A stretch of 64,000 nt of DNA from Escherichia coli (lineage in GTDB: Bacteria > Pseudomonadota > Gammaproteobacteria > Enterobacterales > Enterobacteriaceae): the NCBI RefSeq assembly GCF_044324785.1, contig NZ_CP172127.1; one strand, written 5' to 3'. Below are positions 1 through 64,000 of the stretch, piece by piece. Each line of letters starts with the position of its first letter. Within the stretch, counting starts at the first letter, position 1. The translations under genes were made by a program, and so were the position numbers. Below the pieces are notes generated by a model. The model saw only the letters and a program-made list of their open reading frames with translations, made no database searches and was not told the DNA's origin.

Positions 1-536
1 TGCGGGTTAGTGCACTTCGCGCCGTTCATAACGATAAAGTCTGGTTTGAAACCTGCCAGCTCTTCATCGCTCGGGCGAATAAACATGTTTTTGACAAAAT
101 GCGCCTGCCAGGCCACTTCGGTGATGAAACGGACGGAAAGACGAGTATCCGGGTTCGCACCACAGAAGGCGTCGACAACGAACAGACGTTTGCCGGAAAG
201 CTGTTTGGTCACCAGGCCTTTCAGATGCTGCCAGGTTTGCGGAGAGAGAGGTTTGTTATCGTTCTTACCTTTGCCTTTGTCTGCCCACCAGAAAGTATCG
301 CGAGTGGTATCGTCACGGACGATATACTTATCTTTTGGTGAACGACCGGTGAAGATCCCGGTATCGACGGCAACGGCACCCAGATTAGTTAACACCCCGC
401 GCTCATAACCTGTCAGGCTCGGATCGAGCTCTTCCTGATACAGCAGGTCGTAGCTTGGGTTGTAAACGATATCATGTACGTCACTGATACCATAAGCCTC
501 GAGTTCTTGCGGGGTCAAACCATTGTTAACGCGCAT
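1..536 (-). CDS. pckA: phosphoenolpyruvate carboxykinase (ATP), N-terminal part; gene runs off the window start
   Basis: Reverse-strand translation from ATG at 534-536 reads [20 protein letters not shown]...; SD-like ctaaggag just upstream (on - strand); not in the ORF track because there is no stop inside the window. Confidence 0.85.
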
Positions 537-914
537 TTCACTGCTCCTTAGCCAATATGTATTGCCTGAATAGTAAAGTCTTTTTGGGGGTGTTAACCGC
601 GACAAGGCTCATAGATTTACGTATCTGGAGAAATTCATATTTGACAAAAAACTCCGTGATTCCTGTCACGAAACGGTTGCTATTATCGCAGAAATAGCAT
701 TTTAGGTGTGGAAAATGTTCTTAAAAGGTTAAATCTTGGTTTATATGGCGGGAATATTGTGAGTGGAATCGCATTCCTGAATGAAATTGATGCAAATTCA
801 ATCGGTAAAGTATCGATTCACCACGCTAACTTTTTTTGATTATTTTCTGAAAAAAGCAAAATACTACGGCCCGGATGCGATAATTAACCCACTTTTTGAT
901 TCTGGATAACTAAC

Positions 915-2639
915 ATGGATAACGTTGAACTTTCACCCGCAACACGCTGGGGGATGATTGCTACCGGATTACTTCAGGGGCTGGTTTGCTACCTGCTGAT
1001 CGCCTGGCTTGCCGGAAAAAATCACAGTTGGATTGTTTATGGCGTGCCTGCGACCGTCGCGTTTTCATCCGTTTTACTCTTCTCCGTGATCTCTTTTAAA
1101 CAGAAGCGCCTTTGGGGATGGCTGGCGCTGGTGTTTATTGCCACGCTGGGGATGAGCGGCTGGCTGAAGTGGCAAATTGATGGCATGAACCCCTGGAGAG
1201 CAGAAAAGGCGCTTTGGGATTTTGGCTGCTATCTGCTGCTGATGGCAATGTTGTTGCTACCGTGGATACAACAAAGCCTTCGCATCCGCAATGACAGTAG
1301 CCGCTATCGCTATTTTTACCAGTCAGTATGGCATAACGTACTTATATTACTGGTGATTTTTCTCGCCAATGGCCTGACATGGCTGGTACTTTTACTGTGG
1401 GGCGAGTTGTTTAAACTTGTTGGCATCACGTTTTTCAAAACGCTCTTTTTTGCAACCGACTGGTTTATTTATCTCACGTTAGGTCTGGTTACCGCACTGG
1501 CGGTGCTCCTCGCGCGTACACAGTCACGTTTAATCGACTCTATTCAAAAGTTGTTCACGTTAATCGCCACGGGGTTGCTGCCGTTAGTATCATTGCTAAC
1601 CCTGATGTTTATCATCACCCTGCCGTTTACGGGCCTGAGCGCGATTTCTCGCCACATTTCCGCCGCCGGGTTGCTGTTGACGCTGGCCTTTTTGCAATTG
1701 ATCTTAATGGCTATTGTCCGCGATCCGCAAAAATCGTCATTTCCCTGGACGGGGCCGTTGCGTTGCCTGATTAAAACCGCTCTGCTGGTTGCTCCGCTGT
1801 ATGTGTTCGCCGCCGCCTGGGCGTTATGGCTGCGGGTCGCTCAGTACGGCTGGACTGTCGATCGCTTGCAGGGCGCACTGGCGGTGCTGGTGTTACTGGT
1901 ATGGTCGCTGGGGTATTTTGTCAGTATCGTCTGGCGTAAAGGGCAAAACCCCCTTGTTCTTCAGGGCAAAGTGAACCTTGCGGTTTCGTTATTGGTGTTG
2001 GTAATACTGGTGCTTCTTAATTCTCCGGTGCTGGACAGTATGCGCATTAGCGTGAACAGTCATATGGCGCGTTATCAGAGTGGCAAAAACACGCCAGACC
2101 AGGTAACTATCTACATGCTCGAACAGAGCGGTCGCTATGGACGTGCGGCGCTTGAGTCGCTGAAAAGCGATGCTGAGTATATGAAAGACCCGAAACGTGC
2201 GCGGGATCTGCTGATGGCTTTTGATGGAGTACAACGTCTTCAGCAGCAGATATCGGAAAAAGCATTAGCAGATAATGTATTTATTGCCTCAGGTTCTGGA
2301 AAACCGGATACGATATTCTGGTCGGCAGTGATGAAAAATCGCTATAACGCAATGATATGCATTGAAAAAGATGCCTGCGTGCTGGTAGAGCAAGATCTGA
2401 ATAGTGATGGCAGGGCAGAGCGGATCCTCTTTGCCTTTGATGATGAAAGATACATTGTCTATGGCTTTGATCCTGACAAGAAAGAATGGCAAGAGCTTAC
2501 GATGAGTTTACTTCCGCGTGATATAACGAAAGAAAAATTACTCACAGCTGCGAAGGATGGAAAACTGGGAACGAAGCCTAAAGCGTGGCGCGATCTTGTA
2601 GTGGATGGTGAAAGGCTGGATGTGAATCTGAATGAGTGA
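915..2639 (+). CDS. yhgE: uncharacterised inner-membrane protein (574 aa), many hydrophobic segments
   Basis: ORF track 574 aa; position between pckA and hslO as in E. coli; hydrophobic N-terminal two thirds. Confidence 0.85.
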
Positions 2640-2701
2640 CAAAGCGCATCAGGTGTATTAGTCGTAAAATCCGGCAGAGCCCTCTCTGCCGGACATACTC
2701 A

Positions 2702-3580
2702 TTAATGAACTTGCGGATCTGCCGGAGACGCGTTGTTGCGGATTTCAGCAATATCCATCGCATTGAACAGATAGTGGTTACCGCAGTAATCGCAATGCAT
2801 GTCAATTTCGCCATCTTCCGCCAGGATACTATCGACTTCTTCATCCGGCAGCGTTTTTAGCGCGTCGGCGCAACGTTCACGCGAACAGGTGCATTTGAAC
2901 TCCACATCCTGCGGATCGTAAACCGTCACCTCTTCTTCGTGATACAAACGCCACAACACTTCGTTTGCCGGTAAGGTCAACAATTCTTCGGTTTTGATGG
3001 TTTCGGTTAGCGTTGCCAGGTGGTCAAAGTCGTCCTGCTGGGCATTTTGCGCAGGCATTACCTGCAACAACATTCCGCCTGCAGCCGGTTTGCCGTCTAC
3101 GTCGCCGGTGCGAATAAACAGGCGCGTCGGCAGCTGTTCAGAACGCATAAAGTAATCTTCCAGGCAGGCCGCCAGGGTATCACCTTCCAGACCCACCACG
3201 CCCTGATAGCGTTCGCCTTCGCTCGGGGTGATGGTGATCACCACGTAACCATTGCCGACCAGCGTTTTCAGGTCGGCATTTTCCGGAATTTCGCCCTGCA
3301 CGCGCGCCACACCGCGCATCTGCTGGTTGTTGTTACCGTTAATAACCGCCAGATTCATCGGACCGTCGCCTTGCAGCTGTACGGTGATATCACCATCAAA
3401 CTTCAGCGTAGCGGTTAACAGGCTGGTCGCAACCAGCAGTTCTGCCAGCACGTTTTTAACGGGCTGCGGATAATCGTGATTCTCAAGGATCTGTTGCAGG
3501 GTTTCCGAAACGGTTACCAGTTCGCCGCGAACGGCAAAGTTTTCAAACAGATAGCGATGTAATTGGTCATGTTGCGGCAT
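2702..3580 (-). CDS. hslO: Hsp33 redox-regulated chaperone
   Basis: ORF track (294 aa; start trimmed to MPQHDQ); C-terminal CxC...CxxC zinc centre (KCTCSRERC...HCDYCG). Confidence 0.93.
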
Positions 3581-3604
3581 AATCATCTCTCTTGCAGGTG
3601 ACAG

Positions 3605-4006
3605 TTATTCACTGTCGCCGTGTTTAAATCGTAACAGGTCGCGGCGCTCTTTTTTGTCCGGGCGTCGGTCCGGGTGCGGCATGGTTAAGGCATTAAGTTT
3701 ACGTGCCAGCGCCATTTTTTCGCGTTTCTCTACACTTTCCGCAGTCTCTTCATACAGCAAGGCTGCCTCGCTGGCGGGGCGACGCTGTTCAGTAATCGCC
3801 TTTACAATCACCGTGCGTTCGTCATTTCCCTGGCGCAGAGTGAGCGTGGCATTCAGCTCGACGATTTTGCTCGGCTTGCTGCGCTGCCCGTTGTAATGCA
3901 CCTTACCGCCTTCAATCATTTCACGGGCCAGCGCGCGGGTTTTATAAAAACGGGCAGCCCATAGCCATTTATCCAGTCGAACCTCAACAGCAGGTTTTTC
4001 TTTCAT
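3605..4006 (-). CDS. hslR: Hsp15 ribosome-associated heat-shock protein (S4-like RNA-binding)
   Basis: ORF track 133 aa, basic C-terminal tail; immediately downstream of hslO on the same strand. Confidence 0.9.
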   Translation of the reverse strand: MKEKPAVEVRLDKWLWAARFYKTRALAREMIEGGKVHYNGQRSKPSKIVELNATLTLRQGNDERTVIVKAITEQRRPASEAALLYEETAESVEKREKMALARKLNALTMPHPDRRPDKKERRDLLRFKHGDSE

Positions 4007-4016
4007 GGCGTCTCCT

Positions 4017-4685
4017 TCACATTAGCGAGGGGATCAGGCGGCGGTAGTCATTCAGTGACGGATGGCGTTGATACTGTTTCTCGGCAATCCCGGAGTCAGG
4101 ATTAGTCACGCCGAGGCAGTAACGAATACCAAATTGCGCGGCAGCATCGAGAATCGCTTCGCTGTCATCAATAAACAGCGTTCTTTCAGCTTTCAGACCC
4201 GTAGCTTCGGCCACCGCATGCCATAACCGCTGATCCTCTTTCGGATAACCAAATGTGTGGGTGGAAAGTAATAAATCAAGGTGTGCGTCCAGACCGGTAT
4301 GCTCAAGTTTTACCGCCAGGTTGTGCGGATGAGCATTGGTGAGCAAAATTCGCTGCTTACCGCTGGCTTTCAGTGCCTCAAGAAACGGAATGGTATCTTC
4401 ACGCAGTACGGCGCGCGGTCCCATCTCGGTGGTCATCGCACAGATATCCAGACCCAGTTGCTCACTCCAGTAATCAAGACAGTACCAGTTTAGCGTATGC
4501 TGTACGTCGTGATATTGCTGGCGCATATATTCCATCGCTTCCTGTGGCGTAACCCCGTTTTTCGCGCCCCATGTTTCAGGCACCAGCTTTTGCCAGAAAT
4601 AGTTATCGAAGGCGAGGTCGAGCAACGTGCCGTCCATATCCAGCAGAACGGTATCTACGTCCTGCCAGGCAATGTTGATATGCAT
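4017..4685 (-). CDS. yrfG: HAD-superfamily phosphatase (GMP/IMP nucleotidase)
   Basis: ORF track 237 aa trimmed to internal ATG (MHINIAWQDVDTVLLDMDGTLLD, HAD motif I DxDGT). Confidence 0.88.
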   Translation of the reverse strand: MHINIAWQDVDTVLLDMDGTLLDLAFDNYFWQKLVPETWGAKNGVTPQEAMEYMRQQYHDVQHTLNWYCLDYWSEQLGLDICAMTTEMGPRAVLREDTIPFLEALKASGKQRILLTNAHPHNLAVKLEHTGLDAHLDLLLSTHTFGYPKEDQRLWHAVAEATGLKAERTLFIDDSEAILDAAAQFGIRYCLGVTNPDSGIAEKQYQRHPSLNDYRRLIPSLM

Positions 4686-4749
4686 GAGGGAAATCTCCAG
4701 AGTGAAGCAATTTGCGCGACAGGGTAGCATAACCTGCCGCGCAAACGTG

Positions 4750-6885
4750 TTATTCGATAAGGCTTTCTGAAGGGGTGATCAGTTGTGGGTTCAGGCAGCT
4801 TTCATAATAGGCCTGAATCTTCATCATGCGAGTACGATGACGCTGGTAACGCCGCCAGGCCTGTACGCCATTATAAATGGCGCTACCCAGCATCGTCAGT
4901 AGCAGCAGCGTGGTGCTGAGATAGCGCCACAGGCCGGAACGATCCGGGATCGGATGAAGGCCAATATGCTGCGTACCATTGGCGTCAGTGAAGATTTTTG
5001 TGACGATACCCTCGGCGTTAAACGGCGTATGCATCAGCATTTGTGCCAGTTTCTGGAAAGCGTTCCACTGTTCTTGCGGCGGGTAGTCGTAAAGTGATGC
5101 CGAAGGCCAGGGCTGATCAACAAAATCGCTGCCTTCGTCGCTGACAATCAGGAATCCACCGGGGGCGGGACTGTTTAGTGATTGTGCCGCTCGCGCCGTT
5201 TCATGCGTGATAAACGGCGCGGTGGAGGTTGCCACCAGGTTATCCAGTGATTCCGCACTCACCGGGCGTAATAACACATTCACGCCATCGAGTTTCCCAG
5301 CGTTGGCGCGTTTTACCAGCGCGTCCCAGTCTTTACTGTTGCCGAGATTGACCAGCGCATTTTTCAGTCGCACACAGTCATCTTTGGCAGAACATAGATC
5401 CGCTGTCTTCAGTACTATGTCGCCAAAATCATCAAGCAATACCATGCCGGATTTTTGAATTGCTGAACGTAATGAGGCGCTGACGCGAGATTCATCTTCC
5501 GGTTTAGGGTGCAGCTGGCGATTAACTGCTTCGGTCAATGCCGTCGCTTTGTTGACCAGTTCAGATTCTGGTAATGGCAATGAGCGGGCGTCATTCCAGA
5601 TGATCTGCGAGCAGTCAAACGGTAAAAAAGGTGAGTTGGTTTTCGCGCTCCAGGTACCGGAAGTGCGAATATTACACATTCCCGTACCGCTAATACGCAA
5701 TGTATCGCCAACCCGCACGCCAGCGTCAGCCAGTTGTTTCACGCTGGTGGCTTCAATGGTCTGCGCGCCTTTCATCCACGAGAGGGTGAATTTCAGCGGC
5801 ATATCCAGCGGGATCCAGAATAACAGCATAAACAGCACCAGTAGCGAGCCCGCAGCGATAATCGTACTGCGCAGCCAGTGCTGTAACGGAAAGTTTTTTA
5901 CTTCATCATGGAGCGAAAGATATCGCCCCTGACGCACTACGTGGCGGTCGAGATAGATATCGATATCGGTTTGTTGACCGAGATCCTGAGCAATGTATGG
6001 CTGCCAGTGTGCGGGGTAGACCAGGTCGATAATACCGAGTGAAATATTGTTGATCTGTTCCTGATCGTTTTCGCCAAACAATCCCCAACGACGGGGTGTA
6101 CCGCGCAGACAATGAATTTCCCGCAGGGAGGATTTTGCCGGGGGCGCGAATAGCCCCCACAGACCTGCGCCCAGCAGCAGTAACGCGCCGCCTGCCAGCC
6201 ACGGAACAAATACATCCGGGGTAATCAGGCAGAAAAAGAACATCAGGAATGAGGCGACAATCAGCAACGCTTCACGCAGCCCGCGCGGACGACTTAGCGC
6301 ATACTCTTCGTGCGTTTCTTTGCGAATATTGAGTAGCTCGATTTGCTCACTCTCTTCCCCGCGAATCGACGCCTGTGTTGACGGAACAGGTTGCAAGGCA
6401 TAGCCGCGAGTTTCCTGCATGTACTCCTGCAGCGTATGACCGTTGAGTGAAATAACCAGCGGCAGCGAATCGGTATGAATCAGTTCAACGGTATTCTCAT
6501 CGTTGATGTACTGTTCCCAGAAGGGGGGCAGGTGGACTTCTACCGAATCGAGGTAGTAACGCCATTTATTCGGATCGTCGGTAGAGATGCCGTAACGCGT
6601 GATAGCGTGTGTCAGCATCATGACGTTGTTGCTTTCGGCATTCAGCGCCAGAGAGATCGGTGCCGCGCTGGCTCCCGTTGGGCCAGGCACCTGTAATACC
6701 TGCGTCAGGCTCTCAAGATAATTTTCAACGGCGCTACGTTCTTCAGGTGTGAGTTTACGCGTTTGCGCATCCGCGAAGGCGTTGGTCCAGGGCAGCTGAC
6801 GCCGTCTGGATCGCACTTTTATCAGCCATCCCGCAAGTAGTGAGCAGGCCAGCAAAGCAGCTAAAAAAATCACAATGGTGCTCAT
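4750..6885 (-). CDS. igaA: IgaA/YrfF inner-membrane regulator of the Rcs phosphorelay
   Basis: ORF track 711 aa with N-terminal and internal transmembrane segments; conserved position. Confidence 0.9.
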   Translation of the reverse strand: MSTIVIFLAALLACSLLAGWLIKVRSRRRQLPWTNAFADAQTRKLTPEERSAVENYLESLTQVLQVPGPTGASAAPISLALNAESNNVMMLTHAITRYGISTDDPNKWRYYLDSVEVHLPPFWEQYINDENTVELIHTDSLPLVISLNGHTLQEYMQETRGYALQPVPSTQASIRGEESEQIELLNIRKETHEEYALSRPRGLREALLIVASFLMFFFCLITPDVFVPWLAGGALLLLGAGLWGLFAPPAKSSLREIHCLRGTPRRWGLFGENDQEQINNISLGIIDLVYPAHWQPYIAQDLGQQTDIDIYLDRHVVRQGRYLSLHDEVKNFPLQHWLRSTIIAAGSLLVLFMLLFWIPLDMPLKFTLSWMKGAQTIEATSVKQLADAGVRVGDTLRISGTGMCNIRTSGTWSAKTNSPFLPFDCSQIIWNDARSLPLPESELVNKATALTEAVNRQLHPKPEDESRVSASLRSAIQKSGMVLLDDFGDIVLKTADLCSAKDDCVRLKNALVNLGNSKDWDALVKRANAGKLDGVNVLLRPVSAESLDNLVATSTAPFITHETARAAQSLNSPAPGGFLIVSDEGSDFVDQPWPSASLYDYPPQEQWNAFQKLAQMLMHTPFNAEGIVTKIFTDANGTQHIGLHPIPDRSGLWRYLSTTLLLLTMLGSAIYNGVQAWRRYQRHRTRMMKIQAYYESCLNPQLITPSESLIE

Positions 6886-7204
6886 GCTTTCCCCATCTTA
6901 CTTAGTCTGTCAGGCGTGGTCAGTCGCACCGGACACAAAACATGATTCTGCGGTTGGCTATCGGCAAGCGTGGAGTTTAACTTGAGCATCATTAAGCACA
7001 TCACAGTAACCGCTGATCATAGCAAACCCTCTGAAGGCGGAATATCAGCAAATTCCTGGAGTTATTTCAACCTATTGACTTTTAATTTGATTTGAGGACG
7101 ATTATTTATTAAGTTACATAAATGTAAATAACATGCAATTCACATTGCCGAAAGCGTGTCCTATATCGCACAATAACCGCTGATTTCACAGCATAGATCC
7201 CACG

Positions 7205-7765
7205 ATGAGCAAATCATTACAAAAACCCACCATTCTGAATGTTGAAACTGTAGCCCGTTCCCGACTGTTTACCGTCGAAAGCGTGGATCTGGAGTTCAGC
7301 AATGGCGTGCGGCGTGTTTATGAACGAATGCGTCCAACCAACCGGGAAGCAGTGATGATTGTGCCGATTGTGGACGATCACCTGATCCTGATCCGCGAAT
7401 ACGCAGTGGGAACTGAATCCTACGAATTAGGTTTTTCGAAAGGATTAATTGATCCGGGTGAAAGCGTCTACGAAGCCGCTAACCGCGAGCTAAAAGAAGA
7501 GGTTGGATTTGGTGCGAACGATCTGACTTTTTTGAAGAAGCTCAGCATGGCACCGTCTTATTTTTCCAGCAAAATGAATATCGTGGTAGCGCAAGATCTC
7601 TACCCGGAATCGCTGGAAGGCGATGAGCCAGAGCCGCTACCACAGGTGCGCTGGCCGCTGGCGCATATGATGGATTTGCTGGAAGACCCTGATTTCAATG
7701 AAGCGCGCAATGTCAGTGCGCTTTTCCTCGTGCGCGAGTGGTTGAAAGGGCAGGGGCGAGTGTAA
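7205..7765 (+). CDS. nudE: Nudix hydrolase (ADP-sugar/ADP-compound pyrophosphatase)
   Basis: ORF track 186 aa; Nudix box GESVYEAANRELKEEVG. Confidence 0.92.
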   Translation: MSKSLQKPTILNVETVARSRLFTVESVDLEFSNGVRRVYERMRPTNREAVMIVPIVDDHLILIREYAVGTESYELGFSKGLIDPGESVYEAANRELKEEVGFGANDLTFLKKLSMAPSYFSSKMNIVVAQDLYPESLEGDEPEPLPQVRWPLAHMMDLLEDPDFNEARNVSALFLVREWLKGQGRV

Positions 7766-7846
7766 ATGCGTGAAGTTCGCCTGATGCACAATGTTTATCA
7801 GGCTTATGGGGTTTCTGCAATATATTGAGTTTTCACGATTTTGTTA

Positions 7847-7875
7847 GCCGGATAACGCGTTCACCCGTATCCGGC
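7847..7875. repeat. REP/PU-like palindromic unit between convergent nudE and mrcA
   Basis: gccggataacgcgttcacccgtatccggc: inverted arms GCCGGATA/TATCCGGC resembling the REP consensus. Confidence 0.6.
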
Positions 7876-7904
7876 ATAAACAAGTGCACTTTGTCAGCAA
7901 ACTT

Positions 7905-7928
7905 AAAAAGGCGCTGAAGCGCCTTTTT
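7905..7928. terminator. bidirectional rho-independent terminator hairpin (A5-stem-loop-T5)
   Basis: aaaaaggcgc tgaa gcgccttttt directly abutting the mrcA stop (7931-7933). Confidence 0.8.
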
Positions 7929-7930
7929 AA

Positions 7931-10483
7931 TCAGAACAATTCCTGTGCCTCGCCATTATCGATAATGGTCGTTCCCACCTCGTGCACCGCCTGTTGTGTC
8001 GGCTGCGTACCTTCGATGAAATACTCTTCGCGGCTGTTGCCACCATTAGCTAACTGCCCGGTGCTGCGATCGATATTCACCGTCACAATACCCGGCGGCG
8101 GCGTCAGCGGCTGCTCCGGCACACCTTCAAGAACGGCTTTCATATAAGCGTCCCATGCAGGCTGGGCACTCTTGGCACCGCCTTCGTAACCTGAGATCTG
8201 ATCTTTAATCGCTCCGGAAGCCGTTGTATGACCGAGATTACGACGGTGATCATCAAAGCCAATCCAGACCGAGGTCACAACGCCCGGACCGTAACCCGAA
8301 AACCACGCATCTTTCGAACTGTTAGTGGTACCGGTTTTCCCGCCGATATCGCGACGCTGCAAATCACGACCTGCACGCCAGCCAGTACCCTGCCAGCCTG
8401 GCTCACCAAAGATATTGGTGTTCAAAGCACTCTTAATCAGGAATGCCAGCGGAGTGTTGATGACGTGCGGCGCGTACTCCTGTGCGCCAGTCTTCGCCAC
8501 TAACGCCTGATTTGCCTGCTCCAGCTGCGGCATTGGTACAGAAACATTCTGCTGCTCGCGGGAGATAGCGACATCTTCAACATCGTTATTTTCCAGCACG
8601 TTCGATTTCTGCGTATCACCGTAAATCACCGGAATATCGCATTCCGGGCAGGCTACTTTCGGTTTCGCTTCGAAAATCACGCCGCCCTGATCGTTTTCAA
8701 TTTTGCTGATAAACCACGGGTCCACCAGGAAGCCGCCGTTCGCCATGACCGCGTAGCCGCGCGCCACCTGCATTGGGGTGAAGGACGCTGAACCCAGCGC
8801 CAGCGATTCGGTGTGGACAATGTTTTGCGCCGGGAAGCCGAAGCGTTGCAGATATTCTGCAGCGTAGTCGACGCCCATCGCCCGCATTGCGCGTACCATC
8901 ACCACGTTTTTCGACTGGCCCAGTCCCTGACGTAAGCGAATTGGACCGGCATACTGCGGTGGTGAGTTCTTCGGCTGCCAGTCAGAACCGGCACCTGCAT
9001 CCCAGCGGGAAATTGGCACATCGTTCAACATACTTGCCAGTGTCAGACCTTTATCCATCGCCGCGGTGTAGAGGAACGGTTTGATGTTGGAACCTACCTG
9101 ACGCAGTGCCTGGGTGGCGCGGTTAAACTTGCTCTGATTGAAATCAAAGCCACCGACCAGCGCCATAACGGCACCGTTTTGCGGATTGATCGACACCAGC
9201 GCCGAGTTCACTTCCGGCACTTGCGCCAGCCACCATGCATCGCCAACCTGACGAACCCAGATTTGCTGACCCGTTTGCAGAACATCGGTCACTTTACGCG
9301 GCGTCGGTCCCTGCTGAGTATCCGAACGGTAAGGACGCGCCCAGCGAACGCCTTCCATACTCAATACGACGGTCGACCCGTCCGCCAGCATCGCCGTCGC
9401 TTCCTGAGGATTGGCGCTGGTGACTGCGGCAGGCAGCAGCGGACCATAGGTCGGCAGCGCCTTCAACGTATCGGTAATCTTGTTGTTATCCCACGCCGAC
9501 TCGCCCACTTTCCACAGCACATTTGCCGGGCCGCGATAGCCGTGGCGCATGTCGTAGTCCAGCACGTTATTACGTACTGCCTGCTGTGCGGCCTGCTGTA
9601 CTTTGCGGGTGATGGTGGTGTAAATGCGATAACCGTCTTCATAGGCACTTTCGCCATAACGGTTATACATCTCCTGGCGCACCATTTCGCTCAGGTACGG
9701 CGCAGAGAAAGCAATCTCCGGCGCGTGATAGTTAGCGTTAATCGCCTCAGTGCGTGTCTGATCGAACTGTTGTTGGGTGATATACCCTTCATCCAGCATC
9801 CGCGACAGCACGACGTTACGCCGCGCGACGGCACGATCCATCGAGTAGAGCGGGTTGAAGGTGGAAGGCGCTTTCGGCAGCCCGGCTATCACCGCCATTT
9901 CGTTCAGCGTCAGTTGGTCGACCGTTTTACCGAAATAGACTTGTGCCGCAGCACCGACACCATAGGCGCGGTAACCGAGGTAAATCTTGTTCAGATAAAG
10001 CTCGAGGATCTCGTCTTTCGTCAGCAACTGTTCAATGCGAATCGCGAGGAAGACTTCCTTAATCTTACGCATCAGCGTGCGTTCTGGACTGAGGAAGAAG
10101 TTTCTCGCCAGCTGCTGGGTAATGGTACTCGCCCCTTGTGACGCGTGGCCGGAGAACAGCGCCACACTTGCCGCACGGAAGATCCCCACCGGGTCAACGC
10201 CGTGATGCTCGTAGAAGCGGCTGTCTTCCGTCGCGATAAAGGCTTTCACCATCTCCGGCGGGATTTGATCCAACGTAACCGGAATACGACGTTTCTCACC
10301 GTATTGAGCGATCAGCTCGCCATCGGCGCTGTAAATCTGCATCGGAATTTGCAGGCGAACATCTTTTAATGTCGCCACATCCGGCAGTTGTGGCTCGATG
10401 TAGCGGTATAGGCCATAAATCGAGCCTGCTCCCAGCAGAATGCAACAGACTGCAAGGATCAAAAAATACTTTACGAACTTCAC
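7931..10483 (-). CDS. mrcA: penicillin-binding protein 1A (bifunctional glycosyltransferase/transpeptidase)
   Basis: ORF track 858 aa; start placed at GTG giving VKFVKYFLILAV... (850 aa); transpeptidase SxxK and glycosyltransferase motifs present. Confidence 0.93.
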   Translation of the reverse strand: MKFVKYFLILAVCCILLGAGSIYGLYRYIEPQLPDVATLKDVRLQIPMQIYSADGELIAQYGEKRRIPVTLDQIPPEMVKAFIATEDSRFYEHHGVDPVGIFRAASVALFSGHASQGASTITQQLARNFFLSPERTLMRKIKEVFLAIRIEQLLTKDEILELYLNKIYLGYRAYGVGAAAQVYFGKTVDQLTLNEMAVIAGLPKAPSTFNPLYSMDRAVARRNVVLSRMLDEGYITQQQFDQTRTEAINANYHAPEIAFSAPYLSEMVRQEMYNRYGESAYEDGYRIYTTITRKVQQAAQQAVRNNVLDYDMRHGYRGPANVLWKVGESAWDNNKITDTLKALPTYGPLLPAAVTSANPQEATAMLADGSTVVLSMEGVRWARPYRSDTQQGPTPRKVTDVLQTGQQIWVRQVGDAWWLAQVPEVNSALVSINPQNGAVMALVGGFDFNQSKFNRATQALRQVGSNIKPFLYTAAMDKGLTLASMLNDVPISRWDAGAGSDWQPKNSPPQYAGPIRLRQGLGQSKNVVMVRAMRAMGVDYAAEYLQRFGFPAQNIVHTESLALGSASFTPMQVARGYAVMANGGFLVDPWFISKIENDQGGVIFEAKPKVACPECDIPVIYGDTQKSNVLENNDVEDVAISREQQNVSVPMPQLEQANQALVAKTGAQEYAPHVINTPLAFLIKSALNTNIFGEPGWQGTGWRAGRDLQRRDIGGKTGTTNSSKDAWFSGYGPGVVTSVWIGFDDHRRNLGHTTASGAIKDQISGYEGGAKSAQPAWDAYMKAVLEGVPEQPLTPPPGIVTVNIDRSTGQLANGGNSREEYFIEGTQPTQQAVHEVGTTIIDNGEAQELF

Positions 10484-10602
10484 TGGAAATTTCCCATTTA
10501 GTTTCATTTGGGCAGTTTATAAACAAACGCGCGGTAGTATAAAGGCAAGCCAGACGCATTGATATACCCGTCAGAGTGACGGGTGATAAGGAGATCATCA
10601 CA

Positions 10603-11382
10603 ATGGCATTTAAGATCTGGCAAATTGGTTTGCATTTACAACAGCAAGAAGCGGTAGCGGTTGCTATCGTGCGGGGCACAAAAGAATGCTTTTTGCAACG
10701 CTGGTGGCGGTTGCCGCTGGAGAACGACATAATCAAAGATGGGCGGGTTGTCGATGCACAGCGGCTGGCTAACACGTTGTTACCGTGGAGTCGCGAACTG
10801 CCGCAGCGTCATCACATTATGTTGGCATTTCCCGCCAGTCGCACATTACAGCGGTCATTTCCACGCCCGTCGATGTCCCTTGGTGAGCGGGAGCAAACGG
10901 CCTGGCTGTCCGGGACGATGGCCCGCGAGCTGGATATGGATCCGGACTCCCTGCGCTTCGATTACAGCGAAGACTCACTCAGTCCCGCCTATAACGTGAC
11001 TGCCGCGCAAAGCAAAGAGCTGGCAACGCTGCTTACTCTGGCAGAAAGGTTGCGTGTTCATGTTAGCGCGATCACCCCGGATGCCAGTGCATTACAGCGA
11101 TTCCTGCCTTTTTTACCTTCTCATCAGCAATGTCTGGCCTGGCGTGATAACGAACAGTGGCTGTGGGCGACGCGCTATAGCTGGGGGCGCAAACTGGCGG
11201 TGGGGATGACTAGCGCGAAGGAGCTGGCGGCAGCGTTATGCGTTGATCCCGAAAGCGTCGCGCTATGTGGCGAAGGCGGATTTGACCCCTGGGAGGCGGT
11301 TTCTGTTCGTCAGCCGCCGCTACCGCCGCCAGGTGGAGACTTTGCCATCGCGCTGGGGCTGGCGCTTGGGAAGGTGTACTGA
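10603..11382 (+). CDS. hofM: PilM/ComA-like type IV pilus assembly protein
   Basis: ORF track 268 aa trimmed to MAFKIWQIG; first gene of five overlapping ORFs. Confidence 0.85.
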   Translation: MAFKIWQIGLHLQQQEAVAVAIVRGTKECFLQRWWRLPLENDIIKDGRVVDAQRLANTLLPWSRELPQRHHIMLAFPASRTLQRSFPRPSMSLGEREQTAWLSGTMARELDMDPDSLRFDYSEDSLSPAYNVTAAQSKELATLLTLAERLRVHVSAITPDASALQRFLPFLPSHQQCLAWRDNEQWLWATRYSWGRKLAVGMTSAKELAAALCVDPESVALCGEGGFDPWEAVSVRQPPLPPPGGDFAIALGLALGKVY

Positions 11383-11921
11383 TGAACCCGCCAATTAATT
11401 TTTTGCCTTGGCGACAGCAACGCCGGACCGCTTTTCTTCGTTTCTGGTTACTGATGTTCGTTGCGCCTCTGCTGCTGGCCGTCGGGATAACGCTAATACT
11501 GCGTCTGACAAGCAACGCCGAAGCACGCGTAGACACTGTTTTGCTTCAGGCGGAACAACAACTCGCCCGCAGCTTACAGATAACGAAACCACGTTTGCTG
11601 GAGCGCCAACAAATTCGTGAGCAGCGTTTGCAAAGGCAGCGCCAGCGACAATTTACCCGCGACTGGCAATCTGCGCTGGAAGCACTGGCGGCGCTTTTAC
11701 CCGAGCACGCCTGGCTGACAACGATAAGCTGGCAGCAGGGAACGCTGGAGATCAAGGGGCTGACAACAAGCATTACCGCGTTAAACGCGCTGGAAACGTC
11801 ACTCCGCCAGGATGCTTTTTTTCATCTCAATCAGCGGGGGGCCACGCAGCAGGATGCGCAGGGACGCTGGCAATTTGAGTATCAGTTAACAAGGAAGGTT
11901 AGCGATGGACATGCTCTTTGA
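11382..11921 (+). CDS. hofN: PilN-like protein
   Basis: ORF track 179 aa with single N-terminal TM segment; start overlaps hofM stop. Confidence 0.85.
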   Translation: MNPPINFLPWRQQRRTAFLRFWLLMFVAPLLLAVGITLILRLTSNAEARVDTVLLQAEQQLARSLQITKPRLLERQQIREQRLQRQRQRQFTRDWQSALEALAALLPEHAWLTTISWQQGTLEIKGLTTSITALNALETSLRQDAFFHLNQRGATQQDAQGRWQFEYQLTRKVSDGHAL

Positions 11922-12345
11922 CTGGTGGTTCGCCGCATCACCCCGCCTCCGCCAGCTTTGCTGGGCATTCTGGTTGATGATGTTAGTTACGCTCATTTTT
12001 CTGTCATCGACACACCAGGGAGAGAGCGACGCATTAATTCGACTACGGGCGAGTCATCACCAGCAGTGGGCCGCACTGTATCGCCTGGTAGACACCACTC
12101 CCTTCAGCGAAGAAAAAACGCTGCCCTTTTCGCCACTGGATTTTCAGTTATCCGGCGCGCAACTGGTTTACTGGCATCCATCCGCGCAGGGAGGTGAGTT
12201 GGCGTTGAAAACGCTGTGGGAAGCAGTGCCGTCGGCATTTACACGGCTGGCAGAGCGCAACGTCAGCGTGAGCCGTTTTTCGTTAAGCGTGGAAGGTGAT
12301 GACCTTTTGTTCACGCTACAACTGGAGACGCCGCATGAGGGTTAA
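11905..12345 (+). CDS. hofO: PilO-like protein
   Basis: ORF track 146 aa; overlaps hofN 3' end. Confidence 0.82.
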   Translation: MDMLFDWWFAASPRLRQLCWAFWLMMLVTLIFLSSTHQGESDALIRLRASHHQQWAALYRLVDTTPFSEEKTLPFSPLDFQLSGAQLVYWHPSAQGGELALKTLWEAVPSAFTRLAERNVSVSRFSLSVEGDDLLFTLQLETPHEG

Positions 12346-12739
12346 ACGCTGGTTGTTGGCAGGTATTGCATTGTGCCTTTTAACCGGTATGCGTGACCCT
12401 TTTAAACCGCCGGAAGATCTATGCCGGATTAGCGAACTTAGCCAGTGGCGCTATCAGGGGATGGTAGGGCGAGGCGAGCGCATCATCGGTGTAATAAAAG
12501 ACGGGCAAAAAAAATGGCGACGGGTGCAGCAAAACGATGTGCTGGAAAACGGCTGGACGATCTTACAGCTGACGCCAGACGCACTAACGCTGGGAACCGG
12601 GACAAACTGCGAACCGCCACACTGGTTGTGGCAACGGCAAGGAGATACAAATGAAGCAATGGATAGCAGCACTACTGTTGATGCTGATACCCGGCGTACA
12701 GGCGGCAAAGCCGCAAAAAGTGACACTGATGGTGGATGA
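12335..12739 (+). CDS. hofP: PilP-like lipoprotein
   Basis: ORF track 147 aa trimmed to MRVKRWLLAGIALCLLTG (lipobox-like LTGM, then C). Confidence 0.8.
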   Translation: MRVKRWLLAGIALCLLTGMRDPFKPPEDLCRISELSQWRYQGMVGRGERIIGVIKDGQKKWRRVQQNDVLENGWTILQLTPDALTLGTGTNCEPPHWLWQRQGDTNEAMDSSTTVDADTRRTGGKAAKSDTDGG

Positions 12740-13889
12740 CGTTCCGGTAGCTCAGGTGTTGCAGGCGCTGGCTGAACAGGAGAAGTTGAACCTGGTGGTG
12801 TCGCCAGACGTCAGCGGTACGGTGTCGTTACATCTAACAGATGTTCCCTGGAAGCAAGCACTACAAACTGTAGTGAAAAGCGCCGGACTGATAACGCGTC
12901 AGGAGGGCAACATTCTCTCGGTGCATTCCGTTGCCTGGCAGAATGACAATATCGCCCGTCAGGAGGCGGAGCAGGCGCGGGCGCAGGCAAATCTGCCGCT
13001 GGAAAATCGCAGTATAACCCTGCAATACGCCGACGCGGGAGAACTGGCGAAAGCCGGGGAGAAGCTACTGAGTGCCAAAGGGAGTATGACCGTCGATAAA
13101 CGCACCAATCGCCTTTTGCTGCGAGATAACAAAACGGCGTTAAGCGCGCTTGAACAGTGGGTAGCGCAAATGGATCTGCCGGTCGGGCAGGTTGAGCTGT
13201 TGGCGCATATTGTCACCATTAATGAAAAAAGTTTGCGTGAGTTAGGCGTGAAATGGACGTTGGCTGATGCGCAACAAGCTGGTGGCGTTGGGCAAGTCAC
13301 CACGCTTGGCAGCGACCTCTCCGTAGCGACGGCGACAACGCATGTCGGTTTTAACATTGGACGCATCAACGGACGTTTACTGGATCTTGAGCTTTCCGCG
13401 CTCGAACAAAAACAGCAGCTGGATATTATCGCCAGTCCGCGTCTGCTGGCCTCTCATCTTCAGCCTGCCAGCATTAAACAGGGGAGCGAAATTCCATATC
13501 AGGTTTCCAGCGGGGAAAGTGGCGCGACGTCGGTGGAATTTAAAGAGGCCGTCCTGGGGATGGAGGTCACGCCCACGGTGTTACAAAAAGGTCGCATCCG
13601 GCTGAAATTACACATCAGCCAGAACGTTCCGGGGCAGGTGCTACAGCAGGCCGATGGCGAAGTGCTGGCGATTGATAAGCAGGAGATCGAAACGCAGGTC
13701 GAGGTCAAAAGCGGAGAAACGTTGGCGCTGGGTGGCATTTTTACCCGTAAAAATAAATCGGGGCAGGATAGCGTACCGTTGCTTGGCGACATTCCCTGGT
13801 TCGGGCAATTATTTCGTCATGACGGAAAAGAAGATGAACGACGCGAGTTAGTGGTGTTTATCACGCCACGACTGGTTTCCAGTGAGTAA
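12651..13889 (+). CDS. hofQ: secretin (PilQ/ComE-like outer-membrane channel)
   Basis: ORF track 412 aa; signal peptide; secretin C-domain motifs (GGIFTRKNKSG...VPLLGDIPWFGQLF). Confidence 0.9.
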   Translation: MKQWIAALLLMLIPGVQAAKPQKVTLMVDDVPVAQVLQALAEQEKLNLVVSPDVSGTVSLHLTDVPWKQALQTVVKSAGLITRQEGNILSVHSVAWQNDNIARQEAEQARAQANLPLENRSITLQYADAGELAKAGEKLLSAKGSMTVDKRTNRLLLRDNKTALSALEQWVAQMDLPVGQVELLAHIVTINEKSLRELGVKWTLADAQQAGGVGQVTTLGSDLSVATATTHVGFNIGRINGRLLDLELSALEQKQQLDIIASPRLLASHLQPASIKQGSEIPYQVSSGESGATSVEFKEAVLGMEVTPTVLQKGRIRLKLHISQNVPGQVLQQADGEVLAIDKQEIETQVEVKSGETLALGGIFTRKNKSGQDSVPLLGDIPWFGQLFRHDGKEDERRELVVFITPRLVSSE

Positions 13890-14289
13890 ACAGCCGTAAA
13901 AGCGGTAATGTTTTTACGCTGAACGTGTTTCATCTATTTGACGCGCGCAGGTATTTAGCATACAAGGAGTACCGATTTGAGAGTTGGTGCTCTTCGCTGC
14001 CTGCGTTCCATGATGATGATTTATCATTCAGGCGGCATTTTGCTGTCTTTTTTACGCTAATCTTACCCGGTGATTTATCGCCAGAGCGGTGGTAGCAAGG
14101 CAGCGCGCTTGCAGCGACCAGATATGCAGGGGGATGGGTGATTTATTCAGTTGCCAAACCCGCTGGAGTATTGAGATAATTTTCAGTCTGACTCTCGCAA
14201 TATCTTATGAGGTTTCAGTTCATGTCCTGCGGCGCTCTCTGAGCGAAGCGGGTTTATCATTAACGAATAGTCTTAGTAGTACCGAAAAA

Positions 14290-14811
14290 ATGGCAGAGAA
14301 ACGCAATATCTTTCTGGTTGGGCCTATGGGTGCCGGAAAAAGCACTATTGGGCGCCAGTTAGCTCAACAACTCAATATGGAATTTTACGATTCCGATCAA
14401 GAGATTGAGAAACGAACCGGAGCTGATGTGGGCTGGGTTTTCGATTTAGAAGGCGAAGAAGGCTTCCGCGATCGCGAAGAAAAGGTCATCAATGAGTTGA
14501 CCGAGAAACAGGGTATTGTGCTGGCTACTGGCGGCGGCTCTGTGAAATCCCGCGAAACGCGTAACCGTCTTTCCGCACGTGGCGTTGTCGTTTATCTTGA
14601 AACGACCATCGAAAAGCAACTTGCACGCACGCAGCGTGATAAAAAACGCCCGTTGCTGCACGTTGAAACACCGCCGCGTGAAGTTCTGGAAGCGTTGGCC
14701 AATGAACGCAATCCGCTGTATGAAGAGATTGCCGACGTGACCATTCGTACTGATGATCAAAGCGCTAAAGTGGTCGCAAACCAGATTATTCACATGCTGG
14801 AAAGCAACTAA
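14290..14811 (+). CDS. aroK: shikimate kinase I
   Basis: [22 protein letters not shown]-loop; ORF track entry (14089) begins upstream, conserved ATG at 14290. Confidence 0.95.
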
Positions 14812-14867
14812 TTCTGGCTTTATATACACTCGTCTGCGGGTACAGTAATTAAGGTGGATGTCGCGTT

Positions 14868-15956
14868 ATGGAGAGGATTGTCGTTACTCTCGGGGAACGT
14901 AGTTACCCAATTACCATCGCATCTGGTTTGTTTAATGAACCAGCTTCATTCTTACCGCTGAAATCGGGCGAGCAGGTCATGTTGGTCACCAACGAAACCC
15001 TGGCTCCTCTGTATCTCGATAAGGTCCGCGGCGTACTTGAACAGGCGGGTGTTAACGTCGATAGCGTTATCCTCCCTGACGGCGAGCAGTATAAAAGCCT
15101 GGCTGTACTCGATACCGTCTTTACGGCGTTGTTACAAAAGCCGCATGGTCGCGATACTACGCTGGTGGCGCTTGGCGGCGGCGTAGTGGGCGATCTGACC
15201 GGCTTTGCGGCGGCGAGTTATCAGCGCGGTGTACGTTTCATTCAAGTCCCGACGACGTTGCTGTCGCAGGTCGATTCCTCCGTTGGCGGCAAAACTGCGG
15301 TCAACCATCCCCTCGGTAAAAACATGATTGGCGCGTTCTACCAGCCTGCTTCAGTGGTGGTGGATCTCGACTGTCTGAAAACGCTTCCCCCGCGTGAGTT
15401 AGCGTCGGGGCTGGCAGAAGTCATCAAATACGGCATTATTCTTGACGGTGCGTTTTTCAACTGGCTGGAAGAGAATCTGGATGCGTTGTTGCGTCTGGAC
15501 GGTCCGGCAATGGCGTACTGTATTCGCCGTTGTTGTGAACTGAAGGCAGAAGTTGTCGCCGCCGACGAGCGCGAAACCGGGTTACGTGCTTTACTGAATC
15601 TGGGACACACCTTTGGTCATGCCATTGAAGCTGAAATGGGGTATGGCAATTGGTTACACGGTGAATCGGTCGCTGCGGGTATGGTGATGGCGGCGCGGAC
15701 GTCGGAACGTCTCGGGCAGTTTAGTTCTGCCGAAACGCAGCGTATTATAACCCTGCTCACGCGGGCTGGGTTACCGGTCAATGGGCCGCGCGAAATGTCT
15801 GCGCAGGCGTATTTACCGCATATGCTGCGTGACAAGAAAGTCCTTGCGGGAGAGATGCGCTTAATTCTTCCGTTGGCAATTGGTAAGAGTGAAGTTCGCA
15901 GCGGCGTTTCGCACGAGCTTGTTCTTAACGCCATTGCCGATTGTCAATCAGCGTAA
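14868..15956 (+). CDS. aroB: 3-dehydroquinate synthase
   Basis: ORF track 362 aa; NAD-binding GGGVVGD motif. Confidence 0.95.
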
Positions 15957-16047
15957 CAACAAGAAAGGTCAGGCCGCTTATCAAGCGGTCTATTAGCTTC
16001 AGGTTAATTGCAACGTGGTAAGCATTAACCTTTTAGTGGGGTGTTAA

Positions 16048-17334
16048 ATGGATGAATTCAAACCAGAAGACGAGCTGAAACCCGATCCCAGCGATCGTCG
16101 TACTGGTCGTTCTCGTCAATCTTCTGAACGTTCTGAGCGTACTGAACGTGGCGAACCGCAGATCAATTTTGATGATATTGAACTTGATGACACTGACGAT
16201 CGCCGTCCGACTCGTGCGCAAAAAGAGCGCAATGAGGAACCGGAAATCGAAGAAGAAATTGACGAATCCGAAGATGAAACCGTGGATGAAGAGCGCGTAG
16301 AGCGTCGTCCGCGTAAGCGCAAAAAAGCAGCCAGTAAACCCGCTTCTCGTCAGTATATGATGATGGGCGTCGGCATTCTGGTTCTCCTGCTGTTGATCAT
16401 CGGTATCGGTTCTGCGCTAAAAGCCCCCTCGACCTCTTCCAGCGATCAAACCGCGTCTGGCGAGAAGAGTATTGATCTTGCTGGCAATGCGACCGATCAG
16501 GCGAATGGCGTGCAGCCAGCGCCGGGAACCACGTCTGCGGAAAATACTCAGCAGGATGTTTCTCTGCCGCCGATCTCTTCTACGCCGACTCAAGGGCAAA
16601 CCCCGGCGTCAACGGATGGTCAACAACGTGTTGAAGTGCAGGGTGACCTGAACAATGCGCTGACCCAGCCACAAAATCAGCAACAGCTGAACAATGTGGC
16701 GGTCAATTCTACATTGCCGACTGAACCCGCGACGGTCGCGCCTGTTCGCAATGGCAATGCATCGCGTGACACGGCGAAAACGCAAACCGCTGAACGTCCG
16801 GCCACTACGCGTCCAGCTCGCCAGCAGGCGGTGATTGAACCGAAAAAACCGCAAGCAACCGTGAAAACGGAGCCGAAGCCGGTAGCACAGACGCCGAAGC
16901 GTACTGAACCAGCTGCTCCTGTGGCAAGCACAAAGGCACCGGCTGCGACTTCTACGCCAGCACCAAAAGAGACGGCGACTACGGCTCCAGTACAGACGGC
17001 ATCCCCGGCGCAAACCACGGCAACACCAGCCGCTGGAGGGAAGACCGCAGGTAATGTTGGTTCGTTGAAATCGGCACCGTCCAGCCATTACACTCTGCAG
17101 CTGAGCAGTTCCTCTAACTACGACAACCTGAACGGTTGGGCGAAGAAAGAGAATCTGAAAAACTACGTTGTCTATGAAACGACGCGTAATGGTCAGCCGT
17201 GGTATGTCCTGGTTTCTGGCGTGTACGCTTCGAAAGAAGAGGCGAAAAAAGCGGTATCTACATTGCCAGCAGATGTCCAGGCCAAAAACCCGTGGGCGAA
17301 ACCGCTGCGTCAGGTACAGGCCGATCTGAAGTAA
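16048..17334 (+). CDS. damX: DamX cell-division protein (low-complexity linker, C-terminal SPOR domain)
   Basis: ORF track 428 aa; acidic N-terminus, TM segment, long P/T/A/Q-rich tract, SPOR-like C-terminus. Confidence 0.92.
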
Positions 17335-17440
17335 TCAAGGTTATCTCCCGCAATGGTTTATCGTTGCGGGAGTTGCCTGAAGCGCTGGATGCTGTCGGAG
17401 CTTTCTCCACAGCCGGAGAAGGTGTAATTAGTTAGTCAGC

Positions 17441-18277
17441 ATGAAGAAAAATCGCGCTTTTTTGAAGTGGGCAGGGGGCAAGTATCCCCTGCTTGATGAT
17501 ATTAAACGGCATTTGCCTAAGGGCGAATGTCTGGTTGAGCCTTTTGTAGGTGCCGGGTCGGTGTTTCTCAACACCGACTTTTCTCGTTATATCCTTGCCG
17601 ATATCAATAGCGACCTGATCAGTCTCTATAACATTGTGAAGATGCGTACTGATGAGTACGTACAGGCCGCACGCGAGCTGTTTGTTCCCGAAACAAATTG
17701 CGCCGAGGTTTACTATCAGTTCCGCGAAGAGTTCAACAAAAGCCAGGATCCGTTCCGTCGGGCGGTACTGTTTTTATATTTGAACCGCTACGGTTACAAC
17801 GGTCTGTGTCGTTACAATCTGCGCGGTGAGTTTAACGTGCCGTTTGGCCGCTACAAAAAACCCTATTTCCCGGAAGCAGAGTTGTATCACTTCGCTGAAA
17901 AAGCGCAGAATGCCTTTTTCTACTGTGAGTCTTACGCCGATAGCATGGCGCGCGCAGATGATGCATCCGTCGTCTATTGCGATCCGCCTTATGCGCCGCT
18001 GTCTGCGACCGCCAACTTTACGGCGTATCACACAAACAGTTTTACGCTTGAACAACAAGCGCATCTGGCGGAGATCGCCGAAGGTCTGGTTGATCGCCAT
18101 ATTCCAGTGCTGATCTCCAATCACGATACGATGTTAACGCGTGAGTGGTATCAGCGCGCAAAATTGCATGTCGTCAAAGTTCGACGCAGTATAAGCAGCA
18201 ACGGCGGCACACGTAAAAAGGTGGACGAACTGCTGGCTTTGTACAAACCAGGAGTCGTTTCACCCGCGAAAAAATAA
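17441..18277 (+). CDS. dam: DNA adenine methyltransferase (GATC)
   Basis: ORF track 278 aa; catalytic DPPY motif ([12 protein letters not shown]). Confidence 0.96.
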
Positions 18278-18294
18278 TTCTCAAGGAGAAGCGG

Positions 18295-18972
18295 ATGAAA
18301 CAGTATTTGATTGCCCCCTCAATTCTGTCGGCTGATTTTGCCCGCCTGGGTGAAGATACCGCAAAAGCCCTGGCAGCTGGCGCTGATGTCGTGCATTTTG
18401 ACGTCATGGATAACCACTATGTTCCCAATCTGACTATTGGGCCAATGGTGCTGAAATCCTTGCGTAACTACGGCATTACCGCCCCTATCGACGTACACCT
18501 GATGGTGAAACCCGTCGATCGCATTGTGCCTGATTTCGCTGCCGCTGGTGCCAGCATCATTACCTTTCATCCAGAAGCCTCCGAGCATGTTGATCGCACG
18601 CTGCAACTGATTAAAGAAAATGGCTGTAAAGCGGGTCTGGTATTTAATCCGGCGACACCGCTGAGCTATCTGGATTACGTGATGGATAAGTTGGATGTGA
18701 TCCTGCTGATGTCCGTCAACCCTGGTTTCGGCGGTCAGTCTTTCATTCCGCAAACACTGGATAAACTGCGCGAAGTACGTCGTCGTATCGACGAGTCTGG
18801 CTTTGACATTCGACTGGAAGTTGACGGTGGCGTGAAGGTGAACAACATTGGCGAAATCGCTGCGGCGGGCGCGGATATGTTCGTTGCCGGTTCGGCAATC
18901 TTCGACCAGCCAGACTACAAAAAAGTCATTGATGAAATGCGCAGTGAACTGGCAAAGGTAAGTCATGAATAA
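18295..18972 (+). CDS. rpe: ribulose-5-phosphate 3-epimerase
   Basis: ORF track 225 aa; [21 protein letters not shown]. Confidence 0.95.
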
Positions 18973-19723
18973 GTTTGAAGATATTCGCGGCGTCGCTTTT
19001 GATCTCGATGGTACGCTGGTAGACAGTGCTCCTGGCTTGGCTACCGCAGTAGATATGGCGCTGTATGCGCTGGAGTTGCCCGTCGCAGGTGAAGAACGCG
19101 TTATAACCTGGATTGGTAACGGCGCAGATGTTCTGATGGAGCGCGCATTGACCTGGGCGCGTCAGGAACGTGCGACTCTGCGTAAAACAATGGGTAAACC
19201 GCCCGTTGATGACGACATTCCGGCAGAAGAACAAGTACGTATTCTGCGTAAACTGTTCGATCGCTACTATGGCGAGGTTGCCGAAGAGGGGACGTTTTTG
19301 TTCCCGCACGTTGCCGATACGCTGGGCGCATTGCAGGCTAAAGGCCTGCCGTTGGGCCTGGTCACCAACAAACCGACGCCGTTCGTCGCGCCGCTGCTGG
19401 AAGCCTTAGATATCGCTAAATACTTCAGCGTGGTGATTGGTGGTGATGATGTGCAAAACAAAAAACCGCATCCGGACCCGCTGTTACTGGTGGCTGAGCG
19501 GATGGGAATTGCTCCACAACAGATGCTGTTTGTTGGCGACTCACGCAATGATATTCAGGCAGCAAAAGCGGCAGGTTGCCCATCAGTTGGCTTAACCTAC
19601 GGATATAACTACGGCGAGGCTATCGATCTCAGCCAGCCTGATGTAATTTATCAGTCTATAAATGACCTTCTGCCCGCATTAGGGCTTCCGCATAGCGAAA
19701 ATCAGGAATCGAAAAATGACTAA
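18965..19723 (+). CDS. gph: phosphoglycolate phosphatase (HAD)
   Basis: ORF track 252 aa; HAD motif [10 protein letters not shown]; overlaps rpe stop. Confidence 0.94.
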
Positions 19724-20720
19724 GCCCATCGTTTTTAGTGGCGCACAGCCCTCAGGTGAATTGACCATTGGTAACTACATGGGTGCGCTGCGTCAGTGGG
19801 TAAACATGCAGGATGACTACCATTGCATTTACTGTATCGTTGACCAACACGCGATCACCGTGCGCCAGGATGCACAGAAGCTGCGTAAAGCGACGCTGGA
19901 TACGCTGGCCTTGTATCTGGCTTGTGGTATCGATCCTGAGAAAAGCACCATTTTTGTTCAGTCCCACGTGCCGGAACATGCGCAGTTAGGCTGGGCACTG
20001 AACTGCTATACCTACTTCGGCGAACTGAGCCGCATGACGCAGTTTAAAGATAAATCTGCGCGTTATGCCGAGAACATCAATGCTGGTCTGTTTGACTATC
20101 CGGTGCTGATGGCAGCGGACATCCTGCTGTATCAAACTAATCTGGTACCGGTGGGTGAAGACCAGAAACAGCACCTGGAACTGAGCCGCGATATCGCCCA
20201 GCGTTTCAACGCGCTGTATGGCGAGATCTTTAAAGTGCCGGAGCCGTTTATTCCGAAATCTGGCGCGCGCGTAATGTCGCTGCTGGAGCCGACCAAAAAG
20301 ATGTCCAAGTCTGACGATAACCGCAATAACGTTATCGGCCTGCTGGAAGATCCGAAATCGGTAGTGAAGAAAATCAAACGTGCGGTCACTGACTCCGACG
20401 AGCCGCCGGTAGTTCGCTACGATGTGCAGAACAAAGCGGGCGTTTCCAACCTGCTGGATATCCTTTCTGCGGTAACGGGCCAGAGCATCCCGGAACTGGA
20501 AAAACAGTTCGAAGGCAAGATGTATGGTCATCTGAAAGGTGAAGTGGCTGATGCCGTTTCCGGTATGCTGACTGAATTGCAGGAACGCTATCACCGTTTC
20601 CGCAACGATGAAGCCTTCCTGCAACAGGTGATGAAAGATGGCGCGGAAAAAGCCAGCGCGCACGCTTCCCGTACGCTAAAAGCGGTGTACGAAGCGATTG
20701 GTTTTGTGGCGAAGCCGTAA
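19716..20720 (+). CDS. trpS: tryptophanyl-tRNA synthetase
   Basis: ORF track 334 aa; class I motifs (TIGN, KMSKS). Confidence 0.96.
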
Positions 20721-20735
20721 TTTAACATTAATGCC

Positions 20736-20762
20736 AAAAACCGGGGAAACCCGGTTTTTTTT
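20736..20762 (+). terminator. rho-independent terminator of the aroK...trpS transcription unit
   Basis: aaaaa ccggg gaaa cccgg tttttttt, 16 nt after the trpS stop. Confidence 0.88.
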
Positions 20763-20880
20763 ATCCTCATTTGCAATAATCCGAAAAAATGTGAAGCGCC
20801 TCGCCGTTTCCACATCTCGCAGTTGCCACTTATCTTCATTTTTATGAAGATATAAATATTCACTTTATTGAAAATTTACT

Positions 20881-21786
20881 ATGCGTCGAACGTTTATCAA
20901 AAAAGAAGGCGTCGTCATCACGACACTGGCCCGTTATTTGTTGGGTGAAAAGTGCGGTAATCGACTGAAAACCATAGATGAGCTGGCAACTGAATGCCGT
21001 TCATCCGTTGGCCTGACGCAGGCCGCGTTGAAAACGCTGGAATCAAGCGGAGCGATACGGATTGAACGCCGTGGGCGCAATGGCAGTTATCTGGTGGAAA
21101 TGGATAACAAAGCATTGCTGAGTCATGTGGATATCAACAATGTGGTGTGCGCGATGCCCTTGCCCTATACCCGTTTGTACGAAGGCCTGGCGAGCGGATT
21201 GAAAGCTCAGTTTGATGGCATTCCTTTTTACTATGCGCATATGCGCGGCGCGGATATTCGCGTGGAGTGTTTACTTAACGGCGTGTATGACATGGCGGTT
21301 GTTTCCCGACTGGCGGCGGAAAGTTATCTCACGCAAAAAGGCTTATGCCTCGCGCTGGAGTTGGGGCCGCACACCTACGTTGGCGAGCACCAGTTGATTT
21401 GCCGTAAAGGCGAGTCCGCAAACGTGAAGCGTGTGGGGCTGGATAACCGTTCGGCGGATCAGAAAATCATGACCGATGTTTTTTTTGGCGATACGGATGT
21501 GGAACGAGTCGATCTCTCCTATCACGAGAGTTTACAACGCATTGTTAAAGGCGATGTTGATGCGGTTATCTGGAACGTGGTGGCGGAAAACGAACTGACC
21601 ATGCTGGGATTAGAAGCGACGCCGCTCACAGATGATCCGCGATTTTTACAGGCCACCGAAGCCGTGGTCCTGACGCGAGTCGATGATTACCCAATGCAAC
21701 AACTGCTGCGTGCAGTTGTTGATAAACATGCCCTGCTTGCCCATCAACAACGCGTGGTGAGTGGGGAACAGGAACCCAGTTATTAA
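20881..21786 (+). CDS. yhfZ: putative transcriptional regulator of the yhf cluster
   Basis: ORF track 301 aa; first gene of the co-directional yhfZ...yhfS block. Confidence 0.8.
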   Translation: MRRTFIKKEGVVITTLARYLLGEKCGNRLKTIDELATECRSSVGLTQAALKTLESSGAIRIERRGRNGSYLVEMDNKALLSHVDINNVVCAMPLPYTRLYEGLASGLKAQFDGIPFYYAHMRGADIRVECLLNGVYDMAVVSRLAAESYLTQKGLCLALELGPHTYVGEHQLICRKGESANVKRVGLDNRSADQKIMTDVFFGDTDVERVDLSYHESLQRIVKGDVDAVIWNVVAENELTMLGLEATPLTDDPRFLQATEAVVLTRVDDYPMQQLLRAVVDKHALLAHQQRVVSGEQEPSY

Positions 21787-21802
21787 ACGAAAGGCATCTG
21801 AT

Positions 21803-22165
21803 ATGGAAACCAGACTCAACCTGCTTTGCGATGCAGGCGTTATTGATAAGGACATCTGCAAAGGCATGATGCAGGTCGTCAAGGTACTGGAAACAGAGTG
21901 CCATCTGCCGGTGCGCAGTGAGCAAGGAACGATGGCAATGACACATATGGCGAGTGCACTGATGCGCAGTCGCCGTGGTGAAGAAATAGAGCCGCTGGAC
22001 GCCGAATTGCTGGCAGAACTGGCGCAATCCAGCCACTGGCAAGCCGTTGTGCAATTGCATCAGGTGTTGTTGAAGGAATTTACACTGGAAGTTAACCCGT
22101 GTGAAGAAGGCTATTTGCTGGCCAACCTTTATGGATTATGGATGGCTGCTAACGAAGAGGTTTGA
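21803..22165 (+). CDS. yhfY: small PRD-domain-like regulatory protein (family assignment from recollection)
   Basis: ORF track 134 aa trimmed to METRLNLLCD. Confidence 0.75.
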   Translation: METRLNLLCDAGVIDKDICKGMMQVVKVLETECHLPVRSEQGTMAMTHMASALMRSRRGEEIEPLDAELLAELAQSSHWQAVVQLHQVLLKEFTLEVNPCEEGYLLANLYGLWMAANEEV

Positions 22166-22195
22166 AGCTCCCGACAAATCCACGTCGCACAACCT

Positions 22196-22219
22196 AAATA
22201 TTCAAAAAAATGAATATTT
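22196..22219. promoter_or_regulatory. perfect 9-6-9 inverted repeat (candidate operator or RNA hairpin) in the yhfY-yhfX gap
   Basis: AAATATTCA aaaaaa TGAATATTT, 30 nt upstream of the yhfX ATG. Confidence 0.4.
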
Positions 22220-22248
22220 AATTCAAGGAACAGAAACGAGGCAACAAG

Positions 22249-23412
22249 ATGTTTGTAGAAGCATTGAAACGCCAGAACCCGGCGCTAATTTCCGCCGCAC
22301 TAAGCTTGTGGCAAAAGGGCAAGATCGCCCCGGACAGCTGGGTGATCGACGTGGATCAGATACTGGAAAACGGTAAGCGGCTGATTGAGACGGCGCGGCT
22401 TTACGGCATTGAACTGTATCTGATGACCAAGCAGTTTGGTCGTAATCCGTGGCTGGCGGAAAAACTGCTGCCATTAGGCTACAGCGGCATTGTGGCGGTG
22501 GATTACAAAGAGGCGCGAGTCATGCGCCGCGCCGGTTTGCCGGTGGCGCATCAGGGGCATCTGGTACAAATCCCTTGTCATCAGGTTGCTGACGCCGTTG
22601 CACAGGGCACCGACGTCATCACCGTGTTTACTCTCGACAAAGCGCGGGAAGTTTCTGCGGCAGCGGTGAAGGCCGGACGTGTGCAGTCTGTGCTGCTCAA
22701 AGTTTATAGCGACGATGATTTTCTTTATCCGGGGCAGGAGAGCGGTTTTGTACAGCATTCGCTGCACGAGGTGGTTGCTGAAATTAAGAAACTGCCGGGG
22801 TTGCATTTAGCTGGACTAACCCATTTCCCTTGCCTGCTTTGGGATGAGGCTGCCGGGAAAGTTTTGCCGACACCGAATCTTCACACGCTGATACAGGCAC
22901 GGGATCAACTGGCGAAATCTGGTATTGCGATTGAGCAACTGAACGCACCTTCTGCGACCAGCTGCACTTCGCTGCCATTGCTGGCGGAATACGGTGTGAC
23001 TCATGCCGAACCCGGTCATGCGCTGACGGGCACTATTCCGGCAAACCAGCAGGGCGATCAGCCTGAACGTATCGCGATGCTCTGGTTAAGTGAAATCTCC
23101 CATCATTTCCGTGGCGACAGCTACTGCTACGGCGGCGGTTACTACCGTCGTGGTCATGCGCAACATGCGCTGGTGTTTACGCCAGAAAATCAAAAGATTA
23201 CTGAAACCAATCTCAAAGCCGTGGATGACAGCAGTATCGACTACACCCTGCCGCTGGCAGGTGAGTTTCCGGTAAGCAGTGCAGTAGTGCTCTGTTTTCG
23301 CACGCAGATTTTTGTCACCCGTAGCGATGTGGTGTTGCTGTCCGGTATTCACCGTGGCGAACCAGAAATCGTCGGTCGTTATGACAGTCTTGGAAACTCT
23401 CTGGGGGCGTAA
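22249..23412 (+). CDS. yhfX: alanine-racemase-fold PLP-dependent protein, substrate unknown
   Basis: ORF track 387 aa. Confidence 0.82.
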
Positions 23413-24638
23413 TGGCGCGATTTGTGGTGTTAGTGATTGATAGCTTTGGCGTAGGGGCAATGAAAGATGTCACGTTGGTGCGTCCGCAGGATGCCGGGGC
23501 GAATACCTGTGGTCACATCCTGAGCCAGTTGCCGCATTTGCAGCTACCAGCGCTGGAGAAGCTGGGGCTAATCAACGCATTGGGTTATGCACCAGGTGAT
23601 ATGCAGCCGTCAGACTCCGCAACTTGGGGTGTGGCAGAGCTGCAACATGAAGGTGGCGATACCTTTATGGGGCATCAGGAAATTTTAGGCACGCGCCCGT
23701 TACCGCCGCTGCGGATGCCCTTTCGTGATGTGATTGACCGTGTTGAGCAGGCATTAGTTTCCGCTGGCTGGCTGGTTGAGCGTCGTGGCGATGATCTGCA
23801 ATTTCTGTGGGTCAATCAGGCGGTTGCGATTGGCGATAATCTCGAGGCGGATTTAGGCCAGGTCTATAACATCACCGCCAATCTCTCTGTGATCTCTTTT
23901 GACGACGCAATCAAAATTGGTCGTATTGTGCGTGAGCAGGTACAGGTCGGTCGGGTCATTACATTTGGTGGCCTGTTAACCGACAGTCAACGCATTCTCG
24001 ATGCCGCAGAAAGCAAAGAAGGGCGCTTTATTGGTATCAATGCGCCGCGTTCTGGCGCTTATGACAACGGCTTCCAGGTCGTGCATATGGGCTACGGTGT
24101 CGATGAGAAAGTGCAGGTGCCGCAAAAACTGTATGAAGCGGGCGTGCCAACCGTGCTGGTGGGTAAGGTGGCGGATATTGTCAGCAATCCTTATGGCGTG
24201 AGCTGGCAAAACCTGGTGGATAGCCAACGGATTATGGATATCACTCTCAACGAATTTAACACCCATCCGACGGCGTTTATTTGTACCAATATCCAGGAAA
24301 CCGACCTCGCTGGTCATGCAGAAGACGTCGCACGTTATGCCGAACGTTTGCAGGTCGTTGACCGTAACCTTGCCCGGCTTATTGAGGCGATGCAGCCAGA
24401 TGATTGCCTGGTCGTGATGGCGGATCACGGTAACGATCCGACCATTGGTCACAGCCACCATACCCGCGAAGTGGTGCCAGTGCTGGTTTATCAGCAAGGG
24501 ATGGTCGCTACGCAGCTCGGTGTGCGCACCACGCTTTCTGATGTGGGGGCTACCGTGTGTGAATTTTTCCGTGCGCCACCGCCACAAAATGGTCGCTCTT
24601 TTCTTTCCTCCCTCCGGTTTGCAGGAGACACCCTATGA
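23412..24638 (+). CDS. yhfW: phosphopentomutase-like metalloenzyme, putative mutase
   Basis: ORF track 408 aa; N-terminus [17 protein letters not shown] resembles the DeoB-type metal-binding start. Confidence 0.82.
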
Positions 24639-25513
24639 GTATTGATCCGACGGGTTACACCCTCGCCCATGAGCATCTGCATATTGATCTCTCCGGCTTT
24701 AAAAACAACGTGGACTGCCGCCTTGATCAGTATGCGTTCATTTGCCAGGAGATGAACGACCTGATGGCCCAGGGCGTGCGTAATGTGATTGAGATGACCA
24801 ACCGTTACATGGGGCGAAATGCGCAATTTATGCTCGATGTGATGCACGAAACTGGCATCAACGTGGTGGCCTGTACCGGTTATTACCAGGATGCGTTTTT
24901 CCCGCAACATGTGGCGACCCGCAGCGTACAGGAACTGGCGCAGGAGATGGTCGATGAAATTGATCAGGGTATCGATGGCACGGAACTGAAAGCCGGGATC
25001 ATCGCGGAGATCGGCTCCAGCGAAGGGAAGATTACGCCGCTGGAAGAGAAGGTGTTTATTGCCGCCGCGCTGGCACATAACCAGACCGGACGCCCGATCT
25101 CCACGCATACGTCGTTCAGCACGATGGGGCTGGAACAACTGGCTCTGTTGCAAGCCCACGGAGTTAATCTTTCGCGCGTCACCGTTGGTCACTGCGATCT
25201 GAAAGACAACCTCGACAACATTTTGAAGATGATCGATCTCGGCGCGTATGTGCAGTTCGACACCATCGGCAAGAACAGTTACTACCCGGACGAAAGGCGC
25301 ATTGCGATGCTCCACGCGCTACGTGACCGTGGTTTGCTGAACCGCGTCATGCTGTCGATGGATATTACGCGCCGCTCCCATTTAAAAGCCAACGGTGGTT
25401 ATGGCTATGACTATTTATTGACCACCTTTATTCCGCAATTGCGCCAGTCAGGATTCAGTCAGGCCGATGTGGATGTGATGTTACGTGAAACTCCCTCTCA
25501 ATTTTTCCAATAA
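24635..25513 (+). CDS. php: phosphotriesterase-homology protein (amidohydrolase superfamily)
   Basis: ORF track 292 aa; N-terminal HxH metal motif ([14 protein letters not shown]). Confidence 0.9.
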
Positions 25514-25523
25514 GGACAGACTC

Positions 25524-25877
25524 ATGAAAAAGATTGGTGTTGCAGGCTTACAGCGTGAGCAGATTAAAAAAACCATTGAAGCGACGGCTCCTGGCTGTTT
25601 TGAAGTTTTCATTCACAACGACATGGAAGCGGCAATGAAAGTCAAATCCGGGCAACTGGATTACTACATCGGCGCGTGTAATACCGGTGCGGGCGCGGCA
25701 TTGTCGATTGCCATCGCGGTGATTGGCTATAACAAAAGTTGCACCATTGCCAAACCAGGCATTAAAGCGAAAGACGAACATATCGCCAAAATGATCGCCG
25801 AAGGGAAAGTGGCGTTTGGGCTTTCCGTTGAGCACGTCGAACACGCGATTCCGATGCTGATTAACCATCTGAAATAA
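25524..25877 (+). CDS. yhfU: small conserved protein of unknown function
   Basis: ORF track 130 aa trimmed to MKKIGVAGLQ (117 aa). Confidence 0.78.
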   Translation: MKKIGVAGLQREQIKKTIEATAPGCFEVFIHNDMEAAMKVKSGQLDYYIGACNTGAGAALSIAIAVIGYNKSCTIAKPGIKAKDEHIAKMIAEGKVAFGLSVEHVEHAIPMLINHLK

Positions 25878-25888
25878 AAGGCACGACT

Positions 25889-27193
25889 ATGGATCTGTAT
25901 ATTCAGATTATCGTGGTGGCGTGCCTGACGGGTATGACATCGCTTCTGGCGCATCGCTCGGCGGCCGTTTTTCATGACGGTATCCGCCCGATCCTGCCGC
26001 AACTGATTGAAGGCTATATGAACCGTCGCGAGGCGGGGAGTATCGCTTTTGGTCTGAGCATTGGTTTTGTGGCTTCGGTGGGGATCTCTTTTACCCTGAA
26101 AACCGGACTGCTCAACGCATGGTTACTCTTTCTTCCTACCGATATCCTCGGCGTACTGGCGATAAACAGCCTGATGGCGTTTGGTCTTGGCGCTATCTGG
26201 GGCGTGTTGATCCTTACTTGCCTGTTACCGGTAAACCAGCTGCTGACCGCGCTACCGGTGGATGTATTAGGTAGCCTGGGGGAATTAAGCTCGCCGGTGG
26301 TTTCAGCTTTTGCACTGTTCCCGTTGGTGGCGATTTTCTACCAGTTTGGCTGGAAGCAAAGTCTGATCGCCGCCGTGGTGGTACTGATGACCCGTGTGGT
26401 GGTAGTGCGCTATTTCCCGCATCTCAATCCGGAATCCATCGAAATCTTTATTGGCATGGTGATGCTGCTGGGGATCGCGATAACTCACGACCTGCGTCAT
26501 CGTGATGAAAATGATATTGATGCCAGCGGGCTTTCGGTGTTTGAAGAACGCACGTCGCGGATTATCAAAAACTTACCGTATATCGCTATTGTCGGGGCGC
26601 TGATTGCCGCCGTTGCCAGCATGAAGATTTTTGCTGGCAGTGAAGTGTCGATCTTCACACTGGAGAAAGCATATTCCGCAGGCGTAACGCCGGAACAATC
26701 ACAAACGCTGATTAACCAGGCAGCTCTGGCGGAATTTATGCGCGGGCTGGGTTTTGTACCGTTGATTGCCACCACCGCGTTAGCCACTGGTGTGTATGCA
26801 GTTGCGGGCTTTACCTTTGTTTATGCGGTGGGCTATCTCTCGCCGAATCCGATGGTTGCAGCGGTATTAGGCGCAGTGGTTATTTCGGCGGAAGTCCTGC
26901 TGCTTCGTTCGATCGGCAAATGGCTGGGGCGCTATCCGTCGGTGCGTAATGCGTCAGATAACATCCGTAACGCCATGAATATGCTGATGGAAGTGGCGTT
27001 GCTGGTCGGTTCGATTTTCGCAGCAATTAAAATGGCGGGTTATACCGGATTTTCTATCGCAGTTGCCATTTACTTCCTCAACGAATCCCTGGGCCGTCCG
27101 GTACAGAAAATGGCGGCACCGGTCGTGGCAGTAATGATCACCGGTATTCTGCTGAATGTTCTTTACTGGTTTGGCCTGTTCGTTCCGGCTTAA
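25889..27193 (+). CDS. yhfT: polytopic inner-membrane protein (putative transporter)
   Basis: ORF track 434 aa, hydrophobic throughout. Confidence 0.85.
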   Translation: MDLYIQIIVVACLTGMTSLLAHRSAAVFHDGIRPILPQLIEGYMNRREAGSIAFGLSIGFVASVGISFTLKTGLLNAWLLFLPTDILGVLAINSLMAFGLGAIWGVLILTCLLPVNQLLTALPVDVLGSLGELSSPVVSAFALFPLVAIFYQFGWKQSLIAAVVVLMTRVVVVRYFPHLNPESIEIFIGMVMLLGIAITHDLRHRDENDIDASGLSVFEERTSRIIKNLPYIAIVGALIAAVASMKIFAGSEVSIFTLEKAYSAGVTPEQSQTLINQAALAEFMRGLGFVPLIATTALATGVYAVAGFTFVYAVGYLSPNPMVAAVLGAVVISAEVLLLRSIGKWLGRYPSVRNASDNIRNAMNMLMEVALLVGSIFAAIKMAGYTGFSIAVAIYFLNESLGRPVQKMAAPVVAVMITGILLNVLYWFGLFVPA

Positions 27194-27204
27194 GGAAGGC
27201 ACCT

Positions 27205-28290
27205 ATGAAGACGTATCCTTTGCAAAGCCTGACGCTTATTGAGGCGCAGCAAAAGCAGTTTGCGCTGGTGGACACGATTTGCCGCCATTTTCCCGGCAGC
27301 GAGTTTCTTACCCGCGGGGATTTGGGCTTAACGCCGGGGCTGAATCAACCGCGCATTACCCAGCGAGTGGAACAGGTGCTGGCTGATGCATTTCACGCAC
27401 AGGCTGCGGCGCTGGTACAGGGCGCGGGTACTGGCGCGATCCGTGCGGCGTTGGCGGCTTTGCTCATACCGGGGCAGCGTCTTCTGGTGCATGACGCGCC
27501 TGTTTACCCGACGACTCAGGTCATTATTGAGCAGATGGGGCTGACGCTTATTACTGCTAATTTCAATGACCTGTCGGCACTTAAGCAGGTCGTCGAAGAG
27601 CAACAACCGGATGCGGCTCTGGTGCAGCATACGCGCCAGCAGCCGCAGGACGGGTACATTCTGGCAGATGTGCTGGCAACGTTGCGCTCGGCTGGCGTTC
27701 CTGCATTAACCGATGACAACTATGCGGTGATGAAGGTAGCGCGAATTGGCTGCGAATGCGGGGCAAATGTCTCGACTTTTTCCTGCTTCAAGCTGTTTGG
27801 GCCGGAGGGTGTTGGCGCGGTGGTAGGCGATGCCGATGTTATTAGTCGGATTCGCGCCACGCTCTACTCCGGCGGCAGCCAGATTCAGGGCGCTCAGGCG
27901 TTGGAAGTCTTGCGTGGGCTGGTGTTTGCGCCAGTGATGCACGCGGTGCAGGCGGGGGTATCTGAACGGTTGCTGGCCTTGCTCAACGGTGGTGCAGTTC
28001 CGGAAGTGAAAAGCGCCGTCATTGCCAATGCACAGTCGAAGGTGTTGATTGTCGAGTTTCATCAGCCGATTGCCGCCAGAGTGCTGGAAGAGGCGCAAAA
28101 GCGCGGTGCCTTGCCTTACCCGGTTGGTGCAGAGTCGAAATATGAAGTTCCGCCACTTTTTTATCGACTTTCCGGAACGTTTCGCCAGGCGAATCCGCAA
28201 CTCGAACATTACGCGATTCGTATTAACCCAAATCGCAGCGGTGAAGAGACGGTGCTGCGGATTTTGCGTGAGAGTATTGCGAGTATTTAA
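27205..28290 (+). CDS. yhfS: conserved protein of unknown function (possibly PLP-dependent; uncertain)
   Basis: ORF track 361 aa; last gene of the yhf block. Confidence 0.8.
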   Translation: MKTYPLQSLTLIEAQQKQFALVDTICRHFPGSEFLTRGDLGLTPGLNQPRITQRVEQVLADAFHAQAAALVQGAGTGAIRAALAALLIPGQRLLVHDAPVYPTTQVIIEQMGLTLITANFNDLSALKQVVEEQQPDAALVQHTRQQPQDGYILADVLATLRSAGVPALTDDNYAVMKVARIGCECGANVSTFSCFKLFGPEGVGAVVGDADVISRIRATLYSGGSQIQGAQALEVLRGLVFAPVMHAVQAGVSERLLALLNGGAVPEVKSAVIANAQSKVLIVEFHQPIAARVLEEAQKRGALPYPVGAESKYEVPPLFYRLSGTFRQANPQLEHYAIRINPNRSGEETVLRILRESIASI

Positions 28291-28326
28291 TGCTGGATAG
28301 CCCCGTTCGGCAATCAAGCTAAATTC

Positions 28327-28395
28327 AGCGCCGGACGGTCCCCGCAACGCGCCAGCATCGCCGGATGCGATGCTGGCGCATCTTATCCGGCCTAC
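28327..28395. repeat. REP/BIME element between convergent yhfS and frlR
   Basis: cgccggatgcgatgctggcgcatcttatccggcctac matches the canonical REP palindrome; partial second unit upstream. Confidence 0.75.
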
Positions 28396-28397
28396 GG

Positions 28398-29129
28398 TTA
28401 ATGTCTTTTATTATCAATCGTTAAGGTGATGCGGTTGGCGCGGCAGAAGAGTTCGGAGACGTGCACCGGTTTGTTATTCTGATCAAAGGCGATTTTGCTG
28501 ATGCGAAACAGCGGTTCGCCCAGTTCGCATTTCAGCCATTTTGCCTGCGGGCGGGTGGCGGCAAAAATATCGATAGTCTTTTTATCGCTGACCACTCGCG
28601 TGTCAAAACGCTCCTGAAATAACTGATAGGTGGAGCTTCCTTCGACGTAAATCTCATCAAAGTCAGGATAACGCGACAGCGGGATCCAGGAACTATCAAT
28701 AAACAGCGGCTCTTTATCGAGATACATCACCCGGCAAAGATGGAACACTTCGCTGTTACCGGGGATGTTCAGCTTTTCGCAAAACGGCGCGGCGCTGACC
28801 CGTTCCTGTTCGATCACTTTCTCTTTCGTCGCCTTGCCTTGTGAGACGCCAAAATCGGTAAAACCACTGACAGTAAGCAGGGCGTTTTCAACTTTCTGGC
28901 TTTGTACAAAGGTGCCTTTGCCCTGCCAGCGGATCAGTACGCCGTCTGCCACTAAGTCGCTGATGGCTTTGCGAATGGTAATGCGGCTGACGTTATATTG
29001 CGTACAAAGCTCGTTTTCGGTAGGGATCTGTTGCCCGGCCTGGTAAACCCCCTGCGCGATATCATCCAGCAACCGCTGGCGGACGGTAGCGTAGAGGAGT
29101 TGATGAGAGTAGCGGTCCGTAGCTGACAT
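28398..29129 (-). CDS. frlR: GntR-family transcriptional regulator of the fructoselysine operon
   Basis: ORF track 265 aa trimmed to MSATDRYSHQLLYATV (243 aa); N-terminal HTH. Confidence 0.88.
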   Translation of the reverse strand: MSATDRYSHQLLYATVRQRLLDDIAQGVYQAGQQIPTENELCTQYNVSRITIRKAISDLVADGVLIRWQGKGTFVQSQKVENALLTVSGFTDFGVSQGKATKEKVIEQERVSAAPFCEKLNIPGNSEVFHLCRVMYLDKEPLFIDSSWIPLSRYPDFDEIYVEGSSTYQLFQERFDTRVVSDKKTIDIFAATRPQAKWLKCELGEPLFRISKIAFDQNNKPVHVSELFCRANRITLTIDNKRH

Positions 29130-29228
29130 AATCGACCCTGAAATAAAGAATGAATTACACGGATTATAGGGTCGTTTTCCGGCAAGTAACAGCATGTTGG
29201 CGTGAAGATGCTCACGCCAACGTTATGC

Positions 29229-30014
29229 CTACCAGGCACCGTGGTACTGAATAGTTTGTGCCGCGCACGCCGTTCCCTGCGCCATCGCCTGCGGTAATGT
29301 CATCCCCGCAGACCAGCCGCAAAGGAATCCGGCAATGAACGAATCTCCGGCACCCATGGTGTCGATAACCGTCACCGGTTCAGGATCCTGACGCCAGAAC
29401 TGCGCGCCATCCCAGGCAATACTGCCGTTTTCACCCAGCGTGACAATCACCACGCCTGCGCCACGGGCAACAATCGCCTTCATCTTCAGACGTAACGCTT
29501 CGTCTTCTTGCGGCGCGGAGGCAAAGGCAAAATCGAGATGCGGCACCAGTGTCTGCCAGAGCGGGCTGTCCCACTTGTCGGAGAAGTCGAAAGCGGTAAG
29601 TTTTCCCGCTGCGTGCAGGTGCGGGAATGCGTCCTCCGCATGTCCCCAGATTGCCGCGTGCACAATGTCATATTGCGCCAGCCAGGCGTAATCCTCTTCG
29701 CTCAGGGCAAAGTCGGCCATCACGCCTTCGGTGTAGTCGCCAAAAACGCGATCGTTGTCGTGCAGTTCCACCTGAGTTTGTGCGGTAACGCCGTGTTTCG
29801 TATGGACATGGCTGATATCGACGTCCATGCGGGCAAGATCCTGCTTCAGCTTTGTGCCGTAGTCATCATCTCCCACCCAGGTAATGCATCCCGGCTTTAT
29901 GCCGTAGCGAGTGCAGTACACCGCCACGTTCACCGCATTACCGCCAGAAAACGCTTTATTCAGTTGCGGGTAGATATCGACGCAGTTATCGCCGATTGTC
30001 GCCAGGTTTTTCAT
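29229..30014 (-). CDS. frlD: fructoselysine 6-kinase (PfkB-family sugar kinase)
   Basis: ORF track 261 aa; PfkB C-terminal motif DTMGAGDSF. Confidence 0.9.
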
Positions 30015-30841
30015 CTCGCATCCTCCGGCAGCAGCGCGCGAAAGCGTTCCAGCGCCTGGCGAGCGTAGAGTCTGGGTTCGTTCATATACATCGTTACCAG
30101 TTCCACTGTGCAGTACCCCTCATAACCCCGGTCGATAATATCGCGCATCAACTCCCGCAGCGGCATTTTGCCTTCGCCGGGAATGTAATGCGTGTCGCTG
30201 GCCCCGTCGCTGTCGACAATATGCAAATGACGCAATTTATCGCCCAGTTTGTCGAAATAACTCATCACCGGTTCCGCCTGGACATACGGCGCACAAATGT
30301 CGACCATGCTGAACAGACGCGGCGAAGGCACCAGCGCCAGCGCATGAAGCACATCATTGGCATTACACACGACGTTCGATTCATACGGCGTTAACGGTTC
30401 GAGGATCAGATCCATGCCGATGTTTTCCGCGTACTCACACAGTTCGCTTAGGTTCTCTGCCAGCCGCCCCCAGATAACGTTAGGCGGCGTGAGATAACCC
30501 GCGTGGGCCGCGGAAATCAGCGTATAACCGGCGTTCATCTCTTTTGCCATATCCATCGCCAGCTTGATCATGTCGAGGCTTTCGCGACGCATATGTTCAT
30601 CGCCCAGCATCATGTTATACGGATAGCCATTAGTTTCTGGCGTATAACCGACAATCGGCATCTGATACGTCTGCGCCAGCGCTTTAATGTGTTTGATGCC
30701 GCCCGCTTTTAAGTCCGGCGCGAACGCGTGCGGGCGACCGCCCCAAATTTCGATGCCGTCGTAACCCAGCTCGCTTGCATCACGAAATGCTTGTTCAATA
30801 GGCAGCCGCTGGTGGCCGCAGGTAAACATACCTGTTTTCAT
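30011..30841 (-). CDS. frlC: fructoselysine 3-epimerase (xylose-isomerase-like TIM barrel)
   Basis: ORF track 324 aa trimmed to [16 protein letters not shown] (276 aa). Confidence 0.88.
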
Positions 30842-30890
30842 CGGGTAACTCCTTGCGTAAATCCGGCCCGTTGCCGGGCCGGGAGAGGGA

Positions 30891-31913
30891 TTAATATTCC
30901 ACCAGACCACCGTAATAGCGGCGTTCATCCGGGTTGTGATCTTTGTAAATAGACAGGTAGTAGCAGAGCCACTCCATCGGCACAAACATCAGGAACGGTG
31001 CCAGCCACGGGTGCAGCCCTTGCGAAATTTCGGCGTAATCAATGACGATCACGTTGTCAGTACGCTGTTTAACAAAGTTAATGGCGCGTTCGGTGGTGTG
31101 GCGACTTTCGTCATTGCCGAGCAGGAACAGGAACGGAACGCCCGGCTCGACAATTTCCAGTGGGCCGTGGCGGAACTCTCCGCTTTCGATCACGCAGCCG
31201 TGCGTCCAGGTAAATTCCATTAGCGTTACAATGCCTTCTTTGTAACCCAGCGGGCGCAGCGGGCCTGCGGCAACCGTGTAAATCATCGGCCACTGGCTGG
31301 CCTGTTCACCAAGCTGGCGGCCTTTTTCTTCCCAGGTGCGTACCAGATGACCGAGCGCATTCGGCAGCTGTTTGAGATCGTTTTTGATCTTGCCGATTTC
31401 CGCGTTCGGCGCGAGGCGGGTGATCATCTCCAGCACCACGCTGTAGCAGAGCAGCAGATGAATTTCCCAAATACAGTCGGCCTGATAATCAATGCTAAAT
31501 TCCGCCGCCGAGGTAATCGGGCTGTCCGCGCGTTTGGTGAACGCCGCAGTGAGCGCGCCGCAGGCCCGGCCCAGCTCCAGCGCTTTGATCACCTCTTCGG
31601 TTTTACCGTAGTCAGAAACGCCAATCACCGCGCAACGATTGTCGAGGCGATACGGGGTGTTATCGCAGAACTCCCAGCCGGAAATGGCGTAGACCTGAAG
31701 ATCGGAAAAGCGATCCGCCAGATGTTTCGCCGTTTGCGCCGCGTTGAGTGGCGATCCGCAGGCAACGAAATAAATACGATTAATGTCGCGCTTCACCATC
31801 TCTTCCACGATGGCATGCACCAGCGGAACGTCATGGCTGAGAACTTTTTCCACTTCCTGAACCATATTTTCGGTGACCAGAAAGTCCACGGTGCTTTTAT
31901 CAATATCCAACAT
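30891..31913 (-). CDS. frlB: fructoselysine-6-phosphate deglycase (SIS-domain protein)
   Basis: ORF track 347 aa trimmed to [11 protein letters not shown] (340 aa). Confidence 0.88.
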
Positions 31914-31933
31914 TTTATTTTCTCCAGATAACA

Positions 31934-33322
<1,389 letters not shown>

Positions 33323-33565
33323 TTAAAAGATAACATGACAATGCATGATGAATATAACAACATATGATGTTATGTAATGTGGAGGAAGATCACAAAATTT
33401 CGCACAGGATCGCGCTGTGGCTAATGGATGTAGTTATCAAATTGAATTTAAAGTGAAAATATTTTTACGGGCGGGGGCAAGAAGGACATAGAAACAAATA
33501 CGCCCTCGGAAAATCCAGAGGGCGTCGGGCAATTAAACCGGTGTTAGCCGATTTCTGTCAGAGAC

Positions 33566-33733
33566 TTACTGTGCAGTAGGACCGCAACCGCCAATGATTT
33601 TAGAAATAGAAATTGCCGGGTGCAGCAGGTAGTCGTAAGAGCAGTTCTTATCACGGTTTTCAATATGACCAGTACATGCAGTTAACGTAGCCAGTACCGC
33701 ACCTACCAGTGCAACTTTAATAAATTTGTTCAT
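33566..33733 (-). CDS. yhfL: small lipoprotein (55 aa)
   Basis: Hand translation: MNKFIKVALVGAVLATLTACTGHIENRDKNCSYDYLLHPAISISKIIGGCGPTAQ*; lipobox LTAC; below the 60-aa size of the ORF track. Confidence 0.8.
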   Translation of the reverse strand: MNKFIKVALVGAVLATLTACTGHIENRDKNCSYDYLLHPAISISKIIGGCGPTAQ

Positions 33734-33979
33734 TTACATTCCCTATGTATTATATATTGATTAATATTCATTGTTTATATGAATATAAGCAGACTGCTCA
33801 TTAAGAACGATACAGGAATATTTAATTGGCGTCAGTGAGTGAATGGCTTAATTTTGTAAGTCGCTGTAACGGTGAATATAACCCATTAGCAGATAATATT
33901 TATTAAGGGGTTATGTTTTATTTGCTGAATATATAAAAAGAGTCATTAAGAAGGCCAGAATTCTCTGGCCCGGGTTACA

Positions 33980-35353
33980 TTAATGGTTGGAGAACCAGTT
34001 CAGTTTATCGCGCAGGCCAACAACCCGACCAATAATAATTAGCGATGGACTGTTCATTTGCTGCGCTAGTTCGCCCAGCTGTGTGAGCGTACCGTCAATC
34101 ACGCGCTGCGTGACTGCTGTTCCGTTTTCGACAATTGCCACCGGCATTTCGCCAGGCATACCGTGTTCAATCAGCTTTTGCTGAATGGTCGCGGCCTGAT
34201 TCAGCCCCATATAGAACACCAGCGTCTGTTTTTCTGCCGCCAGGTTTTCCCAGTCCAGCTCGCCACCGGTTTTTAAGTGTCCGGTAATTAAGCGTACGCT
34301 CTGGGCATAATCGCGATGCGTGAGCGGAATACCCGAATAGGCAGAGCAACCAGAAGCTGCGGTAATACCCGGAACCACCGAGAACGGAATACCCGCGTTG
34401 CACAGTGTTTCCAGCTCTTCGCCACCACGGCCAAAAATAAACGGATCGCCACCTTTCAGCCGCACCACGCGTTTGCCTTTTTGCGCTTCCCGCAGCAGGA
34501 TCTGGTTTATCTCTTCCTGCGGTACGCAGTGGTATCCCGCGCGTTTGCCGACGAAAACGCGATCAGCATCGCGGCGTACCAGATTCATAATATCGTCAGA
34601 AACTAGACGGTCGTAGACCACCACATCTGCCTGCTGAATTTGTTGCAGACCTTTCAGTGTCAGCAGCCCGGCATCGCCCGGACCTGCGCCAACCAGCACC
34701 ACTTCACCGCGATGGTCGAGCGGTTCGTTGATTAACTGTTCGGTCGTTTCAGTAATGGCTTTCTGATCGTTGTTTGCCAGCGACTGCGCCAGACGGTCAT
34801 TAACGAACAGTTTTTCCCAGAAACGGCGACGTTCACCCATTGTTGCGAACTGTTGTTTCACTCGACCGCGTAATTGCCCGGCGTATTTCGCTACCTGGCC
34901 CAGATGCAACGGCAGCAGTGATTCAAGTTTTTCACGCAACAGGCGTGCCAGAACCGGAGAGGTGCCGCCAGAGGAGACCGCGACCATGAGCGGTGAGCGG
35001 TCAATAATCGACGGCATAATAAAGCTGGCGGCTTTCGGCGCATCGACCACGTTACAGAAGATGCGACGAGCTTCAGCGGCTTCACTGACGCGCTGGTTAA
35101 GCGCGTCATCATCCGTCGCAGCAATCGCCAGCCAGCAGGTGTCGAGAAGGCTTTCATCAAATGGCCCTTCGACGAGGGTTAACATGCCTGCATCTGCCCA
35201 TGCGGTGAACTGCGGAATAAACGCTAATGCATTCACCGTTAAGCGAGCGCCTGCGTCTAACAGTAACCTTGCTTTGCGTTCCGCGACATCACCACCGCCG
35301 ACAATCAGACAGTCGCGATCGCGTAATTGGCAAAATATAGGCAAATGATCCAC
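33980..35353 (-). CDS. cysG: siroheme synthase (uroporphyrinogen-III methyltransferase / dehydrogenase / ferrochelatase)
   Basis: ORF track 457 aa; methyltransferase motif [18 protein letters not shown]. Confidence 0.95.
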
Positions 35354-35371
35354 GTAAAAACCCCTTAGTAA

Positions 35372-36178
35372 TTAACCGGCAGCTGTTTCAGTTTGATTAA
35401 ATTTGTCCGCAACCGGACGATTCGCTTTCGGCGTAGCATACCAATAACCCAATCCCATGAATACGGCACCTGATAAAGTATTACCCAGCGTCACCCACAG
35501 CAGGTTATGACCAATACCCGCCAGCGTGTAGGCTTCGCTGTGGTTGCCAAACCAGGAGAGGGCGAACAGCGTCATGTTAGCGATGGAGTGCTCGTAGCCG
35601 GACGCGATAAATGCCAGCAGACACCACCAGATAGCGATAAATTTCGCCGCCCCTTCAGTGCGCAGCGCCATCCAGATAGCCAGGCAAACCAGCCAGTTAC
35701 ACAATGCACCTTTGAAGAACAGTACCATTGCCGGTGCAGTGGTTTTAGCCAGCGCGACGGAGTGAACGATGCTGGTATCTACCGGCAGCAGGCTACCGCC
35801 ACCCCAGCTATAGAGCATGGCAACGAAGACGGAACCGACCAGGTTACCCAGCCAGGTTTGCGGCAGGATTGCCCACATTTGCCCGTGGCTGATAGTGCCT
35901 GCTTTCACCCCAAAGGTGAGGAACATGGTGTGTCCGGTGAACAGTTCAGAACCAGCAATAATGACCAGCGTTAAGGCGATACCAAAGGTCGCACCCATCA
36001 CCAGAGGACGTACGGACGGATCGAGCAAATTACCGAGCGTGAAAATCAGGATGATCCCAAGACCCACATACGCCCCCGCCATGGCGGAGCTGACCCAGAA
36101 GCCGAGCGGGTTATTTGCCGACAGGCGTGCAATGCGCGCAGCGTTAGCCGCACACTTATTAATAGTGTCTGTAAACAT
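35372..36178 (-). CDS. nirC: nitrite transporter (formate/nitrite transporter family)
   Basis: ORF track 268 aa, polytopic membrane protein. Confidence 0.93.
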   Translation of the reverse strand: MFTDTINKCAANAARIARLSANNPLGFWVSSAMAGAYVGLGIILIFTLGNLLDPSVRPLVMGATFGIALTLVIIAGSELFTGHTMFLTFGVKAGTISHGQMWAILPQTWLGNLVGSVFVAMLYSWGGGSLLPVDTSIVHSVALAKTTAPAMVLFFKGALCNWLVCLAIWMALRTEGAAKFIAIWWCLLAFIASGYEHSIANMTLFALSWFGNHSEAYTLAGIGHNLLWVTLGNTLSGAVFMGLGYWYATPKANRPVADKFNQTETAAG

Positions 36179-36304
36179 TTGATTATCCTTAAAAAAATAA
36201 AAACAAAAAAATAAAACAAAAAGTTTAAAAAATGTCCTGCAATATACCGAAGGTTATTACAGGACCATGCAAAAAGGGGAGGCATTGCGCCTCCTGTTAA
36301 AACA

Positions 36305-36631
36305 TTAACCGCGCAGCTGTACCACGCCGTCTTTCACTCGTGCTTCGTAGTGCTTGACGGAAAACTGTTCGTCTTCCATGCACAAGCCGTCGCTTAAGCG
36401 AAAACGCTGTTTTTTCAGCGGGCTGGCGACCCACAGCTCGCCCTGATGTTCCGCAATCAGCCCGCGTGACAGCACGCTGGACTCGAAGAACGGATCGATG
36501 TTGCTGATCGCAAACACCTGGTCGCTGTGATATGGGCGGAAAATCGCGACCTGCTCGTCACCTAACAGCGCGCAGACGCCGGTTTCAGGCAGGATGTCAT
36601 CGATTTTGCAGATGTCTTTCCACTGGCTCAT
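36305..36631 (-). CDS. nirD: nitrite reductase small subunit (Rieske-like)
   Basis: ORF track 108 aa; overlaps the nirB stop. Confidence 0.93.
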   Translation of the reverse strand: MSQWKDICKIDDILPETGVCALLGDEQVAIFRPYHSDQVFAISNIDPFFESSVLSRGLIAEHQGELWVASPLKKQRFRLSDGLCMEDEQFSVKHYEARVKDGVVQLRG

Positions 36632-39171
36632 GCGTTGTCCTCCACCAGAGTTACCGGGATACGTTCATACGGCGTTGCCGGACGGTGCTGTTCGCGCTCT
36701 GGCACCATCTGCACGTTCGGGTCACGCTTGTCGCTGTTGATGAAGTGTTTGAAGCGAGTCTGCGCAGACGGCGTATTGACCGTTTCAGTCCACTCACACA
36801 CTACCGCTTCACGCAGGCGCGCCATCTCTTCTTCCAGATGAGCGTTCAGCCCCAGTTTGTCGTCAATGATCACCGCTTTCAGGTAATCGATGCCGCCTTC
36901 GAGGTTTTCTAACCACGGTGCGGTACGCGTCAGTTTGTCGGCAGTACGGATGTAGAACATCATGAAGCGGTCGAGATATTTGATCAGCGTTTCGCGATCG
37001 ATATCCGCCGCCAGCAGATCCGCATGACGCGGTTTCATGCCGCCGTTACCGCAAACATACAGGTTCCAGCCTTTTTCAGTGGCGATAATACCCACGTCTT
37101 TACCCTGAGCTTCTGAACATTCACGGGTACAGCCGGAGACACCGAACTTCATTTTGTGCGGCGTACGGATGCCTTTGTAGCGGTTTTCCAGTTCCACGCC
37201 GAGGCCCACGCTATCGCCCACGCCGTAGCGGCACCAGGTGCTACCCACGCAGGTTTTCGCCATACGCAGTGCTTTCGCATAGGCATGACCGGTTTCGAAG
37301 CCGGCTTCAATCAGCTGACGCCAGATCTCCGGCAGATCGTCTTTCTGTGCGCCAAACATCGCCAGGCGCTGGGAGCCGGTGATTTTGGTGTAGAGATTAA
37401 ATTCACGCGCGATACGACCCACCGCCATCAGCCCTTCCGGGGTGATTTCACCGCCCGGAGAACGCGGGATCACCGAGTAGGTGCCGTCTTTCTGGATGTT
37501 AGCGAGGAAGTTATCGTTAGAATCCTGCAGCGGAGTATGTTCCGGCTTCAGAATGTATTCGTTCCAGCAGGAGGCCAGCAGCGAACCGACGGTCGGTTTA
37601 CAAACTTCACAACCGTAGCCTTTGCCGTGTTTCGCCAGCAGTTCTTCGAAGGTTTTAATGCCTTCAACGCGGATTAAATGGAACAGTTCCTGACGCGAAT
37701 AAGCAAAGTGTTCGCACAGGTTGTTGTTAACTTCGATGCCCTGTTTCGCCAGTTCCGCGTTCAGTACCTGAGTGACCAGCGGGATACAGCCACCGCAGCC
37801 AGTACCCGCTTTGGTTTCAGCTTTCAGCGCCGCAACGGTGTGGCAGCCTTTGTTGATAGCAGCAATCAGGTCGCCTTTGGTGACGTCGAAGCAGGAGCAG
37901 ATTTGCGCGCTGTCCGGCAGTTTATCAACACCGATAGACGGCTTACCGCTACCAGAGTGCGCCGGCAGAATCAGAGAATCCGGGTTTTCCGGCAGCTCGA
38001 TAGCGTTCAGCACCAGTTGCAGCAGGTTACCGTAGTCGCTGGTATCGCCCACCAGTACCGCACCGAGCAGGGTTTTGTTGTCTTCGCTGACAATCAGGCG
38101 TTTGTAGATCTCTTTGCTTTCGTCGAGGTAAACGTAGCTACGTGCGCCAGGCGTGCGACCGTGCGCATCACCAATACCGCCTACGTCTACGCCCAGCAGT
38201 TTCAGCTTGGCGCTAAGGTCAGCACCTTCAAAGGCGTTTTCGCTGCCAAGAATATGGTCAACGGCGACCTGCGCCATTTTGTAGCCTGGTGCTACCAGAC
38301 CAAATACACGGTTGTTCCAGCTTGCGCATTCACCGATGGCGTAGATATCCGGATCGGAAGTCTGGCAGGAATCATTTATGACGATACCCCCACGCGGAGC
38401 AACGTCCAGACCACACTGGGTTGCCAGCTTATCGCGCGGACGGATACCGGTAGAGAAGACGATAAAGTCGACTTCCAGTTCGCTGCCGTCGGCAAAACGC
38501 ATGGTTTTACGCGCTTCAACACCTTCCTGCACAATCTCAAGGGTGTTTTTGCTGGTGTGAACGCGCACGCCCATACTTTCGATTTTGCGACGCAGCTGCT
38601 CGCCGCCCATCTGATCAAGCTGTTCCGCCATCAGCATAGGGGCAAATTCGATAACGTGGGTTTCAATACCTAAGTTTTTCAGCGCGCCAGCGGCTTCCAG
38701 ACCTAACAGGCCGCCGCCAACAACGGCACCACGTTTGCTGCGACGGGCGCAGGATTCAATGGCGTTGAGGTCTTCAATGGTGCGGTAGACAAAGCAGTCC
38801 TGGGTATCAGAACCTTTAATTGGCGGGATCCACGGGTAGGAACCGGTCGCCATGATCAGCTTGTCATAAAAAACGGTGCGCCCGGCGCTGGAGTGAATCA
38901 CCTTCTCCTGACGGTTGATGGTGATAGCGCGTTCGCCGACCAGAACTTTGATACCGTGTTTCTCGTAGAAGCCTTCGCGCACCAGCGACAGCTCTTCGGC
39001 GGTGTGGTGAGAGAAGTAAGACGAGAGGTGTACGCGGTCATAAGCGATGCGCGGTTCTTCACAGAAAACGGTAATATCAAAGTTGGCCGCATCAGATTTA
39101 TCAAGAAGATCTTCGATAAAGCGATGGCCGACCATACCGTTACCGATAATTGCGAGTCTGACTTTGCTCAT
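36628..39171 (-). CDS. nirB: NADH-dependent nitrite reductase large subunit
   Basis: ORF track 847 aa; N-terminal FAD/NAD fold MSKVRLAIIGNGMVGHRF. Confidence 0.96.
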   Translation of the reverse strand: MSKVRLAIIGNGMVGHRFIEDLLDKSDAANFDITVFCEEPRIAYDRVHLSSYFSHHTAEELSLVREGFYEKHGIKVLVGERAITINRQEKVIHSSAGRTVFYDKLIMATGSYPWIPPIKGSDTQDCFVYRTIEDLNAIESCARRSKRGAVVGGGLLGLEAAGALKNLGIETHVIEFAPMLMAEQLDQMGGEQLRRKIESMGVRVHTSKNTLEIVQEGVEARKTMRFADGSELEVDFIVFSTGIRPRDKLATQCGLDVAPRGGIVINDSCQTSDPDIYAIGECASWNNRVFGLVAPGYKMAQVAVDHILGSENAFEGADLSAKLKLLGVDVGGIGDAHGRTPGARSYVYLDESKEIYKRLIVSEDNKTLLGAVLVGDTSDYGNLLQLVLNAIELPENPDSLILPAHSGSGKPSIGVDKLPDSAQICSCFDVTKGDLIAAINKGCHTVAALKAETKAGTGCGGCIPLVTQVLNAELAKQGIEVNNNLCEHFAYSRQELFHLIRVEGIKTFEELLAKHGKGYGCEVCKPTVGSLLASCWNEYILKPEHTPLQDSNDNFLANIQKDGTYSVIPRSPGGEITPEGLMAVGRIAREFNLYTKITGSQRLAMFGAQKDDLPEIWRQLIEAGFETGHAYAKALRMAKTCVGSTWCRYGVGDSVGLGVELENRYKGIRTPHKMKFGVSGCTRECSEAQGKDVGIIATEKGWNLYVCGNGGMKPRHADLLAADIDRETLIKYLDRFMMFYIRTADKLTRTAPWLENLEGGIDYLKAVIIDDKLGLNAHLEEEMARLREAVVCEWTETVNTPSAQTRFKHFINSDKRDPNVQMVPEREQHRPATPYERIPVTLVEDNA

Positions 39172-39229
39172 TTTTGCCTCGATTTCTTTTCTATTACCGC
39201 CTACCTTAACGATTCAGCAACCCCGCTTA

Positions 39230-39243
39230 TTGATGTAAATCAA
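39230..39243 (-). promoter_or_regulatory. FNR box of the nirB promoter
   Basis: TTGAT-GTAA-ATCAA, exact match to FNR consensus TTGAT-N4-ATCAA, about 65 nt upstream of the nirB start codon. Confidence 0.85.
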
Positions 39244-39256
39244 ATTCACCTTTATA

Positions 39257-39272
39257 TACTCCTTAAGGGGTA
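39257..39272 (-). promoter_or_regulatory. NarL/NarP 7-2-7 heptamer pair of the nirB promoter
   Basis: TACTCCT-TA-AGGGGTA inverted heptamers, centred 28 bp upstream of the FNR box centre. Confidence 0.75.
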
Positions 39273-39432
39273 TATTGCTGATTTGTATAAATTTTCTTAA
39301 GTCACGGAATTGTCTGACATTTCATGTTTGTGCAAAAAACAGACAAAATGAACGGGTTTATAGAAATAGATGTACGTAGCAGGGTAAGAGAGGAAAAGGC
39401 CGGACGACGATAGCGCCGCCCGGCATGAGCAA

Positions 39433-40614
39433 TTAATGAGAGGTCAGGGTGTTATGCTGACGGTGACGGCTGACGAAACCTAACAGGAAGCACATCACAA
39501 AGACGACAGCGTACAGACCGTTTGCTGTAAGCAGTGCCGCCTGCGGACCGCTATGTTCAACAATCGGGCCGGTAACCACAAAGGTCAACATAGTACCGAT
39601 GGTCCCGCAGGTCAGGACAAAGTTAACCAGTTTTGGCGACGGTACTTTGGTCTGCTGTGAACCCAGGGTGATGATGGTGGTATAGATCGCGCTGGAGAAG
39701 AAGCCCAGGGCGAGAATTGACCACGCCATATGTGCCGGTGTTCCGGTGTTAAAGACGTACATCAGAATCGCAGCCAGACCAGCCAGTACGGTCAGGATAC
39801 GTTGCAAATCAAAGAAGCGAAGAATAAAGCTGAACGCCCACATGCCGACCATATATGACATCCAGAAGTTACTCACCAGCGTGCCCGCGTCGTTCAGGCT
39901 CATGCCCAGGCCTTTGGCATACTCCGGCACCCAGGAGATAAAACCTAACTGACCGAGGATGTAGCACAGCGCCGCAACAGAGAGAAACAGCACGCCGATC
40001 CCCCATTTTTCTTTCACTACCGGAGCATCCGTTTTTGGCGCATGTTTGCCCAGCGCCGGGAACTCACAACCGAAGGTCAGAATAAAAATAGCGACATACA
40101 CCAGCCCGATGCAGGCATAAACCCAGTACCACTCAATGCTGCGCGCCAGTAGAAACGCGGCGATCATTGGGAAAATCATCCCAGCCATACTGAAGAAGGA
40201 GTCGGTAAATAACAGGCGGGAACCGCGCTGACGCCCTTCATACATTTGTGTTATCAGGAATGTACCAATCGACATGGTGATGCCGCTGACCACCCCGAGA
40301 ATGAACATCGCCGCCGAGAACAGCGCCAGGCTGTGGCTGAACATCAAACCGGCAACCGCCAGCACCATCAGGAGAAAGCCAAAACGTAACTGCGTTTTCA
40401 ACGGGACGATTTCCATCAGCCAGGCGTTGAGGAAGATAGAGATTAAAATGCCGGCGTTGAGGAAGGTGAAGGTATTACTCATACTGGAAACAGGCAGATT
40501 GAAATAATCGGCGATATTTCCCATCACCATCCCGGTGACAATAACCAACGCACCGGTCAGTGCGTAGGAGAGAAAGCTAATCCATGTGAGCTTGATGCGA
40601 TTGCTGTTAGTCAT
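39433..40614 (-). CDS. tsgA: MFS-type membrane transporter
   Basis: ORF track 393 aa, polytopic. Confidence 0.88.
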
Positions 40615-40875
40615 GATTGGCCTGCGTTCAAAAATAAAATGGCATAGCGGGATATGCCGCGAGCGGGCGATTTTAGGTGATTTTGTGATCTGTTTAAATG
40701 TTTTATTGCAATCGGTTGCTAAATTGCATTTTAAGAGGTGATTTTGATCGCAGAATAAAAAGTGATCGTCAGGTTACATATATTTCAGATACGTAAAATT
40801 AGGTAAAGGGATGGCCTTGTTCTTGAAGGCTATTTAGAATCTCTTCACTTGCTTTTTTTCTGCTCTGTTTGTTAA

Positions 40876-41457
<582 letters not shown>

Positions 41458-41466
41458 TGATTTCTC

Positions 41467-41488
41467 GCGCGGGCAATCTTGCCCGCGC
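41467..41488 (+). terminator. GC-rich hairpin downstream of ppiA (probable terminator, weak U-tract)
   Basis: gcgcgggc aatctt gcccgcgc, 10 nt after the ppiA stop. Confidence 0.55.
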
Positions 41489-41561
41489 TTCTGCTCTCCC
41501 GGCGTAACCCGGATTTGCCGCTTATACTTGTGGCAAATGGACACGTTCAGGGAGGCATCAA

Positions 41562-41729
41562 GTGAAGAAACTCACCGATAAGCAAAAGTCCCGTCTCTGG
41601 GAACTTCAGCGTAATCGTAATTTCCAGGCCAGTCGCCGTCTTGAAGGCGTCGAGATGCCTTTAGTCACTCTTACTGCCGCAGAGGCTTTAGCGCGCCTTG
41701 AAGAGCTGAGGAGGCACTATGAGCGATAA
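41562..41729 (+). CDS. yhfG: small protein YhfG (55 aa), candidate Fic antitoxin/inhibitor
   Basis: GTG start preceded by ggagg SD; translation [55 protein letters not shown]; overlaps the fic start by 11 nt. Confidence 0.8.
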
Positions 41730-42321
41730 ATTCGGCGAAGGGCGCGATCCGTATCTTTATCCTGGCCTTGATATCATGCGTAACCGGCTGAACATCCGCC
41801 AGCAGCAGCGGCTGGAACAGGCCGCTTACGAAATGACGGCGCTGCGTGCTGCGACCATTGAGCTTGGTCCGCTGGTGCGCGGTTTACCGCATTTGCGCAC
41901 TATCCATCGCCAGCTGTATCAGGATATTTTCGACTGGGCAGGGCAACTGCGTGAAGTTGATATTTATCAGGGCGATACGCCGTTCTGCCACTTTGCCTAT
42001 ATCGAAAAAGAGGGCAATGCCCTGATGCAGGATCTGGAGGAAGAAGGTTATCTGGTTGGCCTGGATAAAGCGAAGTTCGTCGAGCGGCTGGCACATTACT
42101 ATTGTGAAATCAACGTGCTGCATCCCTTCCGTGTGGGAAGCGGACTGGCACAGCGGATCTTCTTCGAGCAGCTGGCGATTCATGCGGGCTACCAACTGAG
42201 CTGGCAGGGTATCGAAAAAGAGGCCTGGAATCAGGCAAATCAGAGTGGGGCAATGGGGGATCTCACCGCGCTGCAGATGATATTTAGCAAAGTGGTAAGC
42301 GAAGCCGGGGAATCTGAGTAA
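41719..42321 (+). CDS. fic: Fic-domain protein
   Basis: ORF track 200 aa; Fic-like motif [12 protein letters not shown] at residues 135-146. Confidence 0.9.
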
Positions 42322-42352
42322 AATAGCGCGGTTCTTTCGTACCGGAGCCGCC

Positions 42353-42916
42353 ATGATCCTGCTTATAGATAACTACGATTCTTTTACCTGGAACCTCTAC
42401 CAGTACTTTTGTGAACTGGGGGCGGATGTGCTGGTTAAGCGCAACGATGCGTTGACGCTGGCGGATATCGACGCCCTTAAACCACAAAAAATTGTCATCT
42501 CACCCGGACCCTGTACGCCAGATGAAGCCGGGATCTCCCTTGACGTTATTCGCCACTATGCCGGGTGCTTGCCGATTCTTGGCGTTTGCCTCGGTCATCA
42601 GGCAATGGCGCAGGCATTTGGCGGTAAAGTTGTGCGCGCCGCAAAGGTCATGCACGGCAAAACCTCGCCGATTACACATAACGGTGAGGGCGTATTTCGG
42701 GGGCTGGCAAATCCACTTACCGTGACACGCTACCATTCGCTGGTGGTGGAACCTGACTCATTACCAGCGTGCTTTGAAGTGACGGCCTGGAGCGAAACCC
42801 GCGAGATTATGGGGATTCGCCATCGCCAGTGGGATCTGGAAGGTGTGCAGTTCCACCCGGAAAGTATTCTCAGCGAACAAGGACATCAACTGCTGGCTAA
42901 TTTCCTGCATCGCTGA
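42353..42916 (+). CDS. pabA: aminodeoxychorismate synthase, glutamine amidotransferase subunit
   Basis: ORF track 187 aa; class I GATase motifs (ILGVCLGHQ). Confidence 0.95.
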
Positions 42917-42986
42917 TTTCTGATTGCTATTAAGTGATTTTTTATGCATATTTTGTGATTGTAATTTCATGTTGGTTTATGCGTAA

Positions 42987-44225
<1,239 letters not shown>

Positions 44226-44245
44226 GACGCATCAGGCAAAAGATG

Positions 44246-44276
44246 TCGGATGCGGCGTGAACGCTGTATCCGATGG
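44246..44276. repeat. degenerate REP-like palindrome between convergent argD and yhfK
   Basis: gtcggatgcggcgtgaacgctgtatccgat. Confidence 0.5.
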
Positions 44277-44287
44277 TTTAGCCTGCA

Positions 44288-46378
44288 TTACGCCTTCGAA
44301 TCCCGCAACTTGCGACTCAGCCAAATCCCGTGATGCGGTCGCTGACGCCATGCCATCGACGAAATGGTGTGCATGGTGTTCAGATGACCAATAACCCGCT
44401 GTAAATGCTGCTCCAGCGTACCTGCCGCGCCTTCGTGCGGCTGCATCTCCGGCGCATCCATGATATTGGCATCGCCGGAACTACCCGGTTCGTCATACTC
44501 CAGTCGCTGCTGACAACGCTGAATGGCGATTTCACAAGACTGTAAATACTCTTGTGCCAGTTCAGGTGGCAATGCCCGGTGTTCCCGCGCCAGCGTGGTC
44601 ATGGCATTAATATGCTCAACAATAAACTGGCTGTGCGTTACCCACAGTTTCATATCTGCCAGATAATGGCTGTTAAACGCCGGTTCCTGCATCGCCTGAT
44701 TCAATGAGTTATACAGAGTGTTATGCGCCTGATTTACCCGCATTCGCTGCCAGGCCAGTGGCGTAGGTTGCGGGTCCTCGCTCAGAATCAAGCGAATTGC
44801 TTCCTGATAGGCTTCTAAAGCGTCATGGGCGTTCTTACGCAATAACCCGCTCTGCCACTGCGGCCACAGCCAGACGGTACCACCGAAAGCAATTAAACAA
44901 CCAATAATGGTATCAATAAGACGTGGAAGGATGTACTGCTCACCGTTCAACCACAACAGTTGCAGGGTATACACTGCGGTAATGGTAAAACCGACCGTCG
45001 CCCAGCCGTAGTTTTTGCGCAATATCAGGTAGCTGGCGAGGGTGGTAATCAGCATCAACGTCAGGGTGTAACCTTCGGGAATTTTAAAGTGCAGGGCAAC
45101 GCCCGCAATGATTAACCCGACCACGGTTCCCACGGAGCGATTCACAATCCTCAGACGGGTTGCGCCATAGCCATTTTGCGTCACCAGCAATACCGTCATC
45201 AGGATCCAGTACGACTTCGGCAGATGCAGCGCGGTGCCCATCAGGCTGGCAACGCTTAACATCACACTGAGTCGTCCGGCATTGCGTAGCGCCGGAGACT
45301 TTAGTGACAGATAACTTTTCAGTGCCGGAAGTAACGGCATTCGCCGCTGTTTATCGGCCAGTAAGTCACGGGCATAGAGCGGTTTTTGGGTGCGCAGCAC
45401 GCGGGCGATGCGGCTGAAATGCCAATAGCAGAATTGCCCAACCGGATTATCCGGATGCTGGCGGGCGATTTTTTCCAGTGCGCCAATTTGCTTTTCCATC
45501 GTAAAACGCGTCGGCAGGCGATGGTAAAGAATGTCATCAGCCAGCACGCGCAGGCGAGCGGCGACGGTTTGCGCATTCCAGCGGATAACTTCTTCTGCAT
45601 GGCTACGCTCGACCAGCTTTTGCACCTCTTCCGGCTGATGCAAACTGACCGAAATATGTTCCTGCAAATCCAGCGCCTCCTGGAAAATACGCAGCATCCG
45701 CTTGTAATCGTTATTATTTTGCGCGGAAAGCATATGCATTTGCTGATAGCACTGGGTAATTAGATCGACCGCTTTTTGCTGGCGCACCAGCAGCGGCGGC
45801 AGCGCTTTTTCAGGGTCGGTGTGCTGGGTAAGCAGGCTGTATTTGGCTTCACAATAATCTGCCAGTTCACGGTACAGCAGACTTAGTGACTCGCGCAGCG
45901 GTTGTTCGCGCCAGATCCAGAACCAAAACCAGTTAAACAATCCGTACCAGAGAGTGCCCAACGCATAGATGAGCAACGGTTCCCAGACCGGCATGTATCC
46001 CGCCAGACTGAGGGTAAAAATGGCGGCGAGCAGCGATGCGGGAAGCAATTTTGCGTGCAATGGCCCCAGCTCAGCAGTGACGCCAAGTACCAGCGTTAGT
46101 CCAGTCAGCAAAAAGGGCAAGGGAACATCTTTTGCCAGTAACAGCTGTGTCAGCAAGCTACAGGTGGCAAACAGCGACGCACCAATGATTAAGCGTTTGA
46201 AAAAACGTTTATGAGGCGTATCAAGGCCCGCAATATTGCAACAGGCAGGAACGAGGGAGAAGAGCAGACCGAATCGTAATTCGCCAAGCATTAACCCAAT
46301 GGCCACGGGCAAACATAGCACCAGCGTTTGTCGCAGTGCATAGTTAATATCGGGGTGATAAATCAGTCTGCGCCACAT
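44288..46378 (-). CDS. yhfK: large uncharacterised inner-membrane protein
   Basis: ORF track 700 aa (TTG-initiated), trimmed to the ATG giving MWRRLIYHPD. Confidence 0.85.
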   Translation of the reverse strand: MWRRLIYHPDINYALRQTLVLCLPVAIGLMLGELRFGLLFSLVPACCNIAGLDTPHKRFFKRLIIGASLFATCSLLTQLLLAKDVPLPFLLTGLTLVLGVTAELGPLHAKLLPASLLAAIFTLSLAGYMPVWEPLLIYALGTLWYGLFNWFWFWIWREQPLRESLSLLYRELADYCEAKYSLLTQHTDPEKALPPLLVRQQKAVDLITQCYQQMHMLSAQNNNDYKRMLRIFQEALDLQEHISVSLHQPEEVQKLVERSHAEEVIRWNAQTVAARLRVLADDILYHRLPTRFTMEKQIGALEKIARQHPDNPVGQFCYWHFSRIARVLRTQKPLYARDLLADKQRRMPLLPALKSYLSLKSPALRNAGRLSVMLSVASLMGTALHLPKSYWILMTVLLVTQNGYGATRLRIVNRSVGTVVGLIIAGVALHFKIPEGYTLTLMLITTLASYLILRKNYGWATVGFTITAVYTLQLLWLNGEQYILPRLIDTIIGCLIAFGGTVWLWPQWQSGLLRKNAHDALEAYQEAIRLILSEDPQPTPLAWQRMRVNQAHNTLYNSLNQAMQEPAFNSHYLADMKLWVTHSQFIVEHINAMTTLAREHRALPPELAQEYLQSCEIAIQRCQQRLEYDEPGSSGDANIMDAPEMQPHEGAAGTLEQHLQRVIGHLNTMHTISSMAWRQRPHHGIWLSRKLRDSKA

Positions 46379-46380
46379 CG

Positions 46381-46416
46381 GGGGAAACAAAATGGCGCGC
46401 TACCAGGTAACGCGCC
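46381..46416 (-). terminator. crp rho-independent terminator
   Basis: On - strand: GGCGCG-ttacctggta-CGCGCC followed by attttgtttcccc, 13 nt after the crp stop. Confidence 0.85.
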
Positions 46417-46428
46417 ACTCCGACGGGA

Positions 46429-47061
46429 TTAACGAGTGCCGTAAACGACGATGGTTTTACCGTGTGCGGAGATCAGGTTCTGATCTTCCAGCATCTTCAG
46501 AATGCGTCCCACGGTTTCACGAGAACAGCCAACAATCTGACCGATTTCCTGACGGGTAATTTTGATTTGCATACCGTCCGGGTGAGTCATAGCATCCGGT
46601 TGTTTTGCCAGGTTCAGCAGAGTCTGTGCAATGCGGCCCGTCACGTCGAGGAACGCCAGGTTGCCCACTTTCTCTGAAGTGACTTGCAGGCGACGCGCCA
46701 TCTGTGCAGACAGACGCATCAGAATGTCCGGGTTTACCTGAATCAATTGGCGAAATTTTTTGTACGAAATTTCAGCCACTTCACAGGCGGTTTTCGCACG
46801 TACCCATGCGCTACGTTCCTGGCCCTCTTCAAACAGGCCCAGTTCGCCAATAAAATCACCCTGATTCAGATAGGAGAGGATCATTTCTTTACCCTCTTCG
46901 TCTTTGATCAGCACTGCCACAGAGCCTTTAACGATGTAGTACAGCGTTTCCGCTTTTTCACCCTGGTGAATAAGCGTGCTCTTGGATGGGTACTTATGAA
47001 TGTGGCAATGAGACAAGAACCATTCGAGAGTCGGGTCTGTTTGCGGTTTGCCAAGCACCAT
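46429..47061 (-). CDS. crp: cAMP receptor protein
   Basis: ORF track 210 aa, [50 protein letters not shown]... Confidence 0.98.
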
Positions 47062-47362
47062 GCGCGGTTATCCTCTGTTATAAGCTTTCTCCAGAGCCAG
47101 ATAACGCCGCTGTCTCTGGATTGCCGAAATATGCTTCCCGCTACCTGGGAAGGGGCTATCAACTGTACTGCACGGTAATGTGACGTCCTTTGCATACATG
47201 CAGTACATCAATGTATTACTGTAGCATCCTGACTGTTTTAGCATAGCTTTCGCTTTGTGTCTCCTGGTGTCTCGCTTCAGCATGACCCAGGTCGCCTTCC
47301 GTTGCGCGATTTGGTTAGTACGCGTACTCTGTCAGGAAAATTGACGCAGTGGAGTAGCAAAA

Positions 47363-47767
47363 ATGCAAGCGCGAGTGAAGTGGGTCGAAGGGTTAACTTT
47401 TCTGGGCGAATCCGCCTCTGGTCACCAGATTTTAATGGACGGCAACTCAGGCGATAAAGCACCAAGTCCGATGGAAATGGTGTTGATGGCGGCGGGTGGT
47501 TGCAGTGCCATTGATGTGGTTTCTATTCTGCAAAAAGGGCGTCAGGATGTGGTCGATTGTGAAGTAAAATTGACCTCTGAACGCCGCGAAGAGGCACCAC
47601 GCCTGTTTACGCACATTAATCTGCATTTTATCGTCACCGGTCGCGACCTGAAAGACGCAGCGGTTGCGCGTGCGGTAGATCTCTCTGCCGAGAAATATTG
47701 TTCAGTGGCGTTGATGCTGGAAAAAGCGGTGAATATTACTCACTCGTATGAAGTGGTTGCCGCGTGA
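47363..47767 (+). CDS. yhfA: OsmC-family protein
   Basis: ORF track 134 aa; divergent from crp. Confidence 0.88.
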   Translation: MQARVKWVEGLTFLGESASGHQILMDGNSGDKAPSPMEMVLMAAGGCSAIDVVSILQKGRQDVVDCEVKLTSERREEAPRLFTHINLHFIVTGRDLKDAAVARAVDLSAEKYCSVALMLEKAVNITHSYEVVAA

Positions 47768-47821
47768 TTTAACTATCCCATTGTGAAGCCGGATAGTATT
47801 TTATCCGGCGTAATAGCAAAG

Positions 47822-48691
47822 TTACTCGATTTTCTTTCCTTCCATCAATCGTTGCACCAGCGGCAGCATAATTAATTCCATTGCCAGACCCATTTTGCCG
47901 CCCGGTACCACTAACGTATTGATGTGGGAAATGAATGAGCCTTGCAACATCGCCAGCAGCCAGGGAAAATCGATCCCTTCCAGATTACGAAAATGGATCA
48001 CCACAAAGCTTTCATCCAGCGACGGGATACCTTTTGCCGCGAACGGGTTTGAAGTGTCGACGGTGGGAACGCGCTGGAAGTTAAGATGGGTGCGGGAAAA
48101 CTGCGGTGTGATGTAGTTGATATAGTCTTCCATTGAACGCACTACCGAGTCCATCACTGCTTCTCGTGAGTGCCCGCGCTCGCTGGTGTCGCGGATCAGT
48201 TTTTGAATCCACTCAAGGTTAACGATAGGCACCACGCCGACCAGTAAGTCCACATGCTGCGCAACGTTATGCTGTGGCGTGACTACGCCGCCGTGTAAAC
48301 CTTCATAAAACAGTACATCAGTGGGTTCCGGTAAAGGTTGCCATGGGGTGAATGTCCCAGGTACCTGATTCCACGGTACGGCTTCGTCGTAGGTATGCAG
48401 ATATTTGCGAGATTTCCCTTTGCCGCTCTGACCATATTCAATGAAGGTTTGTTCCAGCAGGCCAAAGTCGTTCGCTTCGGGGCCGAAGTAGCTGATATGC
48501 CGCCCGGCGTCGCGTGCTTTGCGGATCGCCATGTCCATTTCCGGGCGTGTGTAACGGTGAAAACTGTCGCCTTCCACCTCGGCTGCATGCAGATTTAACT
48601 GCGCGAATATTTTACGAAACGCGAGGCTGGTGGTGGTGGTCCCCGCGCCGCTGGATCCTGTTACCGCAATGACCGGATGTTTGGCAGACAT
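47822..48691 (-). CDS. prkB: phosphoribulokinase-like P-loop kinase
   Basis: ORF track 289 aa; P-loop VIAVTGSSGAGTTTT. Confidence 0.9.
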   Translation of the reverse strand: MSAKHPVIAVTGSSGAGTTTTSLAFRKIFAQLNLHAAEVEGDSFHRYTRPEMDMAIRKARDAGRHISYFGPEANDFGLLEQTFIEYGQSGKGKSRKYLHTYDEAVPWNQVPGTFTPWQPLPEPTDVLFYEGLHGGVVTPQHNVAQHVDLLVGVVPIVNLEWIQKLIRDTSERGHSREAVMDSVVRSMEDYINYITPQFSRTHLNFQRVPTVDTSNPFAAKGIPSLDESFVVIHFRNLEGIDFPWLLAMLQGSFISHINTLVVPGGKMGLAMELIMLPLVQRLMEGKKIE

Positions 48692-48744
48692 AGTAACTCC
48701 ATGACTTAGCTATCATTATTATCTCGTCCGCCGACGGTTGCAGG

Positions 48745-48963
48745 TTATTCGCGAAACTGACTGCGCGGCATGATATTGACCGTTTCGTGCAGCTCCGACC
48801 ATACCAGCACCGCTTCTCCGCACTGTAGCTGGCGTTTGACGTCGGCGACTTTCTGTTCAAGTGTACGCTCATGTTCACCATAATCGGTGCCTTCACGTAA
48901 CACAAAGCTTTCAATTAAATTTTCCAGCGTTTCGGGGGAGAGGTCTTGCCACGGAATCAACAT
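48745..48963 (-). CDS. yheU: small conserved protein (UPF0270-like)
   Basis: ORF track 72 aa; overlaps the yheT stop. Confidence 0.85.
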
Positions 48964-49979
48964 GATTTCGCCTCCAGATACGTTGTTAACCAGTCAGGAA
49001 TGCGTGACTCCAGCCACATTTGCGGATGAAGTAACGTACCGCCAATAAAGCCAACATGACCGCCATGTTCAGTCAGTTGATACTCCACCTGCGGGGGGAG
49101 ACTTTCCGGTTTCGGGATCACCTGATGATCCATAAACGGATCGTCTTTGGCGTGAATAATCAGCGTCGGTTTGGCGATCCGGTTCAGCATCGGCATGGCG
49201 CTACACTGACGATAATAGTCGATAGCGTCAGCGTAGCCGTGAATTCTGGCGGTGATGAGATCGTCAAATTCACGGATGCGACGTACCGATTTTAACTGCG
49301 CGAGATTAATCGGCAGTGTTCCGGGGTAGGCTGCCAGCTTGCGCGCGGCATTGGCTTTTAACAGGTTCAGCAAGTAACGCTGATAAACGCGGGAAAAGCC
49401 CTTTTCCATATGGTAACTACAGGCCTCCAGCATAAATGGCGCGGAGACAATTACCGCTGCATCAATCGGGAGGTTATTACCTTCTTTTGCCAGCAAACAG
49501 GCCAGCATATTACCGCCGAGCGAATAGCCGACGGCAGCCGTTGGCGCATGACCAAATTCGCGTTGCAGCCAGCGTAAAAACCAGCTGGCGTCTTCGGTTT
49601 CGCCCGAATGGTAAATGCGGTGCATACGGTTTGGTTCACCGCTGCATCCGCGAAAATGCATCACCACGCCCAGCCAGCCACGCTTTTGCGCCGCCTCAAC
49701 CAGACCGTGGGCGTAAGGGCTATTGAGACTGCCTTCGAGCCCGTGAAACACGACTAAACGCGGTTTATGCCGCGCCTGTGCAGGATCTTCACTCCACGCG
49801 AGATCGACAAAATCGCCGTCGGGCAACTCCAGTCGCTGCCAGTGCGGGGTGAATTTCACCTTGCGACGAAACAGACGCGGCAGCATGGTTTGTAGATGAC
49901 AATTGCTAAAGCCGCGCATGGGGGTGAATTCAGCACTGCTGCTGAATTCATTGGCATCGGTCGTCGTTATCTGCGCCAT
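48957..49979 (-). CDS. yheT: alpha/beta-fold hydrolase
   Basis: ORF track 340 aa; nucleophile-elbow GYSLGG; start codon overlaps the yheS stop by one nucleotide. Confidence 0.9.
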
Positions 49980-50074
49980 CAGTTGCTTTGGCCTTCCAGC
50001 AGCATCTGCTCAAGCTGCTCCTGGGCTTCCAGCCATGCCATTTCGCACTCTTCCAGGCCGGATTTGGCGCTGGC
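49979..50074 (-). pseudogene. yheS: displaced 3' remnant of yheS (last 30 codons plus stop), separated from the gene body by the IS
   Basis: Reverse-strand translation SAKSGLEECEMAWLEAQEQLEQMLLEGQSN* continues the YheS reading frame interrupted at 51507. Confidence 0.85.
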
Positions 50075-50982
<908 letters not shown>

Positions 50983-51438
50983 TCCAGGAGATGCTCCTGC
51001 ATGGCTTTCAGATATGCATTTTCTGCGCGAAGATAACGCAGCTCATTCTTCATCTCTTCCGGCGTCATGTTTGCCTCGTTTTCATGGGTATCATCAGAAC
51101 GGGTCATGCTTTTCTCCTTCCTGCGCCTGATAAAGGCCTCATTACCAGATTTGCGGTAGCCTTTTATCCAGTTTTTAACCGTGTTGTGGCTGGGAATGTT
51201 AAACCGGGCAGCTACCCGGGGTAGAGACTCAGAATGCCCGAGAGCATAAAGAACCACGCAAAGTTTATCTTCAGGAGAATAGCTACGCTTGTGTCTGCAA
51301 TCCAGTGCCCGAGGACCGTGAAGAAGAAAAAGATTAATCCAGTGTGAGAGGCTGGTGTGAGAAAGTTGAAAGAGTTTTGCCGTAGAAATGATGCCTGCAT
51401 GACCAGCCAGGTAATGATTTACAGCGGCAAGTTTTACT

Positions 51439-53328
51439 TCAAATGAATGTTTCATAAACTGCACCTTCAGATGTCAGATTATGTCCAACATTTGGGGTGC
51501 AGTTCATGGCTTGCTGTTGCAGGCATGCGGTCAGTTCTGCTTTACGGCTTTGATCGTACAGTTCGCTGTCGCCGAGTTTCTCTTCCGCCTGCGCCAGCTG
51601 TGCGTTCAGCTTCTCCATCTCTTTTTCCAGACGGGCAATCTCTTTACGCAGTGGCTGGGTTTGCGCACGCAGCTCCGCTTCCCGACGCTTCTGATCTTTA
51701 CGTGCCTGGGCGCTGTTCGCGTTCTCTTTTGGCGAGTCGTCGGCCTGGTTTTCCTGCTTTTGTACGTCGCTCAACCACTGTTGATAATCTTCCAGATCGC
51801 CGTCGAACGGTTCGACTTTACGATCGTGAACCAGGTAGAGATCGTCAGTGGTGGAACGCAGCAAATGACGGTCGTGCGAGACGACAACCAGCGCGCCTTC
51901 GAACTCGATTAATGCTTCGGTGAGAGCCTGACGCATGTCGAGGTCAAGGTGGTTGGTCGGTTCGTCGAGCAGCAGCAGATTCGGACGCTGCCAGACGATT
52001 AATGCCAGCACCAGGCGGGCTTTTTCCCCACCGGAAAAGCGGCGCGTTTCTTCCGTCACTTTATCGCCCTGGAAACCAAAGCCGCCGAGGTAGTCACGCA
52101 GTTTTTGTTCCAGTTCCTGCGGCGCTAAACGTGCCAGATGTTGAATAGGCGATTCGTCGGCGCGCAGGTATTCCAGTTGATGCTGGGCGAAGTAGCCGAG
52201 CTTGATCCCTTTCGCCAGATCAATTTCACCGCTGACTGGCGCAAGTTCGCCGGCTAACAGTTTGATTAATGTCGATTTACCCGCGCCGTTGCGGCCTAAC
52301 AGACCAATGCGCGAGCCGGGGACCAGATTCAGTTTAATCGAGTCGAGAATAATGCGATCACCATAGCCTGCGCTGACTTTTTCCATCTTTAATAACGGAT
52401 TAGGCAGGCTTTCCGGCGCGCGGAAGCTAAAACGAAACGGGTTGTCAACGTGCGCGGGGGCAATCAGCTCCATACGCTCGAGCATCTTAATGCGGCTCTG
52501 GGCCTGCTTCGCTTTGGTGGCTTTGGCACGGAAACGGTCGATATAACTTTGCAGATGCGCCACGCGTTCCTGCTGGCTTTCGTACATCGCTTGTTGCTGC
52601 GCCAGACGGGTGGCGCGCTGCACTTCAAACGAACTGTAGTTGCCGGTGTACTCGAACATGCTTTGTTGTTCGATATGAATAATTTTATCAACGATCGGAT
52701 CGAGGAAGTCGCGGTCGTGAGAGATCAGGATCAGCGTGCCCTGATAGCTCTTCAGCCATTTTTCCAGCCAGATAACGGCATCGAGATCGAGGTGGTTAGT
52801 CGGTTCGTCGAGCAGCAGCAAGTCTGAACGGCAAATCAGCGCCTGGGCAAGGTTAAGACGCATACGCCAGCCCCCGGAAAAATCACTTACCGGGCGCTCC
52901 AGTTGTTCATTGCTGAAACCGAGGCCGTGCAGCAGGCTGGCGGCGCGGGAGCGAATACTCCATGCGTCGATAGCATCCAGCTTGCCATGAATGGTCGCAA
53001 TGGCGTGCCCGTCGTTACGTTCGTTGGCGTCGTGTAGCTGCGCTTCCAGTTGACGATATTCACGGTCGCCGTCAATGACATATTCCAGCGCCGCTTGCGG
53101 TAACGCCGGCGTTTCCTGATTCACCCACGCCAGTTGCCAGCTTCCCGGAAAGGTGTAGCTGCCGCCGTCGGCGCTGATTTCATTTTTCAGCAATGCCAGC
53201 AGGGTAGATTTACCACAGCCGTTTTTACCCACCAGGCCGACTTTCTGCCCGGGGTTGATGGTGGCGGTGGCATTATCCAGCAGGACGCGCACGCCGCGAC
53301 GAATTTGTAACGAGGAGAAAACAATCAT
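51439..53328 (-). CDS. yheS: ABC-F ATPase YheS with the 3' end interrupted by the IS: 607 native residues fused to 22 IS-encoded residues
   Basis: ORF track 629 aa; two ABC cassettes (Walker A GKNGCGKST and GRNGAGKST, signature LSGG); the reading frame crosses the IS boundary at 51506/51507 and stops inside the IS. Confidence 0.9.
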   Translation of the reverse strand: MIVFSSLQIRRGVRVLLDNATATINPGQKVGLVGKNGCGKSTLLALLKNEISADGGSYTFPGSWQLAWVNQETPALPQAALEYVIDGDREYRQLEAQLHDANERNDGHAIATIHGKLDAIDAWSIRSRAASLLHGLGFSNEQLERPVSDFSGGWRMRLNLAQALICRSDLLLLDEPTNHLDLDAVIWLEKWLKSYQGTLILISHDRDFLDPIVDKIIHIEQQSMFEYTGNYSSFEVQRATRLAQQQAMYESQQERVAHLQSYIDRFRAKATKAKQAQSRIKMLERMELIAPAHVDNPFRFSFRAPESLPNPLLKMEKVSAGYGDRIILDSIKLNLVPGSRIGLLGRNGAGKSTLIKLLAGELAPVSGEIDLAKGIKLGYFAQHQLEYLRADESPIQHLARLAPQELEQKLRDYLGGFGFQGDKVTEETRRFSGGEKARLVLALIVWQRPNLLLLDEPTNHLDLDMRQALTEALIEFEGALVVVSHDRHLLRSTTDDLYLVHDRKVEPFDGDLEDYQQWLSDVQKQENQADDSPKENANSAQARKDQKRREAELRAQTQPLRKEIARLEKEMEKLNAQLAQAEEKLGDSELYDQSRKAELTACLQQQAMNCTPNVGHNLTSEGAVYETFI

Positions 53329-53455
53329 AAGGTGCCGTATGTTCAGACTATGTTAACTTATCATTATGATAATGTAATGTATGGGCGAGCTGCCGCACCG
53401 GGCGCAATGGTAGCCCAAAACAGCGACTATACACAAAAACCATACCGGGAGGGGG

Positions 53456-54010
53456 ATGATGTCTCAGCCAGCGAAAGTTTTGCTGCTGTATGCCCATCCG
53501 GAATCTCAGGACTCGGTGGCAAACCGGGTACTGCTTAAACCGGCCACGCAGCTCAGCAATGTTACCGTGCACGACCTTTACGCGCACTATCCCGACTTTT
53601 TTATTGATATCCCTCGTGAGCAGGCATTACTGCGCGAGCACGAGGTGATTGTCTTTCAGCATCCTCTTTATACCTATAGCTGCCCGGCGCTACTGAAAGA
53701 GTGGCTGGACCGGGTATTAAGCCGTGGTTTTGCCAGCGGACCGGGGGGAAACCAACTGGCGGGAAAGTACTGGCGTAGCGTGATTACCACCGGCGAGCCG
53801 GAAAGTGCTTACCGTTATGACGCCTTGAATCGCTACCCGATGAGCGATGTTCTGCGCCCCTTTGAACTGGCGGCGGGCATGTGCCGGATGCATTGGTTGA
53901 GTCCCATCATTATTTACTGGGCGAGACGGCAAAGCGCACAGGAGCTGGCGAGTCACGCCAGAGCCTACGGTGACTGGCTGGCAAATCCGCTGTCTCCAGG
54001 AGGCCGCTGA
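53456..54010 (+). CDS. kefG: KefB ancillary protein (flavodoxin-like quinone oxidoreductase family)
   Basis: ORF track 184 aa; stop overlaps the kefB start. Confidence 0.9.
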
Positions 54011-55815
54011 TGGAAGGTTCCGATTTTTTACTCGCAGGAGTGCTGTTTCTCTTCGCGGCGGTGGCTGCGGTGCCGTTGGCATCGCGGCTGGGGATTGGCG
54101 CTGTGTTGGGATATTTGCTGGCAGGGATTGCAATTGGCCCGTGGGGGCTGGGGTTTATTAGCGACGTCGATGAGATCCTCCACTTTTCGGAACTCGGCGT
54201 GGTGTTCCTGATGTTTATCATCGGCCTGGAGTTGAATCCTTCCAAACTTTGGCAATTGCGACGCTCGATTTTTGGCGTAGGCGCGGCACAGGTGCTGTTA
54301 AGCGCGGCGTTGCTGGCGGGATTATTGATGCTGACGGATTTCGCCTGGCAGGCGGCGGTGGTCGGTGGCATTGGCCTTGCGATGTCTTCAACTGCAATGG
54401 CGTTGCAATTGATGCGTGAGAAAGGGATGAATCGCAGCGAATCCGGGCAGTTAGGCTTCTCGGTACTGCTGTTTCAGGATCTGGCGGTGATCCCGGCGCT
54501 GGCGTTAGTGCCGTTGTTGGCGGGGGCGGCAGACGAACATTTCGACTGGATGAAGATCGGCATGAAGGTGCTGGCGTTTGTCGGCATGCTGATTGGCGGG
54601 CGCTATTTACTGCGTCCGGTATTCCGTTTTATTGCAGCTTCTGGCGTGCGGGAAGTGTTCACCGCCGCGACGCTACTGCTGGTGTTGGGTTCCGCATTGT
54701 TTATGGATGCGCTGGGGCTGTCGATGGCGCTTGGTACGTTTATTGCGGGCGTGTTGCTGGCAGAAAGCGAATATCGCCACGAACTGGAAACGGCTATCGA
54801 TCCCTTCAAAGGCTTGCTGCTCGGTTTGTTCTTTATCTCTGTCGGCATGTCGCTCAATCTCGGGGTGCTTTATACCCATCTGTTGTGGGTAGTGATAAGC
54901 GTGGTTGTGCTGGTGACGGTGAAAATTCTCGTGCTGTATCTGCTGGCGCGATTATATGGCGTGCGTAGCTCAGAGCGGATGCAGTTTGCTGGCGTGTTGA
55001 GTCAGGGCGGTGAGTTTGCCTTTGTGCTCTTTTCTACCGCTTCTTCACAACGCTTATTCCAGGGCGACCAGATGGCGCTATTGCTGGTGACGGTGACGCT
55101 TTCCATGATGACCACGCCGCTGCTGATGAAGCTGGTAGATAAATGGCTATCCCGCCAGTTTAACGGACCGGAAGAAGAAGTCGAAAAACCGTGGGTCAAC
55201 GATGATAAACCGCAGGTCATTGTCGTGGGCTTTGGGCGTTTTGGTCAGGTGATTGGTCGCTTGCTGATGGCAAATAAAATGCGCATTACTGTGCTGGAGC
55301 GGGATATCAGCGCCGTTAACCTGATGCGCAAATATGGCTACAAAGTTTATTACGGCGACGCCACGCAGGTCGATCTTTTACGTTCTGCGGGAGCAGAGGC
55401 CGCTGAGTCTATCGTCATTACCTGTAACGAGCCGGAAGACACCATGAAGCTGGTGGAAATATGCCAGCAGCACTTTCCGCATTTGCATATTCTTGCGCGA
55501 GCGCGCGGACGTGTGGAGGCGCATGAGTTATTACAGGCAGGGGTGACGCAGTTTTCTCGTGAGACATTCTCCAGTGCGTTAGAGCTGGGGCGCAAGACGC
55601 TGGTCACGCTTGGCATGCATCCACATCAGGCGCAGCGGGCGCAACTGCATTTTCGCCGCCTGGATATGCGGATGTTGCGGGAGCTCATCCCAATGCATGC
55701 CGACACCGTACAAATTTCTCGCGCCAGGGAAGCCCGACGCGAACTGGAAGAGATTTTCCAGCGTGAAATGCAACAAGAACGACGCCAGCTGGACGGCTGG
55801 GATGAATTTGAGTAG
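54010..55815 (+). CDS. kefB: glutathione-regulated potassium-efflux system protein
   Basis: ORF track 601 aa; membrane domain plus C-terminal Rossmann/KTN domain ([11 protein letters not shown]). Confidence 0.95.
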
Positions 55816-55824
55816 AGGGTAAAG

Positions 55825-56025
55825 ATGGCAATCCGAAAACGTTTTATTGCGGGGGCAAAATGCCCGGCCTGTCAGGCGCAGGATTCAATGGCGATGTGGC
55901 GCGAAAATAATATTGATATTGTTGAATGTGTTAAGTGCGGACATCAGATGCGAGAAGCAGACAAAGAAGCCCGCGATCACGTTCGCAAAGATGAGCAAGT
56001 GATCGGGATTTTTCATCCGGACTAG
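55825..56025 (+). CDS. yheV: small zinc-ribbon-like protein
   Basis: ORF track 66 aa; CPAC...CVKCGH cysteine pairs. Confidence 0.85.
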   Translation: MAIRKRFIAGAKCPACQAQDSMAMWRENNIDIVECVKCGHQMREADKEARDHVRKDEQVIGIFHPD

Positions 56026-56119
56026 CGATATGCGCCGAGTTTTTTTAAGCTAGTGAGTACACGGCTGCAGAATTCCGCTACAATCTGCGCCACTATTCTT
56101 CCCATGCTCAGGAGATATC

Positions 56120-56710
56120 ATGAAAGTAGCAAAAGACCTGGTGGTCAGCCTGGCCTATCAGGTACGTACAGAAGACGGTGTGTTGGTTGATGAGTCTCCG
56201 GTGAGTGCGCCGCTGGACTACCTGCATGGTCACGGTTCCCTGATCTCTGGCCTGGAAACGGCGCTGGAAGGTCACGAAGTTGGCGACAAATTTGATGTCG
56301 CTGTTGGCGCGAACGACGCTTACGGTCAGTACGACGAAAACCTGGTGCAACGCGTTCCTAAAGACGTATTTATGGGCGTTGATGAACTGCAGGTAGGTAT
56401 GCGTTTCCTGGCTGAAACTGACCAGGGTCCGGTACCGGTTGAAATCACTGCGGTTGAAGACGATCACGTCGTGGTTGATGGTAACCACATGCTGGCCGGT
56501 CAGAACCTGAAATTCAACGTTGAAGTTGTGGCGATTCGCGAAGCGACTGAAGAAGAGCTGGCTCATGGCCACGTTCACGGTGCGCACGATCATCACCACG
56601 ATCACGACCACGACGGTTGCTGCGGTGGTCATGGCCACGATCACGGTCATGAACACGGTAGCGAAGGCTGCTGCGGCGGTAAAGGTAACGGCGGTTGCGG
56701 TTGCCACTAA
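56120..56710 (+). CDS. slyD: FKBP-type peptidyl-prolyl isomerase SlyD with His/Cys-rich metal-binding tail
   Basis: ORF track 196 aa; C-terminal HGHVHGAHDHHHDHDHDGCCGGHGHDHGHEHG... Confidence 0.96.
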   Translation: MKVAKDLVVSLAYQVRTEDGVLVDESPVSAPLDYLHGHGSLISGLETALEGHEVGDKFDVAVGANDAYGQYDENLVQRVPKDVFMGVDELQVGMRFLAETDQGPVPVEITAVEDDHVVVDGNHMLAGQNLKFNVEVVAIREATEEELAHGHVHGAHDHHHDHDHDGCCGGHGHDHGHEHGSEGCCGGKGNGGCGCH

Positions 56711-56725
56711 TACCGAAAAAGTGAC

Positions 56726-56753
56726 AAAAAAGCGGGGAATCCCCGCTTTTTTT
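56726..56753. terminator. bidirectional terminator between convergent slyD and slyX
   Basis: aaaaaa gcgggg aat ccccgc ttttttt. Confidence 0.88.
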
Positions 56754-56758
56754 ACGCC

Positions 56759-56977
56759 TCAATAATGTGGCGGTGGCGTTTCTTCAGCCTGCGACGCGAT
56801 GTTCGACGGCTGGCTGGCTTTTAGCTTCTCGGTCAGCAGACGCAGATGATCGCGCAGTTTCGCCATCTCCATTTCATGAGCGGTCACCGTGACGTTCAGT
56901 TCTTCAATGGTGATTTCCTGAAAAGCCAGTCGGCTCTCCAGCTCTGCCAGGCGTGCTTCCAATGATAAATCCTGCAT
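56759..56977 (-). CDS. slyX: SlyX (small coiled-coil protein)
   Basis: ORF track 72 aa. Confidence 0.9.
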
Positions 56978-57197
56978 GATTCACCTCTTTTGTCGAATGG
57001 TTGCCGCGGATTCTACTTAACTTTGCCGCCCGAGACAGCACTCATTTCGCGGTCATCGAAACTAATTTAAACAAAAAGAGTCTGAAAATAGATGATAATA
57101 GGGCGTGTCTGTATGTAGATTTGTTCGACAACGCTTTATAGTACCCTTCTGATAATAGTTAACCCTGGGGTGAGATGCCCCGATCCTGGAGATATGG

Positions 57198-58010
57198 ATG
57201 AAATCACTGTTTAAAGTAACGCTGCTGGCGACCACAATGGCCGTTGCCCTGCATGCACCGATCACTTTTGCTGCTGAAGCTGCAAAACCTGCTACAACTG
57301 CTGACAGCAAAGCAGCGTTCAAAAATGACGATCAGAAATCAGCTTATGCACTGGGTGCTTCGCTGGGTCGTTACATGGAAAACTCTCTTAAAGAACAAGA
57401 AAAACTGGGCATCAAACTGGATAAAGATCAGCTGATCGCTGGTGTTCAGGATGCATTTGCTGATAAGAGCAAACTCTCCGACCAAGAGATCGAACAGACA
57501 CTGCAAGCATTCGAAGCTCGCGTGAAGTCTTCTGCTCAGGCGAAGATGGAAAAAGACGCGGCAGATAACGAAGCGAAAGGTAAAGAGTACCGCGAGAAAT
57601 TTGCCAAAGAGAAAGGTGTGAAAACCTCTTCAACTGGTCTGGTTTATCAGGTAGTCGAAGCCGGTAAAGGCGAAGCACCGAAAGACAGCGATACTGTTGT
57701 CGTGAACTACAAAGGTACGCTGATCGACGGTAAAGAGTTCGACAACTCTTACACCCGTGGTGAACCGCTCTCTTTCCGTCTGGACGGTGTTATTCCGGGT
57801 TGGACAGAAGGTCTGAAGAACATCAAGAAAGGCGGTAAGATCAAACTGGTTATTCCACCAGAACTGGCTTACGGCAAAGCGGGTGTTCCGGGGATCCCAC
57901 CGAATTCTACCCTGGTGTTTGACGTAGAGCTGCTGGATGTGAAACCAGCACCGAAGGCTGATGCAAAGCCGGAAGCTGATGCGAAAGCCGCAGATTCTGC
58001 TAAAAAATAA
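57198..58010 (+). CDS. fkpA: periplasmic FKBP-type peptidyl-prolyl isomerase/chaperone
   Basis: ORF track 270 aa; signal peptide, C-terminal FKBP domain. Confidence 0.95.
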   Translation: MKSLFKVTLLATTMAVALHAPITFAAEAAKPATTADSKAAFKNDDQKSAYALGASLGRYMENSLKEQEKLGIKLDKDQLIAGVQDAFADKSKLSDQEIEQTLQAFEARVKSSAQAKMEKDAADNEAKGKEYREKFAKEKGVKTSSTGLVYQVVEAGKGEAPKDSDTVVVNYKGTLIDGKEFDNSYTRGEPLSFRLDGVIPGWTEGLKNIKKGGKIKLVIPPELAYGKAGVPGIPPNSTLVFDVELLDVKPAPKADAKPEADAKAADSAKK

Positions 58011-58020
58011 GCATTAAGAA

Positions 58021-58050
58021 CCGCCGCCTGACCAGGCGGCGGTTTTTTTA
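58021..58050 (+). terminator. fkpA rho-independent terminator
   Basis: ccgccgcctg acc aggcggcgg followed by T7. Confidence 0.9.
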
Positions 58051-58176
58051 TTACAGGCCGGATATAATTAGTGCTGGAAAGCGGAACCTCCGCTGTATTA
58101 ATTTAGTTACCCGCATCATTAATGAGCCTGCCCTGAAAAGTTAACGACAGGCTCCTGAAAAGGAGTGTTTTTTTTC

Positions 58177-59284
<1,108 letters not shown>

Positions 59285-59285
<1 letters not shown>

Positions 59286-59644
59286 TGAAACGAATTGCGT
59301 TTGTTTTTTCTACTGCGCCTCATGGTACAGCTGCTGGTCGGGAAGGTTTAGATGCTTTACTGGCAACTTCCGCATTAACTGACGATCTGGCTGTCTTCTT
59401 TATTGCTGATGGCGTTTTTCAGCTGTTGCCAGGACAAAAGCCCGATGCAGTGCTGGCGCGTGATTACATTGCCACTTTTAAATTGTTGGGTCTGTACGAC
59501 ATTGAACAGTGCTGGGTTTGTGCGGCTTCACTGCGCGAACGCGGGTTAGGTCCGCAGACATCCTTTGTTGTCGAAGCCACGCCGCTCGAAGCAGATGCCT
59601 TACGCCGCGAACTCGCCAACTACGATGTTATTTTGAGGTTTTGA
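59285..59644 (+). CDS. tusC: sulfurtransferase complex subunit TusC
   Basis: ORF track 119 aa. Confidence 0.92.
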
Positions 59645-59651
59645 GGCGTTT

Positions 59652-59939
59652 ATGCTGCATACATTACATCGTTCACCCTGGCTGACGGATTTTGCTGCGC
59701 TGCTGCGTCTGCTCAGTGAAGGCGACGAACTGCTATTATTGCAAGATGGCGTAACTGCCGCAGTTGACGGTAACCGCTACCTTGAAAGTCTGCGTAATGC
59801 CCCCATTAAGGTCTATGCCCTGAACGAAGACCTTATTGCCCGCGGTTTGACTGGTCAAATTTCGAACGATATCATTCTCATTGACTATACTGATTTCGTC
59901 AGACTTACGGTTAAGCACTCCAGCCAGATGGCCTGGTGA
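59652..59939 (+). CDS. tusB: sulfurtransferase complex subunit TusB
   Basis: ORF track 95 aa. Confidence 0.92.
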
Positions 59940-59961
59940 TGGCGGGATCGTTGTATATTTC

Positions 59962-61006
<1,045 letters not shown>

Positions 61007-61090
61007 TCCCTTCGGAGTTTTAGTCACCAGGCGGGCGCTTCCAGTAAGCAGCCCGCTTTGGGCTACTTAAATTGAACGCCTAAAAGATAA

Positions 61091-63217
<2,127 letters not shown>

Positions 63218-63230
63218 GCCTAAGGGTTAA

Positions 63231-64000
<770 letters not shown>

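Follow-up and report, generated by a model that had tools for sequence, protein, structure and literature searches.

The yhfG–fic gene pair described here is the ordinary chromosomal yhfG–fic (ecficA–ecficT) operon of Escherichia coli. Its Fic protein carries a degenerate form of the FIC signature. The occurrence of this motif throughout the enterobacterial clade, the synteny of the locus, and the dN/dS values of the genes together indicate that the degenerate motif is an ancient, fixed, and selectively maintained state of a vertically inherited pair, and not decay. Both genes, the inhibitory motif in YhfG, the degenerate signature in Fic, and what these mean structurally are already known, having been published in 2016. 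The whole stretch of DNA analysed, here called the window, is 64,000 nucleotides long, and the features of the locus are given in its coordinates:

41467..41488, plus strand: GC-rich hairpin directly 3' of the ppiA stop codon, a putative ppiA terminator
41523..41528, plus strand: TATACT hexamer within GCTTATACTT, some 34 nt upstream of the yhfG GTG, a candidate sigma-S -10 element
41550..41555, plus strand: yhfG Shine–Dalgarno sequence GGGAGG, 6 nt 5' of the GTG
41562..41729, plus strand: yhfG (ecficA), 55 aa, GTG start, a FicA-type antitoxin/inhibitor protein
41631..41648, plus strand: SRRLEG codons, YhfG residues 24–29 (S24...E28-G29), the end of the inhibitory helix
41709..41714, plus strand: fic Shine–Dalgarno sequence AGGAGG, inside the last yhfG codons and 4 nt before the fic ATG
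41719..42321, plus strand: fic (ecficT), 200 aa, ATG start, a class I FIC-domain protein
41881..41883, plus strand: Gly55 codon of fic, site of the historical fic-1 (G55R) mutation, wild-type here
42121..42156, plus strand: FIC signature codons, Fic residues 135–146 (H135...R146), degenerate

The identity of both proteins follows from family models and from solved structures. YhfG matches the Pfam family PF10832 (E 1.8e-24) and the NCBIfam equivalog PRK10204 (128 bits; cutoff 77). Fic belongs to the FIC domain family PF02661 (E 1.1e-13, residues 58–152), matches the equivalog PRK10347 (430 bits; cutoff 181), and has a 99%-identical chain that was solved as a FIC fold. Searches against the PDB recovered 5JFZ_A for Fic (E 8.5e-134, with 5JFF_A also at about 1e-133) and 5JFF_B for YhfG (E 3.9e-30, with 5JFZ_B also at about 1e-30); the proteins crystallised in these two entries are 98–99% identical to those encoded in the window. 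The pair is flanked by tsgA–ppiA on one side and pabA–argD on the other. Of 5426 complete E. coli genomes, 5425 carry the 1-kb region that contains it, with the genes annotated as fic and as yhfG or ficA.

In E. coli K-12, the counterparts are yhfG (b3362) and fic (b3361; P20605), equal in length to the window genes and likewise overlapping by 11 nt. The window aligns collinearly with positions 3,533,353–3,470,617 of the MG1655 chromosome (reverse strand) at 96–98% identity, apart from a single insertion. Each protein differs from its K-12 counterpart by one residue: D116 replaces E116 in Fic, and R51 replaces S51 in YhfG. At the nucleotide level, fic differs at 14 positions, 13 of them synonymous. 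Three of the synonymous differences lie inside the signature-motif codons, which contain no replacements.

Other differences from K-12 lie elsewhere in the window. A 1432-bp copy of IS1397 (IS3 family) occupies positions 50075–51506, inside the 3' end of yheS (K-12 about 3483106–3483110). Its terminal inverted repeats read TGAACTG[A/C]ACCCCAAA, and its 4-bp target duplication is TGGC. The insertion replaces the C-terminus of YheS, which is 629 aa long here and 637 aa in K-12. REP units are the usual intergenic target of IS1397, so a copy inside a gene is unusual; the left flank of this copy, CAGGCCGGATTTGGCGCTGGC, looks like one half of a REP palindromic unit. None of the 5426 complete genomes covered both junctions of the insertion (best coverage 82%). 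Positions 20722–28345 (K-12 3504919–3512486, the yhfS–yhfZ region) are 95.7% identical to K-12, compared with about 98% for the remaining window. Small unaligned gaps flank both ends of this divergent tract, which may be a recombination tract.

Candidate expression signals lie upstream of yhfG. The hairpin downstream of ppiA has a folding energy of -20 kcal/mol (z -5.0), a value that 200 shuffled sequences all failed to reach. Its T-run is weak (CTTCTGCTCT), and a simple terminator scan therefore skipped it. It is a probable ppiA terminator that would separate ppiA from yhfG–fic. The promoter scan returned no sigma-70 consensus promoter within 41300–42500, and the TATACT hexamer is a plausible -10 element of a sigma-S-dependent yhfG–fic promoter. 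Published work counts yhfG–fic among the RpoS-dependent operons of E. coli O157 (PMC2907692), and places fic and yhfG among hub genes that are upregulated under multiple stresses (PMC9501238). An Rfam scan of the whole window gave no matches, and no RNA element was seen at the yhfG–fic locus. Antisense ORFs inside fic (for example 41884–42354, minus strand) lacked support and were treated as chance occurrences.

Translation signals precede both genes. The GGGAGG upstream of yhfG is also found in Salmonella, Klebsiella, and Leclercia. The position of the fic Shine–Dalgarno sequence inside the end of yhfG suggests that translation of the two genes is coupled. Codon 51 of yhfG (41712–41714) doubles as part of this ribosome-binding site and reads AGG (R51) in the window and AGT (S51) in K-12. 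Consequently, the site is a perfect AGGAGG in the window and in Leclercia and CGGAGG in Salmonella, all with R51, and AGGAGT in K-12 and Klebsiella, with S51. This dual-coding codon could tune the ratio of Fic to YhfG.

An initial sequence-only reading of the locus had described a 55-aa YhfG ORF that overlaps the start of fic by 11 nt in a toxin–antitoxin-like layout, and had matched SRRLEG in YhfG to the Fic inhibitory-helix consensus [S/T]xxxE[G/N]. The ORF coordinates bear out the overlap, which is exactly 11 nt (41719–41729), and the consensus match lies at YhfG residues 24–29. A match to [ST]xxxE[GN] arises in 3.4% of composition shuffles of YhfG, so the motif alone is weak evidence. It is taken as real on the strength of the published co-crystal structure and of its conservation in Salmonella (SCRLEG), Klebsiella (SRRLEG), and Leclercia (SRLLEG). 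The layout was likewise well described as far as ancestry and architecture are concerned. YhfG–Fic was predicted as a toxin–antitoxin pair in 2009 (PMC2701414) and later classed as a class I FicTA module (PMC5033356), and the locus has the architecture of that class, in which a small inhibitory-helix gene with the [S/T]xxxE[G/N] motif lies directly upstream in the same operon. As a statement about function, the toxin label needs correcting: fic knock-outs are viable, with fic-1 described as a gain of function (PMC5033356), and the pair is vertically inherited. The term 'toxin–antitoxin' therefore denotes ancestry and architecture here, and not a demonstrated toxin function.

The structural basis of the interaction was established by Stanger, Harms, Dehio, and Schirmer (PLoS One 2016), who renamed the genes ecficA and ecficT (PMC5033356). 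YhfG and Fic associate 1:1 in a stable complex that melts at 63 C (PMC5033356). In the crystal structures 5JFF and 5JFZ, SRRLEG protrudes into the Fic active site, where S24 and E28 bond R146 (R2) and R25 contacts T40 (PMC5033356). The salt bridge between the inhibitory Glu and R2 in a stable complex is thus established by crystallography, and the YhfG substitution E28G makes the complex melt at a temperature 10 C lower (PMC5033356).

The Fic signature departs from HPFx[D/E]GNGRxxR at exactly three positions: V139, S141, and L143. Fic consequently does not carry the canonical FIC AMP-transferase motif, as the acidic residue is replaced by V, the N by S, and the R1 arginine by L, while the H, the F, both G residues, and R2 are kept. 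The same three deviations were described in 2016, when it was noted that L143 replaces the R1 residue that binds the ATP beta-phosphate, and that a hydrophobic residue replaces the acidic residue that coordinates Mg2+ (PMC5033356). The initial reading had listed these deviations, which were not a misreading, and had left undecided whether they are normal for E. coli or specific to this strain. They are normal: the motif is identical in K-12 and in the PDB constructs and is fixed across the enterobacterial clade. Its suggestion that AMPylation might be absent or altered agrees with the primary authors' report. No auto- or target-adenylylation by EcFicT was detected, including with the inhibition motif mutated (PMC5033356, citing Harms 2015), a negative result that applies only to the conditions tried.

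Conservation of the altered signature was assessed in close and in distant relatives. The close set consisted of the 120 best cluster representatives (at least 79% identity) from Escherichia, Salmonella, Citrobacter, Klebsiella, and Leclercia, and every one carries HPFR[VLIF]G[SN]G[LMI][AV]QR. Among 113 full-length representatives (at least 78% identity), H135, F137, G140, G142, Q145, R146, T40, Y67, F71, G55, D10, and Y12 are invariant. Position 139 is occupied only by V, I, L, or F and position 143 only by L, M, or I, while position 141 is S in 69 of these proteins and N in 44. Together with its hydrophobic residues at the R1 and D/E positions, the residues A36/T40/Y67/F71 and the ppiA–pabA locus place the window protein in the EcFicT-like enterobacterial subgroup (subgroup 3 of Stanger et al.).

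Distant relatives were collected by an exhaustive HMMER search as 50%-identity cluster representatives, 138 of which cover the motif. The motif is fully canonical in 115 of them, and these typically have E36/F67/Y71, compared with A/Y/F in EcFicT. The remaining 23 are fragments or members of the enterobacterial clade, with a few that have other single changes and one artefact. Four fragmentary representatives (P0125, P0127, P0128, and P0133) look frameshifted or truncated and were left out. One representative of a 50%-identity cluster, P0129 (212 aa, 48% identity), has no catalytic His (YFFCFGNGLIQC) and might be taken for an extreme degenerate Fic. It was rejected as an artefact of a C-to-T converted locus: in its source (L006, Logan SRR18107612), every C is read as T in a bisulfite-like pattern.

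The genomic context of the pair points to vertical descent. The order (tsgA-like MFS gene)–ppiA–yhfG–fic–pabA–argD is kept in Salmonella, Klebsiella, and Leclercia, as are the lengths of 55 aa and 200 aa and the 11-nt overlap. The pair is a core-genome element, syntenic across genera, and does not show the patchy, mobile distribution typical of type II toxin–antitoxin systems. The closest canonical relative (45% identity) has a mobile-looking context, with a 70-aa ORF upstream and adjoining Toprim/DUF3991 and AbiEii genes. Pairwise dN/dS is 0.02–0.12 for fic, 0.05–0.18 for yhfG, and 0.05–0.09 for pabA, a neighbouring housekeeping gene; these values are rough, as dS between genera is saturated. 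Both yhfG and fic are under purifying selection. Two simple accounts of the motif can be dismissed: a strain-specific degeneration is ruled out by the identical motif of K-12 and of the PDB constructs, and a decaying pseudogene by the low dN/dS of fic and its invariant active-site residues.

Single-chain versions of the pair occur in a few genomes. In Buttiauxella izardii (WP_120065544.1, represented here as P0284, with P0122 and P0285 as further examples), a single 200-aa YhfG'–'Fic ORF lies at the syntenic ppiA–pabA site:

Locus L005, 1011–1613: B. izardii fusion ORF
Locus L010, 3001–3603: B. izardii fusion ORF

The fusion joins approximately residues 1–29 of YhfG to a Fic portion that begins near residue 45, implying the loss of about 157 nt. 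Its inhibitory motif reads SSRLDI, without Glu–Gly, and its Fic motif, HPFFVGSGRAQR, retains R1. The fusion recurs in three slightly differing sequences of separate origin, so it is genuine and no assembly error. It could represent a natural switch from class I to a class II-like single chain, or an inactivated remnant. A few E. coli assemblies (P0001, P0274, and P0279; contigs up to 991 kb) encode a 252-aa YhfG–Fic single-chain fusion. Three different 1-nt deletions, located within the 11-nt overlap or immediately before it (window 41705–41729), give rise to them, with the junctions ...LRVTMSDKF, ...RRHYGDKF, and ...LRSTMSDKF. These fusions may be real alleles or sequencing errors.

A proposed history of the locus accommodates these observations. 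A class I FicTA module would have become fixed at the ppiA–pabA site in an enterobacterial ancestor, from which yhfG–fic descends. The YhfG inhibitory helix still inserts SRRLEG in the Fic active site and clamps R146 through S24 and E28, as 5JFF and 5JFZ establish. Fic keeps the catalytic His135, Phe137, both anion-hole glycines, and R146. It has exchanged the Mg2+-coordinating acidic residue (now V139) and the ATP beta-phosphate arginine (now L143), along with E36 to A, F67 to Y, and Y71 to F. That Fic is unable to bind ATP productively is well supported, since hydrophobic residues stand at R1 and at the position of the acidic metal ligand, and Y67 lies in the space of R1.

Fic is therefore most likely a neofunctionalised enzyme that is no longer an ATP-dependent AMP-transferase. 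With His135 and the anion hole, it would transfer, or act on, a phosphate-containing group supplied by a non-ATP donor. Its production would occur chiefly in stationary phase and under stress, from a sigma-S-dependent promoter, and YhfG would gate access both to R146 and to the new hydrophobic groove. This groove (A36/T40/Y67/F71/V139) is conserved and has been proposed to bind a non-ATP substrate (PMC5033356). On balance, we favour a Fic protein that retains FIC-type phosphoryl-group chemistry with a non-ATP donor, under the control of YhfG and in stationary phase. The argument is one of conservation: the catalytic His, the anion hole, R2, the flap residues, and the remodelled groove are invariant under purifying selection. 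Conservation of His135 and R146 in particular could equally be explained by a binding or scaffold role, or by the need to hold YhfG. In the founding member of the Fic family, a remodelled pocket that is strictly conserved in a larger sequence set argues for a real activity.

The principal alternative is that Fic is a catalytically dead pseudoenzyme, and that YhfG–Fic persists as a binding or scaffold module or as a carrier of transcription signals for pabA. Two residues that handle ATP and Mg2+ are indeed hydrophobic, 40 years have passed without an activity being found, and strains without fic survive. Moreover, fic always lies directly 5' of pabA, and pabA promoters have been mapped both within and upstream of fic. 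However, a promoter carrier alone would not constrain 200 codons together with the SxxxEG motif of a partner protein, and fic has the dN/dS of a housekeeping gene. H135, G140, G142, R146, T40, Y67, and F71 are all invariant in the 113 representatives, and the substitutions appear coordinated and unlike random decay, both in the comparison made here and in the earlier one (PMC5033356). A dead enzyme is consequently regarded as unlikely.

A different possibility is that the YhfG–Fic complex, which would always be assembled, is itself the active species and not an inhibited toxin. It could then act as a stationary-phase hydrolase, or eraser, that strips a protein of a nucleotide or phosphodiester adduct, or as a transferase that uses a hydrophobic phosphate-containing donor. 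The suggestion is an analogy with the Fic-1–AntF system of Pseudomonas bijieensis, whose deAMPylase essentials (His135, R146, and E28 of the antitoxin) are invariant here, while residues needed only for ATP have been lost. It is a distinctly improbable reading of the pair.

It is very improbable that EcFicT is a residual or conditional AMP-transferase, that is, a true FicT toxin which, when free of YhfG, adenylylates GyrB or ParE to a slight extent or in certain circumstances, for example at high temperature or with cAMP. Such an activity would explain fic-1 filamentation, the basis of which stayed unexplained in the structural study (PMC5033356). Related FicT proteins (VbhT, and Pseudomonas Fic-1, 8WT0, E 5.5e-49) AMPylate GyrB and cause filamentation, and EcFicT keeps the adenine pocket and the Asn that precedes the motif (PMC5033356). 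Two reviews also list E. coli K-12 FicT with the growth-inhibiting toxins that adenylylate gyrase or Topo IV (PMC7758455, PMC10886550). This listing conflicts with the statement of the primary authors, who saw no adenylylation even with the inhibition motif mutated (PMC5033356), and the mechanism of EcFicT was still called elusive in 2026 (PMC13327609). The R1 and Mg2+-coordinating positions are hydrophobic clade-wide, an arginine at R1 would collide with Y67 (PMC5033356), and vertical inheritance is atypical of an addiction toxin.

There is similarly little probability in a strictly de-modifying enzyme, in which a constitutive YhfG–Fic complex would hydrolyse AMP or a related phosphodiester adduct off a protein, the forward reaction having been lost. 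The precedent is again Fic-1–AntF, where deAMPylation of GyrB needs E28 of AntF and complex formation, and where H135A is reported to be inactive. EcFicT and YhfG keep His135, R146, S24, and E28 at equal residue numbers, their complex is very stable, and the lost R1 residue contacts the beta-phosphate, which is absent from an AMP adduct. However, deAMPylation requires a divalent metal. In addition, the cleft that is negative in Fic-1 (E29/E36/E139) reads Q29/A36/V139 in EcFicT, which weakens the analogy. Furthermore, no cognate AMPylating FicT is known in K-12 for such an enzyme to reverse.

The favoured reading, a phosphoryl-group chemistry retained with a non-ATP donor, can be set against the systems that most resemble the pair. 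K-12 EcFicT/EcFicA (PDB 5JFF, 5JFZ) is the same locus, with the same proteins, Fic motif, inhibitory motif, overlap, and neighbours. The window shows allelic differences only, comprising 17 nucleotide differences that are mostly synonymous. The prototype FicTA system, VbhT/VbhA of Bartonella schoenbuchensis (PDB 3SHG, 3ZC7, 3ZCB; E about 1e-33), shares the fold and the inhibition of R2 by a Glu. Unlike EcFicT, VbhT combines a canonical motif with a C-terminal BID domain, and YhfG, which consists of two helices joined by a loop, has an 8-residue deletion relative to VbhA (PMC5033356). The phosphocholinase AnkX and the kinase Doc provide precedents for an altered signature that accompanies a changed donor or transferred group while the catalytic His is kept. 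However, their motifs and pockets differ from those of EcFicT. Fic-1/AntF of P. bijieensis (PDB 8WT0; E 5.5e-49) is a class I system in which the small inhibitor gene also lies upstream. Its Fic protein matches EcFicT in length and residue numbering (H135 and R146, with S24 and E28 in the antitoxin), and is reported to superpose on 5JFF with an RMSD of 0.9 A. Fic-1 has the canonical motif HPFREGNGRAQR; according to a 2026 report, it AMPylates GyrB and, with AntF, deAMPylates it. The two proteins diverge where Fic-1 has E139/N141/R143 and EcFicT has V/S/L, and where E29/E36 of Fic-1 correspond to Q/A in EcFicT.

Follow-up and report, generated by a model that had tools for sequence, protein, structure and literature searches.

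What becomes of a conserved protein when an insertion sequence enters the 3′ end of its gene, and why the element settled at that site, are the questions raised by yheS in the DNA studied here. The window, a stretch of 64,000 nucleotides from Escherichia coli (GCF_044324785.1, NZ_CP172127.1), carries yheS, the gene of an ABC-F protein, on its minus strand. According to the original prediction, the yheS frame continued through both ABC cassettes into an insertion sequence, and whether this meant loss, alteration or a neutral change of YheS function was left open.

The chimeric yheS frame and the inserted element

The ORF listing of the window contained a 629-aa ORF on the minus strand (53328..51439, stop codon TGA at 51441..51439), in which yheS was fused to IS sequence, in agreement with the predicted course of the frame. 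The predicted residue counts and both peptides were also right: the chimera kept 607 native residues, lost 30 and gained 22 encoded by the IS. The chimeric ORF ended in ...ACLQQQA followed by MNCTPNVGHNLTSEGAVYETFI, and its junction codon ATG was composed of a host-derived A and an IS-derived TG. The native part (51507..53328, minus strand) comprised both ABC cassettes, the PtIM linker, the first helix of the C-terminal tail and the first 15 residues of the second helix. Two Pfam ABC_tran matches and one match to ABC_tran_Xtn, the PtIM linker, were obtained for the chimera, with both cassettes intact. Against the NCBIfam YheS equivalog model NF007921, the chimera scored 1356.8 bits and thus passed the curated threshold (cut-off 917), with an alignment that covered only profile positions 1-609 of 638.

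Taking out the 1432-bp element and one GCCA in silico yielded an unbroken 637-aa YheS ending in ...QQQASAKSGLEECEMAWLEAQEQLEQMLLEGQSN, and comparison with YheS as annotated in E. coli VCSW5 showed differences at 26 of 1914 nt and at four residues. Each of these four residues was located at a variable alignment column; thus the body of yheS gave no evidence of long-standing pseudogenization. The final 30 yheS codons persisted past the element (50070..49982), and with their stop codon TGA (49981..49979), which overlaps the yheT ATG at 49979, this displaced segment occupied 49979..50070 on the minus strand.

A megablast comparison with 5,426 complete E. coli genomes identified the element as IS1397, a member of the IS3 family (IS150 group). 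The complete copy (50075..51506, minus strand) was 1432 bp long, lay in the same orientation as yheS and shared 99.1-99.7% full-length nucleotide identity with four RefSeq-annotated IS1397 copies. Its ends were formed by 25-nt inverted repeats (TGAAC...GTTCA, 84% complementary), with IRR at 50075..50099 and IRL at 51482..51506, both on the minus strand; the latter provides the codons with which the new YheS tail begins. A perfect 4-bp target-site duplication, GCCA, was found on both sides, and natural IS1397 copies have duplications of 3-4 bp. The left copy of GCCA (51507..51510, minus strand) comprises the GCC codon of Ala607 and the A that opens the junction codon, and the right copy lies at 50071..50074 on the same strand.

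The coding capacity of the element was complete. The orfA gene (50934..51455, minus strand, 173 aa) begins at the ATG at 51455, as RefSeq annotates it in other copies, and its protein was identical to that of the IS1397 copy in strain JNE12-007. The orfB open frame (50107..51042, minus strand, 311 codons), which contains the DDE transposase part, differed from the JNE12-007 copy by one residue. It lies in the -1 frame relative to orfA, and a slippery A7G within the orfA/orfB overlap, at IS coordinate 524 (approximately 50976-50983), predicts a programmed frameshift. The NCBIfam model transpos_IS3 matched the transposase with 299.8 bits. From these features, the IS1397 copy in yheS looks fully functional. 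The identity of the element and its unusual REP-like target are additions to what the original prediction had described.

Two further IS1397-bearing contigs were encountered in the searches. A metagenome contig of exactly 1432 bp with a coverage of 2368 ended with the IS1397 right end and appears to be the element assembled alone at very high coverage, which shows why IS1397 insertion sites usually vanish from short-read assemblies. An IS1397 end was also present in a 209-bp contig (coverage 0.89) recorded as Chryseobacterium mucoviscidosis, and the first 30 nt of its flank were identical to two metagenome contigs (L050 and L057); this contig is probably a contamination of that assembly by Escherichia-type DNA.

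The target site in yheS

Clément et al. in 1999 and Wilde et al. in 2001 and 2003 reportedly described IS1397 insertions in the palindromic units (PUs; REP/BIME) of E. coli, as cited in PMC1525189, where IS1397 is presented as a REP/PU-specific element that inserts in palindromic units. We compared the yheS site with 47 distinct natural IS1397 right flanks, which were gathered from metagenome contigs and from genomes of E. coli and of GTDB. Of these 47 flanks, 43 contained the arm core ATC[CA]GGC, and its distance from the IS end had a mode of 11 nt (24/47). The REP/PU-like half-site in yheS (50053..50074, minus strand), which adjoins IRR and resembles the PU centre plus the right arm, reads GCCAGCGCCAAATCCGGCCTGG, with the core at exactly 11 nt, as in the natural mode. 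A position weight matrix was then built from the 22 natural flanks that had the 11-nt spacing and were long enough to score. The yheS site scored 18.5 bits, within the natural range of 12.7-28.1, and ranked third among 125,086 positions when both strands of the window without the IS were scored, amid PU-like scorers. The other top matches, at 28374-28395 (plus strand) and at 28356-28377, 44241-44262 and 7843-7864 (minus strand), were all unoccupied and are probably genuine palindromic units, judging from their sequence.

The two sides of the yheS site did not behave alike. A left arm was present in all 15 natural sites for which both sides were available, whereas the left flank in yheS matched only five of the seven core positions at -18, a match with a chance estimate of approximately 6-8% that was not significant. 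In addition, the uninterrupted yheS site gave no palindrome-like DNA fold (z = -0.17). The site, which lies within coding sequence and is not palindromic, resembled a palindromic unit only in its centre and right arm, a departure that touches the target and not the identity of the element. A match to the centre and right arm, with neither a significant left arm nor a fold, indicates that IS1397 was in all appearance captured by a sequence mimic of the PU centre plus one arm, in exact register.

Compared with IS1397 in palindromic units, the event in yheS involved the same 1432-bp element, with the same 25-nt repeats, a 3-4 bp duplication and the orfA/orfB frameshift transposase, and it shared the IRR flank CGCC..ATCCGGCC at the usual offset of 11. 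It differed in that the target was non-palindromic, lay within conserved coding sequence and had no significant left arm. The targeting rule of IS1397 is therefore only partly explained, since the natural sites all have the left arm that yheS lacks at a significant level. Approximately 90% of the sampled natural IS1397 sites were true intergenic palindromic units and approximately 10% were not. Further intragenic insertions were also seen. IS1397 was found within long YD-repeat (rhs-type) open frames in two contigs (OLSC01005044.1 and QWCB01000830.1), and its removal from the former restored a 1317-codon frame. In a locus of Escherichia albertii NBRC 107761 (L006, 13134-14207), the right flank of the IS1397 copy reads CPACGG...LG.DVSEQLE, a motif that we take to be from an IS66-family transposase; here IS1397 seems to have inserted into another IS.

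Consequences for the YheS tail, the operon and the transposase start

The conservation of the replaced segment was surveyed by a search of 1.84 billion representative proteins, from which the 106 listed matches of 590-690 aa were used; 105 of them shared 34-55% identity with the restored YheS. The remaining one, P0001, would have counted as the only short-tailed relative and was left out of the tail analysis as a YheS/UvrA-like chimera. Over residues 1-355, this protein of 645 aa shares 93% identity with YheS, and beyond them it turns into another ABC ATPase, which we assume to be UvrA-like; probably it is a chimera created by assembly or gene calling. Among the 106 listed relatives, 105 extended past query position 620 and 90 past position 630, which showed that YheS orthologues do not stop near residue 607; a natural end there had been named as what would refute the original prediction. 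Within the replaced segment, E617 was conserved in 93/106, W620 in 95/106, L621 in 70/106 and E628 in 63/106 of these relatives. W620 was the sole column after the second cassette that was conserved in at least 90% of them.

The AlphaFold2 model of native YheS, computed with the alignment of its relatives, had a mean pLDDT of 94.8 and predicted a tail composed of a helix (539-585), a short turn and a second helix (593-636), which form an antiparallel two-helix hairpin. The junction after residue 607 takes away 29 of the 44 residues of the predicted helix 2 and leaves 15. In the model of the chimera, the helix was broken at 609-613, the confidence of the tail was approximately 58-60, and that of residues 551-580 in helix 1 was 83-89, compared with 93-96 in the native model. 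The chimera model retained a low-confidence helix for the junk tail; AlphaFold is not a predictor of stability. The profile comparison gave a similar picture: PF16326 (ABC_tran_CTD) matched native YheS at residues 560-622 (model positions 6-66 of 69, 30.0 bits), and the chimera at residues 560-605 (positions 6-49 of 69, 19.8 bits), short of a full-length match. With its PF16326 match and a short turn between two long predicted helices, the native tail resembles the C-terminal domain of Uup and the C-terminal hairpin of VmlR (PDB 6ha8, 30S subunit), which has been described previously (bioRxiv 10.1101/2023.06.15.543498). In contrast to that of VmlR, the YheS tail has never been seen in a structure. 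A Foldseek search with the native model returned only ABC-F proteins, in which the YheS tail was unmodelled.

Previous work offers a guide to what such a loss may mean. Chadani et al. (2024) reported that SecM-arrested ribosomes were no longer released by YheS in a purified system once its whole tail had been deleted, and they distinguished YheS from YbiT by a C-terminal domain that extends for 80 residues or more beyond the second cassette (PMC11162784). The chimera has approximately 80 native residues after residue 527, and its domain is cut (profile to 609/638, PF16326 to 49/69). The engineered tail-less YheS of that study and the natural allele have in common an altered C-terminal extension with intact ATPase cassettes and linker; the engineered protein lacks the whole extension of approximately 105 residues, whereas the natural allele lacks the last 30 and carries 22 unrelated residues instead. 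Since helix 2 retains just 15 of its 44 residues before a junk peptide that contains Pro/Gly, the modelled tail hairpin would no longer form properly. Because removal of the whole tail abolished the release of SecM arrest, the chimera, as far as sequence and model can tell, has most likely lost its activity in ribosome rescue or been strongly weakened in it; binding of ATP, and perhaps of the E site, would persist. As the chimera keeps helix 1 and one third of helix 2, partial activity might persist. Of the three outcomes that the original prediction had left side by side, the evidence from the W620 segment, helix 2 and the cut PF16326 domain now leans towards loss or strong weakening.

The insertion also affects the genes downstream. 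The stop codon of yheS and the start codon of yheT share the sequence TGATG, and in intact E. coli yheT overlaps yheU by 7 nt; the two overlaps were read at window positions 49977-49981 and at L001 4486 and 5502-5508. By this gene arrangement, yheS, yheT and yheU constitute a translationally coupled unit, which is now split by IS1397. The hydrolase gene yheT (48957..49979, minus strand), formerly coupled to yheS, now lies 1.4 kb further from the yheS body. No terminator-like site and no notable promoter were found on the minus strand within IS1397, and in the absence of such a terminator transcription may still read through. From the geometry of the locus, yheT and yheU would lose the stop/start coupling and their expression probably falls. 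A possible weak internal start (ATG 50041) opens a 20-codon remnant ORF before yheT, which could preserve some coupling. Neither the split of the coupled operon nor the overlap of the new stop with the transposase start was part of the original prediction.

Fold-back hairpins shield the transposase starts of IS10 and IS50 from outside transcription. In read-through RNA of the present locus, the IRL tip (51508-51496) is predicted to form a 13-bp stem with the AUG of orfA and its ribosome-binding region (51465-51453). The resulting hairpin (51453..51508, minus strand) had a folding energy of -34.4 kcal/mol (z = -4.8) and would form only in transcripts begun outside IS1397. We found no description of fold-back protection for IS1397 in the accessible literature. 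By analogy with IS10 and IS50, the IRL tip of IS1397 would likewise mask the transposase start; unlike in those elements, the hairpin here lies inside a translated ORF, namely that of the chimeric yheS, which would defeat the masking. The chimeric ORF stops 12 nt past the orfA AUG, and the other two frames entering the IS stop at IS positions 1-3 or 26-28; thus the yheS frame is the sole frame that lets ribosomes reach the transposase start. Ribosomes on the chimeric ORF would open the hairpin, and transposase synthesis from this copy may rise. The arrangement of these elements makes it plausible that transposase expression is coupled to yheS translation.

Distribution of the allele and its interpretation

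Full-length IS1397 was present in approximately 1,700 of the 5,426 complete E. coli genomes, and none of the 5,426 covered both junctions of the yheS insertion. In 5,425 of them, yheS was present and uninterrupted over the query. The one reference yheS site that was compared, that of VCSW5, was identical to the site in the window. The exact chimeric protein was absent from a collection of 15 billion proteins, and the 34-nt junction was absent from the GTDB representative genomes and the JGI metagenomes. The absence of the junction elsewhere and the few amino-acid changes in the yheS body point to a recent, strain-specific insertion that bears no mark of selection. Outside the insertion, the window was collinear with E. 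coli at 98.4-99.2% identity over segments of 10-25 kb; no complete RefSeq E. coli genome came closer than this, and the best-matching strain differed by segment. From these comparisons, the window would derive from a mosaic or from an E. coli-type lineage that complete genomes sample only sparsely. Scanned in full against Rfam, the window gave no match.

We consider that the observations are best accounted for by a single recent transposition, in which an intact IS1397 would have entered a look-alike of the PU centre and right arm at the 3′ end of yheS. In full, this reading holds that a recent IS1397 transposition into a REP/PU-like site of yheS probably inactivated or weakened YheS at nearly no cost, and we assign it a probability of about 0.7. 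The near-neutrality draws on a previous report in which a ΔyheS strain competed without any drop in fitness after a long stationary phase (bioRxiv 10.1101/2023.06.11.543863); given the absence of a defect in that assay, the allele is probably nearly neutral and was not selected. The same lack of a measured cost leaves selection uninformative on whether the chimera works, and it is thus also compatible with a silent exchange of tails, in which the tail would end in no more than a flexible appendage and the chimera would be essentially active, its cassettes, its Arm and the PtIM linker that extends to the peptidyl-transferase centre all being intact. In both cryo-EM studies of ribosome-bound YheS (PDB chains 9vvi and 9nlh), residues 527-637 were invisible, all resolved ribosome contacts lay within residues 1-526 and the tail was disordered, which fits an appendage, as does the retention of tail helix 1 and the turn in the chimera. 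The replaced segment is nevertheless the best conserved of the tail, being found in all but one of the listed relatives, and two thirds of the predicted helix 2 are gone. Considering also the in vitro effect of whole-tail deletion, we regard an essentially active chimera as rather unlikely.

Other readings concern the origin of the allele. A change favoured by selection could have acted through lower or altered activity of YheS, YheT or YheU, or through useful read-through into the IS or the downstream genes. In cells deficient in bipA, overexpressed YheS is toxic (PMC6723617), so a lower YheS level could be of benefit in certain genetic contexts, and the IS lies in the sense orientation without a terminator-like site. 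The choice of site is already explained by the target preference of IS1397 itself, and neither recurrence nor spread in a lineage was seen across the 5,426 genomes, the GTDB representatives and the JGI metagenomes; we therefore judge selection to be very improbable. Even less credible is an error of assembly, by which a repeated IS was misplaced into a gene that is really intact. IS copies are classic sources of mis-joins, but a mis-join would create no target-site duplication, and the GCCA duplication counts against it. The IS termini are exact at either junction and no host sequence was lost or gained, the site is a high-scoring IS1397 target and the window is otherwise collinear with E. coli. 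A further joint proposal goes beyond the transposition itself: the IS1397 transposase would read a half-site, consisting of the PU centre and the IRR-side arm, and not the palindrome or hairpin, and the copy, with its transposase coupled to yheS, would be unusually active. We view this combination as speculative and improbable on present evidence.

Under the preferred reading of a recent and near-neutral transposition, the event is an ordinary, strain-specific IS disruption by a known element and does not represent a new system. It is mildly unusual in two respects, namely that a REP-specific IS was placed at a mimic within coding sequence and that, of the YheS tail, the resulting allele is missing just the conserved tip. 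A REP-specific IS can thus be captured by a REP-like sequence in a core gene, which bears on both annotation and target choice. In addition, a natural allele without only the conserved tip (E617/W620) of the YheS tail provides a starting point for mapping what the release of arrested ribosomes needs.
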